Positions 1-64,000 of a stretch of DNA of 64,000 nucleotides are shown here, in pieces. A program made the translations under genes and the position numbers. The DNA comes from Alphaproteobacteria bacterium (lineage in GTDB: Bacteria > Pseudomonadota > Alphaproteobacteria > UBA828): contig CAXXMU010000006.1 of NCBI GenBank assembly GCA_963667785.2, positions 24,547 through 88,546 of the forward strand, in the 5' to 3' direction. Every line of letters begins with the position of its first letter. Position 1 is the stretch's first letter. Below the pieces are notes generated by a model that was not told the origin of the DNA, ran no database searches, and saw only the letters and a list, made by a program, of their open reading frames with translations.

Positions 1-645
1 GGCGGGATCGCGGCAGAAGTCGATGATCGCCTGCTCCTTGGCCGTGATCGCAGCCGCCGCCTCGAGGATCTGCGGCACCAGCGCGGGCGGCACGGCGACG
101 GCGCCGTTCACGTCCGCATGGACGAGGGTGTCGGTGCGGGCGTAGAGGCCGGCGACGTTGACCTCGCAGTCGAAGGCGGCACGGTGATAGTCGGCGCGGT
201 TGGGGGCGATGCCGCCGCAGAGCACCTGGAAGCCCTCGGCCATGCCGGCCACGTCGCGCACCGCGCCGTTGGTGACGAGGCCGATGCAGCCCAGCGCGCT
301 GTGCATGAAGCTCATCACCTCGCCGAAGAGCGCGTTGCTGGCGGCGTGCGGCGTGTCGGCATCCTGCACCATGACGATGCGGGGCGCAGGCCCCCGGGCC
401 ACGTAGTCGAACCAGTCGAGGTCCTGCGCCCTCTCGCCCTCGGCATCGAGACCGCCCGGCTCCTGCGTCCGGTAGAGCGTGGTGCGGGCGTAGCCGACCA
501 TGGGCGGCAGCCCGGGGCGGGCACAGTGGAGCATCGCCTTGGTCGAGTGCCGCGCGGCCTCCGGCGCCACGGCGAGCAGCGCGTTGCAGATGGTCGGCGT
601 GTCGTAGCGGCCGAGCGCCGCGAGATCGATGTCGTGAGCGGTCAT
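1..645 (-). CDS. RraA family / aldolase-like protein (partial; C-terminus lies outside the window)
   Basis: Absent from the ORF track because it runs off the window edge. Manual reverse translation from ATG at 645 gives MTAHDIDLAALGRYDTPTICNALLAVAPEAARHSTKAMLHCARPGLPPMVGYARTTLYRTQEPGG...SALGCIGLVTNGAVRDVAGM. The G-x-V-x-N-G-x-V-R-D core is typical of the RraA family. GGAGGG lies just upstream of the ATG. Confidence 0.65.
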   Translation of the reverse strand, partial: MTAHDIDLAALGRYDTPTICNALLAVAPEAARHSTKAMLHCARPGLPPMVGYARTTLYRTQEPGGLDAEGERAQDLDWFDYVARGPAPRIVMVQDADTPHAASNALFGEVMSFMHSALGCIGLVTNGAVRDVAGMAEGFQVLCGGIAPNRADYHRAAFDCEVNVAGLYARTDTLVHADVNGAVAVPPALVPQILEAAAAITAKEQAIIDFCRDPA

Positions 646-753
646 GGAGCCCTCCCCGCCCCCTCATAGCCGCGCGGCAGAGCGCTGGCAATCGGCGGTC
701 TTGCGCGCAGGGCCCCCGGTCGCCACCATCGGGCAAACGGAGGGGTGACGCGC

Positions 754-1671
754 ATGAGCATCAGGATCGAGTGCATCCTCGACTGCGGCAACCATCTGGG
801 CGAGGGCCCGGTGTGGGACGTGGACGAGGGCCGGCTCTACTGGGTGGACGGCACCGGGCGACGGGTGGGCAAGCCTGAGCTCTGGCGCATGGACCCGAAG
901 AGCGGCAAGGTCGAGAACTGGACTCTCGGCGAGCACGACATCGGCGCGCTCGCGCTTCGCGCCGGCGGCGGCGCTGTGATGGCGCTGGACGACGGGTTCT
1001 ACTTCTTCGACTACGAGAAGGCGGAGATGGAGCTGATCACCAAGGTCGACGCCGAGCAGCCGCGCACCCGGCTCAACGACGGCAAGTGCGACCGGCGCGG
1101 GCGCTTCTTCGCCGGCGGCATGGACGACAAGGAGGAGCTCACCATCTGTGGCCTGTGGCGGCTCGACCCCGACCTCAGCGTAACCAAGGTGGACGACGGC
1201 ATCATCTGCACCAACGGCCCGTGCTGGAGCCCGGACGACAGCACCTTCTACCTGGCCGACAGCTTCCAGGACGAGTTCTGGGCCTACGACTACGACATCG
1301 AGACCGGCTCGCTCTCCAACAAGCGGGTGTTCGCCTCGACGAAGGACGACGCCGGCGTCGCCGACGGCTCCACCGTGGACGAGGAGGGCTGCCTCTGGAA
1401 CGCCCAGGTGATCGGCGGCGAGCTGGTGCGCTACGCGCCGGACGGCTCGGTCGAGCGTCGCATCGGCATGCCCGTGAAGAACGTCACCAGCGTGATGTTC
1501 GGCGGCGACGACCTGGACGTACTCTACGTCACCTCCATGGCGCGCGTGCAGCACCCGGCGGTGCACGACATGTTTGCGGTGGAGGCCAAGCCGCAGTTCC
1601 TGGCCGGCGGCCTGTTCGCCGTGACCGGGCTCGGCATCCGCGGCATCCCGGAGCCCCGCTTCGCCGGCTGA
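754..1671 (+). CDS. SMP-30/gluconolactonase/LRE family protein
   Basis: ORF 745..1671. GEGPVWD...LYWVD near the N-terminus and a repeated beta-propeller-like pattern. ATG at 754 is preferred over GTG 745 because GGAGG lies 8-10 nt upstream. Confidence 0.85.
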   Translation: MSIRIECILDCGNHLGEGPVWDVDEGRLYWVDGTGRRVGKPELWRMDPKSGKVENWTLGEHDIGALALRAGGGAVMALDDGFYFFDYEKAEMELITKVDAEQPRTRLNDGKCDRRGRFFAGGMDDKEELTICGLWRLDPDLSVTKVDDGIICTNGPCWSPDDSTFYLADSFQDEFWAYDYDIETGSLSNKRVFASTKDDAGVADGSTVDEEGCLWNAQVIGGELVRYAPDGSVERRIGMPVKNVTSVMFGGDDLDVLYVTSMARVQHPAVHDMFAVEAKPQFLAGGLFAVTGLGIRGIPEPRFAG

Positions 1672-1693
1672 GGGATCGACGGCGCTCGCCGCC

Positions 1694-1981
1694 TCAGGTC
1701 TTGCGGATGAAGTTGTCGGCGTAGGACTTGGGCCGGACCGTGCGCGTCTGCGGCTCCTCCACCACGTAGGCGAGGCTGTGTCGCCTCGCGTAGGCGACCG
1801 CCTGCTGCTTCGTCGCAAAGCTCAGACTGAGCTGCTGTGTGGTGTCGTCGGAGCCGGTCCAGCCCATGAGGTCGTCCACCGCGCGCTGCCCGCGCGGGCT
1901 GTGCTCCAGCACCCAGCGGGCGGTCTTCGCCCGGCCCGACTGGGTCGCCGTCTTCGCCGGCCTGTAGATGCGCACCTCCAT
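1694..1981 (-). CDS. ETC complex I subunit conserved-region protein (NDUFS4-like)
   Basis: 95-aa ORF MEVRIYRPAKTATQSGRAKTARWVLEH...LMGWTGSDDT...F.TKQQAVAYARRH. This matches the small alphaproteobacterial NDUFS4-like family. Confidence 0.8.
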   Translation of the reverse strand: MEVRIYRPAKTATQSGRAKTARWVLEHSPRGQRAVDDLMGWTGSDDTTQQLSLSFATKQQAVAYARRHSLAYVVEEPQTRTVRPKSYADNFIRKT

Positions 1982-2020
1982 CGCCCAACCCCTTAGCGCG
2001 ACCCCACGACGGCGGCAAGT

Positions 2021-2653
2021 CTAGGCTGAAGCACTCGGCCGCTCGCCGACCTCGGCGAACCAGCGGGCGACGTCGGCGCAGTCCGCCGGGATCTCGATCT
2101 CCGCCCGCTTGGCGAAGTCGATCGTCACGAATGCGGTGATGTCGGCGATGGAGAACGCATCGCCGGCGAGGTGGCGGCTTTCGGCGAGCCGGCCGTCGAG
2201 CTTGGCGAAGAAGCGCTCCATGGACTGCCTGCCGCGCTCGGCCAGGGCCGGGATCTGGGGAACGCCGCCCGTCACGCCGGCAACCCCGCGGTCCTCGAAC
2301 ATCGGCGCGCTGTTCCGCACCGCATCGACGGCCGTCAGATAGCCCTCGAGCTCCGCCCGGCGGTTCCACATCTCGATGATCGCCTTCTCCTTGGCGTCGC
2401 GGCCCATCAGGTTGGGCTCGGGATGGGTCTCCTCCAGATAGCGGCAGATGGCGACCGTCTCGCCGATGGGCGTGCCGTCGTCGAGCACCAGAGTCGGCAC
2501 CACGCAGTTGGGGTTCACGGCACGGTACTCGTCGGTGAACTGCTGCCGCTCGCGGGTGTTGATCTGCACGCTGGGGATCTCGAGCCCCTTCTCGGCGATG
2601 AACATCCGCACCCGGCGCGGGCCGGGCGCGAGCGAAAACTCGTAGAGCATCAT
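2021..2653 (-). CDS. Glutathione S-transferase
   Basis: C-terminal 210 aa of ORF 2021..3787, starting MMLYEFSLAPGPRRVRMFIAEKGL...VPTLVLDDGTPIGETVAICRYLEE (GST N-terminal thioredoxin-like motif). The part of the ORF upstream of 2653 is antisense to the amidase gene and is not coding. Confidence 0.85.
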   Translation of the reverse strand: MMLYEFSLAPGPRRVRMFIAEKGLEIPSVQINTRERQQFTDEYRAVNPNCVVPTLVLDDGTPIGETVAICRYLEETHPEPNLMGRDAKEKAIIEMWNRRAELEGYLTAVDAVRNSAPMFEDRGVAGVTGGVPQIPALAERGRQSMERFFAKLDGRLAESRHLAGDAFSIADITAFVTIDFAKRAEIEIPADCADVARWFAEVGERPSASA

Positions 2654-2685
2654 GGCGCAGGTTCTCCCTCGGTCGGTGCCGCCGG

Positions 2686-4206
2686 TCAGAGCGTCCGCCA
2701 GTCGACCGACTGCTCGTAGGCGTGGGCGGCCCGGTAGATCGTCGCTTCGTCGAAGTGGCGGCCCGTCAGCATGAGGCCGACCGGCAGGCCGCCGCTCAGC
2801 CCGCAGGGAATGGTGAGCGACGGGTGGCCGGTGACGTTGAAGACGGCGGTGTTCGTCAGCATCTCGTGGGCGCGCTGGATGTAGAGGTCGATCGGCGCGT
2901 CCGGCGGCGGGATCGGCGTCGCCACCATCGGCACCGTCGGCATGGCGATCGCGTCGCAGTCTTCGAGCGCGCTGTCGTAGGCCGCGCGGATGCGCCGGGC
3001 CACGTTCTGCGCCTTGCCGTAGTAGCGGCCGCCATACTGGTTCAGCATGTACTGGCCGAGCAGGATCGCGTACTTCAGCGTGTGGGGGAACTCGTCGGCC
3101 CGCTCGCGCCAGCGGGCGTAGCGGTCGATCAGGCTGGTGAGGTAGAGGCCCTTCCAGTTGGTGCCGAAGCCGTTGCCGTTCATCATGCAATCGACCGTGC
3201 CCTCGAGCCCGATCGGGGTCCAGACGGCGCCGCCCACCAGATGCTCGGGGATGCTGATCTCGCGCACGGCCGCGCCGAGCGACTCGTAGCGGGCGATGGC
3301 GGCGCGCACCGTCTCGTCCACGCCGGGCTCGGCGTTGGGGTGGCCGAAGCCCTCCGCCACCACGCCGATGGTCAGTCCCTTGGCCCCCTGCTCCAGCGCG
3401 TCCGTGTAGGACGGGCTCTCCGGCACGCCCGCCTGGCGCGGGTCGAGCCCGTCGGGTCCGGCGATCACCTCCAGCAGCAGCGCGTTGTTCGCGACGGTGT
3501 CGGTCATCGGGCCGATATGGTCGAGGGTCAGCTCGATGGGCATCACGCCCGTGTAGGGAACGAGCCCGTGGGTGGGTTTGAGCCCGACGATGCCGCACAT
3601 CGACGCCGGGATGCGGACCGAGCCGCCCTGGTCGCCGCCCAGCGCCATCTCCACGTCGCCGGCGGCGACCACCGCGCCCGAGCCCGAGGAGGAGCCGCCG
3701 GTGGTGTGGCCCTGCTTCCACGGGTTCTGCGCCGGCAGGCCGGTCGCGTTGGTGTGGCTCCCGCCGGAGAAGCAGAGATACTCGCACGCGGTCTTGCCGG
3801 CGATCTCGCCGCCCGCGTCGAGGATGCGGCGGACGGCGGTGGCGTCCACCTCGGGCACGTAGCCTTCGAGGACGGAGGCGCCGTTCATCATCGGCACGCC
3901 GGCGACGCAGATGTTGTCCTTGATCCCGACCCTTTTGCCGGCGAGCGGGCCCTCGGCAGCGCCCTCGATCGCCGTCTTCCAGTACCAGCCGTTGTGCGGG
4001 TTCTCGTCGCCGCCAGGCCGGTGGCCGGGAACGCGCGGCCAGGCGACCTGCGGCAGCTCGTCGGCCATCGAATCGACGGCGTCGTAGCCCGCCAGCATCG
4101 GCTGCATGGCCGCGAGGTACTGAGCGGCCTCGTCCGCGCCGAGATGCATGCCGAGCTGGGCGCCGACCTCGACGATCTGCTCGGCGGTGGGACCCTTGAC
4201 CGGCAT
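2686..4206 (-). CDS. Amidase (amidase-signature family)
   Basis: 506-aa ORF with the GGSSSGSGAVVAAG amidase signature and a Ser-cisSer-Lys-type context. Confidence 0.9.
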   Translation of the reverse strand: MPVKGPTAEQIVEVGAQLGMHLGADEAAQYLAAMQPMLAGYDAVDSMADELPQVAWPRVPGHRPGGDENPHNGWYWKTAIEGAAEGPLAGKRVGIKDNICVAGVPMMNGASVLEGYVPEVDATAVRRILDAGGEIAGKTACEYLCFSGGSHTNATGLPAQNPWKQGHTTGGSSSGSGAVVAAGDVEMALGGDQGGSVRIPASMCGIVGLKPTHGLVPYTGVMPIELTLDHIGPMTDTVANNALLLEVIAGPDGLDPRQAGVPESPSYTDALEQGAKGLTIGVVAEGFGHPNAEPGVDETVRAAIARYESLGAAVREISIPEHLVGGAVWTPIGLEGTVDCMMNGNGFGTNWKGLYLTSLIDRYARWRERADEFPHTLKYAILLGQYMLNQYGGRYYGKAQNVARRIRAAYDSALEDCDAIAMPTVPMVATPIPPPDAPIDLYIQRAHEMLTNTAVFNVTGHPSLTIPCGLSGGLPVGLMLTGRHFDEATIYRAAHAYEQSVDWRTL

Positions 4207-4255
4207 GGACGTTCTCCCTCTCGCCGCGCCCCGCGTCGTGCCGCTGGTCTATGAC

Positions 4256-4720
4256 CTAGCCGGTCGCCTCGATGGCAGGCGTGCCGTAGAGCTGGCGCGC
4301 GCGCCCCTCGAAGGCCCGCACCATGCGGTCCACGGCATCGGCGAAGAGCCCGCCCATGACGCGCTTGAGCAGGCGCGAGCGGAACTCGAAGTCGACGAAG
4401 AAATCCACCTCGCAGCCGTCCGTCCGCTCGCTGAAGCGCCAGCGGTTGACCAGGTAGCGGAAGGGGCCGTGGGTGTAGTTCACCTCGATGCGGTAGTCGT
4501 CCCGGTGAAGCTGCACGCGGGAGCCGAAGCGCTCGCGGAACATCATGAAGCCGATCAGCATGTCGGCCTCGACGATGCCGGGCTCGCCGGGCTCGCGCCT
4601 GGTCACGCGGGTGCCGAGGCACCAGGGCAGGAACTCGGGATAGCGCTCCACCTCGGCCACGAGATCGAACATCTGGGCCGAGCTGTAGGGGAGGACGCGA
4701 CGCTCGACGTGCTGCGGCAT
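4256..4720 (-). CDS. SRPBCC family protein (RatA / COQ10-like ubiquinone-binding protein)
   Basis: 154 aa from ATG 4720: MPQHVERRVLPYSSAQMFDLVAEVERYPEFLPWC. It sits in the conserved position next to lipA. Confidence 0.8.
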   Translation of the reverse strand: MPQHVERRVLPYSSAQMFDLVAEVERYPEFLPWCLGTRVTRREPGEPGIVEADMLIGFMMFRERFGSRVQLHRDDYRIEVNYTHGPFRYLVNRWRFSERTDGCEVDFFVDFEFRSRLLKRVMGGLFADAVDRMVRAFEGRARQLYGTPAIEATG

Positions 4721-4731
4721 GGGGCGCGCCT

Positions 4732-5673
4732 TCAGGCGCCGGCGGGGGCGGCGCCGGCGAGCCTGGCCTCGCGGTTGGCCCTGAGCGTCCGGAAGTCGTC
4801 GCCTGCGTGATAGGAGGAGCGCGTGAGCGGCGAGGAGGACACCATCAGGAAGCCCTTGGCGTAGGCCAGCTTCTCGTACTCGGCGAACTCGTCCGGCGTG
4901 ACGTAGCGCATCACCTCGTGGTGCCGCTCGGTCGGACGCAGGTACTGGCCGATGGTGAGAAAGTCCACGTCCGCCGAGCGCAGGTCGTCCATCACCTGGA
5001 GGATCTCGCGGCGCTCCTCGCCGAGCCCCACCATGACGCCCGACTTGGTGAAGATCGAGGGATCGCGGCACTTGACCTGATCCAGCAGGCGGAGCGAGTG
5101 GTAGTAGCGCGCGCCGGGCCGCACCTCGGTATAGAGGCGCGGCACCGTCTCCAGATTGTGGTTGTAGACGTCGGGCTTCGCGTCCGCGACCGCCTCGATC
5201 GCGCCCGCCTTGTTGCGGAAGTCGGGCGTCAGCACCTCGATGGTGGTCCCGGGCGCGGTCTCGCGCAGACGCTCGATGCAGCGCACGAACTGGAAGGCGC
5301 CGCCGTCGTCGAGGTCGTCGCGGTCGACCGAGGTGATGACCACATGGTCGAGGCCGAGCGCCGAGACCGCCTCGGCCAGCTCGTCCGGCTCGTGCGGGTC
5401 GAGCTGATCGGGCCGGCCGGTCTTCACGTTGCAGAAGGCACACGCCCGGGTGCAGACCGAGCCGAGGATCATCACCGTCGCGTGGCCCTTGGCCCAGCAC
5501 TCGCCGATATTGGGGCAGGCGGCCTCCTCGCACACGGTGTTCAGCCGGTGCGTCCGCATCAGCCGGCGCGTCGCGTTGTAGGCGGGCGATGTCGGCGCCT
5601 TGACCCGGAGCCAGCCCGGCTTGGGCTGGCGGTCGGTGCGTGGCTTCAGCGGTGTGACCTGCGAATCCGTCAT
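4732..5673 (-). CDS. lipA: Lipoyl synthase
   Basis: 313 aa with [13 protein letters not shown] and the radical-SAM [10 protein letters not shown] motifs. Confidence 0.95.
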
Positions 5674-5694
5674 GGGCGCGCCCTCGTCTTGCGC

Positions 5695-7098
5695 CTAGAT
5701 GTGGAGGACGCGCCCATAGGCGTCAAGCACCGATTCGTGCATCGCCTCGGAAAGCGTGGGATGCGGGAAGATCGTCTCGGCGAGCTCCGCCTCGGTGCAC
5801 TCCAGCGTGCGCGCGACCGTGTAGCCCTGGATCAGCTCGGTCACCTCGGGCCCGATCATGTGGGCGCCGAGCAGCTCGCCCGTGGCCTCGTCGAACACGG
5901 TCTTGACGAAGCCCTCCGGCTCGCCGAGCGCGATCGCCTTGCCGTTGCCGATGAAGGGGAAGCGCCCGACGCGGACCGCGTGGCCGGCCTCCTTCGCCGC
6001 GGCCTCGGTGAGCCCGACCGAGGCGACCTGGGGCCGGCAGTAGGTGCAGGCCGGCACCCGGGTGGTGTCGAGCGGGCGGACGCCGTCCGCGCCCGCGATC
6101 CTCTCCACGCAGAGCACGCCCTCGTGGCTGGCCTTGTGGGCGAGCCAGGGCGGGCCGGTGACGTCGCCGATGGCGTAGACGCCGGGCTCGCCCGTCGCCA
6201 TCCAGGGGTCGGTCCGGATGTGGCCCTTCTCGACGACGACGCCGGTGCCCTCGAGGCCCAGGTCCTCGACATTGCCGACGATGCCGGCGGCGAGGATCGC
6301 GCGGTCGAAGGTGGCCTCCTCCGTCTTGCCGTCGCTTGTCTCGATCGCCGCCTGCACCATCCCGCCCACGACCGCGAGTCCGTTTACCCGCGCGCCGGTG
6401 TGGATGGTCAGGCCCTGCGCCTTGAACGCCTTGGCCGCGGCGGCGGAGATCTCCTCGTCCTCGACCGGCAGGATGCGCGGCAGAAGCTCGACCACGGTGA
6501 CCGCGCTGCCGAGATCGGCATAGAAGCTCGCGAACTCCATGCCGATGGCGCCCGCGCCGATCACCAGCAGGGAAGCGGGCTGCGCGGAGGGCACCATCGC
6601 CTCCTTGTAGGTCCAGATCATGGTGCCGTCGGGCTCGAGCCCCGGCAGCACCCGCGCGCGTGCGCCGGTGGCGAGGATGATGTGGGCGGCACGGACCGTC
6701 TGCGCCTCCCCGCCTTCCTTCGTGACCTCGAGCGCGCCGGGGCCTGCGAGCCGGCCCCGGCCCTCGATGACGGTCACCCCGTTCTTCTTCATCAGGTAGG
6801 CGACGCCGAGGGAGAGCTGGTCGGCGACGCCGCGCGAATAGGCGACGACCTTCTCGATGTCCACCGAGACGTCGCCCGCGGTGATGCCGAAATCGCCGAG
6901 GCGGCCGAGCGTATGACGAAGCTCGGAGACCCTGAGCAGTGCCTTGGTCGGGATGCAGCCCCAGTTGAGGCAGATGCCGCCGAGGCGATCGCTCTCGACC
7001 ACGGCGGTCTTGAGCCCGAGCTGGCTGGCACGGATCGCCGCGACATAGCCGCCGGGCCCGCTGCCGACGATGACGACGTCAAAGGACGCATCCGCCAT
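5695..7098 (-). CDS. lpdA: Dihydrolipoyl dehydrogenase (E3)
   Basis: 467 aa with the VVIVGSGPGGY FAD motif and the GGICLNWGCIPTK redox-active disulfide motif. Confidence 0.95.
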   Translation of the reverse strand: MADASFDVVIVGSGPGGYVAAIRASQLGLKTAVVESDRLGGICLNWGCIPTKALLRVSELRHTLGRLGDFGITAGDVSVDIEKVVAYSRGVADQLSLGVAYLMKKNGVTVIEGRGRLAGPGALEVTKEGGEAQTVRAAHIILATGARARVLPGLEPDGTMIWTYKEAMVPSAQPASLLVIGAGAIGMEFASFYADLGSAVTVVELLPRILPVEDEEISAAAAKAFKAQGLTIHTGARVNGLAVVGGMVQAAIETSDGKTEEATFDRAILAAGIVGNVEDLGLEGTGVVVEKGHIRTDPWMATGEPGVYAIGDVTGPPWLAHKASHEGVLCVERIAGADGVRPLDTTRVPACTYCRPQVASVGLTEAAAKEAGHAVRVGRFPFIGNGKAIALGEPEGFVKTVFDEATGELLGAHMIGPEVTELIQGYTVARTLECTEAELAETIFPHPTLSEAMHESVLDAYGRVLHI

Positions 7099-7147
7099 GA
7101 TGTCCTCCGGTCTCGTATGCGTGAGGGGCCGGCAAGGCCGGCTCCCG

Positions 7148-8455
7148 CTAGAGAAGCATGGTGAGCGGGTCTTCGATCAGGCCCTTGAACGCCTGCAGGA
7201 AGGTGGCGCCGAGGGCGCCGTCGACCACCCGGTGATCGACCGAGAGCGTGCACGTCATCTGGGTCGCCACCGCGAGCGCGCCGTCCCGGACCACGGGCCG
7301 CTGCGCGGCGGCGCCGACGGCGAGGATCATCGACTGCGGCGGGTTGATGATCGCCGCAAACTCCCTGATGCCGTACATGCCGAGGTTGGAGACGCTGAAG
7401 GTGCCGCCCTGGTACTCCTCCGGCGCGAGCCCCATGGGCTTGGCGCGGGCGCGGCCGGCGAGCTCCTTCACCTCGGCGGAGATCTCGGCAAGGCCCTTGT
7501 TGGCCGCATTGCGCACGATGGGCGTCACCAGCCCGTCCTCGATGGCGACGGCGACCGAGACATCGACGCTCGCGTAGCGCCTCAGCGCGCCGTCCACCCA
7601 GGAGGCGTTGGCCGCCGGCACCTTGCGCAGCGCCAGCGCCGCGGCGCGGATCACGAAGTCGTTGACCGAGAGCGAGTAGTCGTCGGAGCGGCCGTTGAGC
7701 TCGGCCCGGGTCTCCAGCAGCGCATCGACCGTGCAATCGACGGTGAGGTAGAAGTGCGGTACGTCGCGCTTCGCCTCCTGCAGGCGCTGGGCGATGACCT
7801 TGCGCATGGTGCTCGCGGGCACGTCCTCCCAGGCGGCTGCGGCGGGCGCGGCAGGCGCCGTCGGAGCGGCCGGGGCCGGCGCGGGCGCGGCAGCGGGAGC
7901 GGAAACGGCAGCGGGGGCCTCGGCAGTCGCTGCGATCGCCGCCTCGACATCGGCCTTCACGATGCGTCCGCCGGGTCCGGTGCCGGCGATCGCCTCGAGC
8001 GCCAGGCCGGCTTGCTTAGCCATGCGGCGCGCCAGCGGGCTCGCGAAGATGCGCGCACCGGGCTCGCGCGCGGGCGCGGGGGCTGCAGCGGCAGGCGCGG
8101 CTTCCGGCGTCGGCGCGGCGGGCGCGGCCTCGGGCGCAGGTTCGGCCGGAGCGGGAGCGGGGCTTGCGGCCGGCGCGGCGGCCGCGGCACCGTCGAGCGC
8201 AGAGGCGTCCTCGTCCTCTTCCAGGATCAGCCCGATGACCGCGTTCACCGCCACGCCCTCGGTGCCGGCGGGGACGACGATCCGGCCGAGGGTTCCCTCG
8301 TCGGTCGCCTCCACCTCCATCGTCGCCTTGTCGGTCTCGATCTCGCACAGGATATCGCCGGCCGCGACCGGGTCGCCCTCGTTCTTGAACCAGCTCGCGA
8401 CGTTGCCCTCGGTCATCGTCGGCGAGAGGGCCGGCATCAGAATCTGAATCGGCAT
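7148..8455 (-). CDS. pdhC: Pyruvate dehydrogenase complex dihydrolipoamide acetyltransferase (E2)
   Basis: 435 aa with an N-terminal lipoyl domain (EIETDKATMEVEA), an Ala/Pro-rich linker, and a C-terminal catalytic DHRVVDGA motif. Confidence 0.95.
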   Translation of the reverse strand: MPIQILMPALSPTMTEGNVASWFKNEGDPVAAGDILCEIETDKATMEVEATDEGTLGRIVVPAGTEGVAVNAVIGLILEEDEDASALDGAAAAAPAASPAPAPAEPAPEAAPAAPTPEAAPAAAAPAPAREPGARIFASPLARRMAKQAGLALEAIAGTGPGGRIVKADVEAAIAATAEAPAAVSAPAAAPAPAPAAPTAPAAPAAAAWEDVPASTMRKVIAQRLQEAKRDVPHFYLTVDCTVDALLETRAELNGRSDDYSLSVNDFVIRAAALALRKVPAANASWVDGALRRYASVDVSVAVAIEDGLVTPIVRNAANKGLAEISAEVKELAGRARAKPMGLAPEEYQGGTFSVSNLGMYGIREFAAIINPPQSMILAVGAAAQRPVVRDGALAVATQMTCTLSVDHRVVDGALGATFLQAFKGLIEDPLTMLL

Positions 8456-8464
8456 GATGACTCC

Positions 8465-9448
8465 CTAGGTTCGGTAGCAGGCGCGGCGGGCCGCATCCGC
8501 TATGTCGGCGGCGCCGGGCAGGCTCGCGGCCTCCAGGCTGGCGGCATAGGGCATCGGCACGTCGGCGCCCGAGACCCGCTCGACCGGCGCGTCGAGCGCA
8601 TCGAAGGCGCGCTCCATGACCATCGCGGCAAGCTCGGCGCCGATGCCGGCGAACGGCCAGCCCTCCTCCACCGTGACCAGCCGGTTGGTCTTCTCTACCG
8701 AGGCCAGCACGGCCGCGCCGTCGAGTGGCCGGAGCGAGCGCAGGTCGACGACCTCGGCCTCGATGCCCTCTCCCGCCAGCGTCTCCGCCGCCTCCAGCGC
8801 GTTCCCCACCATGATCGAGAAGGCGGCGATGGTGACGTCGCCGCCGGCGCGCGCGATCGCGGCCTTGCCGATCGGCACCACGTGCTCGCCCTCGGCCGGG
8901 ACCTCGAAGCTCTGGCCGTAGAGAAGCTCGTTCTCCAGGAAGACGACGGGGTTGGGATCGCGGATGGCGGCCTTGAGCAGCCCCTTGGCGTCGGCCGCCG
9001 AATAGGGGGCGATCACCCGCCAGCCCGGCACGTGGGCGAACCAGCTCGCGTAGCACTGCGAGTGCTGCGCCGCGACCCGCGCGGCCGCGCCGTTGGGGCC
9101 GCGAAAGACCACGGGCACCGGCAGCAGGCCGCCGGACATGTAGAGCGTCTTCGCGGCCGAGTTGATCAGGTGATCCATCGCCTGCATGGCGAAGTTGAAG
9201 GTCATGAACTCGACGATGGGCTTGAGCCCGCCCATGGCGGCGCCCACGCCGATGCCGGCGAAGCCCGCCTCGGTGATCGGCGTATCGATCACGCGGCCGG
9301 CGCCGAACTCGTCGAGCAGGCCCTGGCTCACCTTGTAGGCGCCCTGGTATTCCGCGACCTCCTCCCCCATCAGGAAGACGTCGGGATCGGCCCGCATCTC
9401 CTCCGCCATCGCGTCGCGGAGCGCCTCGCGAACGGTCTGCTGCACCAT
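8465..9448 (-). CDS. pdhB: Pyruvate dehydrogenase E1 component beta subunit
   Basis: 327 aa of transketolase-like pyrimidine-binding and C-terminal domains. It lies between pdhA and pdhC. No N-terminal lipoyl domain is present. Confidence 0.95.
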
Positions 9449-9473
9449 GGCCGGCCGGCGTCCCCTGCGTCTC

Positions 9474-10493
9474 TCAGGCGCCGGCGACGACGTGGGACGC
9501 GAGCGCGGCTGGGTCGGGCTCGGGCGCTCCTTGCGCGAAGTCGGCGGCGTCGTTGACCACCGCCCTCACCTCCTTGTCGATCTCCTTGAGCGCCGCCTCG
9601 TCCGCATGGCCGCCGTCGACCAGCGCCTCCCGCGCCTGGGCGATCGGGTCGCGCTCCTCGCGCACCTTGCTCACCTCCTCACGGCTCCTGTACTTCGCCG
9701 GATCGGACATCGAGTGGCCACGATAGCGGTAGGTCATCATCTCCAGCAGGCGCGGCCCCTTGCCCGCCCTGAGCGCGGCGACCGCCTCCTGCGCCGCATG
9801 GAGCACGGCGCCCACGGCCATCCCGTCGACCCGCCCGCCCGGAATGCCGAACGCGCTGCCGCGCTCGTGCAGGTCGGAGACCGCCGCCGAGCGCTCCACC
9901 GAGGTGCCCATGGCGTACTGGTTGTTCTCGATCACGAAGAGCACGGGCAGCTGCCACAGAGCCGCCATGTTGAAGGCCTCGAACACCTGGCCCTGATTGG
10001 CCGCGCCGTCGCCGAAATAGGTGACGGAGATGCGGTCCGAGGCGCGGTACTTGTGGGCGAAGCCGAGGCCGACCCCGAGCGGCACCTGGGCGCCGACGAT
10101 GCCGTGGCCGCCGTAGAAGCCGCGCTCGGGCGCGAACAGGTGCATCGAGCCGCCCCTGCCCTGCGATGCGCCGGCCGCGCGCCCGGTGAGCTCCGCCATG
10201 ACGTCGCGGGGCGGGACGCCGGCGACCAGCATGTGGGCGTGGCAGCGGTAGCCGGTGATCACCGAATCGCCGGGCTCGAGCGCGTACTGCACGCCGGTGA
10301 CGACGGCCTCCTGCCCGATATAGAGGTGGCAGAAGCCGCCGATCAGGCCCATGCCGTAGAGCTGGCTGGCCTTCTCCTCGAAGCGCCGGAGCAGCAGCAT
10401 GTCGCGGTACGAGCGATGGAGCGCGTCGGGCTCCATCGCGGCCGCCTGCGCGGGCGCGGCGCCGCCACGGGCTCTCTTCTTGGCGGTCGCCAT
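9474..10493 (-). CDS. pdhA: Pyruvate dehydrogenase E1 component alpha subunit
   Basis: 339 aa with the ThDP-binding region [22 protein letters not shown]. Confidence 0.95.
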
Positions 10494-10625
10494 CTCCCCC
10501 TCTGCCCGATGCCGGTGCCGGCCGCAACGCCGCGGGCCGGCACGGAAACAGCCGCACGCTAGGTCAAACGACGCAGGCTGACAAGGGCAAGGCGGCTATT
10601 GCTTGCCATGACAAGAGATTTTCCG

Positions 10626-10952
10626 TCAGCGCGAGGGCGACGGATCCTGGTGAAGCACCACCTCTTCGTCGGGATGGCCCAGATTGAGCAGACGGCGGGC
10701 CTCCTGGTCGAGCAGGTCGAGGTCGAGATTGTCGGTCCGGAGCTGCGAGACGCGGCGCTCGAGCCTGCTGCGCTCGGCGGCGAGCGCAGCGACCTCGGCG
10801 CGGGTCCGCTCCAGCTCGGCGGAACGCTGCATCCAGCCGAGCAGCCCGCGCTCGCCATGCACGCTCTGATAGCCGACATAGAGCAGACCGAGCGCGCAGG
10901 TGAGCAGCACGACGATCATCCGGTAGCGAATCCGCGCGAATCGCTCGGCCAT
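10626..10952 (-). CDS. ftsB: Septum formation initiator (FtsB/DivIC family)
   Basis: 108 aa with a single N-terminal TM segment followed by a coiled coil. It sits in the conserved position between eno and pdhA. Confidence 0.8.
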   Translation of the reverse strand: MAERFARIRYRMIVVLLTCALGLLYVGYQSVHGERGLLGWMQRSAELERTRAEVAALAAERSRLERRVSQLRTDNLDLDLLDQEARRLLNLGHPDEEVVLHQDPSPSR

Positions 10953-11041
10953 GGCGGGAAGACATCACCCCCGGCGCCGCCGGCTGTCAAGACAGCAGTG
11001 CTGGCCTGAATTGACGGGACACGGCGTGCCCGGCCGCCGAC

Positions 11042-13072
<2,031 letters not shown>

Positions 13073-13076
<4 letters not shown>

Positions 13077-15157
13077 CCCACGTCGAGCACGATGCAGCCG
13101 GCGTCGTTGAGCCGGGCGCGCACGCCGGGCGGGACGACGCAGGTCGCGTCGTATTCCTCGACGATCAGCGGCCCCTCCCTCTCGCGGGCCAGGTCGGCGC
13201 GGCCGATGACGGCGGCCTCGCACCAGCCGCCTTCCGGGCCGAAGTAGGCGCTGCGGGCGCGGGGCGTCTCCGTCGTGCCGGCCCGTGGCGCGATGCGGGG
13301 CGGCGGCGCGGCGGGCCGCACGCCCCGGCCGAGCACCCTGAGCGTGACCAGCTCGACCGGCTCCTCCGGGCCGGCGCGGTGGCCGTAGGTGCGCTCGTGC
13401 TCGGCGCCGAACGCTTCCTCGAGGGCGGCGAGCGCCGCGTCGTCGAGGGGGCCGTCGGGCACCGGGACCGTGAGCTCGTAGATCTGGCCCTGGTAGTGGA
13501 GGCTGGCATGACGCTCGATCCGGGCCGCCGGCCCGTCGTAGCCGTCCGCCGCGAGCCGCCCCGCCGCATCCGCCGCCAGCGCATCCCAGGCCGCGGCGAG
13601 CGCTTCCTTGTCGAGGCCGCGCAGCAGGGCGCGGAAGGTGCGCGAGAGGTGATGCTCGACGTCCGCCGTGAGCAGGCCGAAGGAGGAGAAGAGGCCCGGC
13701 GCCGGCGGCACCACCACGCGCCGGATATCGAGCGCCTGCGCCATGGCGGCGCCGAACACCGGGCCGTTGCCGCCGAAGGCGACGAGGGTGTAGCCGCGCG
13801 GATCGCGGCCGCGCTCGGTCGAGACCGCCCGGATCGCCCGGATCATGTTGGAGGCGACGATGCGGTGGGCGCCGTGGGCCGCCTCCTCGACCGGGACGCC
13901 GAGCGGCGCGGCGATCTCTCGCTCCAGGGCGCGGATCGCGCTGGCGGCGTCGATGGGCAGTGCACCGCCCACGAGATAGTCCGGATTGAGATAGCCCAGC
14001 GCCACGTTGGCGTCCGTGATCGTGGGCGCGCTCCCGCCCTTGCCGTAGCAGACGGGTCCGGGCTCGGCGCCGGCGCTCTCGGGCCCCACCTGCAGGGAGC
14101 CGCCGGCATCGATGGTGATCAGCGAGCCGCCGCCGGCGCCGACCTCGGCGAGGTCGATGGCCGGCATCCGCACCAGATAGCCCGCGCCGGTCATCAGGCG
14201 CGAGCCGGCAAGGATGCCGCCGCCCACCTGGAACTCGCTGGAGCGGCTGATCTCGCCGCCCTCGATCAGCGCCGCCTTGGCGGTGGTGCCGCCCATGTCG
14301 AAGGTGACGAGATTGTCCTGACCGAGACCGTCCGCCATGGCGAGCGCGCCGACCACGCCGCCCGCCGGCCCCGATTCGACGATGTTCACGGGGCGTCGCG
14401 CCGCCTCGTCAGCCGAGGTGAGGCCGCCGTTCGACTGCATGATGAGCAGAGGGGCGCCGGCGCAGCGCTCGCCGACGGCCTGCCGCAGGCGCGCGAGATA
14501 GCTCTGCACGATCGGGCTGATGTAGGTGTTGATCACCGTGGTGGACGTGCGCTCGTACTCCTTGATCTCGGGCAGCACGTCGTAGCTGACGCAGACAGTG
14601 CAGCCCGGCGCGCGCTCCTTGACGATCGCCTCCAGCGCCCGCTCGTGGACCGGGTTGGCGAACGAGTTGATGAGGCAGACGGCGATCGCGTCCACCCCCT
14701 CGGCAAGCAGCCTCTCCACCGCGGCCTTCGCGTCGTCCTCGTCGAGCGCCGTCTGCACGCGACCCGACGCATCGATCCGCTCGTCGACGACCGCGCGCAG
14801 GTAGCGCTCGACCAGCGGCGGCGGCTTCTCCCAGGCGAGGTCGTAGAGCCGCGGCATCCTGAGGTTGCGGATCTCCAGCACGTCGCGGAAGCCGCGCGTG
14901 CCGATGAGGCCGGTGCGGGCGCCCTTGCGCTCCAGCAGCGCGTTGCTCGCCACCGTCGTGCCGTGCACGACCTCGGCGATGGTGGCCGCCTCGAGCCCGT
15001 GCTCGGCAACCAGCGACGCGATCCCCTCCATGATGGCGCGGGCATAGTCGTCAACGCTGGAGGAGACCTTCCGCGTCGCCACCGTGCCGTCGTCGGCGAG
15101 CAGAACGATATCGGTGAAAGTGCCGCCGATATCGACGCCGATACGCCAGGTGCTCAC
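13073..15157 (-). CDS. Hydantoinase/oxoprolinase family protein, A subunit
   Basis: GTG 15157 gives (M)STWRIGVDIGGTFTDIVLL, a HyuA N-terminus. The GTGA overlap with the stop of the upstream B-subunit gene suggests translational coupling. The 1315-aa ORF in the track is a read-through artefact. Confidence 0.9.
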
Positions 15158-17016
15158 GCCCCGCTCTCGGGCGGGCGGCCCTGAGTCACCGGCATTGTGC
15201 CGCGCGAGACCGCCGGCGGCGCGTCCCACCCGCGCGCGGCCCTGAGCGCCGCCCGGCGTTCCTCGGTCGCGGCATGGTCCACCCGCCAGGAGGCGCGGTC
15301 GACGATCACGCCGTAGTCGTCGCGCGCGGCATCCTCGCCGATCAGCTCGTTGCGGAGGTCGCGCAGCACGGCGTCGGGCTCGCGCTCCAGCGGATCGCCC
15401 CAGCCGCCGGCGCCGGCAAGCTCGTGTCGGAAGATGTCGCCGCGCACGATGGTCTCGGTGAGCTTGCTCGGCAGCGGACGCTCCTCCGGCCCGGGGTTCA
15501 TCGCGTTGCGCGAGGGCTGGCCGGGGCTGCCGCCGTAGAGCCCGTAGGGCCGGAAGGTGCGGCGGTCGGCCCGCACCTGGAGCAGGCCCTCGGCCTCGAG
15601 GAAGCGGTAGTCGCGGCGGAAGGGCGTGCCGCCCCGGTAGCGGCCGGCGCCGGCGCGGTCGGGCACGAACTCGTAGGAGAGGATCTGCAGCGGGTACTCG
15701 GCCTCCGTCACCTCGACCGACTGGGAGGCCATGTTCGCGAAGATGTTCGAGTTGCCGTCCAGGCCGTCGGCCCAGGGCCGGGCGCCCCAGGTGCCGCAGG
15801 TGAAATCGACGTAGACGAAGGGCTTTCGCTGATCGTCGTAGCCGCCGATGGTGATGCCGGTGTTGCCGCCGTCGGAGGCGGCGAAGACCTTCTCCGGCAG
15901 CATCATCGCGAGCGCGCCGAAGGCACAGTCGACCATGCGGAACCCGGTGAGCCCGCGCGCCGCGCAGGCCGCCGGCAGCACCGCGTTGGTGATGGTGCCC
16001 GGCGGCGCCGAGACGGTGATGGCGCGGAAGACGCCCTCGTTGTTGGGGATGCCCGGCGGCAGCACCGAGCGGATCGCCGTGTAGGTGGCGGCCTTGGTCC
16101 AGGACAGCGTGCTGTTGATCGCGCCCTTCACCTGCGGCGACGACCCCGCCCAGTCCGCATGCAGGCTGTCGCCCTCCTTGCGGAGCGTCACGTGGAGCCT
16201 GATGGGCCTGCCACGGTCCACGCCGTCGTCGTCGATCCAGTCCTCGAAGCTGGTCTCCCCGTCCGGCAGCTCGCTGAGCGCAGCCCGGGTCAGGCGCTCG
16301 GCATAGTCGATGATCTCCTGCAGGTAGAAGCGCGTGGCGGCGGCGCCGTGCTGGCGCACGAGATCGACGATCTGGCGCTCGGCGATGTGGCAGGCGGCGA
16401 GCTGGGCGCGCAGATCGCCGAAGAGCTTGACCGGCAGACGCACGTTCTTCTCCAGCAGCGCGAACAGCGTCTCGTTGCGCTCGCCCCTGTCGTAGAGCCG
16501 CAGCGGCGGGATGCGCACGCCCTCCTGGTAGATCTCGGTGGAATCGGAGGCATTGGAGCCGGCGACCCGGCCGCCGACGTCGGCGTGGTGGCAGACGGTC
16601 GCGGCGAAGGCGATGCGCTCCGCCCCGTCGAAGACCGGCTTGAAGACGAAGATGTCCGGCAGGTGCATGCCGCCGTCGAAGGGGTCGTTCATGATGAAGA
16701 CGTCGCCGGGATGGATGGCGTCGCCATAGTGGCGCAGCACCGCCTCGATCGCCGTCGGCACCGAGCCGAGATGACCCGGCAGCGTCAGCCCCTGCGCGAT
16801 CAGGCGGCCGGCGCCGTCGGTCAGCGCCGTGGAGAAATCCATGTTGTCGCGCAGCACGCCCGAATAGGTGGTGCGGCAGACGGTGAGCGCCATCTCGTCG
16901 GCGATGGCGAAAACGGCGTTGCGGAAGAGCTCGAAGCCGAAGGGATCGGCGCCGCCCGCGCCTTGCGCCCCGGCCGCGCCCGTCGCCGCCTCGCCCTGAC
17001 CTGCAATCGCCTCCAT
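15154..17016 (-). CDS. Hydantoinase B/oxoprolinase family protein
   Basis: 620 aa from ATG 17016: DPFGFELFRNAVFAIADEMALTVCRTTYS..., typical of HyuB. Confidence 0.9.
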   Translation of the reverse strand: MEAIAGQGEAATGAAGAQGAGGADPFGFELFRNAVFAIADEMALTVCRTTYSGVLRDNMDFSTALTDGAGRLIAQGLTLPGHLGSVPTAIEAVLRHYGDAIHPGDVFIMNDPFDGGMHLPDIFVFKPVFDGAERIAFAATVCHHADVGGRVAGSNASDSTEIYQEGVRIPPLRLYDRGERNETLFALLEKNVRLPVKLFGDLRAQLAACHIAERQIVDLVRQHGAAATRFYLQEIIDYAERLTRAALSELPDGETSFEDWIDDDGVDRGRPIRLHVTLRKEGDSLHADWAGSSPQVKGAINSTLSWTKAATYTAIRSVLPPGIPNNEGVFRAITVSAPPGTITNAVLPAACAARGLTGFRMVDCAFGALAMMLPEKVFAASDGGNTGITIGGYDDQRKPFVYVDFTCGTWGARPWADGLDGNSNIFANMASQSVEVTEAEYPLQILSYEFVPDRAGAGRYRGGTPFRRDYRFLEAEGLLQVRADRRTFRPYGLYGGSPGQPSRNAMNPGPEERPLPSKLTETIVRGDIFRHELAGAGGWGDPLEREPDAVLRDLRNELIGEDAARDDYGVIVDRASWRVDHAATEERRAALRAARGWDAPPAVSRGTMPVTQGRPPESGA

Positions 17017-17272
17017 GCACCCCTCCCCGGCCGGCCGCGATGATAGGAGGGAGCCAGCGCCGCGTCGACTCTGGCCGCCCAATCAGAGGAGCTCCGACTG
17101 GATTGCCGGGGGGCTGGCTTCTTCGTCCGGCCGGACTTTGGCCGTACGTTGCTGCTATCTAGCTCAGCGCAACCCAACTTTCCCGCAACACCCGTTCTGC
17201 TGTCTGCTCACCCCTAACGTACTTTAAAGTGCAGGAGGGACTTGACGATTTCACAGTCGTTTCAGTGCTGGC

Positions 17273-19858
17273 CTATCTGGTTCCACCGAAGCCTGCGAGG
17301 AGATCGACTGCGGGGGTCCGATCGTTGAGAATTCCCGCCATCTCCTCGTGAGCAGGACCGAAGAAGGAGCCTGCAAGATGGCCATCCGCGTCAGAGAACG
17401 AATTCCCGGTGACCTCAACGTCGTAGGAAAGCGTAGGCGATCGGAAGTCAACCGCTTCGCCATCGGTATGGACAGTGAGGTTATCAAATTGCGCGGTGCC
17501 ATCGAGGGTCTCCAAGTCAACACCAAGCTCGGCGTCGCCAAAGACTGGCGGCAAATGTGCGCTGCCGAGGTCGACGCCGATGAGCGACCCTGCCCATGTT
17601 GCGTTTCCTAAAGACTCAGGCGTGTGCAGCTCGGCGAGGCTAATGCTCGGAGCCACACCGAATGCGTCGACACCGACGCGCAGTTGGTCTTGTGCTACGA
17701 CGTCCAATCCATCGTCTACGTACGTTAGGACACGCTCCGCACCTGCCCCCCAAGCGCTGTACTGGCCCCAGGCCCCGTAACCGTAAAGTTCCGGCTCCGA
17801 TGCCGTGTCCGCGCCGAGAATCTCGTAGCCAATGTCATCAAGATACGCAAAGTCGATCTGGGCAGGTTCGTACACTTCTCTCGGCTCGTTGCAGTACGCC
17901 ATGAGAGATGAGCAAACACCCAAATGAGCGTAATCCACGGTTGCTCCAGGGGTGAAAGGGGCCACCACATTCCTGTTTGAATCGAGCCACTGAAACGGAA
18001 CGGGATTGCCACCGTTGGCCCTTTGAGATTCCGGCCCTTCGAAGGTGGCATCCTGGCGATTTATATATTGTTCGATGACCGGAACGTTCCATCCGCTTTC
18101 ATGATTTACCACACCGATTATGTGTCCAATCTCATGTCCTAATACGTGGACAAACCACCAATTTCCTATTGATCCTCGTTCATTGATGTTGCTCTGCGAC
18201 AGGGTCAGCACTCCGTGCCACGGTTGATAATCGTTCGGCGTTATATCAGCGCTAATTGGTCCACCCGAAGACAGCGGATCGGTGGTAGCGTGCAGTACGG
18301 TAACCAATACCCCATTCGTTTCGAAATCTCTTGCATAGGTCACGGTGATCGGTACTGCGCCTGCATGTGCGGGAGCCGCTTGAATTGTTGTCCCTGCCGT
18401 CACTGTGTGCGTACCCAAGTCGTCAAGAATTCGATGCGACCAGAATTTACCGGCCCGTTCCATCTGCGCACGCGTCTTGGAATCGATATTCGGCGCAAAC
18501 TGCCAGTCGAACCCTATGTTGAGCGTTCCAGCGGGACCGCCCTTCCATTGCCCATACGTGATTCCGTCGCGCTCACCGATAATCTCAATTTCATCAGGGT
18601 TGACATTGCGGAAGACGGTTCCTGAAGTTGTAGGGTCAGACCCGGCAGCGTCAATCAAGTCCCTTATCACCGTTCTTCGACTTTCAATATCTGTTTGGTT
18701 TAGCGGACTCAGGGCGAGTACGGTCCTCAACGCCTCCGAATCGTTCCAGTGGTCTAGAAGGTCTTCGGCCGTGGTGTTGTTGCGCCACTCGGTTGCAAGC
18801 GGTCGCTGGTATCCGGGGGCATTCACGGCGGTCACCATGCCGCCGGTCGACGTGGCGGTGACTGCACCGTTCGCGTCCACCATCACCGTGACCTCGCAAT
18901 CGCGACCGCCGGCCGCGCAGGAGAACGCGATGCCGCCGTGCTCTTCCGATTGGCCCGCCTCAATCGTGACGGTGCCCGCATCAGCCATGAAGCCCGCCGT
19001 CACACCGGCCAGATCGACGTTCATCGGCGTAACTGCGTTTTGGTAGTCAGCGGAGTTCATGGCGGTCACCATGCCACCGGTCGACGTGGCGGTGACTGCA
19101 CCGTTCACGTCCACCATCACCGTGACCTCGCAGTCGCGACCGCCGGCCGCGCAGGCGAAGCTGATGTCGCCGTGATCCTCCGATTGGCCCGCAGCAACCG
19201 TCACCGTGCCGGAACCGGCCATGAAGCCCGCCGTCACACCGGCCAGATCGACGTTCATCGGCGTAACTGCGTTCTGGTAGTCAGCGGAGTTCATGGCAGT
19301 GACGGTGCCGCCGGTCGATGTGGCGGTGATGTCGCCGCTCGCGTCCACCATCACCGTGACCTCGCAATCGCGCCCGCCGGCCGCGCAGGCGAAGCTGATG
19401 TCGCCGTGATCCTCCGATTGGCCCGCAGCAACCGTCACCGTGCCGGAACCGGCCACGAAGCCGGGCGTCACGCTTGACAGACTGACCATCGTCGGTGTGA
19501 CGGCCGTGTTGTAATCGGCGGAGTTCATGGCGGTGACGGTGCCGCCGGTCGATGTGGCGGTGATGTCGCCGCTCGCGTCCACCATCACCGTGACCTCGCA
19601 ATCGCGCCCGCCGGCCGCGCAGGCGAAGCTGATGTCGCCGTGATCCTCCGATTGGCCCGCAGCAACCGTCACCGTGCCGGAACCGGCCATGAAGCCGGGC
19701 GTCACGTTGGAGAGGTCGACAGCCTCGGGCTGGGGCATGGTTGTCCCCCCGCCGTCGGTCCCGCCGCTGCTGCCACCGCCGCCGCAGCCGTACAGTCCCA
19801 GCGCAAGCACCAAGGCTGCCGCGAGGCCCGTCGCGTAGTTCATGGGTGTCGTTTTCAT
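17273..19858 (-). CDS. Multidomain lipoprotein: lipobox, Gly/Ser tether, 4 x 78-aa Cys-containing repeats, metzincin-like Zn-protease motif, TbpB/fHbp-like C-terminal barrel signature
   Basis: ORF 17273..20020. The preferred start is ATG 19858 (MKTTPMNYATGLAAALVLALGLYGC, signal peptide plus lipobox Cys25), followed by GGGGSSGGTDGGG. See the sub-features and findings. Its codon usage and GC are visibly lower than in neighbouring genes. Confidence 0.85.
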   Translation of the reverse strand: MKTTPMNYATGLAAALVLALGLYGCGGGGSSGGTDGGGTTMPQPEAVDLSNVTPGFMAGSGTVTVAAGQSEDHGDISFACAAGGRDCEVTVMVDASGDITATSTGGTVTAMNSADYNTAVTPTMVSLSSVTPGFVAGSGTVTVAAGQSEDHGDISFACAAGGRDCEVTVMVDASGDITATSTGGTVTAMNSADYQNAVTPMNVDLAGVTAGFMAGSGTVTVAAGQSEDHGDISFACAAGGRDCEVTVMVDVNGAVTATSTGGMVTAMNSADYQNAVTPMNVDLAGVTAGFMADAGTVTIEAGQSEEHGGIAFSCAAGGRDCEVTVMVDANGAVTATSTGGMVTAVNAPGYQRPLATEWRNNTTAEDLLDHWNDSEALRTVLALSPLNQTDIESRRTVIRDLIDAAGSDPTTSGTVFRNVNPDEIEIIGERDGITYGQWKGGPAGTLNIGFDWQFAPNIDSKTRAQMERAGKFWSHRILDDLGTHTVTAGTTIQAAPAHAGAVPITVTYARDFETNGVLVTVLHATTDPLSSGGPISADITPNDYQPWHGVLTLSQSNINERGSIGNWWFVHVLGHEIGHIIGVVNHESGWNVPVIEQYINRQDATFEGPESQRANGGNPVPFQWLDSNRNVVAPFTPGATVDYAHLGVCSSLMAYCNEPREVYEPAQIDFAYLDDIGYEILGADTASEPELYGYGAWGQYSAWGAGAERVLTYVDDGLDVVAQDQLRVGVDAFGVAPSISLAELHTPESLGNATWAGSLIGVDLGSAHLPPVFGDAELGVDLETLDGTAQFDNLTVHTDGEAVDFRSPTLSYDVEVTGNSFSDADGHLAGSFFGPAHEEMAGILNDRTPAVDLLAGFGGTR
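17276..17608 (-). other. TbpB/fHbp-type C-terminal beta-barrel signature within the lipoprotein
   Basis: GNATWAGSLIGVD...FGDAELGVDLETLDGTAQFDNL...VEVTGNSFSDADGHLAGSFFGPAHEEMAGIL...LLAGFGGTR follows the hallmark pattern ATW.G..G....GdA.L.VdF....F.n....I.GN.F....G.FyGP.a.E.aG.f...GaFGa.R. Confidence 0.6.
18122..18136 (-). other. HEIGH zinc-binding motif of the lipoprotein
   Basis: The reverse complement catgagattggacac encodes HEIGH within WWFVHVLGHEIGHIIGVVNHE. A Met-turn-like SSLMAY lies about 70 residues downstream. Confidence 0.6.
18785..19720 (-). repeat. Four in-frame tandem repeats, 234-bp period (78 aa each), inside the lipoprotein gene
   Basis: CCACCATCACCGTGACCTCGCA recurs at 18877, 19111, 19345 and 19579, exactly 234 bp apart. 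Each unit encodes ...GTVTVAAGQSEDHGDISFACAAGGRDCEVTVMVD..G..TATSTGG.VTA... Confidence 0.9.
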
Positions 19859-20042
19859 CGAAGCCTCCCTGGCATTGCCGAGGCTCGCTTGCGGGCCGGC
19901 ACGAAGCCTCTGCATCCCCGCCTTCGCGACCCGTCCTCGCGCTGCTGCCCCCACTACTGCGCGGATGGACCGGGGCAGACTCTCGACAGCCGACCAGGAG
20001 GGTCCTCGGCAGAGAGTCATTATCCGCCTTAGTATAGATATA

Positions 20043-20070
20043 TCAATATAGTTATATCTATGTGGCCACT
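20043..20070. promoter_or_regulatory. AT-rich perfect 9-bp inverted repeat (ATAGATATA-N10-TATATCTAT) upstream of the lipoprotein gene
   Basis: Read directly from the sequence. It lies about 185-210 bp upstream of ATG 19858 in the only strongly AT-rich stretch of the window. Its function is unknown. Confidence 0.3.
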
Positions 20071-20173
20071 AGAAACGAGCGCCCTGCTGCTCTCGGAACA
20101 GGCTGGCCGCGGCCCTGGCCGCTCCCTAGAATGACGGCTCGGAACGACGGCCGGGCAACGGTCAGGCTGGCAG

Positions 20174-21265
20174 ATGCCTGCAGAAGCGACCCCAGAAGCA
20201 GCGCCGGAAGCGGCCCCAGGAACGGCGACCACGCCCCCGCGCGCGGCGCACCGCATCGACCGGGCGGCGCTGGAGCGCTATCTCGGGGAACACGTGCCGG
20301 CGGCCGCGCCGATCCGCGCCATCAGCCAGTTCGCGGCCGGGCAGTCCAACCCGACCTATCTGATCGAGGGGCCGGAGCGCCGCTTCGTGCTGCGCAAGAA
20401 GCCGCCGGGCACGCTGCTGCCCTCGGCCCATCTGGTCGAGCGCGAATACCGCATCCTCGCGGCGCTGGCGGAGACCGACGTGCCCGTGCCGCGGGTCCAC
20501 CACCTCTGCGAGGACCCGGGTATCATCGGCACGGCGTTCTACGTGATGGACCATGTGGAAGGCGCGGTCGATCAGGACCCGGCGTGGCCCGCGCTCGCGC
20601 CCGAGCGGCGCCGGGCGCTCTACGCCTCGATGGCGGACGTGCTGGCGCGCCTGCACCGGGTCGACTGGCGGGCGCTCGGGCTCGCCGACTACGGCCGCGA
20701 AGGCAACTACATCGCGCGCCAGATCCGCCGCTGGAGCGGCCAGTACGAGGCCTCGCAGACCGGTGAGATCGCGGAGATGGACCGCCTGATCGCCTGGCTG
20801 CCCGATCACATCCCCGAGAACGACGAGACCACCATCGTCCACGGCGACTACCGGCCCGGCAACCTGATCGTGCACCCCACGGAGCCCCGCATCGCCGCGG
20901 TGCTGGACTGGGAGCTCAGCACCCTCGGCCACCCGCTGAGCGACCTCGCCCACAACTGCCTGGCCTTCTCGATCCCGCGCGGCGCCAGCGCCTTGCCGGG
21001 GCTGGGCGGGGCCGATTTCGCCGCGCTCGGGCTGCCGGCAGAAGAGGACTATCGCGACGCCTATTGCGAACGCGCGGGCCGCGGGCCGATCGCCGACTGG
21101 CGCTTCTACATGGCCTTCGCCTTCTTCCGCATGGCGGCGATCTGCCAGGGGGTCTACGCGCGCGGCCTCAAGGGCAATGCGAGCGCGGCCAACGCCCACG
21201 AATATGGCGACCGCGCACGGGCGCTCGCCGCGCTCGGCTGGGAGAAGGCCTCGGGCCCGGCCTGA
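20174..21265 (+). CDS. Phosphotransferase family protein (APH / ACAD10-11 N-terminal kinase-like)
   Basis: 363 aa with Q.A.GQSNPTYLI, HGDYRPGNLIV and DWELSTLGHPL.DLA motifs of the aminoglycoside-phosphotransferase-like fold. The Ala/Pro-rich N-terminus makes the start slightly uncertain. Confidence 0.85.
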   Translation: MPAEATPEAAPEAAPGTATTPPRAAHRIDRAALERYLGEHVPAAAPIRAISQFAAGQSNPTYLIEGPERRFVLRKKPPGTLLPSAHLVEREYRILAALAETDVPVPRVHHLCEDPGIIGTAFYVMDHVEGAVDQDPAWPALAPERRRALYASMADVLARLHRVDWRALGLADYGREGNYIARQIRRWSGQYEASQTGEIAEMDRLIAWLPDHIPENDETTIVHGDYRPGNLIVHPTEPRIAAVLDWELSTLGHPLSDLAHNCLAFSIPRGASALPGLGGADFAALGLPAEEDYRDAYCERAGRGPIADWRFYMAFAFFRMAAICQGVYARGLKGNASAANAHEYGDRARALAALGWEKASGPA

Positions 21266-21269
21266 GTTC

Positions 21270-21445
21270 GGGAGCGTGTCCGCTTTACACGGATACGCTC
21301 CCGCTCTTTATCGCTCACGGCAGCCGGCCTGCGGCCGGCGCCGTCGCGCGTCCACGCGCGCGGAGCGCACGATGCGAGGGCGCCGCATAAGCGGCGGGCC
21401 GCGGTCGCGGCCTGTCGCGTATCCGTCAAAGACGGAAACGCTCTA
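21270..21445. repeat. Structured intergenic repeat element, copy 1 (about 176 bp)
   Basis: Near-identical to 25369..25518 apart from an internal insertion of about 30 bp. The shared ends are GAGCGTGT.CGCTTTACACGGA.ACGCTC and GCGTATCCGTCAAAGACGGA.ACGCTCTA. Confidence 0.8.
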
Positions 21446-21664
21446 ATTGCCTTCGGAGGACGCCGCGGCGCCGGCCAGGAAGACGCTCAGGATCGCGGCA
21501 GCGGCGATCAGCGCCTCGGTCCGGGCCGACTGGCCGGGAGCGTTCGCATCGCCGCCGGCGTCGCGGCTGACGCAGCCCGCCACCTGGCTGCCCGCGAGCA
21601 GCAGGACCACGGCGAGCGCGGCCACTTTCGTTCTCAGGCCCGCACGTCTCGGACGATGTGCCAT
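21443..21664 (-). CDS. Small putative lipoprotein (hypothetical)
   Basis: 73-aa ORF MAHRPRRAGLRTKVAALAVVLLLAGSQVAGC... with a basic N-terminus, a hydrophobic core, a VAGC lipobox and a second hydrophobic C-terminal segment. It has high GC3. I recognise no homology. Confidence 0.45.
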   Translation of the reverse strand: MAHRPRRAGLRTKVAALAVVLLLAGSQVAGCVSRDAGGDANAPGQSARTEALIAAAAILSVFLAGAAASSEGN

Positions 21665-21843
21665 CGCCCTTCGTGTTATCGCCTCGCCCGGCAGGCCGCA
21701 AGGGCCGCGAGGGACGCGGACGCCGAGCCGGCGGTTGCGCGCACAGGCCCGGATCGGCGATAGAGTGATGCGCCTGCAGCCGGCCGGACGCCGGCGGCGC
21801 GCAGGCGCGGGCGCGTCCCGCTCATCGTCTCGGGCATCGATCC

Positions 21844-23104
21844 ATGCGCATTGCGGTCATCGGTCTCGGCTATGTCGGCCTGCCACTGGCAGCCGCGCTC
21901 AGCCACCACTTCGAGACGCTGGGCTTCGACATCAGCGAACTCCCGCATCGACGAGCTGAGGACGGGCCTGGACCGCACCGGCGAGCTCTCGCCCGAGCGA
22001 CTCGCCGCCGCCCCGCTGGGGCTCACCGCAGAGGCGGACGACATCGCCGGCGCGGACGTCTTCATCGTGACCGTGCCGACGCCGCTCGACGAGGAGAAGC
22101 GCCCCGATCTCGGCGCCGTGCTGGCCGCCTCGCGCACCATCGGCGCGCGCCTCGGCAGGGGCGCGCTCGTGGTCTACGAGAGCACGGTATGGCCCGGGGT
22201 CACCGAGGACATCTGCGTGCCGGAGCTGGAGCGCGCGTCCTCGCTCGCCGCCGGCACGGACTTCCACGTCGGCTATGCGCCGGAGCGGATGAACCCCGGC
22301 GATCCGGCGCACGGGCTGGAGCACATCGCCAGGGTGGTGGCCGGCCAGACGCCGGAGATCGCCGAGCGGCTGGCCGCGCTCTACGGCACGGTCAACGGCG
22401 GCAACGTCTTCATCGCCCGCGACATCCGCACCGCCGAGGCCGCCAAGGTGATCGAGAACGCCCAGCGCGACGTCAACATCGCCTTCATCAACGAGGTCGC
22501 GCAGGTCTTCTGCACGCTGGGGCTCTCGACCCACGACGTTCTCGACGCGGCCCGCACCAAGTGGAATTTTCTGGACTTCAGGCCGGGGCTCGTCGGCGGG
22601 CACTGCGTCGGCGTGGACCCCTACTATCTGGCGCACCGCGCGGAAGAGGTCGGCAGGGACCCGCTGATCGTCCTCGCCAGCCGGCGCACCAACGAGGCGA
22701 TGGGGTCCTTCATCGTCGAGCAGATCGAGCGGCGGCTGGAAGGCGCGACGGGGCCGGTGCTCGTCCTCGGCATCACCTTCAAGGAGAACGTGCCGGACAT
22801 CCGCAACACCCAGGTGCCGGAGATGGTCGCGGCGCTGGCTGCGCGCGGCATCGAGACCGCGGTGCACGACCCCTTCGCCGATCCGGACGAGGTGGAGAGA
22901 CGCTACGGCATCCGCCTCCTGCCGGGGCTCGACGGCGCCGGCGGCTACGCCTGCGTGCTCGGCGTCGTGGCCCACGCCCCCTACCGGGCGTTCACCAGCG
23001 CCACCTTCGCCTCCCTGCTGGCGCCGGGCGGCCTCGTCGCGGACATCAAGAACATGTGGCGCGACACGCCGCTGCCGGCGGGCCTCAGACGCTGGACCCT
23101 CTGA
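21844..23104 (+). pseudogene. Nucleotide-sugar dehydrogenase (UDP-glucose/GDP-mannose dehydrogenase family, TviB/WbpO-like) interrupted by a 1-nt frameshift
   Basis: Frame A from ATG 21844 encodes MRIAVIGLGYVGLPLAAALSHHFETLGFDISE (Rossmann N-terminus). The rest of the protein (RIDELRTGLDRTGE...GGHCVGVDPYYL...) is in frame A+1 (ORF 21851..23104). The switch is at the CCC run 21942-21944. Confidence 0.75.
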
Positions 23105-23781
23105 ACAGGCCGGCGCTTGCCGATGGCCGCCGGCAGCTCGGCGAAATCCTCGATCACGGCATCGGCGCCGAGCGCGTGCGCGGGCGTCGGGCTGTAGCCG
23201 TAGGCCGTCACGATCGCGGGCATCCCGGCGCCCTGCGCCGCATCGACGTCGGCTGCGCTGTCGCCGACCATGACCGCGCGCGCGGGCGCAGCACCGAGCG
23301 CCGCCAGCGCCTCCCGCAGATGGCCGGGATCGGGCTTCATCTTCGCCACCGTGTCGCCCGCGAGCACCGCGCCTACGTGACGGTCGATCCCGAAATGGGC
23401 GAGCAGCCGGCGCGTGGAGCACTCCCCCCTGTTGGTGCAGACGGCGAGCGAGACGCCGCCGTCGCGAAGCCGCTCCAGCGTCGCCGCCACCGAGGGAAAC
23501 AGCCTGATCCTCTCGGTCTCGATCTCGAAGTAGTAGGCGATCAGCGTCTCGATCAGACGCCGCAGCGTCGCGTCGTCGGGGCGCTCCTGCCCCTGCGCGG
23601 CGAGGGCCGCGAGCAGCAGCCGCTTGGCGCCCTCGCCCGCCCGCTGGCGAAAGCCGGCGAACGCGACCGGCGCGTGGCCCATCTCCTCCAGAAGCCGGTT
23701 GAGCGCCGCGATGAGGTCGGGCGCGGAATCCGCGAGCGTCCCGTCGAAATCGAGCAGCACCGCGTCCACATGCTCTCGCAT
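22981..23781 (-). CDS. HAD-family hydrolase (phosphoglycolate phosphatase-like)
   Basis: 266 aa from ATG 23781: MREHVDAVLLDFDGTLADSAPDL (HAD motif I) and ...VGDSAADVDAAQGAGM (motif IV). The C-terminal 40 aa or so overlap the convergent dehydrogenase gene. Confidence 0.8.
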   Translation of the reverse strand: MREHVDAVLLDFDGTLADSAPDLIAALNRLLEEMGHAPVAFAGFRQRAGEGAKRLLLAALAAQGQERPDDATLRRLIETLIAYYFEIETERIRLFPSVAATLERLRDGGVSLAVCTNRGECSTRRLLAHFGIDRHVGAVLAGDTVAKMKPDPGHLREALAALGAAPARAVMVGDSAADVDAAQGAGMPAIVTAYGYSPTPAHALGADAVIEDFAELPAAIGKRRPVQRVQRLRPAGSGVSRHMFLMSATRPPGASREAKVALVNAR

Positions 23782-23838
23782 CCCCGGCGATGGTGGGGGA
23801 AGGCGCCCGCATTGACAAGGAGCGCCGGCGGACATGCT

Positions 23839-25371
23839 ATGATGACAGGACTCGCATGGCCCCACCGATCCGGCGCCGGACATCCCGAAACAGATGAGAC
23901 ATTGGGCGTGAGCCAGGCGGTCTCCCATCCCTCCCCTGCGGACCGGGCCTCCGAGCCCGAGAGCGCCAGCGGCGAGCCGCGCCCGCTGATCGCCGCGCTT
24001 GCCCCCGCCGTGCCGGTGGAAGGGCTCGCCTGCGTCGTGCTCGCGGCCGGCAAGGGGACGCGCATGCGCTCGGCCCGGCCCAAGGTGCTCCACCCCCTCG
24101 CCGGGCGGCCGATGGTGGGCCACGTGCTGGCCAACGTCCGGGCGCTCCGGCCCGAGCGCGTGGTCCTGGTGATCGGGCCCGAGCTCGAGGCCGAGACCGC
24201 CGCTCTGCGGGAAGCCGCAGGCCCATTCGACTGCGTGGTGCAGGCGGAGCCGCTCGGCACCGCCCACGCGGTGGCGCAGGCCCGCCCGCTGCTGGCGGAC
24301 TATTGCGGCGACGTGCTGGTCATCTTCGCGGACACGCCGCTCGTGCGGGGCGAGACCCTGGCCGGGCTCGTCCGCACCCGGCGCGAGAGCGCGGGCGCGG
24401 GCGCCGCGGTGCTGGGCTTCCGCCCGGCGGACCCGGGCGCCTACGGCCGGCTCATCCTCGCGCCGGACGGGACGCTGGAACGAATCGTCGAGGCCGCAGG
24501 CGCGAGCGAGGCGGAGCGCGCGGTCACGCTCTGCAACGCAGGCCCCATGGCGATCGACGGGCGCCGGCTCTTCCCCCTCATCGACGCGATCGGCAACGAC
24601 AATGCGAAGGGCGAGTACTACGTGACCGACATCCCCGCCATCGTCTCAGGCGAAGGCGGCACCTGCACCGTCACGGAGGCGCCCGACGACGAGGTCATGG
24701 GAATCAACGACCGCATCCAGCTCGCCGCCGCCGAGCGCGTGGTCCAGGACAGGCTGCGCCGGGCGGCGATGGAGGCGGGCACGACCCTGGTAGAGCCCAC
24801 GACGGTCTGGCTCAGCGCCGACACGCGGCTCGGCGCCGACGTGAACATCGGCCCCAACGTGGTGATCGGCCCGGGCGTCACCATCGGCGACGGCGCCGAG
24901 ATCAGGCCCTTCAGCCATCTGGAAGGGGTGCGGGTGGGACGGCACGCCACGATCGGCCCGTTCGCCCGGCTCAGGCCCGGCAGCGACATCGGCGAGGGCG
25001 CGCGCGTCGGCAACTTCGTCGAGGTGAAGAACAGCACGGTCGCCGAGGGCGCGAAGATCAACCATCTGAGCTATGTCGGCGATGCGGGCGTCGGCGCGGG
25101 CGCGAACATCGGCGCCGGCACCATCACCTGCAACTATGACGGCTACGCCAAGTCCCGCACCGAGATCGGCGAAGGCGCCTTCATCGGCTCCAACTCGGCG
25201 CTGGTGGCGCCGGTCTCCGTCGGCTCCGGTGCGGTGGTGGGCGCCGGCAGCGTGATCACCGAGGACGTGGAGGCGGATTCCATCGCAGTCGCGAGGGGTG
25301 AGCAGAGCGAGCGCAAGGGCGCCGCCGCGCGCAGGCGCGCCCGCCGCCGGACCAAGGCGACCGGAGACTAG
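23839..25371 (+). CDS. glmU: Bifunctional UDP-N-acetylglucosamine diphosphorylase / glucosamine-1-phosphate N-acetyltransferase
   Basis: LAAGKGTRMRS..PKVLHPLAGRPM plus C-terminal left-handed beta-helix hexapeptide repeats. The start is uncertain (ATG 23839 or GTG 23908; conserved sequence begins further downstream). Confidence 0.9.
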   Translation: MMTGLAWPHRSGAGHPETDETLGVSQAVSHPSPADRASEPESASGEPRPLIAALAPAVPVEGLACVVLAAGKGTRMRSARPKVLHPLAGRPMVGHVLANVRALRPERVVLVIGPELEAETAALREAAGPFDCVVQAEPLGTAHAVAQARPLLADYCGDVLVIFADTPLVRGETLAGLVRTRRESAGAGAAVLGFRPADPGAYGRLILAPDGTLERIVEAAGASEAERAVTLCNAGPMAIDGRRLFPLIDAIGNDNAKGEYYVTDIPAIVSGEGGTCTVTEAPDDEVMGINDRIQLAAAERVVQDRLRRAAMEAGTTLVEPTTVWLSADTRLGADVNIGPNVVIGPGVTIGDGAEIRPFSHLEGVRVGRHATIGPFARLRPGSDIGEGARVGNFVEVKNSTVAEGAKINHLSYVGDAGVGAGANIGAGTITCNYDGYAKSRTEIGEGAFIGSNSALVAPVSVGSGAVVGAGSVITEDVEADSIAVARGEQSERKGAAARRRARRRTKATGD

Positions 25372-25518
25372 AGCGTGTTCGCTTTACACGGAAACGCTCT
25401 AGCCTCTTTGTCGCTCACGGCAGCCGGCCTGCGGCCGGCGCCTGCGCGGGCGCGCCGCATAGGCGGCGGGCCGCAGTCGCGGCCTGTCGCGTATCCGTCA
25501 AAGACGGATACGCTCTAG
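25369..25518. repeat. Structured intergenic repeat element, copy 2 (150 bp)
   Basis: Begins on the glmU TAG stop. It contains an 8-bp stem TAGAGCGT/ACGCTCTA, a 7-bp stem GCCGGCC/GGCCGGC and a perfect 11-bp stem GCGTATCCGTC-AAA-GACGGATACGC (25489-25513). Confidence 0.8.
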
Positions 25519-25547
25519 GAGCGAACGGGAGAGGGAGCGCCGGCAGC

Positions 25548-27367
<1,820 letters not shown>

Positions 27368-27371
<4 letters not shown>

Positions 27372-28549
27372 GCGAGCGGGCGGCCCTGATCGACCTCGAC
27401 GAGGATCATGCCGAGCTGCGCGAGCCGGTCCGCGCGCTGTGCGCACGCTATCCCGGCGAGTACTGGCGCGAGAAGGACCGCGAACGCGCCTATCCGGAGG
27501 AGTTCGTGCAGGCGCTCACCGAGGCGGGCTTCCTGGCGGCGCTGATCCCGGAGCGCTACGGCGGCAGCGGCCTCGGCATCGGCGCGGCGGCGGCGATCCT
27601 CGAGGAGATCCACGCATCCGGCTGCAACGGCGGCGCCTGCCACGCCCAGATGTACACCATGGGCACGGTGCTCAGGCACGGCTCCGAGGCGCAGAAGGGG
27701 ACTTACCTGCCGGAGATCGCGAGCGGCGCGCGCCGGCTCCAGGCCTTCGGCGTCACCGAGCCCACCACCGGCTCCGACACCACCCAGCTTCGCACCACCG
27801 CCGAGCGCCGCGCCGACGGCGACTACACCGTGAACGGGCAGAAGGTGTGGATCTCGCGGGCCGAGCACTCGGACCTGCTGCTGCTGCTGGCCCGCACCAC
27901 GCCGGCGGCGGAGACGACGAAGCGCACGGACGGGCTCTCGGTCTTCCTGATCGAGCTGGAGAACGCGGTCGGCAAGGGGCTGGAGATCAGGCCGATCCGC
28001 ACCATGATCAACCACGCCACCACCGAGCTCTTCTTCGACGATCTGGTGATCCCGGCGGCGAGCCTCGTCGGCGAGGAGGGCAAGGGCTTCCGCTACATCC
28101 TCGACGGCATGAACGCCGAGCGCATCCTGATCGCGGCCGAGTGCATCGGCGACAGCCGCTGGTTCATCGAGAAGGCGAGCGCCTACGCCGCCGAGCGCCG
28201 CGTCTTCGGCCGCCCCATCGGCGCCAACCAGGGGGTGCAGTTCCCCATCGCCGAGGCCTACGCGCGGATGGAGGCCGCGCGCCTCATGGTGAGCAAGGCC
28301 GCAGCCCTCTTCGATGCCGGCCGCGCCTGCGGGCCCGAGGCCAACATGGCGAAGCTGCTCGCGTCGGAAGCCTCGTGGAAGGCCGGCGACACCTGCCTCC
28401 AGACCCACGGCGGCTTCGGCTTCGCCGAGGAGTACGACGTCGAGCGCAAGTTCCGCGAGACCCGGCTCTACCGCATAGCGCCCATCTCGACCAACCTCAT
28501 CCTCGCCTATCTCGGCCAGCATGTGCTCGGCATGCCGCGCTCCTACTGA
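27368..28549 (+). CDS. Acyl-CoA dehydrogenase family protein
   Basis: 393 aa from ATG 27368, with an ATGA overlap on the glmS stop. Motifs: FGVTEPTTGSD, GQKVWIS, and the C-terminal QTHGGFGFAEEYDVERKFRETRLYRIAP. Confidence 0.9.
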
Positions 28550-28582
28550 GAGAGGCCGGGCGGGCGCACCGGGGAGCGGCTA

Positions 28583-29362
28583 GTGGCGCAGCTCCCGGCC
28601 TATGTCATCAATCTGGATCGCCGGCCGGATCGCCTGGAGGCGATCATGGCCAACCTGGAGCGCATCGGCGTGACGGCGGAGCGCATCGCCGCGATCGACG
28701 GCGAACGGCTCGATAGCCGCCAGGCGCCCATCACCGCGCTCAGCCCGAGCGAGCGGGCCTGCGTGCTGAGCCACTGCGAGGCGCTGCGCCGCCTGCTGGC
28801 GACATCCCATCCCGCGGCGCTGGTGCTGGAAGACGATGCCGAGATTTCCGCCGATACGGCGGCGCTGCTGCAGGCGACCGACTGGTGGCCCGCCGGCACC
28901 CGGCTGGTGAAGCTCGACACCATGCGCGACAAGCCCCGGCTCATGGGCCGGCATCGCGGCGCCACCCCCAACGGGCGCGCGCTCCGGGCGCTGGTGATCG
29001 GCAACCCCGGCGCTGCCGGCTACCTCATCGACCGGGACGCTGCGGCGGCGGTGCTCGACGCCTGCGCGGCGCAGGACCTGCAGATCGACCTCGCCCTCTT
29101 CGACCTCCGGGTCTCCGGCACGGCGAAGCGCCTGCGCCCGGTCCAGGTCCTCCCCGCCCTGGTGAGGCAGCGGGGTGGCGCGTCTGACATCGACCAGGGG
29201 CGGCGGACCGCGCGGCCGGGCGGGCTGCGGGGCCGGGTCAGCCGGCTGGTGCGCGGCCCGCGCAAGCTGCCCCACCGGGTCTGCGTCCTGGGCTTGCGCA
29301 TGGTCGGCCGGGTGCGGCGGCACCGGCTGCACTATGTCGACCGGCTGGCCGACGGGGCCTGA
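28583..29362 (+). CDS. Glycosyltransferase family 25 protein
   Basis: 259 aa, (M)AQLPAYVINLDRRPDRLEAIMANLERIG...E.AC.LSH...LEDDA, a typical GT25 N-terminus. GTG start. Confidence 0.8.
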   Translation: MAQLPAYVINLDRRPDRLEAIMANLERIGVTAERIAAIDGERLDSRQAPITALSPSERACVLSHCEALRRLLATSHPAALVLEDDAEISADTAALLQATDWWPAGTRLVKLDTMRDKPRLMGRHRGATPNGRALRALVIGNPGAAGYLIDRDAAAAVLDACAAQDLQIDLALFDLRVSGTAKRLRPVQVLPALVRQRGGASDIDQGRRTARPGGLRGRVSRLVRGPRKLPHRVCVLGLRMVGRVRRHRLHYVDRLADGA

Positions 29363-29365
29363 GCC

Positions 29366-30514
29366 GTGAGCACGGACGCAGACGGCCCCCTCGCCGGCCT
29401 CCTGGTGGTCTCGGTGGAGCAGGCCGTCGCCGCCCCCTTCGCCACCAGCCGGCTGGCGGACGCCGGCGCGCGCGTCATCAAGATCGAGCGGCCGGAGGGC
29501 GACTTCGCCCGCGCCTACGACCACGTGGTGGGCGGCGAGTGCGCCTGGTTCGTCTGGCTCAACCGCGGCAAGGAATCGGTCGTCCTCGACATCAAGGACG
29601 CAGGCGACAACGCCCTGCTGCAACGCATGATCGCGCGGGCCGACGTCTTCGTGCAGAACCTCGCGCCGGGCGCCGCAGGCCGCGCCGGCCTCGACTCGGC
29701 CGAACTGCGGCGGCGGAATCCCCGGCTCGTCACCTGCGACATCAGCGGCTATGGCGAGAGCGGCCCCTACGCCGCGATGAAGGCCTACGACTTCCTCATC
29801 CAGTGCGAATCGGGCATCGCGTCGGTCACCGGCACGCCGGAATCCGCGAGCCGCGTCGGCGTCTCGGTGTGCGACATCGGCGCGGGCCTCAACGCCTACG
29901 GCGCGATCCTAGAGGCCGTGCTCGCACGCCACCGCACCGGCCGGGGCGGCGGCATCGCGATCTCGCTCTTCGACGGCATGGCGGACTGGATGACCGTGCC
30001 GCTGCTGCACCTGGAGCATGGCGGCAAGGCGCCGGCGCGCACCGGCCTCCGCCACGCCATGATCGCGCCTTACGGCGCCTACCCCGTGGGCTGCGGCGGG
30101 CAGATGGTGATCGCCATCCAGAACGAGCGCGAGTGGGCGCGCTTCTGCGAGGCCATCCTGGGCGATGCGTCGCTCGCGACCGACGCGCGCTTCGCCGGCC
30201 ATCCGGCGAGGCTCGCCAACCGGGCCGAGATGGACGCGCTCATCGCCGCCGCCTTCGCCCGGCATGACATGGAGTCGCTCGCGGCCGCGCTCGGCGCGGC
30301 GCAGATCGCCTTCGGCCGGCTCAACGAGGTATCCGGGCTCTCGGCGCACCCGCAGCTTCGCCGGACGGCGGTCGAAACATCCGCCGGCACGGTCGAGATC
30401 GTCGCCCCACCGGCCCGTCACGACGATGCCGACCGCCCCCTCCGCCCGGTGCCTGCGCTGGGCGAACACAGCGCGGCGATCAGAGCGGAGTTCGGCGAGG
30501 GTGACGATCTCTGA
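29366..30514 (+). CDS. CaiB/BaiF family (class III) CoA-transferase
   Basis: 382 aa: GLLVVSVEQAVAAPFATSRLADAGARVIKIERPEGDFAR is a family signature. Confidence 0.9.
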   Translation: MSTDADGPLAGLLVVSVEQAVAAPFATSRLADAGARVIKIERPEGDFARAYDHVVGGECAWFVWLNRGKESVVLDIKDAGDNALLQRMIARADVFVQNLAPGAAGRAGLDSAELRRRNPRLVTCDISGYGESGPYAAMKAYDFLIQCESGIASVTGTPESASRVGVSVCDIGAGLNAYGAILEAVLARHRTGRGGGIAISLFDGMADWMTVPLLHLEHGGKAPARTGLRHAMIAPYGAYPVGCGGQMVIAIQNEREWARFCEAILGDASLATDARFAGHPARLANRAEMDALIAAAFARHDMESLAAALGAAQIAFGRLNEVSGLSAHPQLRRTAVETSAGTVEIVAPPARHDDADRPLRPVPALGEHSAAIRAEFGEGDDL

Positions 30515-30531
30515 CTATGGGAGGGAGAGGA

Positions 30532-30849
30532 ATGCGAACGGCTCTATTGACGCTTGCCATTGTCCCAATGTGCCTGGGCTCGGCCCTCGCGTGCGACGAT
30601 CACGTAGGCACGTGCGAAATCGAGGACTGGCGGTGGCAAATCGCAATGGGAATGCTGTCCATAGAAGCCAGCACAACCTGCGATTCCGGCCTCGCTAATA
30701 TCCGCTTGTACGACGAGAGCGGGGACGAGCCGCGATTTCTCGGAATTGCACAGGGAATTGTCGAAGGTCACGCATTGACAGCCTTCGCCACCGACATAAC
30801 TCGACCAGAGTCTTTATCAATCAAGTACAGCATTGATTCCGTTTTCTGA
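30532..30849 (+). CDS. Small secreted Cys-containing hypothetical protein
   Basis: ATG 30532 is preceded by GGGAGGGAGAGG. MRTALLTLAIVPMCLGSALA|CDDH fits a signal peptide with an AxA cleavage site. GC is lower than in the flanks. I recognise no homolog. Confidence 0.6.
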   Translation: MRTALLTLAIVPMCLGSALACDDHVGTCEIEDWRWQIAMGMLSIEASTTCDSGLANIRLYDESGDEPRFLGIAQGIVEGHALTAFATDITRPESLSIKYSIDSVF

Positions 30850-30876
30850 GCGAGAGACTTAGCCGCCCCCAACACC

Positions 30877-30973
30877 GTCATGCCCGGACTTGTTCCGGGC
30901 ATCCATATGGGCCGGGTGCGACCGAGAGACGTGGATGGCCGGGACAAGCCCGGCCATGACGTGGCGGAGAGAG
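30877..30973. repeat. Bipartite palindromic REP-like element (the family that translates as MPGLVPGIH...GRDKPGHD), copy A
   Basis: GTCATGCCCGGACTTGTTCCGGGCATC ... GTGGATGGCCGGGACAAGCCCGGCCATGAC. The same two hairpin modules occur at 34182..34283. Confidence 0.8.
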
Positions 30974-30991
30974 TCCTCCCCTCTCGAGTCC

Positions 30992-31007
30992 CCGGACCAT
31001 GGTGCGG
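30992..31007. promoter_or_regulatory. Imperfect 16-bp palindrome CCGGACCATGGTGCGG in the conserved leader of the DUF3486 paralog
   Basis: Part of a 28-nt block identical to the leader of the second paralog (59358..59373 on the other strand). It lies about 36 bp upstream of ATG 31043. Confidence 0.3.
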
Positions 31008-31042
31008 TTCACGGCGCGGGGTGCCGGTGCCAGGGTGGCGCC

Positions 31043-31600
31043 ATGACGAGCACGAGCGACCAAGCCACGAAAGACCGCTGCGACCCACGCTCCTCGCTGA
31101 GGAGCCTGCCGCCTGCGCTGCTCGATTCCGTCGACACCGCGATCGCCGACGGCGCCACCATCGACGAGATCACGGCCCTCATCCACGCCGAGGGCGGCAC
31201 CTGCTCGCGCTCGGCCGTCGCCCGCTACGCCCGGCGGGTGCGCGGCATGGTCGGCCGGAAGCACGAGGCCGGCCGCATCGTGCAAGGATTGGCTCGGGTG
31301 GAGGAGGCGTGCGACGGAGGCCCCGTCAGCGGGCCCGTGATCGAGACCCTGCGGGAGATGGCGCTGATCGCCCTGGCCGATCTCGACGAGAACGAGGAGC
31401 CCGTGCCGCCGGGGGTGATCGCCCGCCTCGCGCTTGCGGTGCACCGCCTGGAGAGCGCCGACAGGTTCCGCATCGAGCGCGAACGCGAGGCGGCCGAGGC
31501 CGAGGCCCGCGCCACCGGCGGGCCTCCCTACAGCCAGGGGCTCTCGGACGAGGCCGTCGCCATCATCCGCAGGGCGGTCGAATGCGAGTTCTCGCGGTGA
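31043..31600 (+). CDS. Mu gp27-like (DUF3486, terminase-small-subunit-like HTH) protein, paralog 1
   Basis: 185 aa: RSSLRSLPPALLDSVDTAIADGATIDEITALIHAEGGTCSRSAVARYARRVR fits the gp27/DUF3486 N-terminal pattern (S.ID.LP.E.R..I......G.T.DEI...L...G...SRSA.GRY). No other phage genes are adjacent. Confidence 0.7.
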   Translation: MTSTSDQATKDRCDPRSSLRSLPPALLDSVDTAIADGATIDEITALIHAEGGTCSRSAVARYARRVRGMVGRKHEAGRIVQGLARVEEACDGGPVSGPVIETLREMALIALADLDENEEPVPPGVIARLALAVHRLESADRFRIEREREAAEAEARATGGPPYSQGLSDEAVAIIRRAVECEFSR

Positions 31601-31632
31601 GCGCGCCGCGCCGCCGCCATTCGACCCCCGCT

Positions 31633-31670
31633 GTGCCGCATAGAGTGCCGCTTGTGCCGGGTTGTCCCGG
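31633..31670 (+). repeat. Array of four direct GTGCCGS-type heptamers downstream of paralog 1
   Basis: GTGCCGC at 31633, GTGCCGC at 31645, GTGCCGG at 31654, GTCCCGG at 31664 (spacing 12, 9, 10 bp). Confidence 0.5.
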
Positions 31671-31867
31671 GATATCCCGCATAAAAAACGAGGGGGGCCG
31701 TGTCACTTCGCGCCCCCGCCGTCCGGCCATGACGAAGGGGAGATCGGGCGGCAGGGACCCGTTGCCGCGAACGACACCATGTGCGCCGCGCTCACGACCG
31801 ACTCAGGCGCGGACTCTCTTTCCGCGCTCGCGACCTTTCAGGCGCGAGCGACCCGGGCTCGCGTGAC

Positions 31868-32092
31868 TTAGTTCAGGCCGAAGTCGCCGAAGCGCTTGTT
31901 GAAGCGCGAGACCTGGCCGCCGCGGTCGACCAGCCGCTGGGCGCCGCCGGTCCAGACCGGGTGCGACAGCGGGTCGATGTCGAGCGTCAGCGTGTCGCCG
32001 GCCTTGCCCCACGTGGACCGCGTGGTAAAGGTGCTGCCGTCTGTGCGGACGACGGTGATCTCGTGATAGTCGGGATGAATGTCTTTCTTCAT
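31868..32092 (-). CDS. rpmE: 50S ribosomal protein L31
   Basis: 74 aa from ATG 32092: [24 protein letters not shown]. Confidence 0.95.
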
Positions 32093-32208
32093 CGGGGGCC
32101 CCGCTTGCCGAGCGGGCTTCATACAGAGACGGCGGCCCCGACGCAAGCGTTGACGCAAGCGCCTCCGCGCTCCTGCGCGCAAGCCGCGCACGCGACGGGG
32201 CCAGCCGG

Positions 32209-34095
32209 GTGAGCCTGCTGGGCTCCACTGCTGCGCGGCGCCGGGCGGGCGAGACGCCCTCGTCCGCGCTGCCGCCCCGCCGCGAGGTCCGCCAGATCCG
32301 CCACCTCTTCCGCTATCTCGGCCCCTACCGCTGGGTGATCGCCGCCGCCATCGTGGCGCTTTGCGTCAGCGCCGCGGCGGTGCTCGCGCTGGGCCAGGGG
32401 CTCCGCGTGCTGATCGACGACGGCCTCGGCGGCGAGGAGGCCACGCGCCTGCACGAGGCGCTGATGTACATGGCGGGCATGGTGGGGCTGCTCGCGGCTG
32501 GCACCTTCACCCGCTTCTACCTCGTCTCCTGGCTCGGCGAGCGGGTGATCGCCGACCTCAGGCGCGCGGTCTTCCGCCGCCTCGTCTCCCTGAGCCCGGC
32601 CTTCTTCGAGATCAACAAGGTGGGCGAGCTGCTCTCGCGCATCACCACCGACACCACCCTGCTGCAGACGGTGATCGGCCACCAGGCATCGTCGGCGATC
32701 CGCAACCTGCTGCTCCTCCTCGGCGCGAGCGCGATGCTGGTGGTGACGAGCCCGACGCTCACCGGCTTCGTGGTGCTGATGGTGCCCGTGGTGGTGATCC
32801 CCATCGTCGTTCTCGGCCGCCGGGTGCGGCGCTACTCCCGCATCGCCCAGGACCGCGTGGGCGACGTCGCCGGCCACCTGGAGGAGGCGCTCGGCGGGAT
32901 TCGCACCGTGCAGGCGTTCGGCCAGGAGGAGAGCAGCGGCGCGCGCTTCAGCGGCCATGTCGAGGCGGCCTTCCGGGCAGCGCTCAGCCGCGTGCGTGCG
33001 CGGGCGCTGCTGACCGCGATCGTCATCCTGCTCGTCTTCTGCGGCGTCGGCCTGGTGCTCTGGATCGCCGGCCGCACCGTGCTGCAGGGCGAGATGACCG
33101 GCGGCGAGATGACCGCCTTCATGTTCTACGCGGTGGTGGTCGCAGGCTCGGTGGGCTCGCTCAGCGAGGTCTACGGCGATCTGCAGCACGCCGCCGGCGC
33201 TGCCGAGCGGCTCGCCGAGCTGCTCGGGCAGGAGCCCGCGCTCGCGCCGCCGCCGCCGGTGGCCCGGCCGCTGCCGGAGCCGCAGCAGGGCGCGGTGCGC
33301 ATCGACGATGCCACCTTCCGCTACCCCTCGCGACCTGACGCCGCGGCGCTGGCGAGCTTCTCGCTTTCCGTCCGGCCGGGCGAGACGGTAGCCCTGGTCG
33401 GCCCCTCCGGCGCGGGCAAGTCGACCGTGTTCAACCTCCTGCTCCGCTTCTACGACCCCGATACGGGGCGGGTCGCCCTCGACGGAATCGACCTGCGCGA
33501 GGCGTCGCTCGAGGCGGTGCGCGGCTCGTTCGCCCTGGTGCCGCAGGACCCGGTGATCTTCGCCGCCAGCGCCTGGGAGAACATCCGCTTCGGCCGGCCC
33601 GACGCGGGCGACGACGAGGTGCGCGCCGCGGCCGAGGCTGCCGACGCCGCCGCCTTTCTCGACGCGCTGCCGGAGGGCTTCGACACCTTCCTGGGCGAGC
33701 GGGGAACGCGGCTCTCGGGCGGGCAGAAGCAGCGTATCGCGCTCGCCCGCGCTGTGCTGCGCAACCCGGCGGTGCTGCTGCTCGACGAGGCGACGAGCGC
33801 CCTCGATGCCGAGAGCGAGCGGGCGGTGCAGGAGGCGCTGGAGCGCCTCATGGCGGGGCGCACCACCATCGTCATCGCCCACCGCCTGGCGACGGTGCAG
33901 AAGGCCGACCGCATCGTGGTGATGGACGAGGGCCGCGTCGTCGCCGAGGGGACGCACCGGGCGCTCATGGCGCGCGGCGGGCTCTATGCCCGCCTCGCCG
34001 CGCTCCAGTTCGACGACGGGCGGGCACCGAGCGCGGACCCCTACGACGCGCCTGCGGACGCCCTCGGCACCACGCCCCGCAGCGCAGCGGGCTAG
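32209..34095 (+). CDS. ABC transporter ATP-binding protein/permease (ABCB / MsbA-like half transporter)
   Basis: 628 aa with a six-TM region, Walker [10 protein letters not shown], signature LSGGQKQR and Walker [12 protein letters not shown]. The N-terminal start (GTG 32209) is uncertain. Confidence 0.9.
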
Positions 34096-34181
34096 CCCGC
34101 GCTAGTGTCCCGTTTCCGAGGTTTATGCGCACGCAGTCGGGCTGGTGGGTGACCTCGCCGACCGCGCCTCTCCCCCATGTC

Positions 34182-34283
34182 GTCATGCCCGGACTTGTTC
34201 CGGGCATCTCGTTCAGTAGGCACCCTCCGTCACCAAGAAGACTCGTGGATGGCCGGAATAAATCCGGCCATGACGCGGAGAGA
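34182..34283. repeat. Bipartite palindromic REP-like element, copy B
   Basis: GTCATGCCCGGACTTGTTCCGGGCATC (27/27 identical to copy A), then ... GTGGATGGCCGGAATAAATCCGGCCATGAC. Confidence 0.8.
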
Positions 34284-34321
34284 GCGCCGTGCAGATGGAC
34301 GGGAACTGTTGGAGCGGGACG

Positions 34322-35857
34322 TTAGCGCTGGGTCAGCTTGAGCTCGATGCGGCGGTTGCGGCGGTAGGCGATCTCGTCCTCGCGCGCATCGAGGGGCTGG
34401 AACTCGCCGTAGCCGGTGGCGCTCAGGTGCCTGGGCGAGATGCCCCGGTCGATGAGGAAGTTCACCACCGAGATCGCGCGCGCCGACGAGAGCTCCCAGT
34501 TCGAGGGGAAGCGCGCCGTCTGGATCGGCCGGCTGTCGGTGTGGCCGTCGACCTGCAGGATCCACGGCAGGTCCGTCGGGATTCGGACCATCACCTCCTT
34601 GAGGATGTCCGCGAACTTGGCCAGCCGGTTCTGGCCTTCTTGCCCGAGCTCGTCGGACGCGGACGCGAACAGCACCTCGGACTGGAAGACGAAGCGATCG
34701 CCGATGATGGTGAAGTCGCGCCGGTCGCTCAGCACCTGCCTGAGCCGCCCGAAGAACTCGGAGCGGTAGGCGGCGAGCTCCTCGACCTTGGCGGCGAGCG
34801 CGAGATTGAGGCGTTCGCCCAGGTTGGCGATCGTCACCTGCTGCTCCTCGCTCTTGCGCTCGGAGATTTCGAGGGCCTGCTCGAGGCGCGCGAGCTGGGT
34901 CCTGAGCGCCAGGATCTGCTGGTTGAGCAGGGCGATCTGATCGCGCTGCCGGGCGCTGAGCTGGCGGTTCTCGCTCAGCGCGGATTCGCTGTCGGCGAGC
35001 GAGACCTGGGCCGCCAGGTGCAGCGCCTGCACCTCCGCGAGACGGATCTCCCGCTCCTCCAGCGAACGCTGGGCCAGCACCGTGCGCTCCTGCTCGTCCG
35101 AGAGGCGCTCCTCGAGCTCCGCCGTCGTGTCACGGAGCGCGGCGAGATCAGCGAGGATGAGATCTATCTGCTCCCGGCTGAGCCGAAGCTCGCCCCGGCT
35201 GGCCTCGAGCTCCTCCTGGCTCCGTGCGAACTCATCCCTGCTGCTGGCGAGCTCGTCTTGGCTCTTGGCGAGCTCGTCCCGACTTGCCGTCAGCGCCAGG
35301 GCGAGCGTCGCGACCTTGGCCTCGAGGTCGGCACGCACCGCCTGCAGCGCGTCGATGTCGCGGCGAAGACGCTCGAGATCGGTGAGCAGGAGTTTGATCC
35401 TCTCCTCGCCGGCCTCGATCAGGAGCATTGCCTCGGCCTCGGCCTGCTGCGCGATGGCGGCCTCGGCCAGCGCCGTCTGCCCCTCGCCGGTCATGTCCCG
35501 CAGCCGCAGCCGCAGCGTGTCGCGCTCGCCGCTCGCCGAGGCGAGCTCGGCGCCGAGCCGGTCGCGTTCGGAGAGCGAGGCCTGAAGCTGGGCCGAGAGC
35601 TGGGCGATGTTGAGCCGGAGCTCGGCGTTGGCCTGCTGCTCCAGCGACAGCATCTCGGCGAGGCTGCTGATCTGGGCCGACAGCTCGTTCAGCTGGTCGT
35701 TCGTGCCCGACAGCGTGCGCTGGAGGAAGTACTGCGCCAGCATGTAGACGACGAGCAGGAAAATCATGACCAGGAGCAGGGTCGACATGAGGTCGACGAA
35801 TCCCGGCCAGTAGTCGGAGCGCTGACCCCTCCGTCTCAGGCGCGATGCGGCGTACAC
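34322..35857 (-). CDS. MotB/OmpA-like peptidoglycan-binding protein with a coiled-coil insert of about 300 aa
   Basis: 511 aa, GTG start. The N-terminus YWPGFVDLMSTLLLVMIFLLVV is a MotB-type TM helix with the conserved Asp. A long heptad-rich region follows. The C-terminal OmpA-like domain reads ...VDGHTDSRPI....FPSNWELSSARAISVVNFL...GYGEFQP......AYRRNRRIEL. Confidence 0.85.
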   Translation of the reverse strand: MYAASRLRRRGQRSDYWPGFVDLMSTLLLVMIFLLVVYMLAQYFLQRTLSGTNDQLNELSAQISSLAEMLSLEQQANAELRLNIAQLSAQLQASLSERDRLGAELASASGERDTLRLRLRDMTGEGQTALAEAAIAQQAEAEAMLLIEAGEERIKLLLTDLERLRRDIDALQAVRADLEAKVATLALALTASRDELAKSQDELASSRDEFARSQEELEASRGELRLSREQIDLILADLAALRDTTAELEERLSDEQERTVLAQRSLEEREIRLAEVQALHLAAQVSLADSESALSENRQLSARQRDQIALLNQQILALRTQLARLEQALEISERKSEEQQVTIANLGERLNLALAAKVEELAAYRSEFFGRLRQVLSDRRDFTIIGDRFVFQSEVLFASASDELGQEGQNRLAKFADILKEVMVRIPTDLPWILQVDGHTDSRPIQTARFPSNWELSSARAISVVNFLIDRGISPRHLSATGYGEFQPLDAREDEIAYRRNRRIELKLTQR

Positions 35858-35881
35858 CGGGCGGGCCTCCGCGCCTGGCCC

Positions 35882-37027
35882 CTAGCGACGCTCGTTCTCG
35901 GCGACCGCCGCTATGGTCCGGGCGAGAAGCTTGATCTCGCCGCGCAGCTCAGCGACCGTCTTCTCGCGCCCGGAGACCAGCTCCTCCAGGAGCCGCGTGA
36001 CATAGACGTCCAGATTGCGCAGATGCGCGCGGCTCGGCTCGTCGAGCCCGCCCTGCCGGGCGGCGCCGGCCGCCAGACGCTCCAGCACCGGCCGCATCTC
36101 GAGCTGGTTCTCGGCCAGCTTGACCATCAGGTCCTGCTCGGAGCGCATGTGGTCCGTGAGCGAGGCCAGCCGCTCGGTCAGCGACATCAGGTTGGCCGAG
36201 GATGACGCGCGCTGCTCCTCGCCGCGCGCGAGCGTTCGCTGCAACTCGTCGAGGCTGTCGGCCGTCTTTTCCAGCAGTGCGCTGACGTAGGCCGGGACCG
36301 ACTGGTCGCCGTCCATCGACAGCCCACCGCCGGAGAGCCGGGTGTAGGAGGACAGCCAGTCCTCCAGCTCGTTGTAGAACCGGTTCTGGGCCTGGCTCGC
36401 TTGCAGCTCGAGAAAGCCGAGGACGAGCGAGCCGGCAAGGCCGAAGAGCGACGAGCTGAAGGCCGTGCCCATGCCTTCGAGCGGCGCCTCGAGGCCGACC
36501 TTGAGGTCGTCGAACACGCCGATCAGGTCCTGGTTGGCCACCGACAGGTCGCCGATCACGTCGCCCACCGAGGTCACCGTCTGAAGCAGCCCCCAGAACG
36601 TACCGAGCAGGCCGAGGAAGATCAGCAGGCCGATCATGTAGCGCGAGAGGTCGCGGGATTCGTCGAGCCTGGAGCTGATGCCGTCGAGCACGCTGCGGAA
36701 CGAGACGGCAGAGAGCGTCATGCGCCCGTGCCTGTCGGCGAGCATCGTCGCGAGCGGCGCCAGCAGGCGCGGCTCGCGGGCGGGCGGCGGCGCCCCCGGC
36801 ACGTCGTCCCTCTTCATCGCCGCGAGCCAGGCGGTATCGGGCTTGAGCAGGAGGACCTGCCGGAAGTTGTAGACGATACCGATGATCAGGGCGCCGAGGA
36901 TGACGCCGTTCAGCACCGCATTGGCGAAGAAGGCGGTGGCGAGCGTGTCGATCAGCACGACCACTACCCCGACCACCAGGGCCAGGAAGAGGCTCATGCG
37001 AAGCAGGAATGGCCGCTGTCCGCTCAT
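35882..37027 (-). CDS. MotA/TolQ/ExbB proton-channel family protein with a C-terminal coiled-coil tail
   Basis: 381 aa with two N-terminal TM helices, then LLIFLGLLGTFWGLLQTV and GMGTAFSSSLFGLAGSLVLGF (family-typical TM3/TM4), then a helical tail of about 150 aa. Its stop is 24 bp upstream of the MotB-like start. Confidence 0.85.
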   Translation of the reverse strand: MSGQRPFLLRMSLFLALVVGVVVVLIDTLATAFFANAVLNGVILGALIIGIVYNFRQVLLLKPDTAWLAAMKRDDVPGAPPPAREPRLLAPLATMLADRHGRMTLSAVSFRSVLDGISSRLDESRDLSRYMIGLLIFLGLLGTFWGLLQTVTSVGDVIGDLSVANQDLIGVFDDLKVGLEAPLEGMGTAFSSSLFGLAGSLVLGFLELQASQAQNRFYNELEDWLSSYTRLSGGGLSMDGDQSVPAYVSALLEKTADSLDELQRTLARGEEQRASSSANLMSLTERLASLTDHMRSEQDLMVKLAENQLEMRPVLERLAAGAARQGGLDEPSRAHLRNLDVYVTRLLEELVSGREKTVAELRGEIKLLARTIAAVAENERR

Positions 37028-37147
37028 CGCCCGTCCGCTATTTCCGGAACGCTCGTGACCTTAGTACAGCGCGTCGCGGGCCGACAACCGGCGCCCCCCG
37101 CGTGCGCAATCCACGCCGCACCTGCCGCACCTGTCCGCCCGCCCCTC

Positions 37148-38149
37148 TCACGCCGCGCCTCCGGAGCGCGCCCGCCCGGTACCCGCGAGAGGATGCCCGG
37201 CCTGAACCAGGCGCCTGAGGCGCTCGTCGAGGACGTGGGTATAGATTTCCGTCGTCGCGATGTCGGCGTGGCCCAGCATCTTCTGCACCGCCCTCAGGTC
37301 CGCGCCGTTGGCGAGCAGGTGGCTGGCGAAGGCGTGGCGCAGCGCGTGCGGCGAGACCCGCCCCGGCTCGATGCCGGCCGCCCGCGCCAGCGCCTTGAGC
37401 ATCTGCGCCAGGCGATGGCGCGTGAGATGGCCGCTCGCAGCGCGGGAGGGGAACAGCCAGCGCGACGGCGCGCCGCCGGCGAGGTGGCGCTCGCGCACCG
37501 CGAGGTAGGCGTCGAGCGCACGGCGGGCCGGCGCTCCCAGCGGGACCAGCCGCTCCTTCCCACCCTTTCCCCGGACCAGCAGGGTGCGCGTCTCGGCCGA
37601 GACCGCATGGAGCGGCAGCGAGACCAGCTCCGAGACGCGCAGGCCGCCGCCGTAGAGCAGCTCGACCATGGCCCTGAGGCGCAGCCCGTCCGCCTCGCGC
37701 CGGGGCGAGAGCCCCGGACGGCCGGCCTCGGGCCATGCCGCCGCGAGCAACTTCCCGACCTCGTCTTCGCTCAGCACCCCGGGAAGCGTGCGGGGCAGCG
37801 CCGGCGACTCCACCGGGCCGGTGGGGTCGTCCTCGCGCCGGCCGTCGGTGAGCAGGAAGCGGTAGAACTGGCGCAGGCAAGAGAGCCGGCGCCCGGCGGT
37901 GCGGGCCGAGATGCCGGCGCGGCGCTGCGCCGCCACGAAGTCTCGGATCGATTCGGTTCCGGCCTCGGCGAGGGCGACGCCGGAGGGCGCAAGATGGGCG
38001 GCGAAGCAGGCGAGATCGCGCCGATAGGCATCGAGCGTGTTACGGGCGAGCCCGCGCTCCGCCGCCGCCATCTCGAGAAAGGCCTCGATGGCCGCGCCGT
38101 CGCCTGCGCGCAGCGTCGCCGCCACCGCCGTCCGCCCCCGGACCGTCAC
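37148..38149 (-). CDS. xerD: Site-specific tyrosine recombinase XerD
   Basis: 333 aa from GTG 38149, with a GTGA overlap on the upstream gene's stop. Motifs: AIEAFLEMAAAERGLARNTLDAYRRDL, RLRAMVELLYGGGLRVSELV, HALRHAFASHLL..GADLR.VQ.MLGHADI.TT.IYTHV. Confidence 0.9.
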   Translation of the reverse strand: MTVRGRTAVAATLRAGDGAAIEAFLEMAAAERGLARNTLDAYRRDLACFAAHLAPSGVALAEAGTESIRDFVAAQRRAGISARTAGRRLSCLRQFYRFLLTDGRREDDPTGPVESPALPRTLPGVLSEDEVGKLLAAAWPEAGRPGLSPRREADGLRLRAMVELLYGGGLRVSELVSLPLHAVSAETRTLLVRGKGGKERLVPLGAPARRALDAYLAVRERHLAGGAPSRWLFPSRAASGHLTRHRLAQMLKALARAAGIEPGRVSPHALRHAFASHLLANGADLRAVQKMLGHADIATTEIYTHVLDERLRRLVQAGHPLAGTGRARSGGAA

Positions 38150-40041
38150 AGCCTCGCCGCGCGCGCCGCCTCCAGGGCGATCGCCCGCGCCTCCTCCTTC
38201 AGCCCGACCGAGACGAGGGCGGAGACGACCGTCTCGACGGCCGCAAGACCGGCACGATCGGGGCCGCTCTCGCCCAGCAGCAGCAAAGCCATCAGAACGG
38301 TCTCGCCGAGCCGCCCCTCCCCAGCCGCCTCGCGCAAGGCCCGGTCGAGCACGGGGGCCGGCTCCCACGCGCCCTGCTCGACCTCGTAGGAGAGCGCGCG
38401 ATCCCATATCTCCGGCTCGATCGGGGTCTCCAGCGCGTCGAGCAGAAGCAACAGCAGGTTCATCTGATCGATCAGGAAATCGGGGTCGCTGTCCTGCTCC
38501 CGGAACGCGAGCCACGCGTCGAAATCGGCCGCCGTCGGCGCTTCCGCATCGCCGCTCAGAAGCAGCGTCGGCCAGAGCTGCAGCGCGGCGCGCGCCGCCT
38601 CGGCATCGCGCGGCGCCTGCGCGCGAGCCAGCGCGTACCAGGCCGACGCCGCGTCCCCGTCGCCGGCCGCCATCAGGACGCGCCCGGCGACGCCGCTGAA
38701 CCAGCCGTGCTCCGGCGCCGGCGGGATCGTCCGCACCAGGTCGGCGAGCGCGTGCGCCATGAGCGTCTCGGCGGCCTGTTCCCTGACTATGCCGATCGCG
38801 GCCGCCACCAGCTCCGCCCGCAGCGTGGGAACCGTCTGCGCCTCGACCGCCTGCAGCAGGAGGGCGCGGAGAAGCGGCGTCTCCAGTCCCACCCCCTGAC
38901 TCAGCGGCTCGGCGCGCTCCTCCGGGGAGAACACCATCTCCCGATAGAGCCCGCGCAGGGTCTCGATGGGGAGCACGCCGGTGGCCCAGGCGCGTTCCGC
39001 CGCCAGCAGCCGGACCGCGGGCGAGACTTCCGGCGCACCGGCAATGGCCGGCAGCACGTCCGGCGCGGCCGCCGACACCGCCTCCGCGGGGATCGGGAAC
39101 TGCGCCAGCCGCCACGCGGCGACCCGCAGGGGAGTGGGCTCCTCGAGCCCTTCCAGAACCGGCTCCGCCAGCCCCGCCATGGCGTAGATCGTCTCGTCGA
39201 ACGGGTCATCGGGCGCCGCGTCGGATTCGTGCAGGAGCTCGAGGCCGAGCATCGCCGCCTCGATCAGCCCGCCCTGCGCGTGGCAGAGAATGCGCACGCG
39301 GCGCCAATAGCCGTCGCCGGCGGCGCTCGCCTTGCCGCGTGCCTGCTCGCAGGCCGATTCGAAGTCGAGCGACGCCAGATGGCGATCGCTTCCGATCCGC
39401 GCGATAGCCTCCTTGCCGCCGGGCGGGCCGGCCGTCTCCAGCAGGGCGATGGCATACTCGCGCGCACCTATGGCGACGAGGCGCTTCGCCCGCGACAGCA
39501 CGAGCGTCCCCGGCTCGCCCTCTCCGACCGGCGGATGCGCCCGCGAGGCGAGCAGCGCCAGCGCCAGCCGTCGCATGGCGGGGGAGCGGATGGCGCCCGG
39601 CAGGTGCGGCAGCAGGGCCTCGATCCTGACGCGGCGCGATCCCGCCCAGGCCTCGGCGGGGAACGGCTCGACCCCGGGCAGGATCACGCCGGCCGCGTCG
39701 GGATCGATCGCGTCGAGCGTCCCCACCACGATGCCGCCCTCGCCCGGCGAGCCGGCTCGGCCGCCCTCCTCTCCGCCCGCGTCCCCGCTTCCCTCGGAAA
39801 GCGCATCGGCGGCAGGCGTGGGGGAGGAGTCTCCGCCCGGCGCCGCGGCATCGGCATCGTCGAGTTCGATCTCCTGGACGGGCACCAGACGAAGCGGCTC
39901 GTCCTGGTTCTGGCCGAAGCCCTCGCCGGCGGATACGACCAGCAACCCGGCGGCGCCTGCGAGGGCGCCCGCGAGACCGCGGGGGAGCCGCCGACGCGCC
40001 TTCCGCGGCCCCGCCATGCTACGACCCGAGCGTGCTCTCAC
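38146..40041 (-). CDS. Hypothetical secreted Ala/Leu-rich helical protein
   Basis: 631-aa ORF. GTG 40041 overlaps (GTGA) the stop of the upstream mini-ORF. Signal-peptide-like RRRLPRGLAGALAGAAGLLVVSAGEG. High GC3 throughout. I recognise no family. Confidence 0.65.
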   Translation of the reverse strand: MRARSGRSMAGPRKARRRLPRGLAGALAGAAGLLVVSAGEGFGQNQDEPLRLVPVQEIELDDADAAAPGGDSSPTPAADALSEGSGDAGGEEGGRAGSPGEGGIVVGTLDAIDPDAAGVILPGVEPFPAEAWAGSRRVRIEALLPHLPGAIRSPAMRRLALALLASRAHPPVGEGEPGTLVLSRAKRLVAIGAREYAIALLETAGPPGGKEAIARIGSDRHLASLDFESACEQARGKASAAGDGYWRRVRILCHAQGGLIEAAMLGLELLHESDAAPDDPFDETIYAMAGLAEPVLEGLEEPTPLRVAAWRLAQFPIPAEAVSAAAPDVLPAIAGAPEVSPAVRLLAAERAWATGVLPIETLRGLYREMVFSPEERAEPLSQGVGLETPLLRALLLQAVEAQTVPTLRAELVAAAIGIVREQAAETLMAHALADLVRTIPPAPEHGWFSGVAGRVLMAAGDGDAASAWYALARAQAPRDAEAARAALQLWPTLLLSGDAEAPTAADFDAWLAFREQDSDPDFLIDQMNLLLLLLDALETPIEPEIWDRALSYEVEQGAWEPAPVLDRALREAAGEGRLGETVLMALLLLGESGPDRAGLAAVETVVSALVSVGLKEEARAIALEAARAARL

Positions 40042-40166
40042 GTGTCGAAGCGCTCACTGGACAGCACCTTTTCGACCGGGCCGGCCGGCGGCGGAATGTC
40101 CCAGGTCAGGAGAAAGCCGATCCCGCCACCGATAATGAGCAAGAGGACGATCACGAGGATTTTCAA
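40038..40166 (-). CDS. Putative 42-aa single-pass membrane mini-protein
   Basis: Below the ORF-track size cutoff. TTG 40166, preceded by GAGGG 9 nt upstream, gives (M)[41 protein letters not shown]. Its stop overlaps the GTG start of the 631-aa gene. Confidence 0.35.
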
Positions 40167-40333
40167 CGGGGTATGCCCTCACTCCTGGCCGCCCACCGGG
40201 ATGGAAACGGCCGGCGGGCAATCGTCGCTTGTGTGGTAGAATCGAATTATGGCGACGGTGCGGCAGTCTATCGGCGCGCGCGCGGTGCTTCAACGACGCG
40301 CGGCCGGGCGCGGTGGCGCGCGTTGCTGAGCCG

Positions 40334-40927
40334 ATGACGGCAGGGTCGGGTTGTCCGCCGACGGACCGCACGATCGTTCTGGTCGGACTGATGGGGGCTG
40401 GCAAGAGCGCGATCGGCCGCCGCCTCGCCGCCCGGCTCGGCATGCCGTTCGTCGACGCCGACACCGAGATCGAGCGGGCAGCGGGATGCACCATCACAGA
40501 CATTTTCGAGCTGCACGGAGAGGCGGCGTTCCGCGACGGCGAGCGGCGCGTGATCGCGCGGCTGCTGACCCGGCCCCCGCACGTGCTGGCAACCGGCGGC
40601 GGTGCGTTCATGGATCTCGCAACCCGCGCGGCGATTCGGGCCAGCGGGATCTCGATTTGGCTGAAGGCCGACCTCGACCTGCTCCTCGCGCGGGTCTCGC
40701 GGCGCAGCAACCGCCCGCTGCTTGCCGGCGGCGACGCACGGGCCATCCTCACGCGGCTGATGGCGGAGCGTCATCCGGTCTACGCCGAAGCCGACATCAC
40801 CGTCGAGAGCATGGACAGGCCGCACGAGCAGATGGTGCAGATGGTCGTGGACGCGCTCGCCGCGCATGCCGCGGCGGAGCGGAGCGAGCCGAACTCGCAA
40901 TCGTCAAAGGCCGGCCTCGGGACCTGA
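40334..40927 (+). CDS. aroK: Shikimate kinase
   Basis: 197 aa from ATG 40334: [31 protein letters not shown]...G.TI.DIF...GE..FR..E. Confidence 0.9.
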
Positions 40928-40931
40928 CCCG

Positions 40932-42089
40932 GTGAACGCCGACCGACGACCGGGCCCGGAGCGGGAGACGGTGCGCGTCGAGCTCGGCGCGCGCAGCTAC
41001 GACGTGCTGGTGGGCGCCGGCCTCCTGCGCGAGGCGGGCCAGCGCCTGGCGCCGCTCCTCCCCGGCCGCTCGGCGGTCGTGATCACCGACCGCGTCGTCG
41101 CGGACCTCCACCTCGACGCGACGCTCGGTGCCCTGCGAGAGGCCGGCTTCGCCTGCTCCACGCTGATCGTCGAGCCCGGCGAGCGCAGCAAGGACCTGGC
41201 GACGCTTGCCGGCGTGCTGGAGGAGATCCTCGGCCGCGGCATCGAGCGGACGACCGCGCTGGTGGCGCTCGGCGGCGGTGTGGTGGGCGACCTCACCGGC
41301 TTCGCCGCCAGCGTTCTCCTGCGCGGCGTGCCCTTCGTTCAGATCCCGACGACGCTTCTCGCCCAGGTCGACAGCGGCGTCGGCGGCAAGACCGGCGTGA
41401 ACAGCGGCCACGGCAAGAACCTGATCGGCACCTTCTACCAGCCCAGGCTGGTGCTCGCCGACGTGGCGACGCTGGGCACGCTGCCCGCGCGCGAGCGGCT
41501 CGCCGGCTACGCCGAGATCGTCAAGTACGGCCTCATCGACGATCCCGCCCTCTTCGACTGGCTCGAAGGCAACGGCCAGACCCTCGTCGACGGCGACCGG
41601 GACCTGCTGCGCACCGCCGTGGCCCATGCCTGCCGGGCAAAGGCACGCATCGTCGCCAGCGACGAGCGCGAGAGCGGCAGCCGCGCGCTCCTCAATCTGG
41701 GCCACACGTTCGCGCATGCGCTGGAGGCGGAGGCCGGCTACGACGGATCACTCCTGCACGGCGAAGCGGTGGCCTGCGGCATCGTGCTCGCCCACCGGCT
41801 CTCCGCCGAGCTCGGCCATTGCGGCGCGGACGATGCCGCCCGGGTGGCGGCGCATTTCCGCGCCGTCGGGTTGCCGAGCGAGGCGGGCGACCTGCCCGCG
41901 CACCGCTGGCACGTGCCCGCGCTGATCGAGCGCATGAAGCGCGACAAGAAGGTGCAGGACGGACGGATGACGTTCGTGCTCACGCGTGGCATCGGACGCG
42001 CCTTCCTCAGCCGGGACGTCCCGCAGGAGGCGCTCCGCGCCCTGCTCGACCGGGCGTTCGCATCGCCCGGCCGCGCGGAGACCCGCTGA
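40932..42089 (+). CDS. aroB: 3-dehydroquinate synthase
   Basis: About 385 aa from GTG 40932: GGGVVGDLTGFAAS...RG.PF.QIPTTLLAQVDS.VGGKTG.N; HGEAV. The exact start is uncertain. Confidence 0.9.
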   Translation: MNADRRPGPERETVRVELGARSYDVLVGAGLLREAGQRLAPLLPGRSAVVITDRVVADLHLDATLGALREAGFACSTLIVEPGERSKDLATLAGVLEEILGRGIERTTALVALGGGVVGDLTGFAASVLLRGVPFVQIPTTLLAQVDSGVGGKTGVNSGHGKNLIGTFYQPRLVLADVATLGTLPARERLAGYAEIVKYGLIDDPALFDWLEGNGQTLVDGDRDLLRTAVAHACRAKARIVASDERESGSRALLNLGHTFAHALEAEAGYDGSLLHGEAVACGIVLAHRLSAELGHCGADDAARVAAHFRAVGLPSEAGDLPAHRWHVPALIERMKRDKKVQDGRMTFVLTRGIGRAFLSRDVPQEALRALLDRAFASPGRAETR

Positions 42090-42123
42090 CCCCACCGCAA
42101 ACCCCAACCCCGACGACACGGCC

Positions 42124-43416
42124 ATGACCACCGAAACTGCCATCTCCATCGGCGCGATCGGACTCCTGATCGCGCTATCGGGCTTCTTCTCCGGCTCGGA
42201 GACCGCATTGACCGCGGCCTCCCGCCCGCGCATCCACCATCTCGCCGGTGGCGGCGACAAGCGCGCTCGCGCGGTCGCGCGGCTCACCGACGACCGCGAG
42301 CGGCTGATCGGCGCGATCCTGCTGGGCAACAACGCCGTCAACATCCTCGCCTCGGCGCTGGCCACCAGCGTGCTGATCTCGTTCGTGGGCGATGCCGGCG
42401 TGGCCTACGCGACGATCGGCATGACGCTGGTCATCGTGGTCTTCGCCGAGGTCCTGCCGAAGACCTACGCGATCCGCCACCCTGACCGCATGGCGCTCCG
42501 GGTGGCGCCGCTGCTCGGCCCCGTCGTGTGGCTGCTCTCGCCCGCCGTCGGCGCGGTGCGGCTGGTCGTCTCCGCCGCGCTCGGCGCTGCCGGTGTCTCC
42601 CCGGGGACGAGGACGCCAGACGCCGCCGAGGAGGAGCTACGCGGCACCATAACCCTGCAGGCGCAGGAAGGCGCCATGGTCAAGCACGAGCGCGACATGC
42701 TGCACAGCATCCTCGACCTCGACGAGGTCGACGTCGGCTCGGTGATGACCCACCGCAAGACCATGGAGATGATCGACGCCGATGCGGCGCCCGCCGCCAT
42801 CCTCGACCAAGTCGTGCAAAGCCCGTTCACGCGCCTGCCGGTCTGGAAAGGCGAGCCCGACAACATCGTCGGCGTGCTGCACGCCAAGGACCTGCTGCGT
42901 GCGGTGCATGCCAACCTCGACGATCTCGATCAACTCGACGTTCTCTCGATCGTGACGGAGCCCTGGTTCGTGCCCGAGACGACGCCGCTCGACGAGCAGC
43001 TCCACGCCTTCCGCGAGCGCCGGGCGCACTTCGCCCTCATCGTCGACGAGTACGGCTCGCTGATGGGGCTCGTGACCCTGGAAGACGTGATCGAGGAGAT
43101 CGTGGGCGAGATCGTGGACGAACACGACGTCGCCGGCGGCGACGCGGTGGAGAGGCCCGACGGCTCGTTCCTGATTCCGGGCACCGCCGCGATCCGCGAC
43201 CTCAACCGGGCCTACGACTGGGATCTCCCCGACGAGGAAGCCGCGACGATAGCGGGCCTGGTGCTGAACGAAGCGCAGGAGATCCCCGAGGTGGGTGAAT
43301 CGTTCACGCTGTACGGCTTCACCTTCGAGATCCGCGCCCGCAAGCGCAACCAGATCACCCGGCTGCGCGTGATCCCGCGCCCGCGCGGCGGTGCGGGCGG
43401 CGCAGGCGACGCCTGA
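42124..43416 (+). CDS. HlyC/CorC family transporter (DUF21-CBS-CorC_HlyC)
   Basis: 430 aa from ATG 42124: FFSGSETALTA...GNN.VNI, a CBS pair, and a C-terminal FTFEI....KRNQITRLRV. Confidence 0.9.
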   Translation: MTTETAISIGAIGLLIALSGFFSGSETALTAASRPRIHHLAGGGDKRARAVARLTDDRERLIGAILLGNNAVNILASALATSVLISFVGDAGVAYATIGMTLVIVVFAEVLPKTYAIRHPDRMALRVAPLLGPVVWLLSPAVGAVRLVVSAALGAAGVSPGTRTPDAAEEELRGTITLQAQEGAMVKHERDMLHSILDLDEVDVGSVMTHRKTMEMIDADAAPAAILDQVVQSPFTRLPVWKGEPDNIVGVLHAKDLLRAVHANLDDLDQLDVLSIVTEPWFVPETTPLDEQLHAFRERRAHFALIVDEYGSLMGLVTLEDVIEEIVGEIVDEHDVAGGDAVERPDGSFLIPGTAAIRDLNRAYDWDLPDEEAATIAGLVLNEAQEIPEVGESFTLYGFTFEIRARKRNQITRLRVIPRPRGGAGGAGDA

Positions 43417-43609
43417 GGCCCCTCGGACCGGGGCCGGCGCAGGGCAGCACGCGGGTTGCGCCTCGCGCCCTGAGCCCCCATGTCCCGGCGGGAGAGCGGG
43501 CTGACGCGGCGGCGCGACGCCGGTGAACGACGACGCAAACGGAGACGAGGTTCCGATTGCCGGGGCCCTGCCTCATGCTATTAAGGAGGCGTTGCGAGCG
43601 GGCGAGTCG

Positions 43610-44566
43610 ATGAACAGTTATCTCGATTTCGAAAAGCCGATCGCGGAGATCGAGGGCAAGCTCCAGGAGCTTCGCCACCTCAGCGACGACAGCGGCGTCA
43701 ACATGCTCGACGAGGTCACGCGCCTCGAGGGCAAGGTTGACCGCCTGCTCAAGCAGACCTACAGCCGCCTCACCCCCTGGCAGAAGACGCAGGTCGCCCG
43801 CCATCAGCTGCGCCCGCACGCGACCGACTACATCACCCGCCTCGTCACCGACTTCGTGCCGCTCGCGGGCGATCGCGCCTTCGGCGACGACCGCGCCGTG
43901 ATCGGCGGGCTGGGGCGGCTGCGCGGCTACACGACCATGATCATCGGCCAGGAGAAGGGCGCCGACACGGAGGGCCGGGTCGCGCACAACTTCGGCATGG
44001 CCAATCCCGAAGGCTACCGCAAGGCGATACGCCTGCTGCGGCTGGCCGAGCGCTTCGACGTGCCGGTGCTGACCCTGATCGACACGCCCGGCGCCCATCC
44101 CGGCGTGGGCGCCGAGGAGCGCGGGCAGGCCGAGGCCATCGCCCGCTGCATCGAGGCCGGTCTCGACGTCAGGGTGCCCGTGGTAGCGCTGATCATCGGC
44201 GAGGGCGGCTCGGGCGGGGCGATCGCGCTTGGCGTCGCCAACAGCGTGCTGATGATGGAGCACGCGATCTATTCGGTCATCTCGCCGGAGGGGTGCGCGT
44301 CGATCCTGTGGCGCGACGCCGCCCATGCCGAAGCGGCGGCGGAGGCGCTGCGGCTCACCGCCGAGGACCTGCAGGAGCTCGGCGTCGTCGACGGGATCGT
44401 GCCGGAGCCCGTGGGAGGCGCCCATCGCGATGCGGCGAGCGCCATCGACGCCGCAGGCGCCGCGCTCGAGGACGCGTTCGCCGGGCTGCGCGATCGAGAC
44501 GGCCCGACGCTGCGCAGCCTCCGGCGCGAGAAGTTCCTGGCGCTCGGCGCCGTCGCCGCGACTTAG
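43610..44566 (+). CDS. accA: Acetyl-CoA carboxylase carboxyltransferase subunit alpha
   Basis: 318 aa from ATG 43610: MNSYLDFEKPIAEIEGKLQELRHL... matches the AccA N-terminus, and GEGGSGGALA-type IGEGGSGGAIAL is present. Confidence 0.95.
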   Translation: MNSYLDFEKPIAEIEGKLQELRHLSDDSGVNMLDEVTRLEGKVDRLLKQTYSRLTPWQKTQVARHQLRPHATDYITRLVTDFVPLAGDRAFGDDRAVIGGLGRLRGYTTMIIGQEKGADTEGRVAHNFGMANPEGYRKAIRLLRLAERFDVPVLTLIDTPGAHPGVGAEERGQAEAIARCIEAGLDVRVPVVALIIGEGGSGGAIALGVANSVLMMEHAIYSVISPEGCASILWRDAAHAEAAAEALRLTAEDLQELGVVDGIVPEPVGGAHRDAASAIDAAGAALEDAFAGLRDRDGPTLRSLRREKFLALGAVAAT

Positions 44567-44615
44567 CCTCCCAGACGCACGAATCCGGCGTCGCGGCCGG
44601 CCTCGGCAGAGGCCG

Positions 44616-45389
44616 CTAGCGTGAGACCTGGGCCAAGCGCAGGTTGCGGATGCGGCGGCGCGCGATCTCGGCCCGCACCCGCGGGATCAGCACCGTCAGG
44701 TAATAGGCCATGAAGCCCGCCGCCATGAGCAGCAGCGGCGCCACCATGGAGCTGTCGATCGAGGGGCTGTCGATCTTCGAGATCGTCGCCGGCTGGTGCA
44801 GCGTGTTCCACCAGTCGACGGAGAACTTGACGATGGGGACGTTGACCACGCCCACCAGCGCCAGGATCGCGGCGGCGCGGGCACCCTTGGCCGGATCGTC
44901 GAAAGCGGCGTGCAGCGCGATATAGCCGAGATAGAGGAAGAGCAGCACCAGCATCGACGTGAGCCGCGCGTCCCACACCCACCAAGTGCCCCACATCGGC
45001 TGGCCCCAGAGCGAGCCGCTCAAGAGCGTGATGAGGGTAAAGGCCGCACCGACCGGCGCGCTCGACTTGGCCACCAGGTCCGCCAGCGGATGGCGCCAGA
45101 CGAGGCCGGCCACGCTGCACAGCGCGATCACGACATAGACGAAGAGCGACATCCACGCCGCCGGCACGTGAACGAAGATGATGCGGTAGGCGTCGCCCTG
45201 CTGGTAGTCGGGCGGCGCGACGTAGAGGCCGAGCACGAGACCGGCCGCGATCAGCGCCGCCGTCGCAGCCGCGGCCCAGGGATAGACCGCCCGCGCCGCA
45301 CGCAGGAAGCGCGCGGGATTGGCGAAGAAGTGGATGCTCGTCCATCCGGCCTTCGCCCGCCTCGTGGCACCCGTCGCCCGCGTCGCCAT
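44616..45389 (-). CDS. ccmC: Heme ABC exporter permease CcmC
   Basis: 257 aa containing the WGQPMWGTWWVWDARLTS tryptophan-rich heme-handling motif. Confidence 0.9.
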   Translation of the reverse strand: MATRATGATRRAKAGWTSIHFFANPARFLRAARAVYPWAAAATAALIAAGLVLGLYVAPPDYQQGDAYRIIFVHVPAAWMSLFVYVVIALCSVAGLVWRHPLADLVAKSSAPVGAAFTLITLLSGSLWGQPMWGTWWVWDARLTSMLVLLFLYLGYIALHAAFDDPAKGARAAAILALVGVVNVPIVKFSVDWWNTLHQPATISKIDSPSIDSSMVAPLLLMAAGFMAYYLTVLIPRVRAEIARRRIRNLRLAQVSR

Positions 45390-45402
45390 CGTCGCTTCCG
45401 AC

Positions 45403-46071
45403 CTATTCCACCGTCATGCGCAGCGCCGCCGCCGCCGCCAGCGGGCCGAGCACCAGCGCGCCCACCAGTCCGCCCGCGAGGATGGACAGGTTGGCGCGCA
45501 CGCCGACATCGAGCACGGCGCCCTCGACCGCGCCCACGCCGAATATGAGAACCGGAACATAGAGCGGCAAGACCAGAAGCGCGATCAGCGCGCCGCCGCG
45601 TCGGAGGCCCACGGTCAGCGCCGCGCCGACGGCGCCGATGAGGCTGAGGAGCGGCGTGCCCAGCAGGAGCGAGACGACCAGGACGACGAGCCCGTCCACG
45701 CTCATGTTCAGCAGGATCGCCAGCACCGGCGCCGCGGCAGCCAGCGGCAGCCCGGTGGTGAGCCAGTGCGCGATGGTCTTGGCAAGCACCACGAATTCCA
45801 GCGGCAGCGCGCCGAGCATCAGCAGCTCGAGGCTGCCGTCCTCATGGTCGGCGACGAAGAGGCGATCGAGCGAGAGCAGCGCCGCGAGCAGCGCCGCCAC
45901 CCAGACGACGCCGGGCGCGATGCGGCTGAGCAGGCCGAGCTCGGGCCCGACGCCGAGAGGAAAGAGGGTCACGGCAAGGACGAAGAAGACGACCGCCATC
46001 AGGGAGCCGATGCCGCCCCGCACCGCGAGCGTGAGCTCGCGGCCCACGAGGCGGAAGAACACGCCTACCAC
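45403..46071 (-). CDS. ccmB: Heme exporter protein CcmB
   Basis: 222 aa, multi-TM, FPLGVGP....L....PG..W..ALLA.LLSL..LF..D.EDGSLE. GTG start overlapping the end of ccmA. Confidence 0.9.
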   Translation of the reverse strand: MVGVFFRLVGRELTLAVRGGIGSLMAVVFFVLAVTLFPLGVGPELGLLSRIAPGVVWVAALLAALLSLDRLFVADHEDGSLELLMLGALPLEFVVLAKTIAHWLTTGLPLAAAAPVLAILLNMSVDGLVVLVVSLLLGTPLLSLIGAVGAALTVGLRRGGALIALLVLPLYVPVLIFGVGAVEGAVLDVGVRANLSILAGGLVGALVLGPLAAAAALRMTVE

Positions 46072-46847
46072 GCCTCGTGCTCCGGCTCCGGCTCCGGCCC
46101 CGCTCCGGTCTTGTCGCCGCCGGCTAGCAGCGCATCGGCGGCGATCGCGTGGCGGTCGAGATCGAGGCGCCGGGCGCCCTCGAGCGCGAGCTCCCCGTGG
46201 GTGGCCACGACTGCCATGCCGCCCGCCGCCCGGTGCCGGTCGATCATGGCGGCGACGCGCGCGGCCGCCTCGGCATCGAGCGTGACCGTGGGCTCGTCGA
46301 GGAGCCAGAGAGGCGCCGGTGTCGCCAGCAGGCGGGCGAGCGCGAGCCGCCGCCGCTGCCCCGCCGAGAGGTAGCGCCCCGGCACGTCGGCGAGGTCCTC
46401 GATCCCGAGCGCCGCGAGCGCGCCTGCGTCGGCCCGCGCGCGACCGCGGAGATGGGCCCAGCCGTCCAGGGTCTCGGTCGCGGTGAGCGTCGGCTTCACC
46501 GCGTCGAGATGGCCGATGTAGTGGAGCCGGCTGCGATGGGCAGGCCAGTCGTCGTCCAGCGGGGCGCCGTCCCAGCGGAGCGTGCCGCCGGCGCGCCCGA
46601 GGAGGCCCGCCAGGATGCGGAGCAGGCTCGACTTGCCCGCGCCGTTGGCGCCGACGAGCGCGAGCGCGCCGCCGGGCTCCAGGCTGAACGAGACGCCGGA
46701 GAAGACCGGGCGCTCGCCGCGAATGCAGGCCACGTCCTGCGCCTCGAAGCGGGCCGCGCCGGGCGCGCCGTTATCCGGGCCGGGAATCTTGCACCCCTCT
46801 CCGGTCGGGCCTAGAAGGTCCGGGAACGCCGAGCCTATCGGCGGCAT
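46065..46847 (-). CDS. ccmA: Heme ABC exporter ATP-binding protein CcmA
   Basis: Walker [13 protein letters not shown], signature [14 protein letters not shown] and Walker B LWLLDEP. ATG 46847 is the only canonical start and gives N- and C-terminal extensions relative to typical CcmA of about 205 aa, so the start is uncertain. Confidence 0.85.
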
Positions 46848-46906
46848 GCGTGCGCGGCAAGAAGGCCGCGCGCCCCGCTCGCGGCGCCGGAAGAAGGAGC
46901 AGCCCG

Positions 46907-49599
<2,693 letters not shown>

Positions 49600-49603
<4 letters not shown>

Positions 49604-51288
49604 CGAAGTGCCCCCTCGGCGGCCCGGCCGGACGCCGGCGCCGCATCCGCACCGGCCGTCGGATCGCCCAGCAGGTCGAGCGCGAGCGCGCGGAGCCTGT
49701 GCTTCTGCACCTTGCCGCTCGCGGTCATGGGGAAGGCATCGAGCGGGAGCGCGTGGCGCGGCGCCTTGAAGCTCGCGATCCGGCCCTTGCAGAAGGCGGC
49801 GACGTCTGCGCTCGTGACGGTCGCACCCGCCGCCGGGACGACGAAGGCGACGGCGACCTCCCCCAGCCGGGGATCCGGGTAGCCCACCACCGCCACCTGG
49901 TCGATCGCCTCGTGGGCCATGAGGAAGGCCTCGACCTCCGCCGGTGCCACGTTCTCGCCGCCGACCCTGAGCTGGTCCTTGAAGCGGCCGACGAAGCGGA
50001 TGTGCCCGTCGGCGCGGAGCACCACAGTGTCCCCAGTATGGAGCCAGCCGTCGCCGTCGATGGCCTCGGCGGTCTCCTCGGGCTTTTCGTAGTAGCCCTG
50101 GGTGATCATGTAGCCGCGGATCAGGAGCTCGCCCTCCTGGCCCGCCGCCACGTCCCGGCCGCTCTCGGGATCGACGATCCTGATCTCGAAGCCCGGCGCG
50201 GGGAAGCCCGAGGCGTCCGAGCGCTGCTCGGGCGTCGACGTTCCGAAGGACATGGTGGCGAAGGTGAAGGTCTCGGTCATGCCCCAGCCGGTGAAGGTCG
50301 GCACCATCTCGGCCTGCACGCGCCGGGCGATGCGGGCCGAGCTTGTCATGCCGGACGGGAAGGTGCCGAAGCGGAGGCTGGAGATGTCGCGCGGGGTGCG
50401 CGCGAGCGAATCCAGATACTCCTTGTAGTGGGTATCGAAGCCGTGGGTGACGGTGCCGTTCTCGGCCTCGACCAGGCGCATGCACTCGTCGGCGTCGAAG
50501 CGGTCCAGCAGCACGTGCCTGGCGCCCGCGATCACCGCGATCAGCCCGGCCTCGCTGAAGCCGTACATGTGGAAGAGCGGCAGCGGGTTGACGATCACGT
50601 CCTCGAAGGTGAGGCCGATCCGGTTGGCCCGCTCGCGCATGTTGCGGATCATCACGTGGGTGTGCAGCACGCCCTTGGGATGCCCGGTGGTGCCCGAGGT
50701 GTAGCCGATCATCACGGGCTCGTCGGGATCGACCGCGCGCGCCCGCTCGCCGAGCGCGGCGTCGCTCACCGCCTCGCCCGCGGCCAGCATCGCCTCCCAG
50801 TCCAGCATGCCGGGCACGGCGCGCTCGCCGACCACGACGAGGCGACGCAGCCTGGGAAAGCCCTCGATGGCCGCCGCCCGCGGGTCCTGTGCAGCCAGCC
50901 CTGGCAGCACGTCCGCCAGCATGGCGGCGTAGTCCACCGGGCCGGAGCGGTCGACGCTGATCCAGGTGCCGCTGTCGGACTGGCGCACGGTATAGGCCAC
51001 GTCGTCGGTGCGGTAGCGGGTGTTGAGCGGCACCAGCACGGCGCCGACCTTGGCGATGGCGAAGGTGAGGAAGAGCCATTCCGCCCGGTTGTTCATCCAG
51101 AGCGCGACGTGTTCGCCCGGCTCCACGCCGAGCGCGATCAGGCCCTTGGCGACGCGGTCGACCTCCCTGTCGAAGGCGCCGTAGGTCCAGCGGCGGCCGT
51201 CGCAGACCAGCGCCTCGCGCGCGCCCCAGCGCCGGGCCGCCTCGGCCGGCAGGTCGCCCAGCCGCTCCTTCGGGTACCACTCGCCCAT
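49600..51288 (-). CDS. AMP-dependent synthetase/ligase (acyl-CoA synthetase family)
   Basis: 562 aa from ATG 51288, with the AMP-binding motif [14 protein letters not shown] and ...GWLHTGD...DGH..F.GR.KD. The 646-aa ORF start has no support. Confidence 0.85.
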
Positions 51289-51307
51289 GGTGCGTGCGTG
51301 CCCTCCC

Positions 51308-53755
51308 TCAGCCCCGGAGCCGCGCGCCGGCGGGATCGTAGAAGGGCCTGAGGGACACCGTCGCCGGCACGCGCTCGCCGGCGATATCGACCTCGTAGGC
51401 GCCGTCGTCCAGCGCCTGCCAGGCACGCGGGCGCTCGCTCTCAAGATAGCCCATGCCGACCGGCCGCCCGAGGCTGTAGCCGAAGGCGGCAGACGTGATG
51501 CGGCCCGCGACTCGGCCGTCCCGGTAGATCGTCTCGTCATGGAACATCAGCGGCTCGGGCGCATCGAGGCGGACGTGAACGAGGCGCTGGCGGAGGCCCT
51601 CCGCCCGCTGGCGCTCCAGTGCGTCCCGGCCGATGAAGGCGGCCTCCTTCCTGAACGAGACGGCGAAGCCGAGGCCCGCCTCCAGCGGCGTCTCGGCCGG
51701 GGTGATGTCGTGACCCCAGTGGCGGTAGCCCTTCTCGCTCCTGAGCGAATCCATCGCGTGCATGCCGCAGAGCCTGACGCCGAGATCGGCGCCCGCCTCC
51801 AGCAGCCGGTCGAACACCGGCACGACGAACTCGGTGGCGAGGTGCAGCTCCCAGCCGAGCTCGCCGACGTAGGAGACGCGCATGGCCCGGGCCGGGGCGT
51901 AGCCGACGTCGATCTCCCGGCTGGTGCCGAAGGGGAAGGCCTCGCCGGAGAGGTCGGCGTCGCTGAGGCGGGCGAGCAGCGCGCGGGCCTCCGGCCCCAT
52001 CACGGCGAGGACGCCCGAGCCCGAGGTCACGTCGGTAAGATAGACCCGCGCGCCCTCGCTCAGGTTGCGCTCGATCCAGGTGAGGTCGCGCCGCTGCGAA
52101 GCGGTCGCCGTCACCACCAGGTAGCGATCCTCCGCGAGCCGGGTGACCGTCAGATCGGCCTCGATCCCGCCCCGCCGGTTGAGGAGCTGGGTGTAGACGA
52201 TCCGGCCCGCCGGCACCGCGACGTCGTTGGCGCAGATGCGCTGCAGCTCGCGCTCGGCATCGGGGCCCTGGACCAGGTACTTGGCGAAGGAGCTCATGTC
52301 GAGGATGCCGACGGCCTCGCGCACGGCGCGGTGCTCCTCGCCCACGCAGTCGAACCAGTTCTGCTTCCCCCAGGCGTATTCGTAGGCCGGCTCGACGCCT
52401 TCGGGCGCGAACCAGTTGGCGCGCTCCCAGCCTGCGGTCTCGCCGAAGCAGGCGTTGTGGGCGGCAAGGCGGGCGTGCAGCGGGCTGAGCCGCACCGGAC
52501 GCGCCGTCTCCACCTGGCGATGCGGCCAGTGCATGGCGAAGAGCAGGCCCAGGCTCTCCCGCGTGCGGTCGGCGAGATAGCGGCGGTTGTTCTGGAAACC
52601 GGCGAAGCGGGAGATGTCGAGCTCGGCGAGGTCCACGGTCGGCTGGCCCTCGACGATCCACTCCGCCATCACCTTGCCGGCGCCGGGAGCGCTGAGAATG
52701 CCCTGCGAGTTGAAGCCGGCGGCAACGAAGAAGCGCGCGAGCTCCGGCGCCTCGCCGAGCACGAACCTGTTGTCGGGCGTGAAGCTCTCCGGCCCGTTCA
52801 GGAACTGGCGGATGGGCGCCTGCTCGAGCACCGGCAGGAGCTCGATGGCGTTGCTCATGGGCGCCTCGAAATGCTCCCAGTCCTCCGGCAGCTCGATGAA
52901 CTCGGCGCCCGCCGGCAGCTTCTCCAGGGGCAGCGGCTTGGCCTCGGGCTCGAAGGAGCCGACGAGAAGGCGGCCTGCGTCCTCCTTCACGTAGATGAAG
53001 CCGTCGGTGTCGCGGACGATCGGCGTGTCGGGCGAGAGGCCCTCGATCGGCTCGGTGACGACGTACATGTGCTCGGCCGCATGGAGCGGCACGCCGACGC
53101 CCGCCATCAGGCCGATCTCGCGGGCCCAGATGCCGCCGCAGTTGACGACGGTCTCGCAGGCGATGGTGCCGCGTGCGGTGCGGACGCCCGCGACGGCCCC
53201 GTTGCGGCGCTCGAAGCCGGTGACCTCGGTCTCCTCGACGATGCGCGCGCCGCCCGTGCGCGCGCCCTTGGCGAGCGCCATGGCGGTATCGACCGGATTG
53301 GTCTGGCCGTCGCCGGGGATGTAGATGGCGCCCTTGATGCGGGAGACGTCCATCAGCGGATAGAGCGCCTTCACCTCGTTCAGCCCGACCTCGTAGGCCT
53401 CGACGCCGAAGCAGTCGCCAAGCGCCGCCATGCGCCTGATCTCGGTGAGCCGGGCGTCGGTCCGGGCGACGGGGAGGCTGCCCTTGCGGCGGAAGCCGGT
53501 CGCCTGGCCGGTCTCGGCCTCCAGCGATTCGTAGAGGCCGACGGCGTAGCGGGCGAGCTCCGTCAGCGTGGAGGTGGCGCGGAGCTGGTTGACCAGGCCG
53601 GCCGCGTGCCACGAGGTGCCGCCGGTGAGGTGCCCGCGCTCCAGCAGCACCACGTCCCGCCGCCCGAGCTTGGTCAGGTGATAGGCGATGCTGCAGCCGA
53701 CGATGCCGCCGCCGACGATGACTGTCTCGGCCTGGGTGGGGAACGCCTCCGTCAT
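51308..53755 (-). CDS. FAD-dependent oxidoreductase fused to GcvT-type aminomethyltransferase domain (dimethylglycine/sarcosine dehydrogenase-like)
   Basis: 815 aa with the N-terminal DAO motif TVIVGGGIVGCSIAYHL and a C-terminal folate-binding GcvT-like region. Confidence 0.9.
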   Translation of the reverse strand: MTEAFPTQAETVIVGGGIVGCSIAYHLTKLGRRDVVLLERGHLTGGTSWHAAGLVNQLRATSTLTELARYAVGLYESLEAETGQATGFRRKGSLPVARTDARLTEIRRMAALGDCFGVEAYEVGLNEVKALYPLMDVSRIKGAIYIPGDGQTNPVDTAMALAKGARTGGARIVEETEVTGFERRNGAVAGVRTARGTIACETVVNCGGIWAREIGLMAGVGVPLHAAEHMYVVTEPIEGLSPDTPIVRDTDGFIYVKEDAGRLLVGSFEPEAKPLPLEKLPAGAEFIELPEDWEHFEAPMSNAIELLPVLEQAPIRQFLNGPESFTPDNRFVLGEAPELARFFVAAGFNSQGILSAPGAGKVMAEWIVEGQPTVDLAELDISRFAGFQNNRRYLADRTRESLGLLFAMHWPHRQVETARPVRLSPLHARLAAHNACFGETAGWERANWFAPEGVEPAYEYAWGKQNWFDCVGEEHRAVREAVGILDMSSFAKYLVQGPDAERELQRICANDVAVPAGRIVYTQLLNRRGGIEADLTVTRLAEDRYLVVTATASQRRDLTWIERNLSEGARVYLTDVTSGSGVLAVMGPEARALLARLSDADLSGEAFPFGTSREIDVGYAPARAMRVSYVGELGWELHLATEFVVPVFDRLLEAGADLGVRLCGMHAMDSLRSEKGYRHWGHDITPAETPLEAGLGFAVSFRKEAAFIGRDALERQRAEGLRQRLVHVRLDAPEPLMFHDETIYRDGRVAGRITSAAFGYSLGRPVGMGYLESERPRAWQALDDGAYEVDIAGERVPATVSLRPFYDPAGARLRG

Positions 53756-53975
53756 CGCCCGAGCGCCCGCACGGGGCCTCCTTCGTCGCGCCGCGTCATG
53801 CTGCGGGACTCCCTAGCACGGGCGCTCGCGGCGGAAAAAGGGAGCCGGGAGACGCGGCCCGGGCGCCGGCGCCCAGACAGGGACGCGGGGGTTTGCATTC
53901 CCGCCGCGCTCTTCGCATAGTGCGCCGCAACCGGGCCCGGCCCGGCAACCGGACATCCGAGAGGAGAGGGAGATT

Positions 53976-54461
53976 ATGGCAATCAGCGCGGGCGACAAGG
54001 TGCCCTCTGTCAACTTCAAGCAGCTTACCGCAGACGGGCTCACGGACGTCTCGAGCGACGCGTACCTCGCGGGCAAGAAGACCGCGCTCTTCGCGGTCCC
54101 CGGCGCGTTCACGCCGACCTGCTCGGCCAAGCACGTGCCGAGCTTCCTGGCGCAGGCGGACGCGCTCAGGGCCAAGGGCGTCGACCAGATCGCCTGCGTC
54201 TCGGTCAACGACGCGTTCGTGATGAAGAAGTGGGGCGAGGACACCTCGGCGGCCGGCACCATCGACATGCTGGCGGACGGCAACGGCGAGTTCGCGCGGG
54301 CGACGGGGCTCACCCTCGACGGCACCGGCTTCGGCCTCGGCGAGCGGACGACCCGCTTCTCCATGATCATCGACGACGGCACGGTGACCGTCCTCAACGT
54401 GGAGGAGAACCCGGCGGAGATGGACGTGAGCAGCGCGGAGCACATGCTCTCGCAGCTCTGA
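53976..54461 (+). CDS. Peroxiredoxin, Prx5-like
   Basis: 161 aa: FAVPGAFTPTCS..H.P.F and VNDAFVMKKWG. Confidence 0.9.
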   Translation: MAISAGDKVPSVNFKQLTADGLTDVSSDAYLAGKKTALFAVPGAFTPTCSAKHVPSFLAQADALRAKGVDQIACVSVNDAFVMKKWGEDTSAAGTIDMLADGNGEFARATGLTLDGTGFGLGERTTRFSMIIDDGTVTVLNVEENPAEMDVSSAEHMLSQL

Positions 54462-54638
54462 TCCGGCCATCCCCGACGCGGCCCCCGCAAAAGGCGCTTG
54501 CGCGGCGGGCCGCGCGCACCACATTGTCAGGCATCGGCGGCCGCACGGCGCGCGTGGGGCCGCTCGACCCCGTTTCGGAACGGCGGCCGGCCCGGATTCG
54601 CGGCCGGCGCGCGGAAGCTCAGGAGGAGACATAAGGCG

Positions 54639-55298
54639 ATGGCGCTGAGAATTGGCGACGAAGCACCCAACTTCACGGCGGAGACCACCGAAGGATCGAT
54701 CGACTTCCACGACTGGATCGGCGACGGCTGGGCGATTCTCTTCTCCCATCCCAAGGACTTCACGCCGGTCTGCACCACCGAGCTCGGCTACATGGCCGGC
54801 CTCAAGTCGGAGTTCGAGAAGCGGAACTGCAAGGTCCTCGGGCTCAGCGTCGACGGCGTGAGCGACCACCGCGCGTGGTCGAAGGACATCGAGGAGACCC
54901 AGGGCCACGCGGTCAACTATCCGCTGATCGGCGACCCGGAGCTGAAGATCGCGACCCTCTACGAGATGCTGCCGGCTGGCGCGGGCACCACGTCCGAGGG
55001 GCGCACGGCGGTGGACAACCTCACCGTCCGCACCGTCTTCCTCGTCGGCCCGGACAAGAAGATCAAGCTCTCCCTCACCTACCCCATGAGCACCGGCCGC
55101 AACTTCGACGAGGTGCTGCGGGTGCTCGATTCCTGCCAGCTCACGGCGAAGCACAAGGTGGCGACGCCGGTGAACTGGAAGCAGGGCGAGGACGTGATCA
55201 TCGTGCCGGCGGTCTCCGACGAGGACGCGAGGAAGGCCTTCCCCGGCGGCTGGAAGGCGCCCAAGCCCTATCTCCGGATCGTGCCGCAGCCCGAGTAG
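54639..55298 (+). CDS. Peroxiredoxin, 1-Cys (Prx6-like)
   Basis: 219 aa from ATG 54639: MALRIGDEAPNF.A.TT.G.I.FH.W.GD.W..LFSHP.DFTPVCTTE. Confidence 0.9.
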   Translation: MALRIGDEAPNFTAETTEGSIDFHDWIGDGWAILFSHPKDFTPVCTTELGYMAGLKSEFEKRNCKVLGLSVDGVSDHRAWSKDIEETQGHAVNYPLIGDPELKIATLYEMLPAGAGTTSEGRTAVDNLTVRTVFLVGPDKKIKLSLTYPMSTGRNFDEVLRVLDSCQLTAKHKVATPVNWKQGEDVIIVPAVSDEDARKAFPGGWKAPKPYLRIVPQPE

Positions 55299-55313
55299 GA
55301 GCGTAACCGGGTG

Positions 55314-56159
55314 TCACGCCGCGCCCTCCGCGCCGCGCGGCACCCGGTCCTCGATGGCGAGCGGCGCCAGCGCCGCGCGCACGCGCACGAGGGCGGCGGC
55401 AAGGGTCGCCGCCCAGGCCTCCGCGCCCGCCCGCTCGCCGATCAGGTCCTGGCGCAGCTCGATCTCGATGTGCGGCAGGCCGCGGCCCTGGCCGTGCACC
55501 GGTATGGAGTAGTCCGACGGGCCGACGATGGCGTAGGGCTCGTTGTCGCCGACGGTGAGCCCCGGACGGAGCGCGCAGAGAGCCTCCCTCAGCGGCTCCA
55601 CCAGCCGGTCGTCGTGCTCGTAGAGGAGTCCCACCTTCCACGGCCGGGCGACGCCGCCGAACACCGGCGTGAAGCTGTGGACCGCCACCAGCATCGGCAC
55701 CGCGCCCGCCGCCACCGCGCGATCGAGGCAGGCGGCGATAGCGTCGTGATAGGGGCGGAAGAACGCCTCCGTCCGCGCCGCGGCCTCCTCCGGCGAGATC
55801 GCCCGGTTGGCGGGCACGGCCGTGCCGTCGCTCACCGCGGGCATGGCGGTGGGGCTGCCGGGCGGGCGGTTGCAGTCGACCACCAGGCGCGAATAGCCCG
55901 AGAGGAAGGCCGGCGCGTCGAGCCGGGCGCTGAGGGAGTCGGTGACCGTCGCCGCGCCGATGTCCCAGCCGATATGGCGGTCGAGCTCCGCCTGCTCGAG
56001 GCCGAGGCGCCTCATGTGGGCCGGCACCGCGTTGCTCGCGTGGTCGCACACCAGCACGAAGCGGGGGGCAGGGCGGTCGGGCCCGATGCGGGAGAAGGGC
56101 GGCGGATCGGCGCTCGTGAGCCGCGTCGGGTGGAACCAGGCCGTCGCAGGCGCGCTCAC
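55314..56159 (-). CDS. N-formylglutamate amidohydrolase family protein
   Basis: 281 aa from GTG 56159, with a GTGA overlap on the rnd stop. Motifs: VLVCDHASN.VP, SRLV.D.NR and VAVHSFTP. Confidence 0.8.
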   Translation of the reverse strand: MSAPATAWFHPTRLTSADPPPFSRIGPDRPAPRFVLVCDHASNAVPAHMRRLGLEQAELDRHIGWDIGAATVTDSLSARLDAPAFLSGYSRLVVDCNRPPGSPTAMPAVSDGTAVPANRAISPEEAAARTEAFFRPYHDAIAACLDRAVAAGAVPMLVAVHSFTPVFGGVARPWKVGLLYEHDDRLVEPLREALCALRPGLTVGDNEPYAIVGPSDYSIPVHGQGRGLPHIEIELRQDLIGERAGAEAWAATLAAALVRVRAALAPLAIEDRVPRGAEGAA

Positions 56160-57367
56160 GGGCGCTCCGCGGCGTCCCTGCGGTTGGCGCCACCACCCCC
56201 CGCGCCGTCGCAGGGGAGCAGACGCAGCGTGCCCCCTTCCACCGAGAGCGCGAGGCGCCCGTTCACCAGGTCGAGCGCGGCGTCGCCGAAGAGGGTGCGG
56301 CGCCAGCCCTGCAGCGCCGGCACGTCCGCCATCGCCCCGCGCGCGATCCGCTCCAGGTCGTCGGCGCTCGCGATCAGCTTGCGCGCCACGCCGCTCTCCT
56401 CGCTCTTGAAGGCGAGCAGCACCTTGAGCAGGTCGGTGAGGGCGCCGGGGGGCGCGGGCCCGTCGGGCTTGGACGGCGGGCGCGGGCACGCGTCGTCGGG
56501 GAGCGCGAGCGCGCGCTTGACCGCATCGAGGACGGCCGCGCCGGTGGCGCCCTCGGCGGTGCGCTGGCTCACCGAGCGCAGCTTGGCGAGCTCGGCCACC
56601 GTGCGCGGGCGCTGCGCCGCGATCTCGCTCAGCGCGGTGTCCTTCAGCACCCAGGCGCGCGGCTTGTCGCGACGCGCCGCCTCGACCTCGCGCCAGGCCG
56701 CGAGCTCGCGCAGCACCGCGAGGAAGCGCCGGTTGCCGCCCCGCACCTTGATCCGCCGCCACGCCTCCTCGGGCGGCGCCTCGTAGGTGGCGCGGTCGGT
56801 GAGCACCGCGAGCTCCTCGTCGAGCCAGGAGCGCCGCCCGGTGCGCTCCAGCTCCGCCGCGAGCTTCTCGTAGACGACGCGCAGGTGGCTCACGTCGGAG
56901 AGCGCGTAGCGCAACTGGCGCTCCGTCAGCGGCCGGCGCGACCAGTCGGTGAAGCGCTGGGTCTTGTCGATGCGCCCGCGCGCCAGCTTCGCCACCAGCG
57001 TCTCGTAGCCGACCGAGTCGCCGAAGCCGCAGACCATGGCCGCGATCTGCGTGTCGAAGAGGGGGCCGGGAATCCCGCCGGCGAGCGGCAGCAGCACTTC
57101 GACGTCCTGCCGCGCGGCGTGAAAGACCTTGAGCACCGGCGCCCGCGCCAGGAGGTCGTAGAGGGGGCCGAGGTCGATGCCGTCGGCGAGCGGGTCCACC
57201 GCCACCGGCTCGCCCTCGGGCGGGCCGATCTGCAGCAGGCAAAGGCGGGCGCGATAGGTGTTCTCGCGCATGAACTCGGTATCGACGGTGAGGAAGTCCG
57301 CCTCGCGCCAGGCCGTGCAGAGGGCGGCCAGCGCCCCGCTCTCGGTGATCAGCCGGGGCTCGCTCAC
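56156..57367 (-). CDS. rnd: Ribonuclease D
   Basis: 403 aa from GTG 57367 with a DEDD 3'-5' exonuclease region (FLTVDTEFMRE.TY...LCLLQI, KVFHAARQD.E) and an HRDC-like region. The start is moderately uncertain. Confidence 0.85.
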   Translation of the reverse strand: MSEPRLITESGALAALCTAWREADFLTVDTEFMRENTYRARLCLLQIGPPEGEPVAVDPLADGIDLGPLYDLLARAPVLKVFHAARQDVEVLLPLAGGIPGPLFDTQIAAMVCGFGDSVGYETLVAKLARGRIDKTQRFTDWSRRPLTERQLRYALSDVSHLRVVYEKLAAELERTGRRSWLDEELAVLTDRATYEAPPEEAWRRIKVRGGNRRFLAVLRELAAWREVEAARRDKPRAWVLKDTALSEIAAQRPRTVAELAKLRSVSQRTAEGATGAAVLDAVKRALALPDDACPRPPSKPDGPAPPGALTDLLKVLLAFKSEESGVARKLIASADDLERIARGAMADVPALQGWRRTLFGDAALDLVNGRLALSVEGGTLRLLPCDGAGGGGANRRDAAERP

Positions 57368-57386
57368 GGTGTGCCGCGGGCCGCTC

Positions 57387-58577
57387 TCAGGCGGCCGCCA
57401 CCCGGTCCAACCGGGCGGCGTCGCGGCCTGCCGCTGTGAGCGCCGCGCTCCGGCCGGTGCCGGTGATCCAGCCGCCGCCCAGCATCCGCTCCGCGTCGTA
57501 GAGAACGCAGGCCTGGCCCGGCGCGGTCGCGGGCTCCGGCTCCTCCAGCACGACCTCGGCGCCGCCGTCGGCGCTCGCGCGCAGCAGCGCCGGCGCGCCG
57601 GGATGGCCGGAGCGGAGCCGCGCCACCACCGACCGCTCCTCGCCGGGCGCCGGCGGATCGCCGCCGATCCAGGCGAGCGGGCCGGTGAAGACGCGGTCGC
57701 GCAGCAGCGCCTCATGCGGGCCGACGACCACCTCGCGGCGCGCGGCGTCGACCGAGAGCACATAGAGCGGCGCGGGCCCCGCGATGCCGAGACCGCGCCG
57801 CTGGCCCACGGTGAAGTGGATGATGCCCTCGTGGCGGCCGAGCACGCGGCCCTCCTCGTCCACGATGGCGCCGGGCTCGGCGGCGCCGGGGCGGAGCCGC
57901 TCGATCACGCCGGCATAGCGGCCTGCGGGCACGAAGCAGATGTCCTGGCTGTCGGGCTTGCCCGCGACCGCGAGGCCGAGGCGCGAGGCCTCCGCCCGCA
58001 CCCGCTCCTTGGCGAGGTCGCCGAGGGGGAAGCGCAGGAACTCGAGCTGCGCCGGGGTGGTGGCGAAGAGGAAGTAGCTCTGGTCCCTGCCGCGATCGAC
58101 CGCCCGGTGCAGCTCGGGTCCGGCCTTGCCCGCGATGCGCCGCGCATAGTGGCCGGTGGCGAGGGCGTCGGCGCCGAGATCGCGGGCGAGCGCCAGCAGG
58201 TCGCGGAACTTGACGCGCTCGTTGCAGCGCACGCAGGGGATGGGCGTCTCGCCGCGCAGGTAGGAATCGGCGAAGTCCTCGATCACCGCCTCGCGGAAGC
58301 GCGCCTCGTAGTCGAGGACGTAGTGGCGGATGCCGAGCCGGTCGGCGACCCGGCGGGCGTCGTAGATGTCCTGGCCGGCGCAGCAGGCGCCGGGCCGGGC
58401 GCGCGGCGCGGCGTCGGCATAGAGCCGGAGCGTGATGCCGACGACCTCGTAGCCCGCCTCGGCGAGCAGGGCCGCGGTGACCGACGAATCGACGCCGCCG
58501 GACATCGCCACCGCGACGCGCGTCTCGCGCCGCGGCCGGGCGATGCCGAGGTCAAGGTCGAGGCTGGATGAGGACAT
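57387..58577 (-). CDS. mnmA: tRNA 2-thiouridine(34) synthase MnmA
   Basis: 396 aa from ATG 58577: [13 protein letters not shown] (PP-loop), CC...D...A..VA..LGI.HYV.D, IPCVRCN and DQSYFL. Confidence 0.9.
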
Positions 58578-58654
58578 GGCGCGCACTATAGGCGCGCGCC
58601 GGAGCGGCGCAAGACGCGCGCGGGCGGCGCGCGGCCGGGCGGCGGGGCCGCGAA

Positions 58655-58719
58655 GCGGCACAGACCCCAATTAATTTGTTAGGCGGCACAATCCGGCACA
58701 AAGCGGCACGAAGTGGCAC
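58655..58719 (-). repeat. Array of direct GTGCCGS-type heptamers downstream of paralog 2
   Basis: On the + strand: GCGGCAC 58683, CCGGCAC 58693, GCGGCAC 58703, GTGGCAC 58713, with exact 10-bp phasing, plus GCGGCAC at 58655. The orientation relative to the gene is the same as for paralog 1. Confidence 0.5.
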
Positions 58720-58734
58720 AGTGCAGGGCGGGCA

Positions 58735-59322
58735 TCACCAATACACCTCCTCGCCCTGCTCGCGCCGCAGCTGAAGCCCGAACTCTCCCTCGACGGCCTT
58801 GCGGATGGTGGCGACCGCCTCCGGTGTGAGGGGCTTCAGCTTCTTGCCGCCGGCGGCACGGGCGGCTTCCTTCGCCGCGTGTTCCCGTGCGACGCGGGTC
58901 TGATCGGCGCTTTCGAGGCGACGCACCACGAGCGCGAGGCGGGCGATCTCCTCCGTCGGCACCGCGTCCTCCCTCTCACCGAGATCGGCCAGGGAGCGCA
59001 GCACCAGCGACCGCACGGCCTCGATCACGGGCGCGCTCGCGCCGCCCTCGACACGCTCGGCCAGCGTCCGAACCCATCCCTCCGCCATGCGGTCGGCCTC
59101 GTGCTGCAAGCGGATCAGGCCGCGCAGCCGCCTGGCATAGCGCGCGATGGCCGAGCGCGAGCAGGTGCCGCCCTCGGCGCGGATGAGGGCCGCGATCTCG
59201 GTAAGGGTGGCGCCGTCGGCGATCGCCGTGTCGACAGTCTCGCGCAGCGCGGGCGGCAGCCGCTCGAGCGACGAGCGCCTGCCCCTCCTGACCGGCTTTG
59301 CCCAATCGCTCGTGTTCGTCAT
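58735..59322 (-). CDS. Mu gp27-like (DUF3486) protein, paralog 2
   Basis: 195 aa from ATG 59322: MTNTSDWAKPVRRGRRSSLERLPPALRETVDTAIADGATLTEIAALIRAEGGTCSRSAIARYARRLR. The N-terminal half is clearly paralogous to 31043..31600. Confidence 0.7.
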   Translation of the reverse strand: MTNTSDWAKPVRRGRRSSLERLPPALRETVDTAIADGATLTEIAALIRAEGGTCSRSAIARYARRLRGLIRLQHEADRMAEGWVRTLAERVEGGASAPVIEAVRSLVLRSLADLGEREDAVPTEEIARLALVVRRLESADQTRVAREHAAKEAARAAGGKKLKPLTPEAVATIRKAVEGEFGLQLRREQGEEVYW

Positions 59323-59357
59323 GGCGCCACCCTGGCACCCGCGCCAGGCGCCGTGAA

Positions 59358-59373
59358 CCGCACCATGGTCCGG
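59358..59373. promoter_or_regulatory. Imperfect 16-bp palindrome (CCGCACCATGGTCCGG on the + strand) in the leader of paralog 2
   Basis: Reverse complement of the motif at 30992..31007, at the same distance from the start codon. Confidence 0.3.
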
Positions 59374-59414
59374 GGTCACCCCGGCCGTGACGTGAAAGGG
59401 GCCCGCGTGCGGCC

Positions 59415-60098
59415 TCAGGCCCCGGCCGCGTCGAGGCCGGCCTGCCAGAACGCGGTCTCCAGCCGCGTCGCGGCGCGGAAGGTGCCGGCGAGCGCGCCGA
59501 GGCGGGCCTGCCCGCCGCGCCGGGCCGCGAGCGCCTCGAGGGCGTCGACCTCCGCCCGGGCCAGCGCCTGGTATTCGCTTCCGGCATACATCTCGATCCA
59601 GGGCGCATAGAGATTGCCGTCCGTGCGGGTGGCGGGGTCGGCGGCGAGGCGCGCGCCGATCTCGCCATAGCCGACGACGCAGGGCGCGAGCGCCACCCGC
59701 AGGTCCAGCAGGTCGCCCGCGAGCCCGCGCTCCAGCACGTAGGAGGTATAGGCCAGCGTAGCGCCGTCGGCCTCGACCGCTTCGAGCGCTGCCTCGTCCA
59801 GCCCCCACTCGGCGCAGTAGGCGCGGTGCAGGTCCATCTCGACCTCGACGAGGGCCTTGAGGCCGGCCGAGGCCTCCCGGATCTCGGCCAGGCTGTCCGC
59901 CTTGTAGGCGGCGAGCCCGTAGGCGCGGGCGAACTGGATCAGGAAGAGGTAGTCCTGCACCAGGTAGTGGCGGAACGCGGCCTCCGGCAGGCTGCCGTCG
60001 GCGAGGCCCCGGACGAAGGGATGCTCGACATAGGCGCGCCACGCCTCGCCCGCGGCCTCGCGCAGGCCTGCGAAGAATCCCGCGTCGCCCGCCTGCAT
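59415..60098 (-). CDS. tenA: TenA family protein (thiaminase II / aminopyrimidine aminohydrolase-like)
   Basis: 227 aa from ATG 60098: HPFVRGLADGSLPEAAFRHYLVQDYLFL..FARAY and PC..GY.EIG. Confidence 0.8.
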   Translation of the reverse strand: MQAGDAGFFAGLREAAGEAWRAYVEHPFVRGLADGSLPEAAFRHYLVQDYLFLIQFARAYGLAAYKADSLAEIREASAGLKALVEVEMDLHRAYCAEWGLDEAALEAVEADGATLAYTSYVLERGLAGDLLDLRVALAPCVVGYGEIGARLAADPATRTDGNLYAPWIEMYAGSEYQALARAEVDALEALAARRGGQARLGALAGTFRAATRLETAFWQAGLDAAGA

Positions 60099-60145
60099 CG
60101 CCGTCCCTCCTCGCACATCTCTTTGGGGGCCGGGCGCGGGGCCCG

Positions 60146-60463
60146 TCACATCATGTTGCTGGTCTCTTCCGGCAGCGTCACCACCAGCCCGTCGAGCGCC
60201 TCGGTGATGACGATCTGGCAGCCGAGCCGCGAGGTGCGCGTGAGGCCGAGGGCGAGGTCGAGCATGTCCTCCTCGTCCTCGCACATCTCCGCCAGCTTGC
60301 CGAACCAGGCGGGATCGACGATCACGTGGCAGGTGGAGCACGCCATCGCGCCTTCGCACGCGCCCTCGATGTCGATGCCGTGGCGGAAGGCGATGTCCAG
60401 CACCGAATCGCCCAGCGGCGCCTCGACCTCGTGGCGCGTGCCGCAGGCGTCGATGAAGGTCAT
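60146..60463 (-). CDS. fdx: 2Fe-2S ferredoxin (adrenodoxin type)
   Basis: 105 aa from ATG 60463: GACEGAMACSTCHV......L....E.E.DMLD.A.GLT..SRLGCQ. Confidence 0.9.
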   Translation of the reverse strand: MTFIDACGTRHEVEAPLGDSVLDIAFRHGIDIEGACEGAMACSTCHVIVDPAWFGKLAEMCEDEEDMLDLALGLTRTSRLGCQIVITEALDGLVVTLPEETSNMM

Positions 60464-60486
60464 GGAGGGCACGGGCCGGGTGCCGC

Positions 60487-61653
60487 CTATCCTGCAGCGG
60501 CCGAGACGCCGGCCTTCCAGCGGTTGGTGAGGCCGGCGTAGAGCGCCCGCCAGGCGCCGAGGAAGCGCTCGATCTCGTCCCCGGTCGTGGCCCATCCCGT
60601 GCTGACGCGGATGGCGCAGCCGCCGACGGCGTCCGACGCGCCGAGCGCGCGCAGCACGTGGCTCGCCTCGACCCTGCCGGACGAGCAGGCGGAGCCCGCG
60701 CTCACCGCGACGCCGGCGAGATCGAGGCCCATCACCTGGGTCTCGCTCTGCACGCCGGGCATGGTGACGCAGCTCGTGTTGGGCAGGCGCGCGGCGCCTT
60801 CGCTGAAGATGACGACGGCGGGCTCGGTCTCGCGCAGCCGCGCCTCCAGCCGGTCGCGCATGGCGGCGATCTCGCCGGCGCGCGCGAGGTCGTCATGGGC
60901 GAGCTGCGCCGCCCGGCCGAAGCCGACGATGCCGGCGGCGTTCTCCGTGCCGCCGCGCAGGCCCCGCTCCTGCCCGCCGCCGGTAACCAGCGGCGCGATC
61001 TCGAGCCCCGCCCGCACCACCAGCGCGCCGATCCCCTTGGGCCCGGCGAACTTGTGGGCGGCGACGCTCATCATGTCGATGCCGAGCCCGGCGAAGGAGA
61101 GCGGAATCCGCCCCGGCGCCTGCACCGCGTCGCAGTGGACCAGCGCACCGGCGGCTCTCGCCCGCGCCGCAATCTCGGCCACCGGCTGGATCACGCCGGT
61201 CTCGTTGTTGGCCAGCATCACCGAGACCAGCGCGTCTGCCCCGTGCGTAGCCAGCGCCGCATCGAGCGCAGCCATGTCGAGCCGGCCCTCGCCGTCCACC
61301 GGCAGGACCACGAGCTCGTCGGCGCAGGCCTCGGCGGTACGCAGCACGGCCGGATGCTCGATGGCGCTGACGATGAGGGCCCGCCGGCCGGCGCCCCGGA
61401 GTGCGGTGTTGTTGGCCTCGGTGCCGCCTGCGGTGAAGACCAGCTCGGGCGGGGCGCAGCCCAGCAGCGCCGCGATCTCCTCGCGGGCGTCCTCGATGCG
61501 CTTGCGCACGTCGCGGCCGAAGCCGTGCACCGACGACGGGTTGCCGGCGAGCGCGAGCGCGTCCGCCACGGCCTCCACCACTGCGGGCTTCGCCGGCGCG
61601 GTGGCGTTGTAGTCGAGATAGATGGGGCCTGAGTCGCTCATCGCAGCGCTCAT
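60487..61653 (-). CDS. Cysteine desulfurase (class V aminotransferase, NifS/IscS family)
   Basis: 388 aa: IYLDYNATAP, FT.GGTE.NN, S.AAHKF.GPKG.G (PLP lysine) and SAGSACSSG (catalytic Cys loop). Confidence 0.9.
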   Translation of the reverse strand: MSAAMSDSGPIYLDYNATAPAKPAVVEAVADALALAGNPSSVHGFGRDVRKRIEDAREEIAALLGCAPPELVFTAGGTEANNTALRGAGRRALIVSAIEHPAVLRTAEACADELVVLPVDGEGRLDMAALDAALATHGADALVSVMLANNETGVIQPVAEIAARARAAGALVHCDAVQAPGRIPLSFAGLGIDMMSVAAHKFAGPKGIGALVVRAGLEIAPLVTGGGQERGLRGGTENAAGIVGFGRAAQLAHDDLARAGEIAAMRDRLEARLRETEPAVVIFSEGAARLPNTSCVTMPGVQSETQVMGLDLAGVAVSAGSACSSGRVEASHVLRALGASDAVGGCAIRVSTGWATTGDEIERFLGAWRALYAGLTNRWKAGVSAAAG

Positions 61654-62138
61654 TCCGCCGCCTGCTCCGCCAACACGTGCGCGCCGCCGCGGCTGAGCCT
61701 GCCGCTCATGCCGAGAACCCGGCCGGCGCAGACGTCCTCGAGCGAGACGGCGTCGAGAAACTGGTGGATGTGGATGCCGAGCTCGTCCCAGAGATCGTGG
61801 GTGATGCAGCGGCTCGCGTCCTTCATGCAGCCGCTCTGGGCATCCGGCGGGCAGCGCGTGGCGCGCAGGTTCTCGTCGACCGCGACGACGATGTCGGCGA
61901 TCCTGAGCTCCGCCGCAGGCCGCGCCAGGCGATAGCCGCCGCCCGGCCCGCGCGCGCTCCGCACCAGCCCCGCCCGGCGCAGGCGGCCGAAGAGCTGCTC
62001 CAGATAGGACTGCGAAATCTCTTGGCCGGCCGCGATCTCGGCAAGGGTGACGGGCCGGGCCCGGTCCGAGCCGCCGCTGCGGAGCGCGAGCTCCGCCATC
62101 GCCATGACCGCGTAGCGGCCCTTCGTGCCGAGCTTCAC
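61650..62138 (-). CDS. Rrf2 family transcriptional regulator (IscR-like)
   Basis: 162 aa from GTG 62138: (M)KLGTKGRYAVMAMAELA......PV.L.EIA..Q.IS..YLEQLF..LRRAGLV.S.RGPGGGY.LA, with Cys residues (C..C.....C) for a cluster. Its stop overlaps the start of the desulfurase gene (ATGA). Confidence 0.85.
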   Translation of the reverse strand: MKLGTKGRYAVMAMAELALRSGGSDRARPVTLAEIAAGQEISQSYLEQLFGRLRRAGLVRSARGPGGGYRLARPAAELRIADIVVAVDENLRATRCPPDAQSGCMKDASRCITHDLWDELGIHIHQFLDAVSLEDVCAGRVLGMSGRLSRGGAHVLAEQAAE

Positions 62139-62160
62139 AGGATGGCTCCGCCGGCGGCGC

Positions 62161-62432
62161 CTAGCCCGCAATTCTCACCATGGTCACGGCCTGCGTCGCG
62201 TCCAGGCGTTCGATCCGCCAGGAGCGGGCCGAAAAGCGTAGCGGGGACTACGGTTGAGGCCCGCGACGCCGCGGGCGGACGCCTGGGCGCGACCCGAAGG
62301 GCGGCGCTCTCCGGCCGACAGTGTGCGTCGAGACGCTTGCCCGATGTACCCGCATCGCGCTGCGCGCCTCTCCTACCCTGTCGGCCGGACGGCGCCGCGC
62401 AGACCATGACCATGGTGAGAAATGCGGGCCTA
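62161..62432. mobile_element. MITE-like element: 22-bp terminal inverted repeats (21/22 match) flanked by a CTA direct duplication
   Basis: Left TIR GCCCGCAATTCTCACCATGGTC (62164-62185). Right TIR GACCATGGTGAGAAATGCGGGC (62408-62429). CTA occurs at 62161-62163 and 62430-62432. The right CTA is the complement of the cysE TAG stop. There is no convincing internal ORF. Confidence 0.45.
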
Positions 62433-63218
62433 ACCGCTCGCGGCGCGGCGGCCGAGCGGCGTGGCGGACTCGGCGGCCTCGCCGGCCCCGTCGCCCGCCG
62501 TCTCTCCCCCGGCCTCGCCGTCCGCGCCGGCTGCCGGCGCGGCCGGCTCCTGCGGGGCGGCGACGGGGCGCTCCAGCTCGTCCACGCGCGTCCGCAGCGC
62601 CTCGACCTCGGCCAGCAGGCGGTCGACGGCGCGGGTCGTGGGGTCCGCGATGTCGGGGGACGGCGTGCCGTAGGCGTCGAAGCTGGAGGCGTCCGTCTTC
62701 GCCGCGGTGGGCCCCGCCGCCCGCGCCGGAATGCCGACCATGGTGGCGCCGGGCGGCACGTCCTTCAGCACCACGGCGTTGGCGCCGATGCGCGCGTCGC
62801 GCCCCACGGTGATCGGCCCCAGCACCTGGGCGCCCGCGCCGATGACCACGCCGTTGCCCAGCGTCGGATGCCGCTTGCCGGGCGACCAGGTGACGCCGCC
62901 GAGCGTGACCTGGTGATAGAGCGTCACGTCGTCGCCGATCACCGAGGTCTCGCCGATGACCACGCCCATGCCGTGGTCGATGAAGAGGCGGCGGCCGATC
63001 TGCGCGCCGGGATGGATCTCGATGCCCGTAAGCACGCGGCCGACATGGGAGACGAAGCGGCCGAGCAGCTTGAACCCGCTTTCCCACAGCCGGTGCGCCA
63101 CATGGTAGAAGAGCAGCGCGTGGAAGCCGGGATAGCAGAAAAACACCTCGATCCGGGAGCGAACGGCCGGGTCGCGGCCGAACACGCAGCCGATATCTTC
63201 CCAAATACGCTTGAACAT
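62430..63218 (-). CDS. cysE: Serine O-acetyltransferase
   Basis: 262 aa: [36 protein letters not shown]. An acidic/Ala-rich C-terminal tail is present. Confidence 0.9.
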
Positions 63219-63424
63219 GGCGCTGCCGTCCGTATATCAATGGCCGGCGCAGGGCGCCGCCGCGGGCCGGTCATCCCGGGTGTTCGACGGGATATAGAGT
63301 TCCCGACTCCCGGGGTCAAGTATATGCGCAGCGCCCGGCGCGCCGCGGCGGAGGCTCGCCTCCCGCCATGCTATCGTCTGCGCCAGGATTCCGTGCCGAA
63401 GCGCCCCGAAACCGTGTCTTGCCC

Positions 63425-64000
63425 ATGCCGGAAGTGATGATCAGCGGGCCCGAGGGCCGTCTCCAGGCGCGCTACAACCAGGCCGAGGATCCGCGCGCGC
63501 CCATCGCGCTCATGCTGCACCCGCACCCGCAGCACGGCGGCACGATGAACAACAAGATCGTCCACGCGCTCTACCACACCTTCCGCCGCCAGTCGTTCTC
63601 GGTCATCCGGTTCAACTTCCGCGGCGTCGGCCGCTCGCAGGGCGAGTACGACCACGGGCAGGGCGAGCTGAGCGACGCCGCCGCCGTGCTCGACTGGCTG
63701 CAGATCCAGAACCCGGGGGCCGACCGCTGCTGGATCGCCGGCTTCTCCTTCGGCGCCTGGATCGCCATGCAGCTCCTCATGCGCCGGCCGGAGATCGAGG
63801 GCTTCGTCGCGGTCTCGCCGCCGGCCAACAAGTTCGACTTCACCTTCCTCGCGCCGTGCCCGTCGTCGGGGCTGATCGTCCACGGCGGCGCCGACGAGCT
63901 GGTGCCCGAGCCCGAGGTGGCGGAGCTCGCCGGCCGGCTGCAGAGCCAGCGCCAGATCGAGATCGACTACGACATCATCGAGGGCGCCGGCCACTTCTAC
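63425..64000 (+). CDS. Alpha/beta hydrolase (partial; continues past the window end)
   Basis: Absent from the ORF track (no stop within the window). Manual translation from ATG 63425 gives MPEVMISGPEGRLQARYNQAEDPRAPIALMLHPHPQHGGTMNNKIV...FNFRGVGRSQG...WIAGFSFGAW (GxSxG nucleophile elbow)...VHGGADELVP. The frame stays open to 64000. Confidence 0.7.
   Translation, partial: MPEVMISGPEGRLQARYNQAEDPRAPIALMLHPHPQHGGTMNNKIVHALYHTFRRQSFSVIRFNFRGVGRSQGEYDHGQGELSDAAAVLDWLQIQNPGADRCWIAGFSFGAWIAMQLLMRRPEIEGFVAVSPPANKFDFTFLAPCPSSGLIVHGGADELVPEPEVAELAGRLQSQRQIEIDYDIIEGAGHFY

Follow-up and report, generated by a model that had tools for sequence, protein, structure and literature searches.

How a protein that carries the anchor of a surface lipoprotein, an array of cysteine-containing repeats, a protease-like region and a TbpB/fHbp-type C-terminal barrel might reach its site of action, and what it might do there, is the question raised by an 861-amino-acid protein encoded on the minus strand at positions 17273-19858 of the window (the whole stretch of 64,000 nucleotides analysed here). 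Every feature listed in a preliminary description of this locus is present in the 861-residue translation, and some of the interpretations offered there are revised below. On the basis of sequence comparisons and a structural model, we judge that the protein is probably a surface metalloprotease exported by Slam, the translocon of type 11 secretion (T11SS). If so, the Slam export route would gain its first enzyme-type cargo. The protein represents a protease family that is large, uncharacterised and spreading horizontally.

Start region, lipoprotein N-terminus and repeats

The reading frame begins with an ATG at 19858 and ends with a stop codon at 17273-17275, and a Shine-Dalgarno-like GGGAGG read from the sequence (19864..19869, minus strand) is located 5 nt 5' of the ATG. 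Approximately 160 nt upstream of the start codon is a promoter-like site, TTGATA-16-GATAAT (20046..20019, minus strand), which was recognised by its match to the consensus alone (10/12). An AT-rich palindrome of 14+14 nt at 20034-20061 holds this site, and the combined element occupies 20019..20061 of the minus strand. Four promoter-like sites were observed in the region versus 0.6 expected. A longer reading frame that starts with an ATG at 20020 was dropped because the homologues all begin near the residues MK.

Residues 1-24 form a predicted signal peptide that runs into the lipobox L-Y-G-C (19784..19858, minus strand), wherein Cys25 is the predicted site of lipidation. The N-terminus reads MKTTPMNYATGLAAALVLALGLYG, then this Cys, then GGGGSSGGTDGGG, and the stretch LALGLYG followed by Cys agrees with the PROSITE-type lipobox pattern. 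Residues 26-45 (19724..19783, minus strand) constitute a tether rich in Gly, Ser, Thr and Pro. Poly-Gly after the Cys occurs family-wide, and the Cys-polyGly lipoprotein tether pointed out in the preliminary description is kept in nearly all homologues.

The four two-Cys repeats of 78 amino acids each that had been reported are located at residues 46-123, 124-201, 202-279 and 280-356, corresponding to 19490-19723, 19256-19489, 19022-19255 and 18791-19021 in a tandem arrangement that spans 18791..19723 of the minus strand. These modules bear FACAAGGRDCEV, except for the fourth, which has FSCAAGGRDCEV instead. At the DNA level they appear as a 234-bp tandem array with 3.8 copies and 91% matches. 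Among 16 modules compared, G23, C35, C42, V46, G52, G60 and G61 are invariant, and relatives carry from 0 to 9 copies. The array probably acts as a stalk of variable length, stapled by disulfides. Apart from the lipidation site, the Cys residues of the whole protein fall into five pairs with no others, which fits the expectation for an extracytoplasmic protein.

Note that the four repeats jointly score above Pfam cut-offs for MycE_N (38 bits) and DUF6522 (32.9 bits). We reject these matches as evidence of homology and take them to be sums over near-identical repeats, since single modules reach only about 15 bits against Pfam (E >= 0.01), which is not significant, and a search of the PDB with a module profile yielded no match.

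A predicted, divergent metzincin-like catalytic domain

Following the repeats, about 220 amino acids had been set aside in the preliminary description as belonging to no recognised family. An alignment of 87 core sequences, which contains 50 invariant columns, and the structure model instead reveal this stretch to be the N-terminal half of a conserved protease core. The N-terminal core segment (residues 357-423; 18590..18790, minus strand) contains a long helix and a DLLDH motif that is invariant and accompanied by a near-invariant Trp (residues 366-371). Its first 20 or so residues are modelled with a pLDDT of 87-89 when the C-terminal lobe is included and 31-49 when it is not.

The metzincin-like catalytic domain proper comprises residues 424-689 (17792..18589, minus strand). 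Its zinc motif, HEIGHIIG (residues 575-582; 18113..18136, minus strand), is located at the end of the active-site helix (core 216-231 in the AF2 model) and includes His575, Glu576, His579 and Gly582, which are conserved in 87, 86, 87 and 82 of the 87 sequences, respectively. The canonical pattern HExxHxxGxx(H/D) was not recovered, in that position 3-4 after the Gly is variable among the 87 homologues. The third zinc ligand had earlier been sought at His586, a position that falls in a variable insertion and carries His in only 11 of the 87. The residue that fits this role is His645 (17924..17926, minus strand), which lies about 66 residues beyond the His of HExxHxxG after an insertion of approximately 60 residues. 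It is invariant (87/87), is the sole invariant downstream His in these sequences and is also found in all distant relatives, and on this pattern of conservation it is almost certainly the third zinc ligand.

Met653 follows eight residues past His645 within a C-x-S-x-M-x-Y-C arrangement. This presumed Met-turn region, CSSLMAYC (residues 649-656; 17891..17914, minus strand), is flanked by a Cys pair and is well preserved (C649 in 86 of 87 sequences, S651 in 85, M653 in 78, Y655 in 83 and C656 in 85), and the Met is kept in distant relatives.

The assignment to a metzincin-like protease made in the preliminary description is upheld by the conservation of HExxHxxG and S-x-M-x-Y, by fold matches that are almost exclusively to metzincins and by profile comparison. 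The order of secondary structure elements in the AF2 model fits a metzincin fold. When a model of the protease alone (residues 351-689) was compared by Foldseek, serralysins were found with a probability of 0.8-0.9, followed by PrtC, TACE and MMP-13, and these matches are weak (best E=0.03, none <=1e-3, TM 0.2-0.3). A broadened catalytic profile (A4) finds the solved metzincins stromelysin-3 (MMP-11; 6.4e-5), karilysin (9.3e-5), fragilysin (2.1e-4), MMP-1 (2.4e-4) and leishmanolysin (1lml; E=1.9e-3 over 166 positions), and in the three alignments that we inspected, only the strand and active-site helix surrounding HExxHxxG are matched. A family-only profile (A3) gave only E>=0.06. PF00413 has no match in the 861-residue protein, and relatives score 13.8-23.6 bits, none above the cut-off of 24. 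A single-sequence phmmer search of the PDB returned noise only, such as chaperonin CCT epsilon with an E of about 0.4.

A predicted TbpB-type lobe at the C-terminus

The remainder of the protein is predicted to form a handle-like beta region with three long strands (residues 690-751; 17606..17791, minus strand) and an eight-stranded TbpB-type barrel (residues 752-861; 17276..17605, minus strand) whose sequence ends in GSFFGPAHEEMAGIL and, later, LLAGFGGTR. The AF2 model of residues 351-861 has a pLDDT of 93.1 and a pTM of 0.89. When it was used as a Foldseek query, the top 50 PDB matches were all TbpB, LbpB, fHbp, NHBA or HphA and concern the last 170-200 residues or so, the best having E=4.7e-7 with about 200 aligned columns. 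A family profile compared with the PDB likewise finds TbpB (3hol, E=3.6e-5) and LbpB (E=4e-4), and an hhalign comparison of the barrel with bona fide TbpB_B_D barrels gives E=1.5e-5. Thus, the preliminary proposal of a TbpB/fHbp-type barrel agrees with both the predicted structure and the profile evidence.

Standard models do not reach their thresholds. PF01298 (TbpB_B_D) scores 17.9-20.8 bits versus a cut-off of 26 (E=5.9e-4) and NF041636 (slam_lipo) 22.7 bits versus 80 (E=9e-5), and the barrel resembles the Pfam and NCBIfam models in its last two strands only. In the 87-sequence alignment, few parts of the protein are as well conserved as the hallmark last strands, which suggests selection on an export signal. 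We presume that the eight-stranded barrel is the Slam/T11SS targeting domain.

Linkage of family members to Slam genes

A tblastn search identified no Slam homologue in the 64-kb window, and to this extent the earlier statement that the gene has no partner stands. It does not extend to other genomes, where Slam adjoins family members or shares a chromosome with them. Slam genes (PF04575, 67-85 bits, with TPR) are directly adjacent to family members at three loci (L005, L007 and L014), and the family member at L005 is 73% identical to the core encoded in the window. The idea that the protease is built on a Slam-type surface-lipoprotein (SLP) scaffold is strengthened by these neighbours.

Slam is located within 10 kb at only 3 of 18 homologous loci. 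Among the matches listed, which are the best 120 of more than 2085 Slam homologues, Slam genes and family members appear to reside on the same six contigs, and no contig among these 120 has the length of the one that holds the window. On one chromosome of 5.36 Mb, the listed Slam gene is megabases from both of the family genes found there, which indicates that a distant Slam is a normal arrangement.

Family distribution and mosaic origin

The protein had been called an orphan, a label that can no longer be applied. More than 230 close homologues of the core (residues ~355-861) were found, with E values down to 0 among those listed, and the catalytic domain matches 905 clusters at 50% identity. 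Together with the 50 invariant columns of the 87-sequence alignment, the homologues place the listed features well outside what chance would produce. Family hosts represented by metagenome-assembled genomes (MAGs) include Alphaproteobacteria, Nitrospirales and Binatia, and at least one of these MAGs derives from a sponge. Distant relatives join the same catalytic domain to RTX repeats or PPC domains, so that a TbpB-like barrel, RTX repeats and PPC domains are alternative export modules of this domain. Both RTX repeats and PPC domains are characteristic of secreted proteases.

The gene is a mosaic of a low-GC, horizontally acquired core and a 5' cassette that is common to other surface-lipoprotein genes. 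GC content is 56% in the core and about 67% in the cassette, compared with 72% for the genome. The swapped cassette (18802..20099, minus strand) encompasses the promoter region, 5'UTR, signal peptide, tether and four repeats, and blastn of the window against an otherwise collinear relative (L001) detected no DNA counterpart to it. The syntenic orthologue in L001 is intact, with 79% protein identity. Residues 1-194 are 76.5% identical to a bilobed TbpB-like lipoprotein (P0118).

As previously suggested, the flanking genes are hyuB and a kinase-like gene, here assigned to Hydantoinase_B (PF02538) and an APH-family phosphotransferase (PF01636). The protease gene stands by itself as an insertion between housekeeping genes, and the same holds for its closest relatives (L019 and L021). 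Across the 18 loci, no neighbours are conserved except paralogues, Slam (3 loci) and integrases (3 loci), and comparison of locus flanks found no shared DNA other than a short stretch, noticed by eye, just 5' of the start codon. tRNA and Rfam scans of the window gave no match, and thus there is no obvious integration landmark.

Proposed mechanism and alternative explanations

We favour, with somewhat better than even confidence, the view that this is a zinc endopeptidase with a lipid anchor and that a Slam/type 11 secretion translocon places it on the cell surface. As the sequence and established lipoprotein biology suggest, the signal peptide would direct the protein to Sec, Cys25 would be acylated, and the Gly at +2 would sort the product to the outer membrane. 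There, the handle and barrel lobe, which in the predicted structure is of the TbpB/fHbp/HphA type, would be recognised by the outer-membrane protein Slam (DUF560/PF04575), and Slam would move the still-unfolded chain to the cell exterior. This dependence on Slam is proposed from the Slam genes beside homologues and from published work on TbpB, which Slam1 translocates in an unfolded state (PMC9090332); T11SS cargo is described as joining an N-terminal effector to a C-terminal barrel (PMC8406197). Outside the cell, the Gly-rich tether and the four disulfide-stapled 78-residue modules might serve as a spacer of variable length that keeps the divergent metzincin domain off the membrane. To judge from residue invariance, His575, His579 and His645 would bind zinc, Glu576 would act as the general base, and Met653 and Tyr655 would form the Met-turn. 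Given the sources of family members, the substrate is most plausibly a host or environmental extracellular protein.

Other arrangements should be weighed against this proposal. The protein could be a lipoprotein protease on the periplasmic side of the outer membrane, with no Slam partner, in which case the C-terminal lobe would be merely structural or substrate-binding. Such a protein would be in keeping with a window devoid of Slam, with a gene that stands alone between housekeeping genes like those of L019 and L021, and with the lack of Slam within 10 kb at most homologous loci. However, family members do occur in SLP-Slam operons, the megabase separation seen on one chromosome makes a distant Slam normal, and conservation of the last barrel strands speaks for an export signal, and we consider a periplasmic orientation unlikely. 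Export by Slam might also be followed by release, wherein the protease itself or another protease cleaves the tether or repeats and the anchor is transient. Precedents are the soluble T11SS cargo hemophilin/HphA, whose structures are among our fold matches, and the lipoprotein cargo Pls, which is freed after export (PMC12282271, PMC8406197). We regard shedding as quite unlikely, given that nearly all family members keep the lipobox and tether and that no cleavage motif was identified.

It is also conceivable that the domain is a catalytically dead zincin-like binder that serves as the ligand-binding N-lobe of a TbpB-style receptor. [quoted passage not shown] Such a loss of activity strikes us as very improbable when the residues of the catalytic site, the Glu general base among them, show little or no variation in the 87 sequences and in distant relatives, some of which bear protease-typical PPC or RTX modules. 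Equally hard to credit is a recently acquired gene that is unexpressed or decaying and has no current function in this genome. The strongly atypical GC content of the core and the mosaic 5' region are what such a gene might exhibit, but the 861-codon reading frame is intact with all conserved residues present, the gene has its own ribosome binding site and promoter-like site, and the intact orthologue in L001 indicates that it was retained after the two lineages diverged. We therefore retain the Slam-exported, surface-anchored protease as our preferred explanation.

Implications

The characterised Slam/T11SS cargoes named in three papers (PMC8406197, PMC5449769, PMC12282271) are all binding proteins, namely adhesins and proteins that bind transferrin, lactoferrin, haem, metals or complement factors. 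Our literature search found neither a protease described as T11SS cargo nor any account of DUF560 in Nitrospira or in symbionts of sponges. If a protease is indeed delivered by this route, the range of known Slam/T11SS deliveries is widened, and a large catalytic domain can thread through Slam. Although no Pfam model covers the catalytic domain, it is represented by approximately 900 clusters, which exposes a sizeable blind spot in protease annotation.

A broader interpretation, which we offer tentatively and hold to be rather less than an even prospect, is that these proteins constitute a mobile, cross-phylum family of Slam/T11SS surface metalloproteases, the first enzymatic cargo class, active beyond Proteobacteria in Binatia and possibly Nitrospirales. 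Under this interpretation, the family may reflect an adaptation that symbionts of marine sponges have in common. Its members would also appear to be 'plug-and-display' genes, in which a swappable 5' cassette composed of promoter, lipoprotein signal and copy-number-variable Cys-repeat stalk is exchanged between surface-lipoprotein cargo genes. The occurrence in several phyla, the strongly deviant GC content of the core and the swapped cassette are relevant to the spread and diversification of surface proteins in host-associated communities.

Comparison with known systems

The closest parallels are the Slam-dependent lipoproteins of Neisseria and Pasteurellaceae (TbpB, LbpB, fHbp, HpuA, NHBA and PmSLP), which share the lipobox followed by a Gly-rich tether. 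Further resemblances to TbpB-type SLPs are the C-terminal handle and eight-stranded barrel with the motif G-G-F-[FY]-G-P-x-x-E-E-[ML]-x-G, the presumed division of labour between N-terminal effector and C-terminal export barrel, and the adjacency of Slam at some loci. In contrast to their ligand-binding lobe, the effector here is a predicted metzincin-like enzyme domain, and the barrel scores under Pfam and NCBIfam cut-offs. Instead of mucosal pathogens, the hosts are environmental bacteria or symbionts from several phyla, represented by MAGs, and neither Slam nor a TonB-dependent receptor adjoins the copy in the window. Soluble T11SS cargoes (hemophilin/HphA and HrpC) also consist of an N-terminal effector and a single C-terminal barrel lobe. 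They have SPI signal peptides, are unlipidated and bind haem, whereas the protein described here is a predicted lipoprotein with a protease domain.

Among proteases, members of MEROPS M10 (MMPs, karilysin and serralysin) give the best profile and fold matches, and share the HExxHxxG that ends the active-site helix, together with a predicted backing helix, beta-sheet and C-terminal helix. The presumed Met-turn S-x-M-x-Y resembles that of serralysins and astacins, and the A-L-M-D-P of distant relatives resembles that of MMPs. Unlike in M10 enzymes, the proposed third His is not three residues past the Gly and is preceded by an insertion of approximately 60 residues, PF00413 is below cut-off in every member tested, and TM-scores are 0.2-0.3.

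In leishmanolysin and invadolysin (M8), the third zinc His, like the one proposed here, is far from HExxHxxG with the Met-turn close behind. For leishmanolysin, Schlagenhauf et al. (1998) reportedly described a long insertion between HExxHxxG and the third His. A separated third zinc His and downstream Met-turn are documented for M8 (PMC6899020). The M8 enzymes are GPI-anchored proteins of eukaryotes. Overall similarity to them is not significant, and the M8 C-terminal domains are absent here. Finally, the Neisseria autotransporter NalP is a subtilisin-like serine protease with its own autotransporter barrel, and while its mechanism and fold are unrelated to those proposed here, it too is a lipidated protease on a Gram-negative surface (PMC5449769).

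Gene features and family distribution

The ORF on the minus strand begins with an ATG at 19858, which is preceded by GGGAGG at 19864-19869, and it runs to a stop codon at 17273-17275 to encode 861 amino acids. All sequence features claimed in the preliminary description were found in the translation. The signal peptide ends with LALGLYG directly before the lipobox Cys (C) and a Gly/Ser-rich tether; then come four 78-aa repeats (residues 46-356) carrying one C-x6-C pair apiece, the zinc motif HEIGHIIG (residues 575-582), CSSLMAYC (residues 649-656), and a C-terminal end that reads ...GSFFGPAHEEMAGIL...LLAGFGGTR. The protein is almost certainly a lipoprotein, and its eleven Cys residues (the lipidation Cys plus five pairs) form a pattern that fits an oxidising, extracytoplasmic location. 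The flanking genes, previously described as hyuB and a kinase-like gene, indeed code for Hydantoinase_B and an APH-type phosphotransferase.

Upstream of the gene, a near-perfect, AT-rich palindrome (ATAGATATATCAAT/ATAGTTATATCTAT) at 20019-20061 overlaps the -35 hexamer of a 10/12 sigma-70-like promoter. The surrounding genome is otherwise 72% GC, and the palindrome could be an operator. About 35 nt past the stop codon is an imperfect 18-nt palindrome (CCCTAACGTACTTTAAAG/CTTTAAAGTGCAGGAGGG; 17212-17239) that lacks a T-run, and no convincing intrinsic terminator was found between the gene and hyuB.

The protein had been called an orphan, a label that no longer holds. When 5.8 billion proteins were searched, at least 231 of the candidates scored were homologous at E<=1e-3. 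A protease-only profile, searched without filters, reached 905 clusters (50% identity) at the same threshold and 116 at E<=1e-30. Metagenomes or MAGs are the source of nearly all of these 231 homologues, none of which has been given a functional name. Conservation spans the C-terminal ~505 residues (about 355-861, the core), and the shortest members consist of a signal peptide, Cys-polyGly and this core, with nothing more. An alignment of 87 core sequences contains 50 invariant columns. The stretch of about 220 aa in which no family had been recognised at first makes up the N-terminal half of the core and is not a separate domain.

Genome scanning placed the core in MAGs labelled Alphaproteobacteria, Nitrospirales, Candidatus Binatia and Defluviicoccus, where a single genome often has several copies. 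One of these MAGs, Nitrospira bin75, was derived from the sponge Aplysina aerophoba (PMC5649159). Among related proteins, P0023 has the protease core joined to a beta-lactamase domain and a TbpB barrel, and P0008 begins with a barrel fragment that is followed by two tandem protease cores. Such architectures could reflect true fusions or, alternatively, tandem genes that were merged by read-through or by faulty assembly.

The C-terminal lobe

When residues 351-861 were modelled with AF2, confidence was high (pLDDT 93.1, pTM 0.89), and the model's 50 best PDB matches were confined to TbpB, LbpB, fHbp, NHBA and HphA, with a best E-value of 4.7e-7 and ~200 aligned columns. All five are cited in the literature as cargo of Slam (T11SS), the outer-membrane translocon for surface lipoproteins (SLPs), and none of them was matched by a model of residues 351-689. 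Sequence profiles point the same way more weakly. The family profile matched TbpB (E=3.6e-5) and LbpB (E=4e-4) in the PDB, hhalign against bona fide barrels gave E=1.5e-5, and PF01298 (E=5.9e-4) and NF041636 ‘Slam-dependent surface lipoprotein’ (E=9e-5) both scored below their curated cut-offs. Inspection of the alignments revealed that sequence likeness in the barrel is limited to the last strand or two. Given the model matches and the weaker but agreeing profiles, the proposed TbpB/fHbp-type barrel (residues 752-861) stands, with a handle-like region (690-751) now added ahead of it, and there is little doubt that the protein carries a TbpB-type lobe.

At the start of the core, residues 366-371 (18746-18763) consist of an invariant D-L-L-D-H motif and a nearly invariant Trp. 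Modelled without the C-terminal lobe, the first ~20 core residues drop in confidence from ~88 to ~35, which suggests that this segment packs against the lobe or serves as a prosegment.

A probable, divergent metzincin-like protease

The core alignment upholds one part of the earlier proposal of a metzincin-like protease and revises another. The HExxHxxG motif is conserved (His575 in 87/87, Glu576 in 86/87, His579 in 87/87 and Gly582 in 82/87), as is the S-x-M-x-Y turn, which lies within C649-x-S651-x-M653-x-Y655-C656 (86, 85, 78, 83 and 85 of the 87 sequences, respectively). However, His586, which had been taken as a displaced third His, falls in a variable insertion and is a His in only 11 of the 87 sequences. 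It was rejected as the third zinc ligand in favour of His645, the sole invariant downstream His.

In the model, His575 and His579 are located on a helix that terminates at Gly582. This helix is surrounded by a backing helix, a beta-sheet and a C-terminal helix, and the order of these elements is that of a typical metzincin. Foldseek matches to the protease-only model were nearly all metzincins, led by serralysins (E ~0.03, prob 0.8-0.9) and followed by PrtC, TACE, MMP-13 and stromelysin, with none at E<=1e-3. The best PDB matches of the family profile alone reached only E>=0.06. A catalytic profile broadened to include distant relatives matched stromelysin-3 (E=6.4e-5), karilysin (E=9.3e-5), fragilysin (E=2.1e-4), MMP-1 (E=2.4e-4) and, over a 166-position stretch, leishmanolysin (E=1.9e-3).

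Even very distant relatives retain equivalents of His645 and Met653, with A-L-M-D-P as the turn, and the distant relatives yield sub-threshold Peptidase_M10 matches. Their catalytic domain is joined to RTX repeats or to PPC, FG-GAP and Ig-like modules. For example, P0273, P0270, P0271 and P0262 carry RTX calcium-binding repeats or PPC, FG-GAP and Kre9-like Ig domains, and such fusions indicate that one protease module has been combined with various export or anchoring modules. The window protein itself lies outside Pfam M10 and matched no other Pfam peptidase family.

We conclude that the protease represents a divergent, undescribed metzincin-like family in which the third ligand appears to be displaced by a ~60-residue insertion, a layout otherwise typical of leishmanolysin (M8). 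An insertion of such length also precedes the third His of leishmanolysin. We consider it quite probable that the domain is an active metzincin-type zinc peptidase.

Mosaic origin and the repeat array

GC content is 55.6% in the core, 67% in the repeats and 71-72% in the window flanks. A locus from another Alphaproteobacteria MAG (L001) aligns collinearly with the window across the APH gene, at 80-88% DNA identity, and collinearity resumes from 18801 to include the core and hyuB/hyuA. L001 lacks any counterpart of the intervening segment (18802-20099), which comprises the promoter-like site, 5'UTR, signal peptide, tether and four repeats; in its place L001 carries 526 unrelated bases (9479-10004) with a different signal peptide. 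Furthermore, the first 194 residues of the window protein are 76.5% identical to P0118, an otherwise unrelated bilobed TbpB-like lipoprotein. This exchanged 5' cassette and the P0118-like N-terminus mark the gene as chimeric in the evolutionary sense.

In Nitrospirales loci, the gene and its flanks have the same GC content (~56%), a base composition that would agree with transfer from a ~55% GC donor. Tyrosine integrase genes (Arm-DNA-bind_3 plus Phage_integrase) at three loci (L006 11537-12808, L010 16193-17515 and L014 7175-9502) are no more than 10 kb away from family members, a hint that family members are carried on integrative elements.

The repeats correspond in the DNA to a tandem array with a 234-bp unit, 3.8 copies and 91% matches, and identities range from 91% between repeats 1 and 2 down to 76% against repeat 4. 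Family members have 0 to 9 copies of the 78-aa module, in which seven positions are invariant, including the two Cys and both Gly of a T-G-G motif. Matches to MycE_N and DUF6522 obtained with all four repeats together were dismissed as additive artefacts, since a single module had no significant match in Pfam or the PDB. The same modules, with a near-identical signal peptide and tether, occur on P0117, P0118, P0116 and P0002 (PF01298, 52-78 bits), all of which continue C-terminally as canonical bilobed TbpB-like lipoproteins.

Two close homologues (L019/L020/L021) are found at the same genomic position, flanked by a GFA-family gene and a MOSC gene and lying downstream of the ribosomal protein operon. 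One is 693 aa with two repeats and the other is 585 aa as called with one, and thus repeat number varies between strains at one locus. We infer that the repeats serve as a spacer or stalk.

Linkage to Slam and comparison with known systems

As had been noted, no Slam gene adjoins the window gene, and tblastn detected no Slam homologue in the 64-kb window, which also contains no other barrel-bearing or repeat-bearing gene. At 3 of 18 homologous loci, however, a gene for PF04575 (SlipAM/DUF560) plus TPR directly adjoins the family gene. The order is SLP, Slam (8310-9671) and a protease SLP that has 73% identity to the window core in L005; protease SLP, bilobed TbpB-like SLP (PF01298, 87 bits) and Slam in L014; and paralogue, Slam and two large paralogues in L007. 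Among the matches listed, Slam and family members apparently share six contigs. On a 5.36-Mb Binatia chromosome, the listed Slam is at 1.22 Mb and the family genes are at 2.93 and 5.32 Mb, which indicates that a distant Slam is normal for this family.

More than 2085 Slam homologues were present among 8000 candidates scored. Clear PF04575 genes reside in Candidatus Binatia MAGs (L007 3212-4573 and L022 8001-9365), whereas T11SS is described in the literature as proteobacterial. Beside the L005 cluster, positions 12567-14744 encode a 725-aa protein whose N-terminal domain is of the endonuclease/exonuclease/phosphatase type and whose long C-terminal region resembles an outer-membrane barrel.

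We propose that the window protein would be exported by Sec, lipidated and sorted by Lol, after which its C-terminal barrel would direct translocation of the unfolded chain by Slam (PMC9090332). The zinc protease would then be displayed on a Gly tether and a stalk of Cys modules. Slam-dependent surface exposure is likely for the family, and for the window copy we lean modestly towards it.

Known T11SS cargo, described in about ten architectures, includes adhesins, haemophores, and metal-binding and complement-binding proteins (PMC12282271), and no protease was found among the cargo in the T11SS literature searched. With Slam-dependent SLPs, the window protein shares the lipobox, handle and barrel, although it falls short of the curated sequence thresholds and lacks the adjacent Slam gene. 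It also departs from the canonical HExxHxxGxxH of metzincins, but would otherwise work alike. In this respect it resembles leishmanolysin (M8), whose third His is likewise separated and whose Met-turn lies downstream (PMC6899020).
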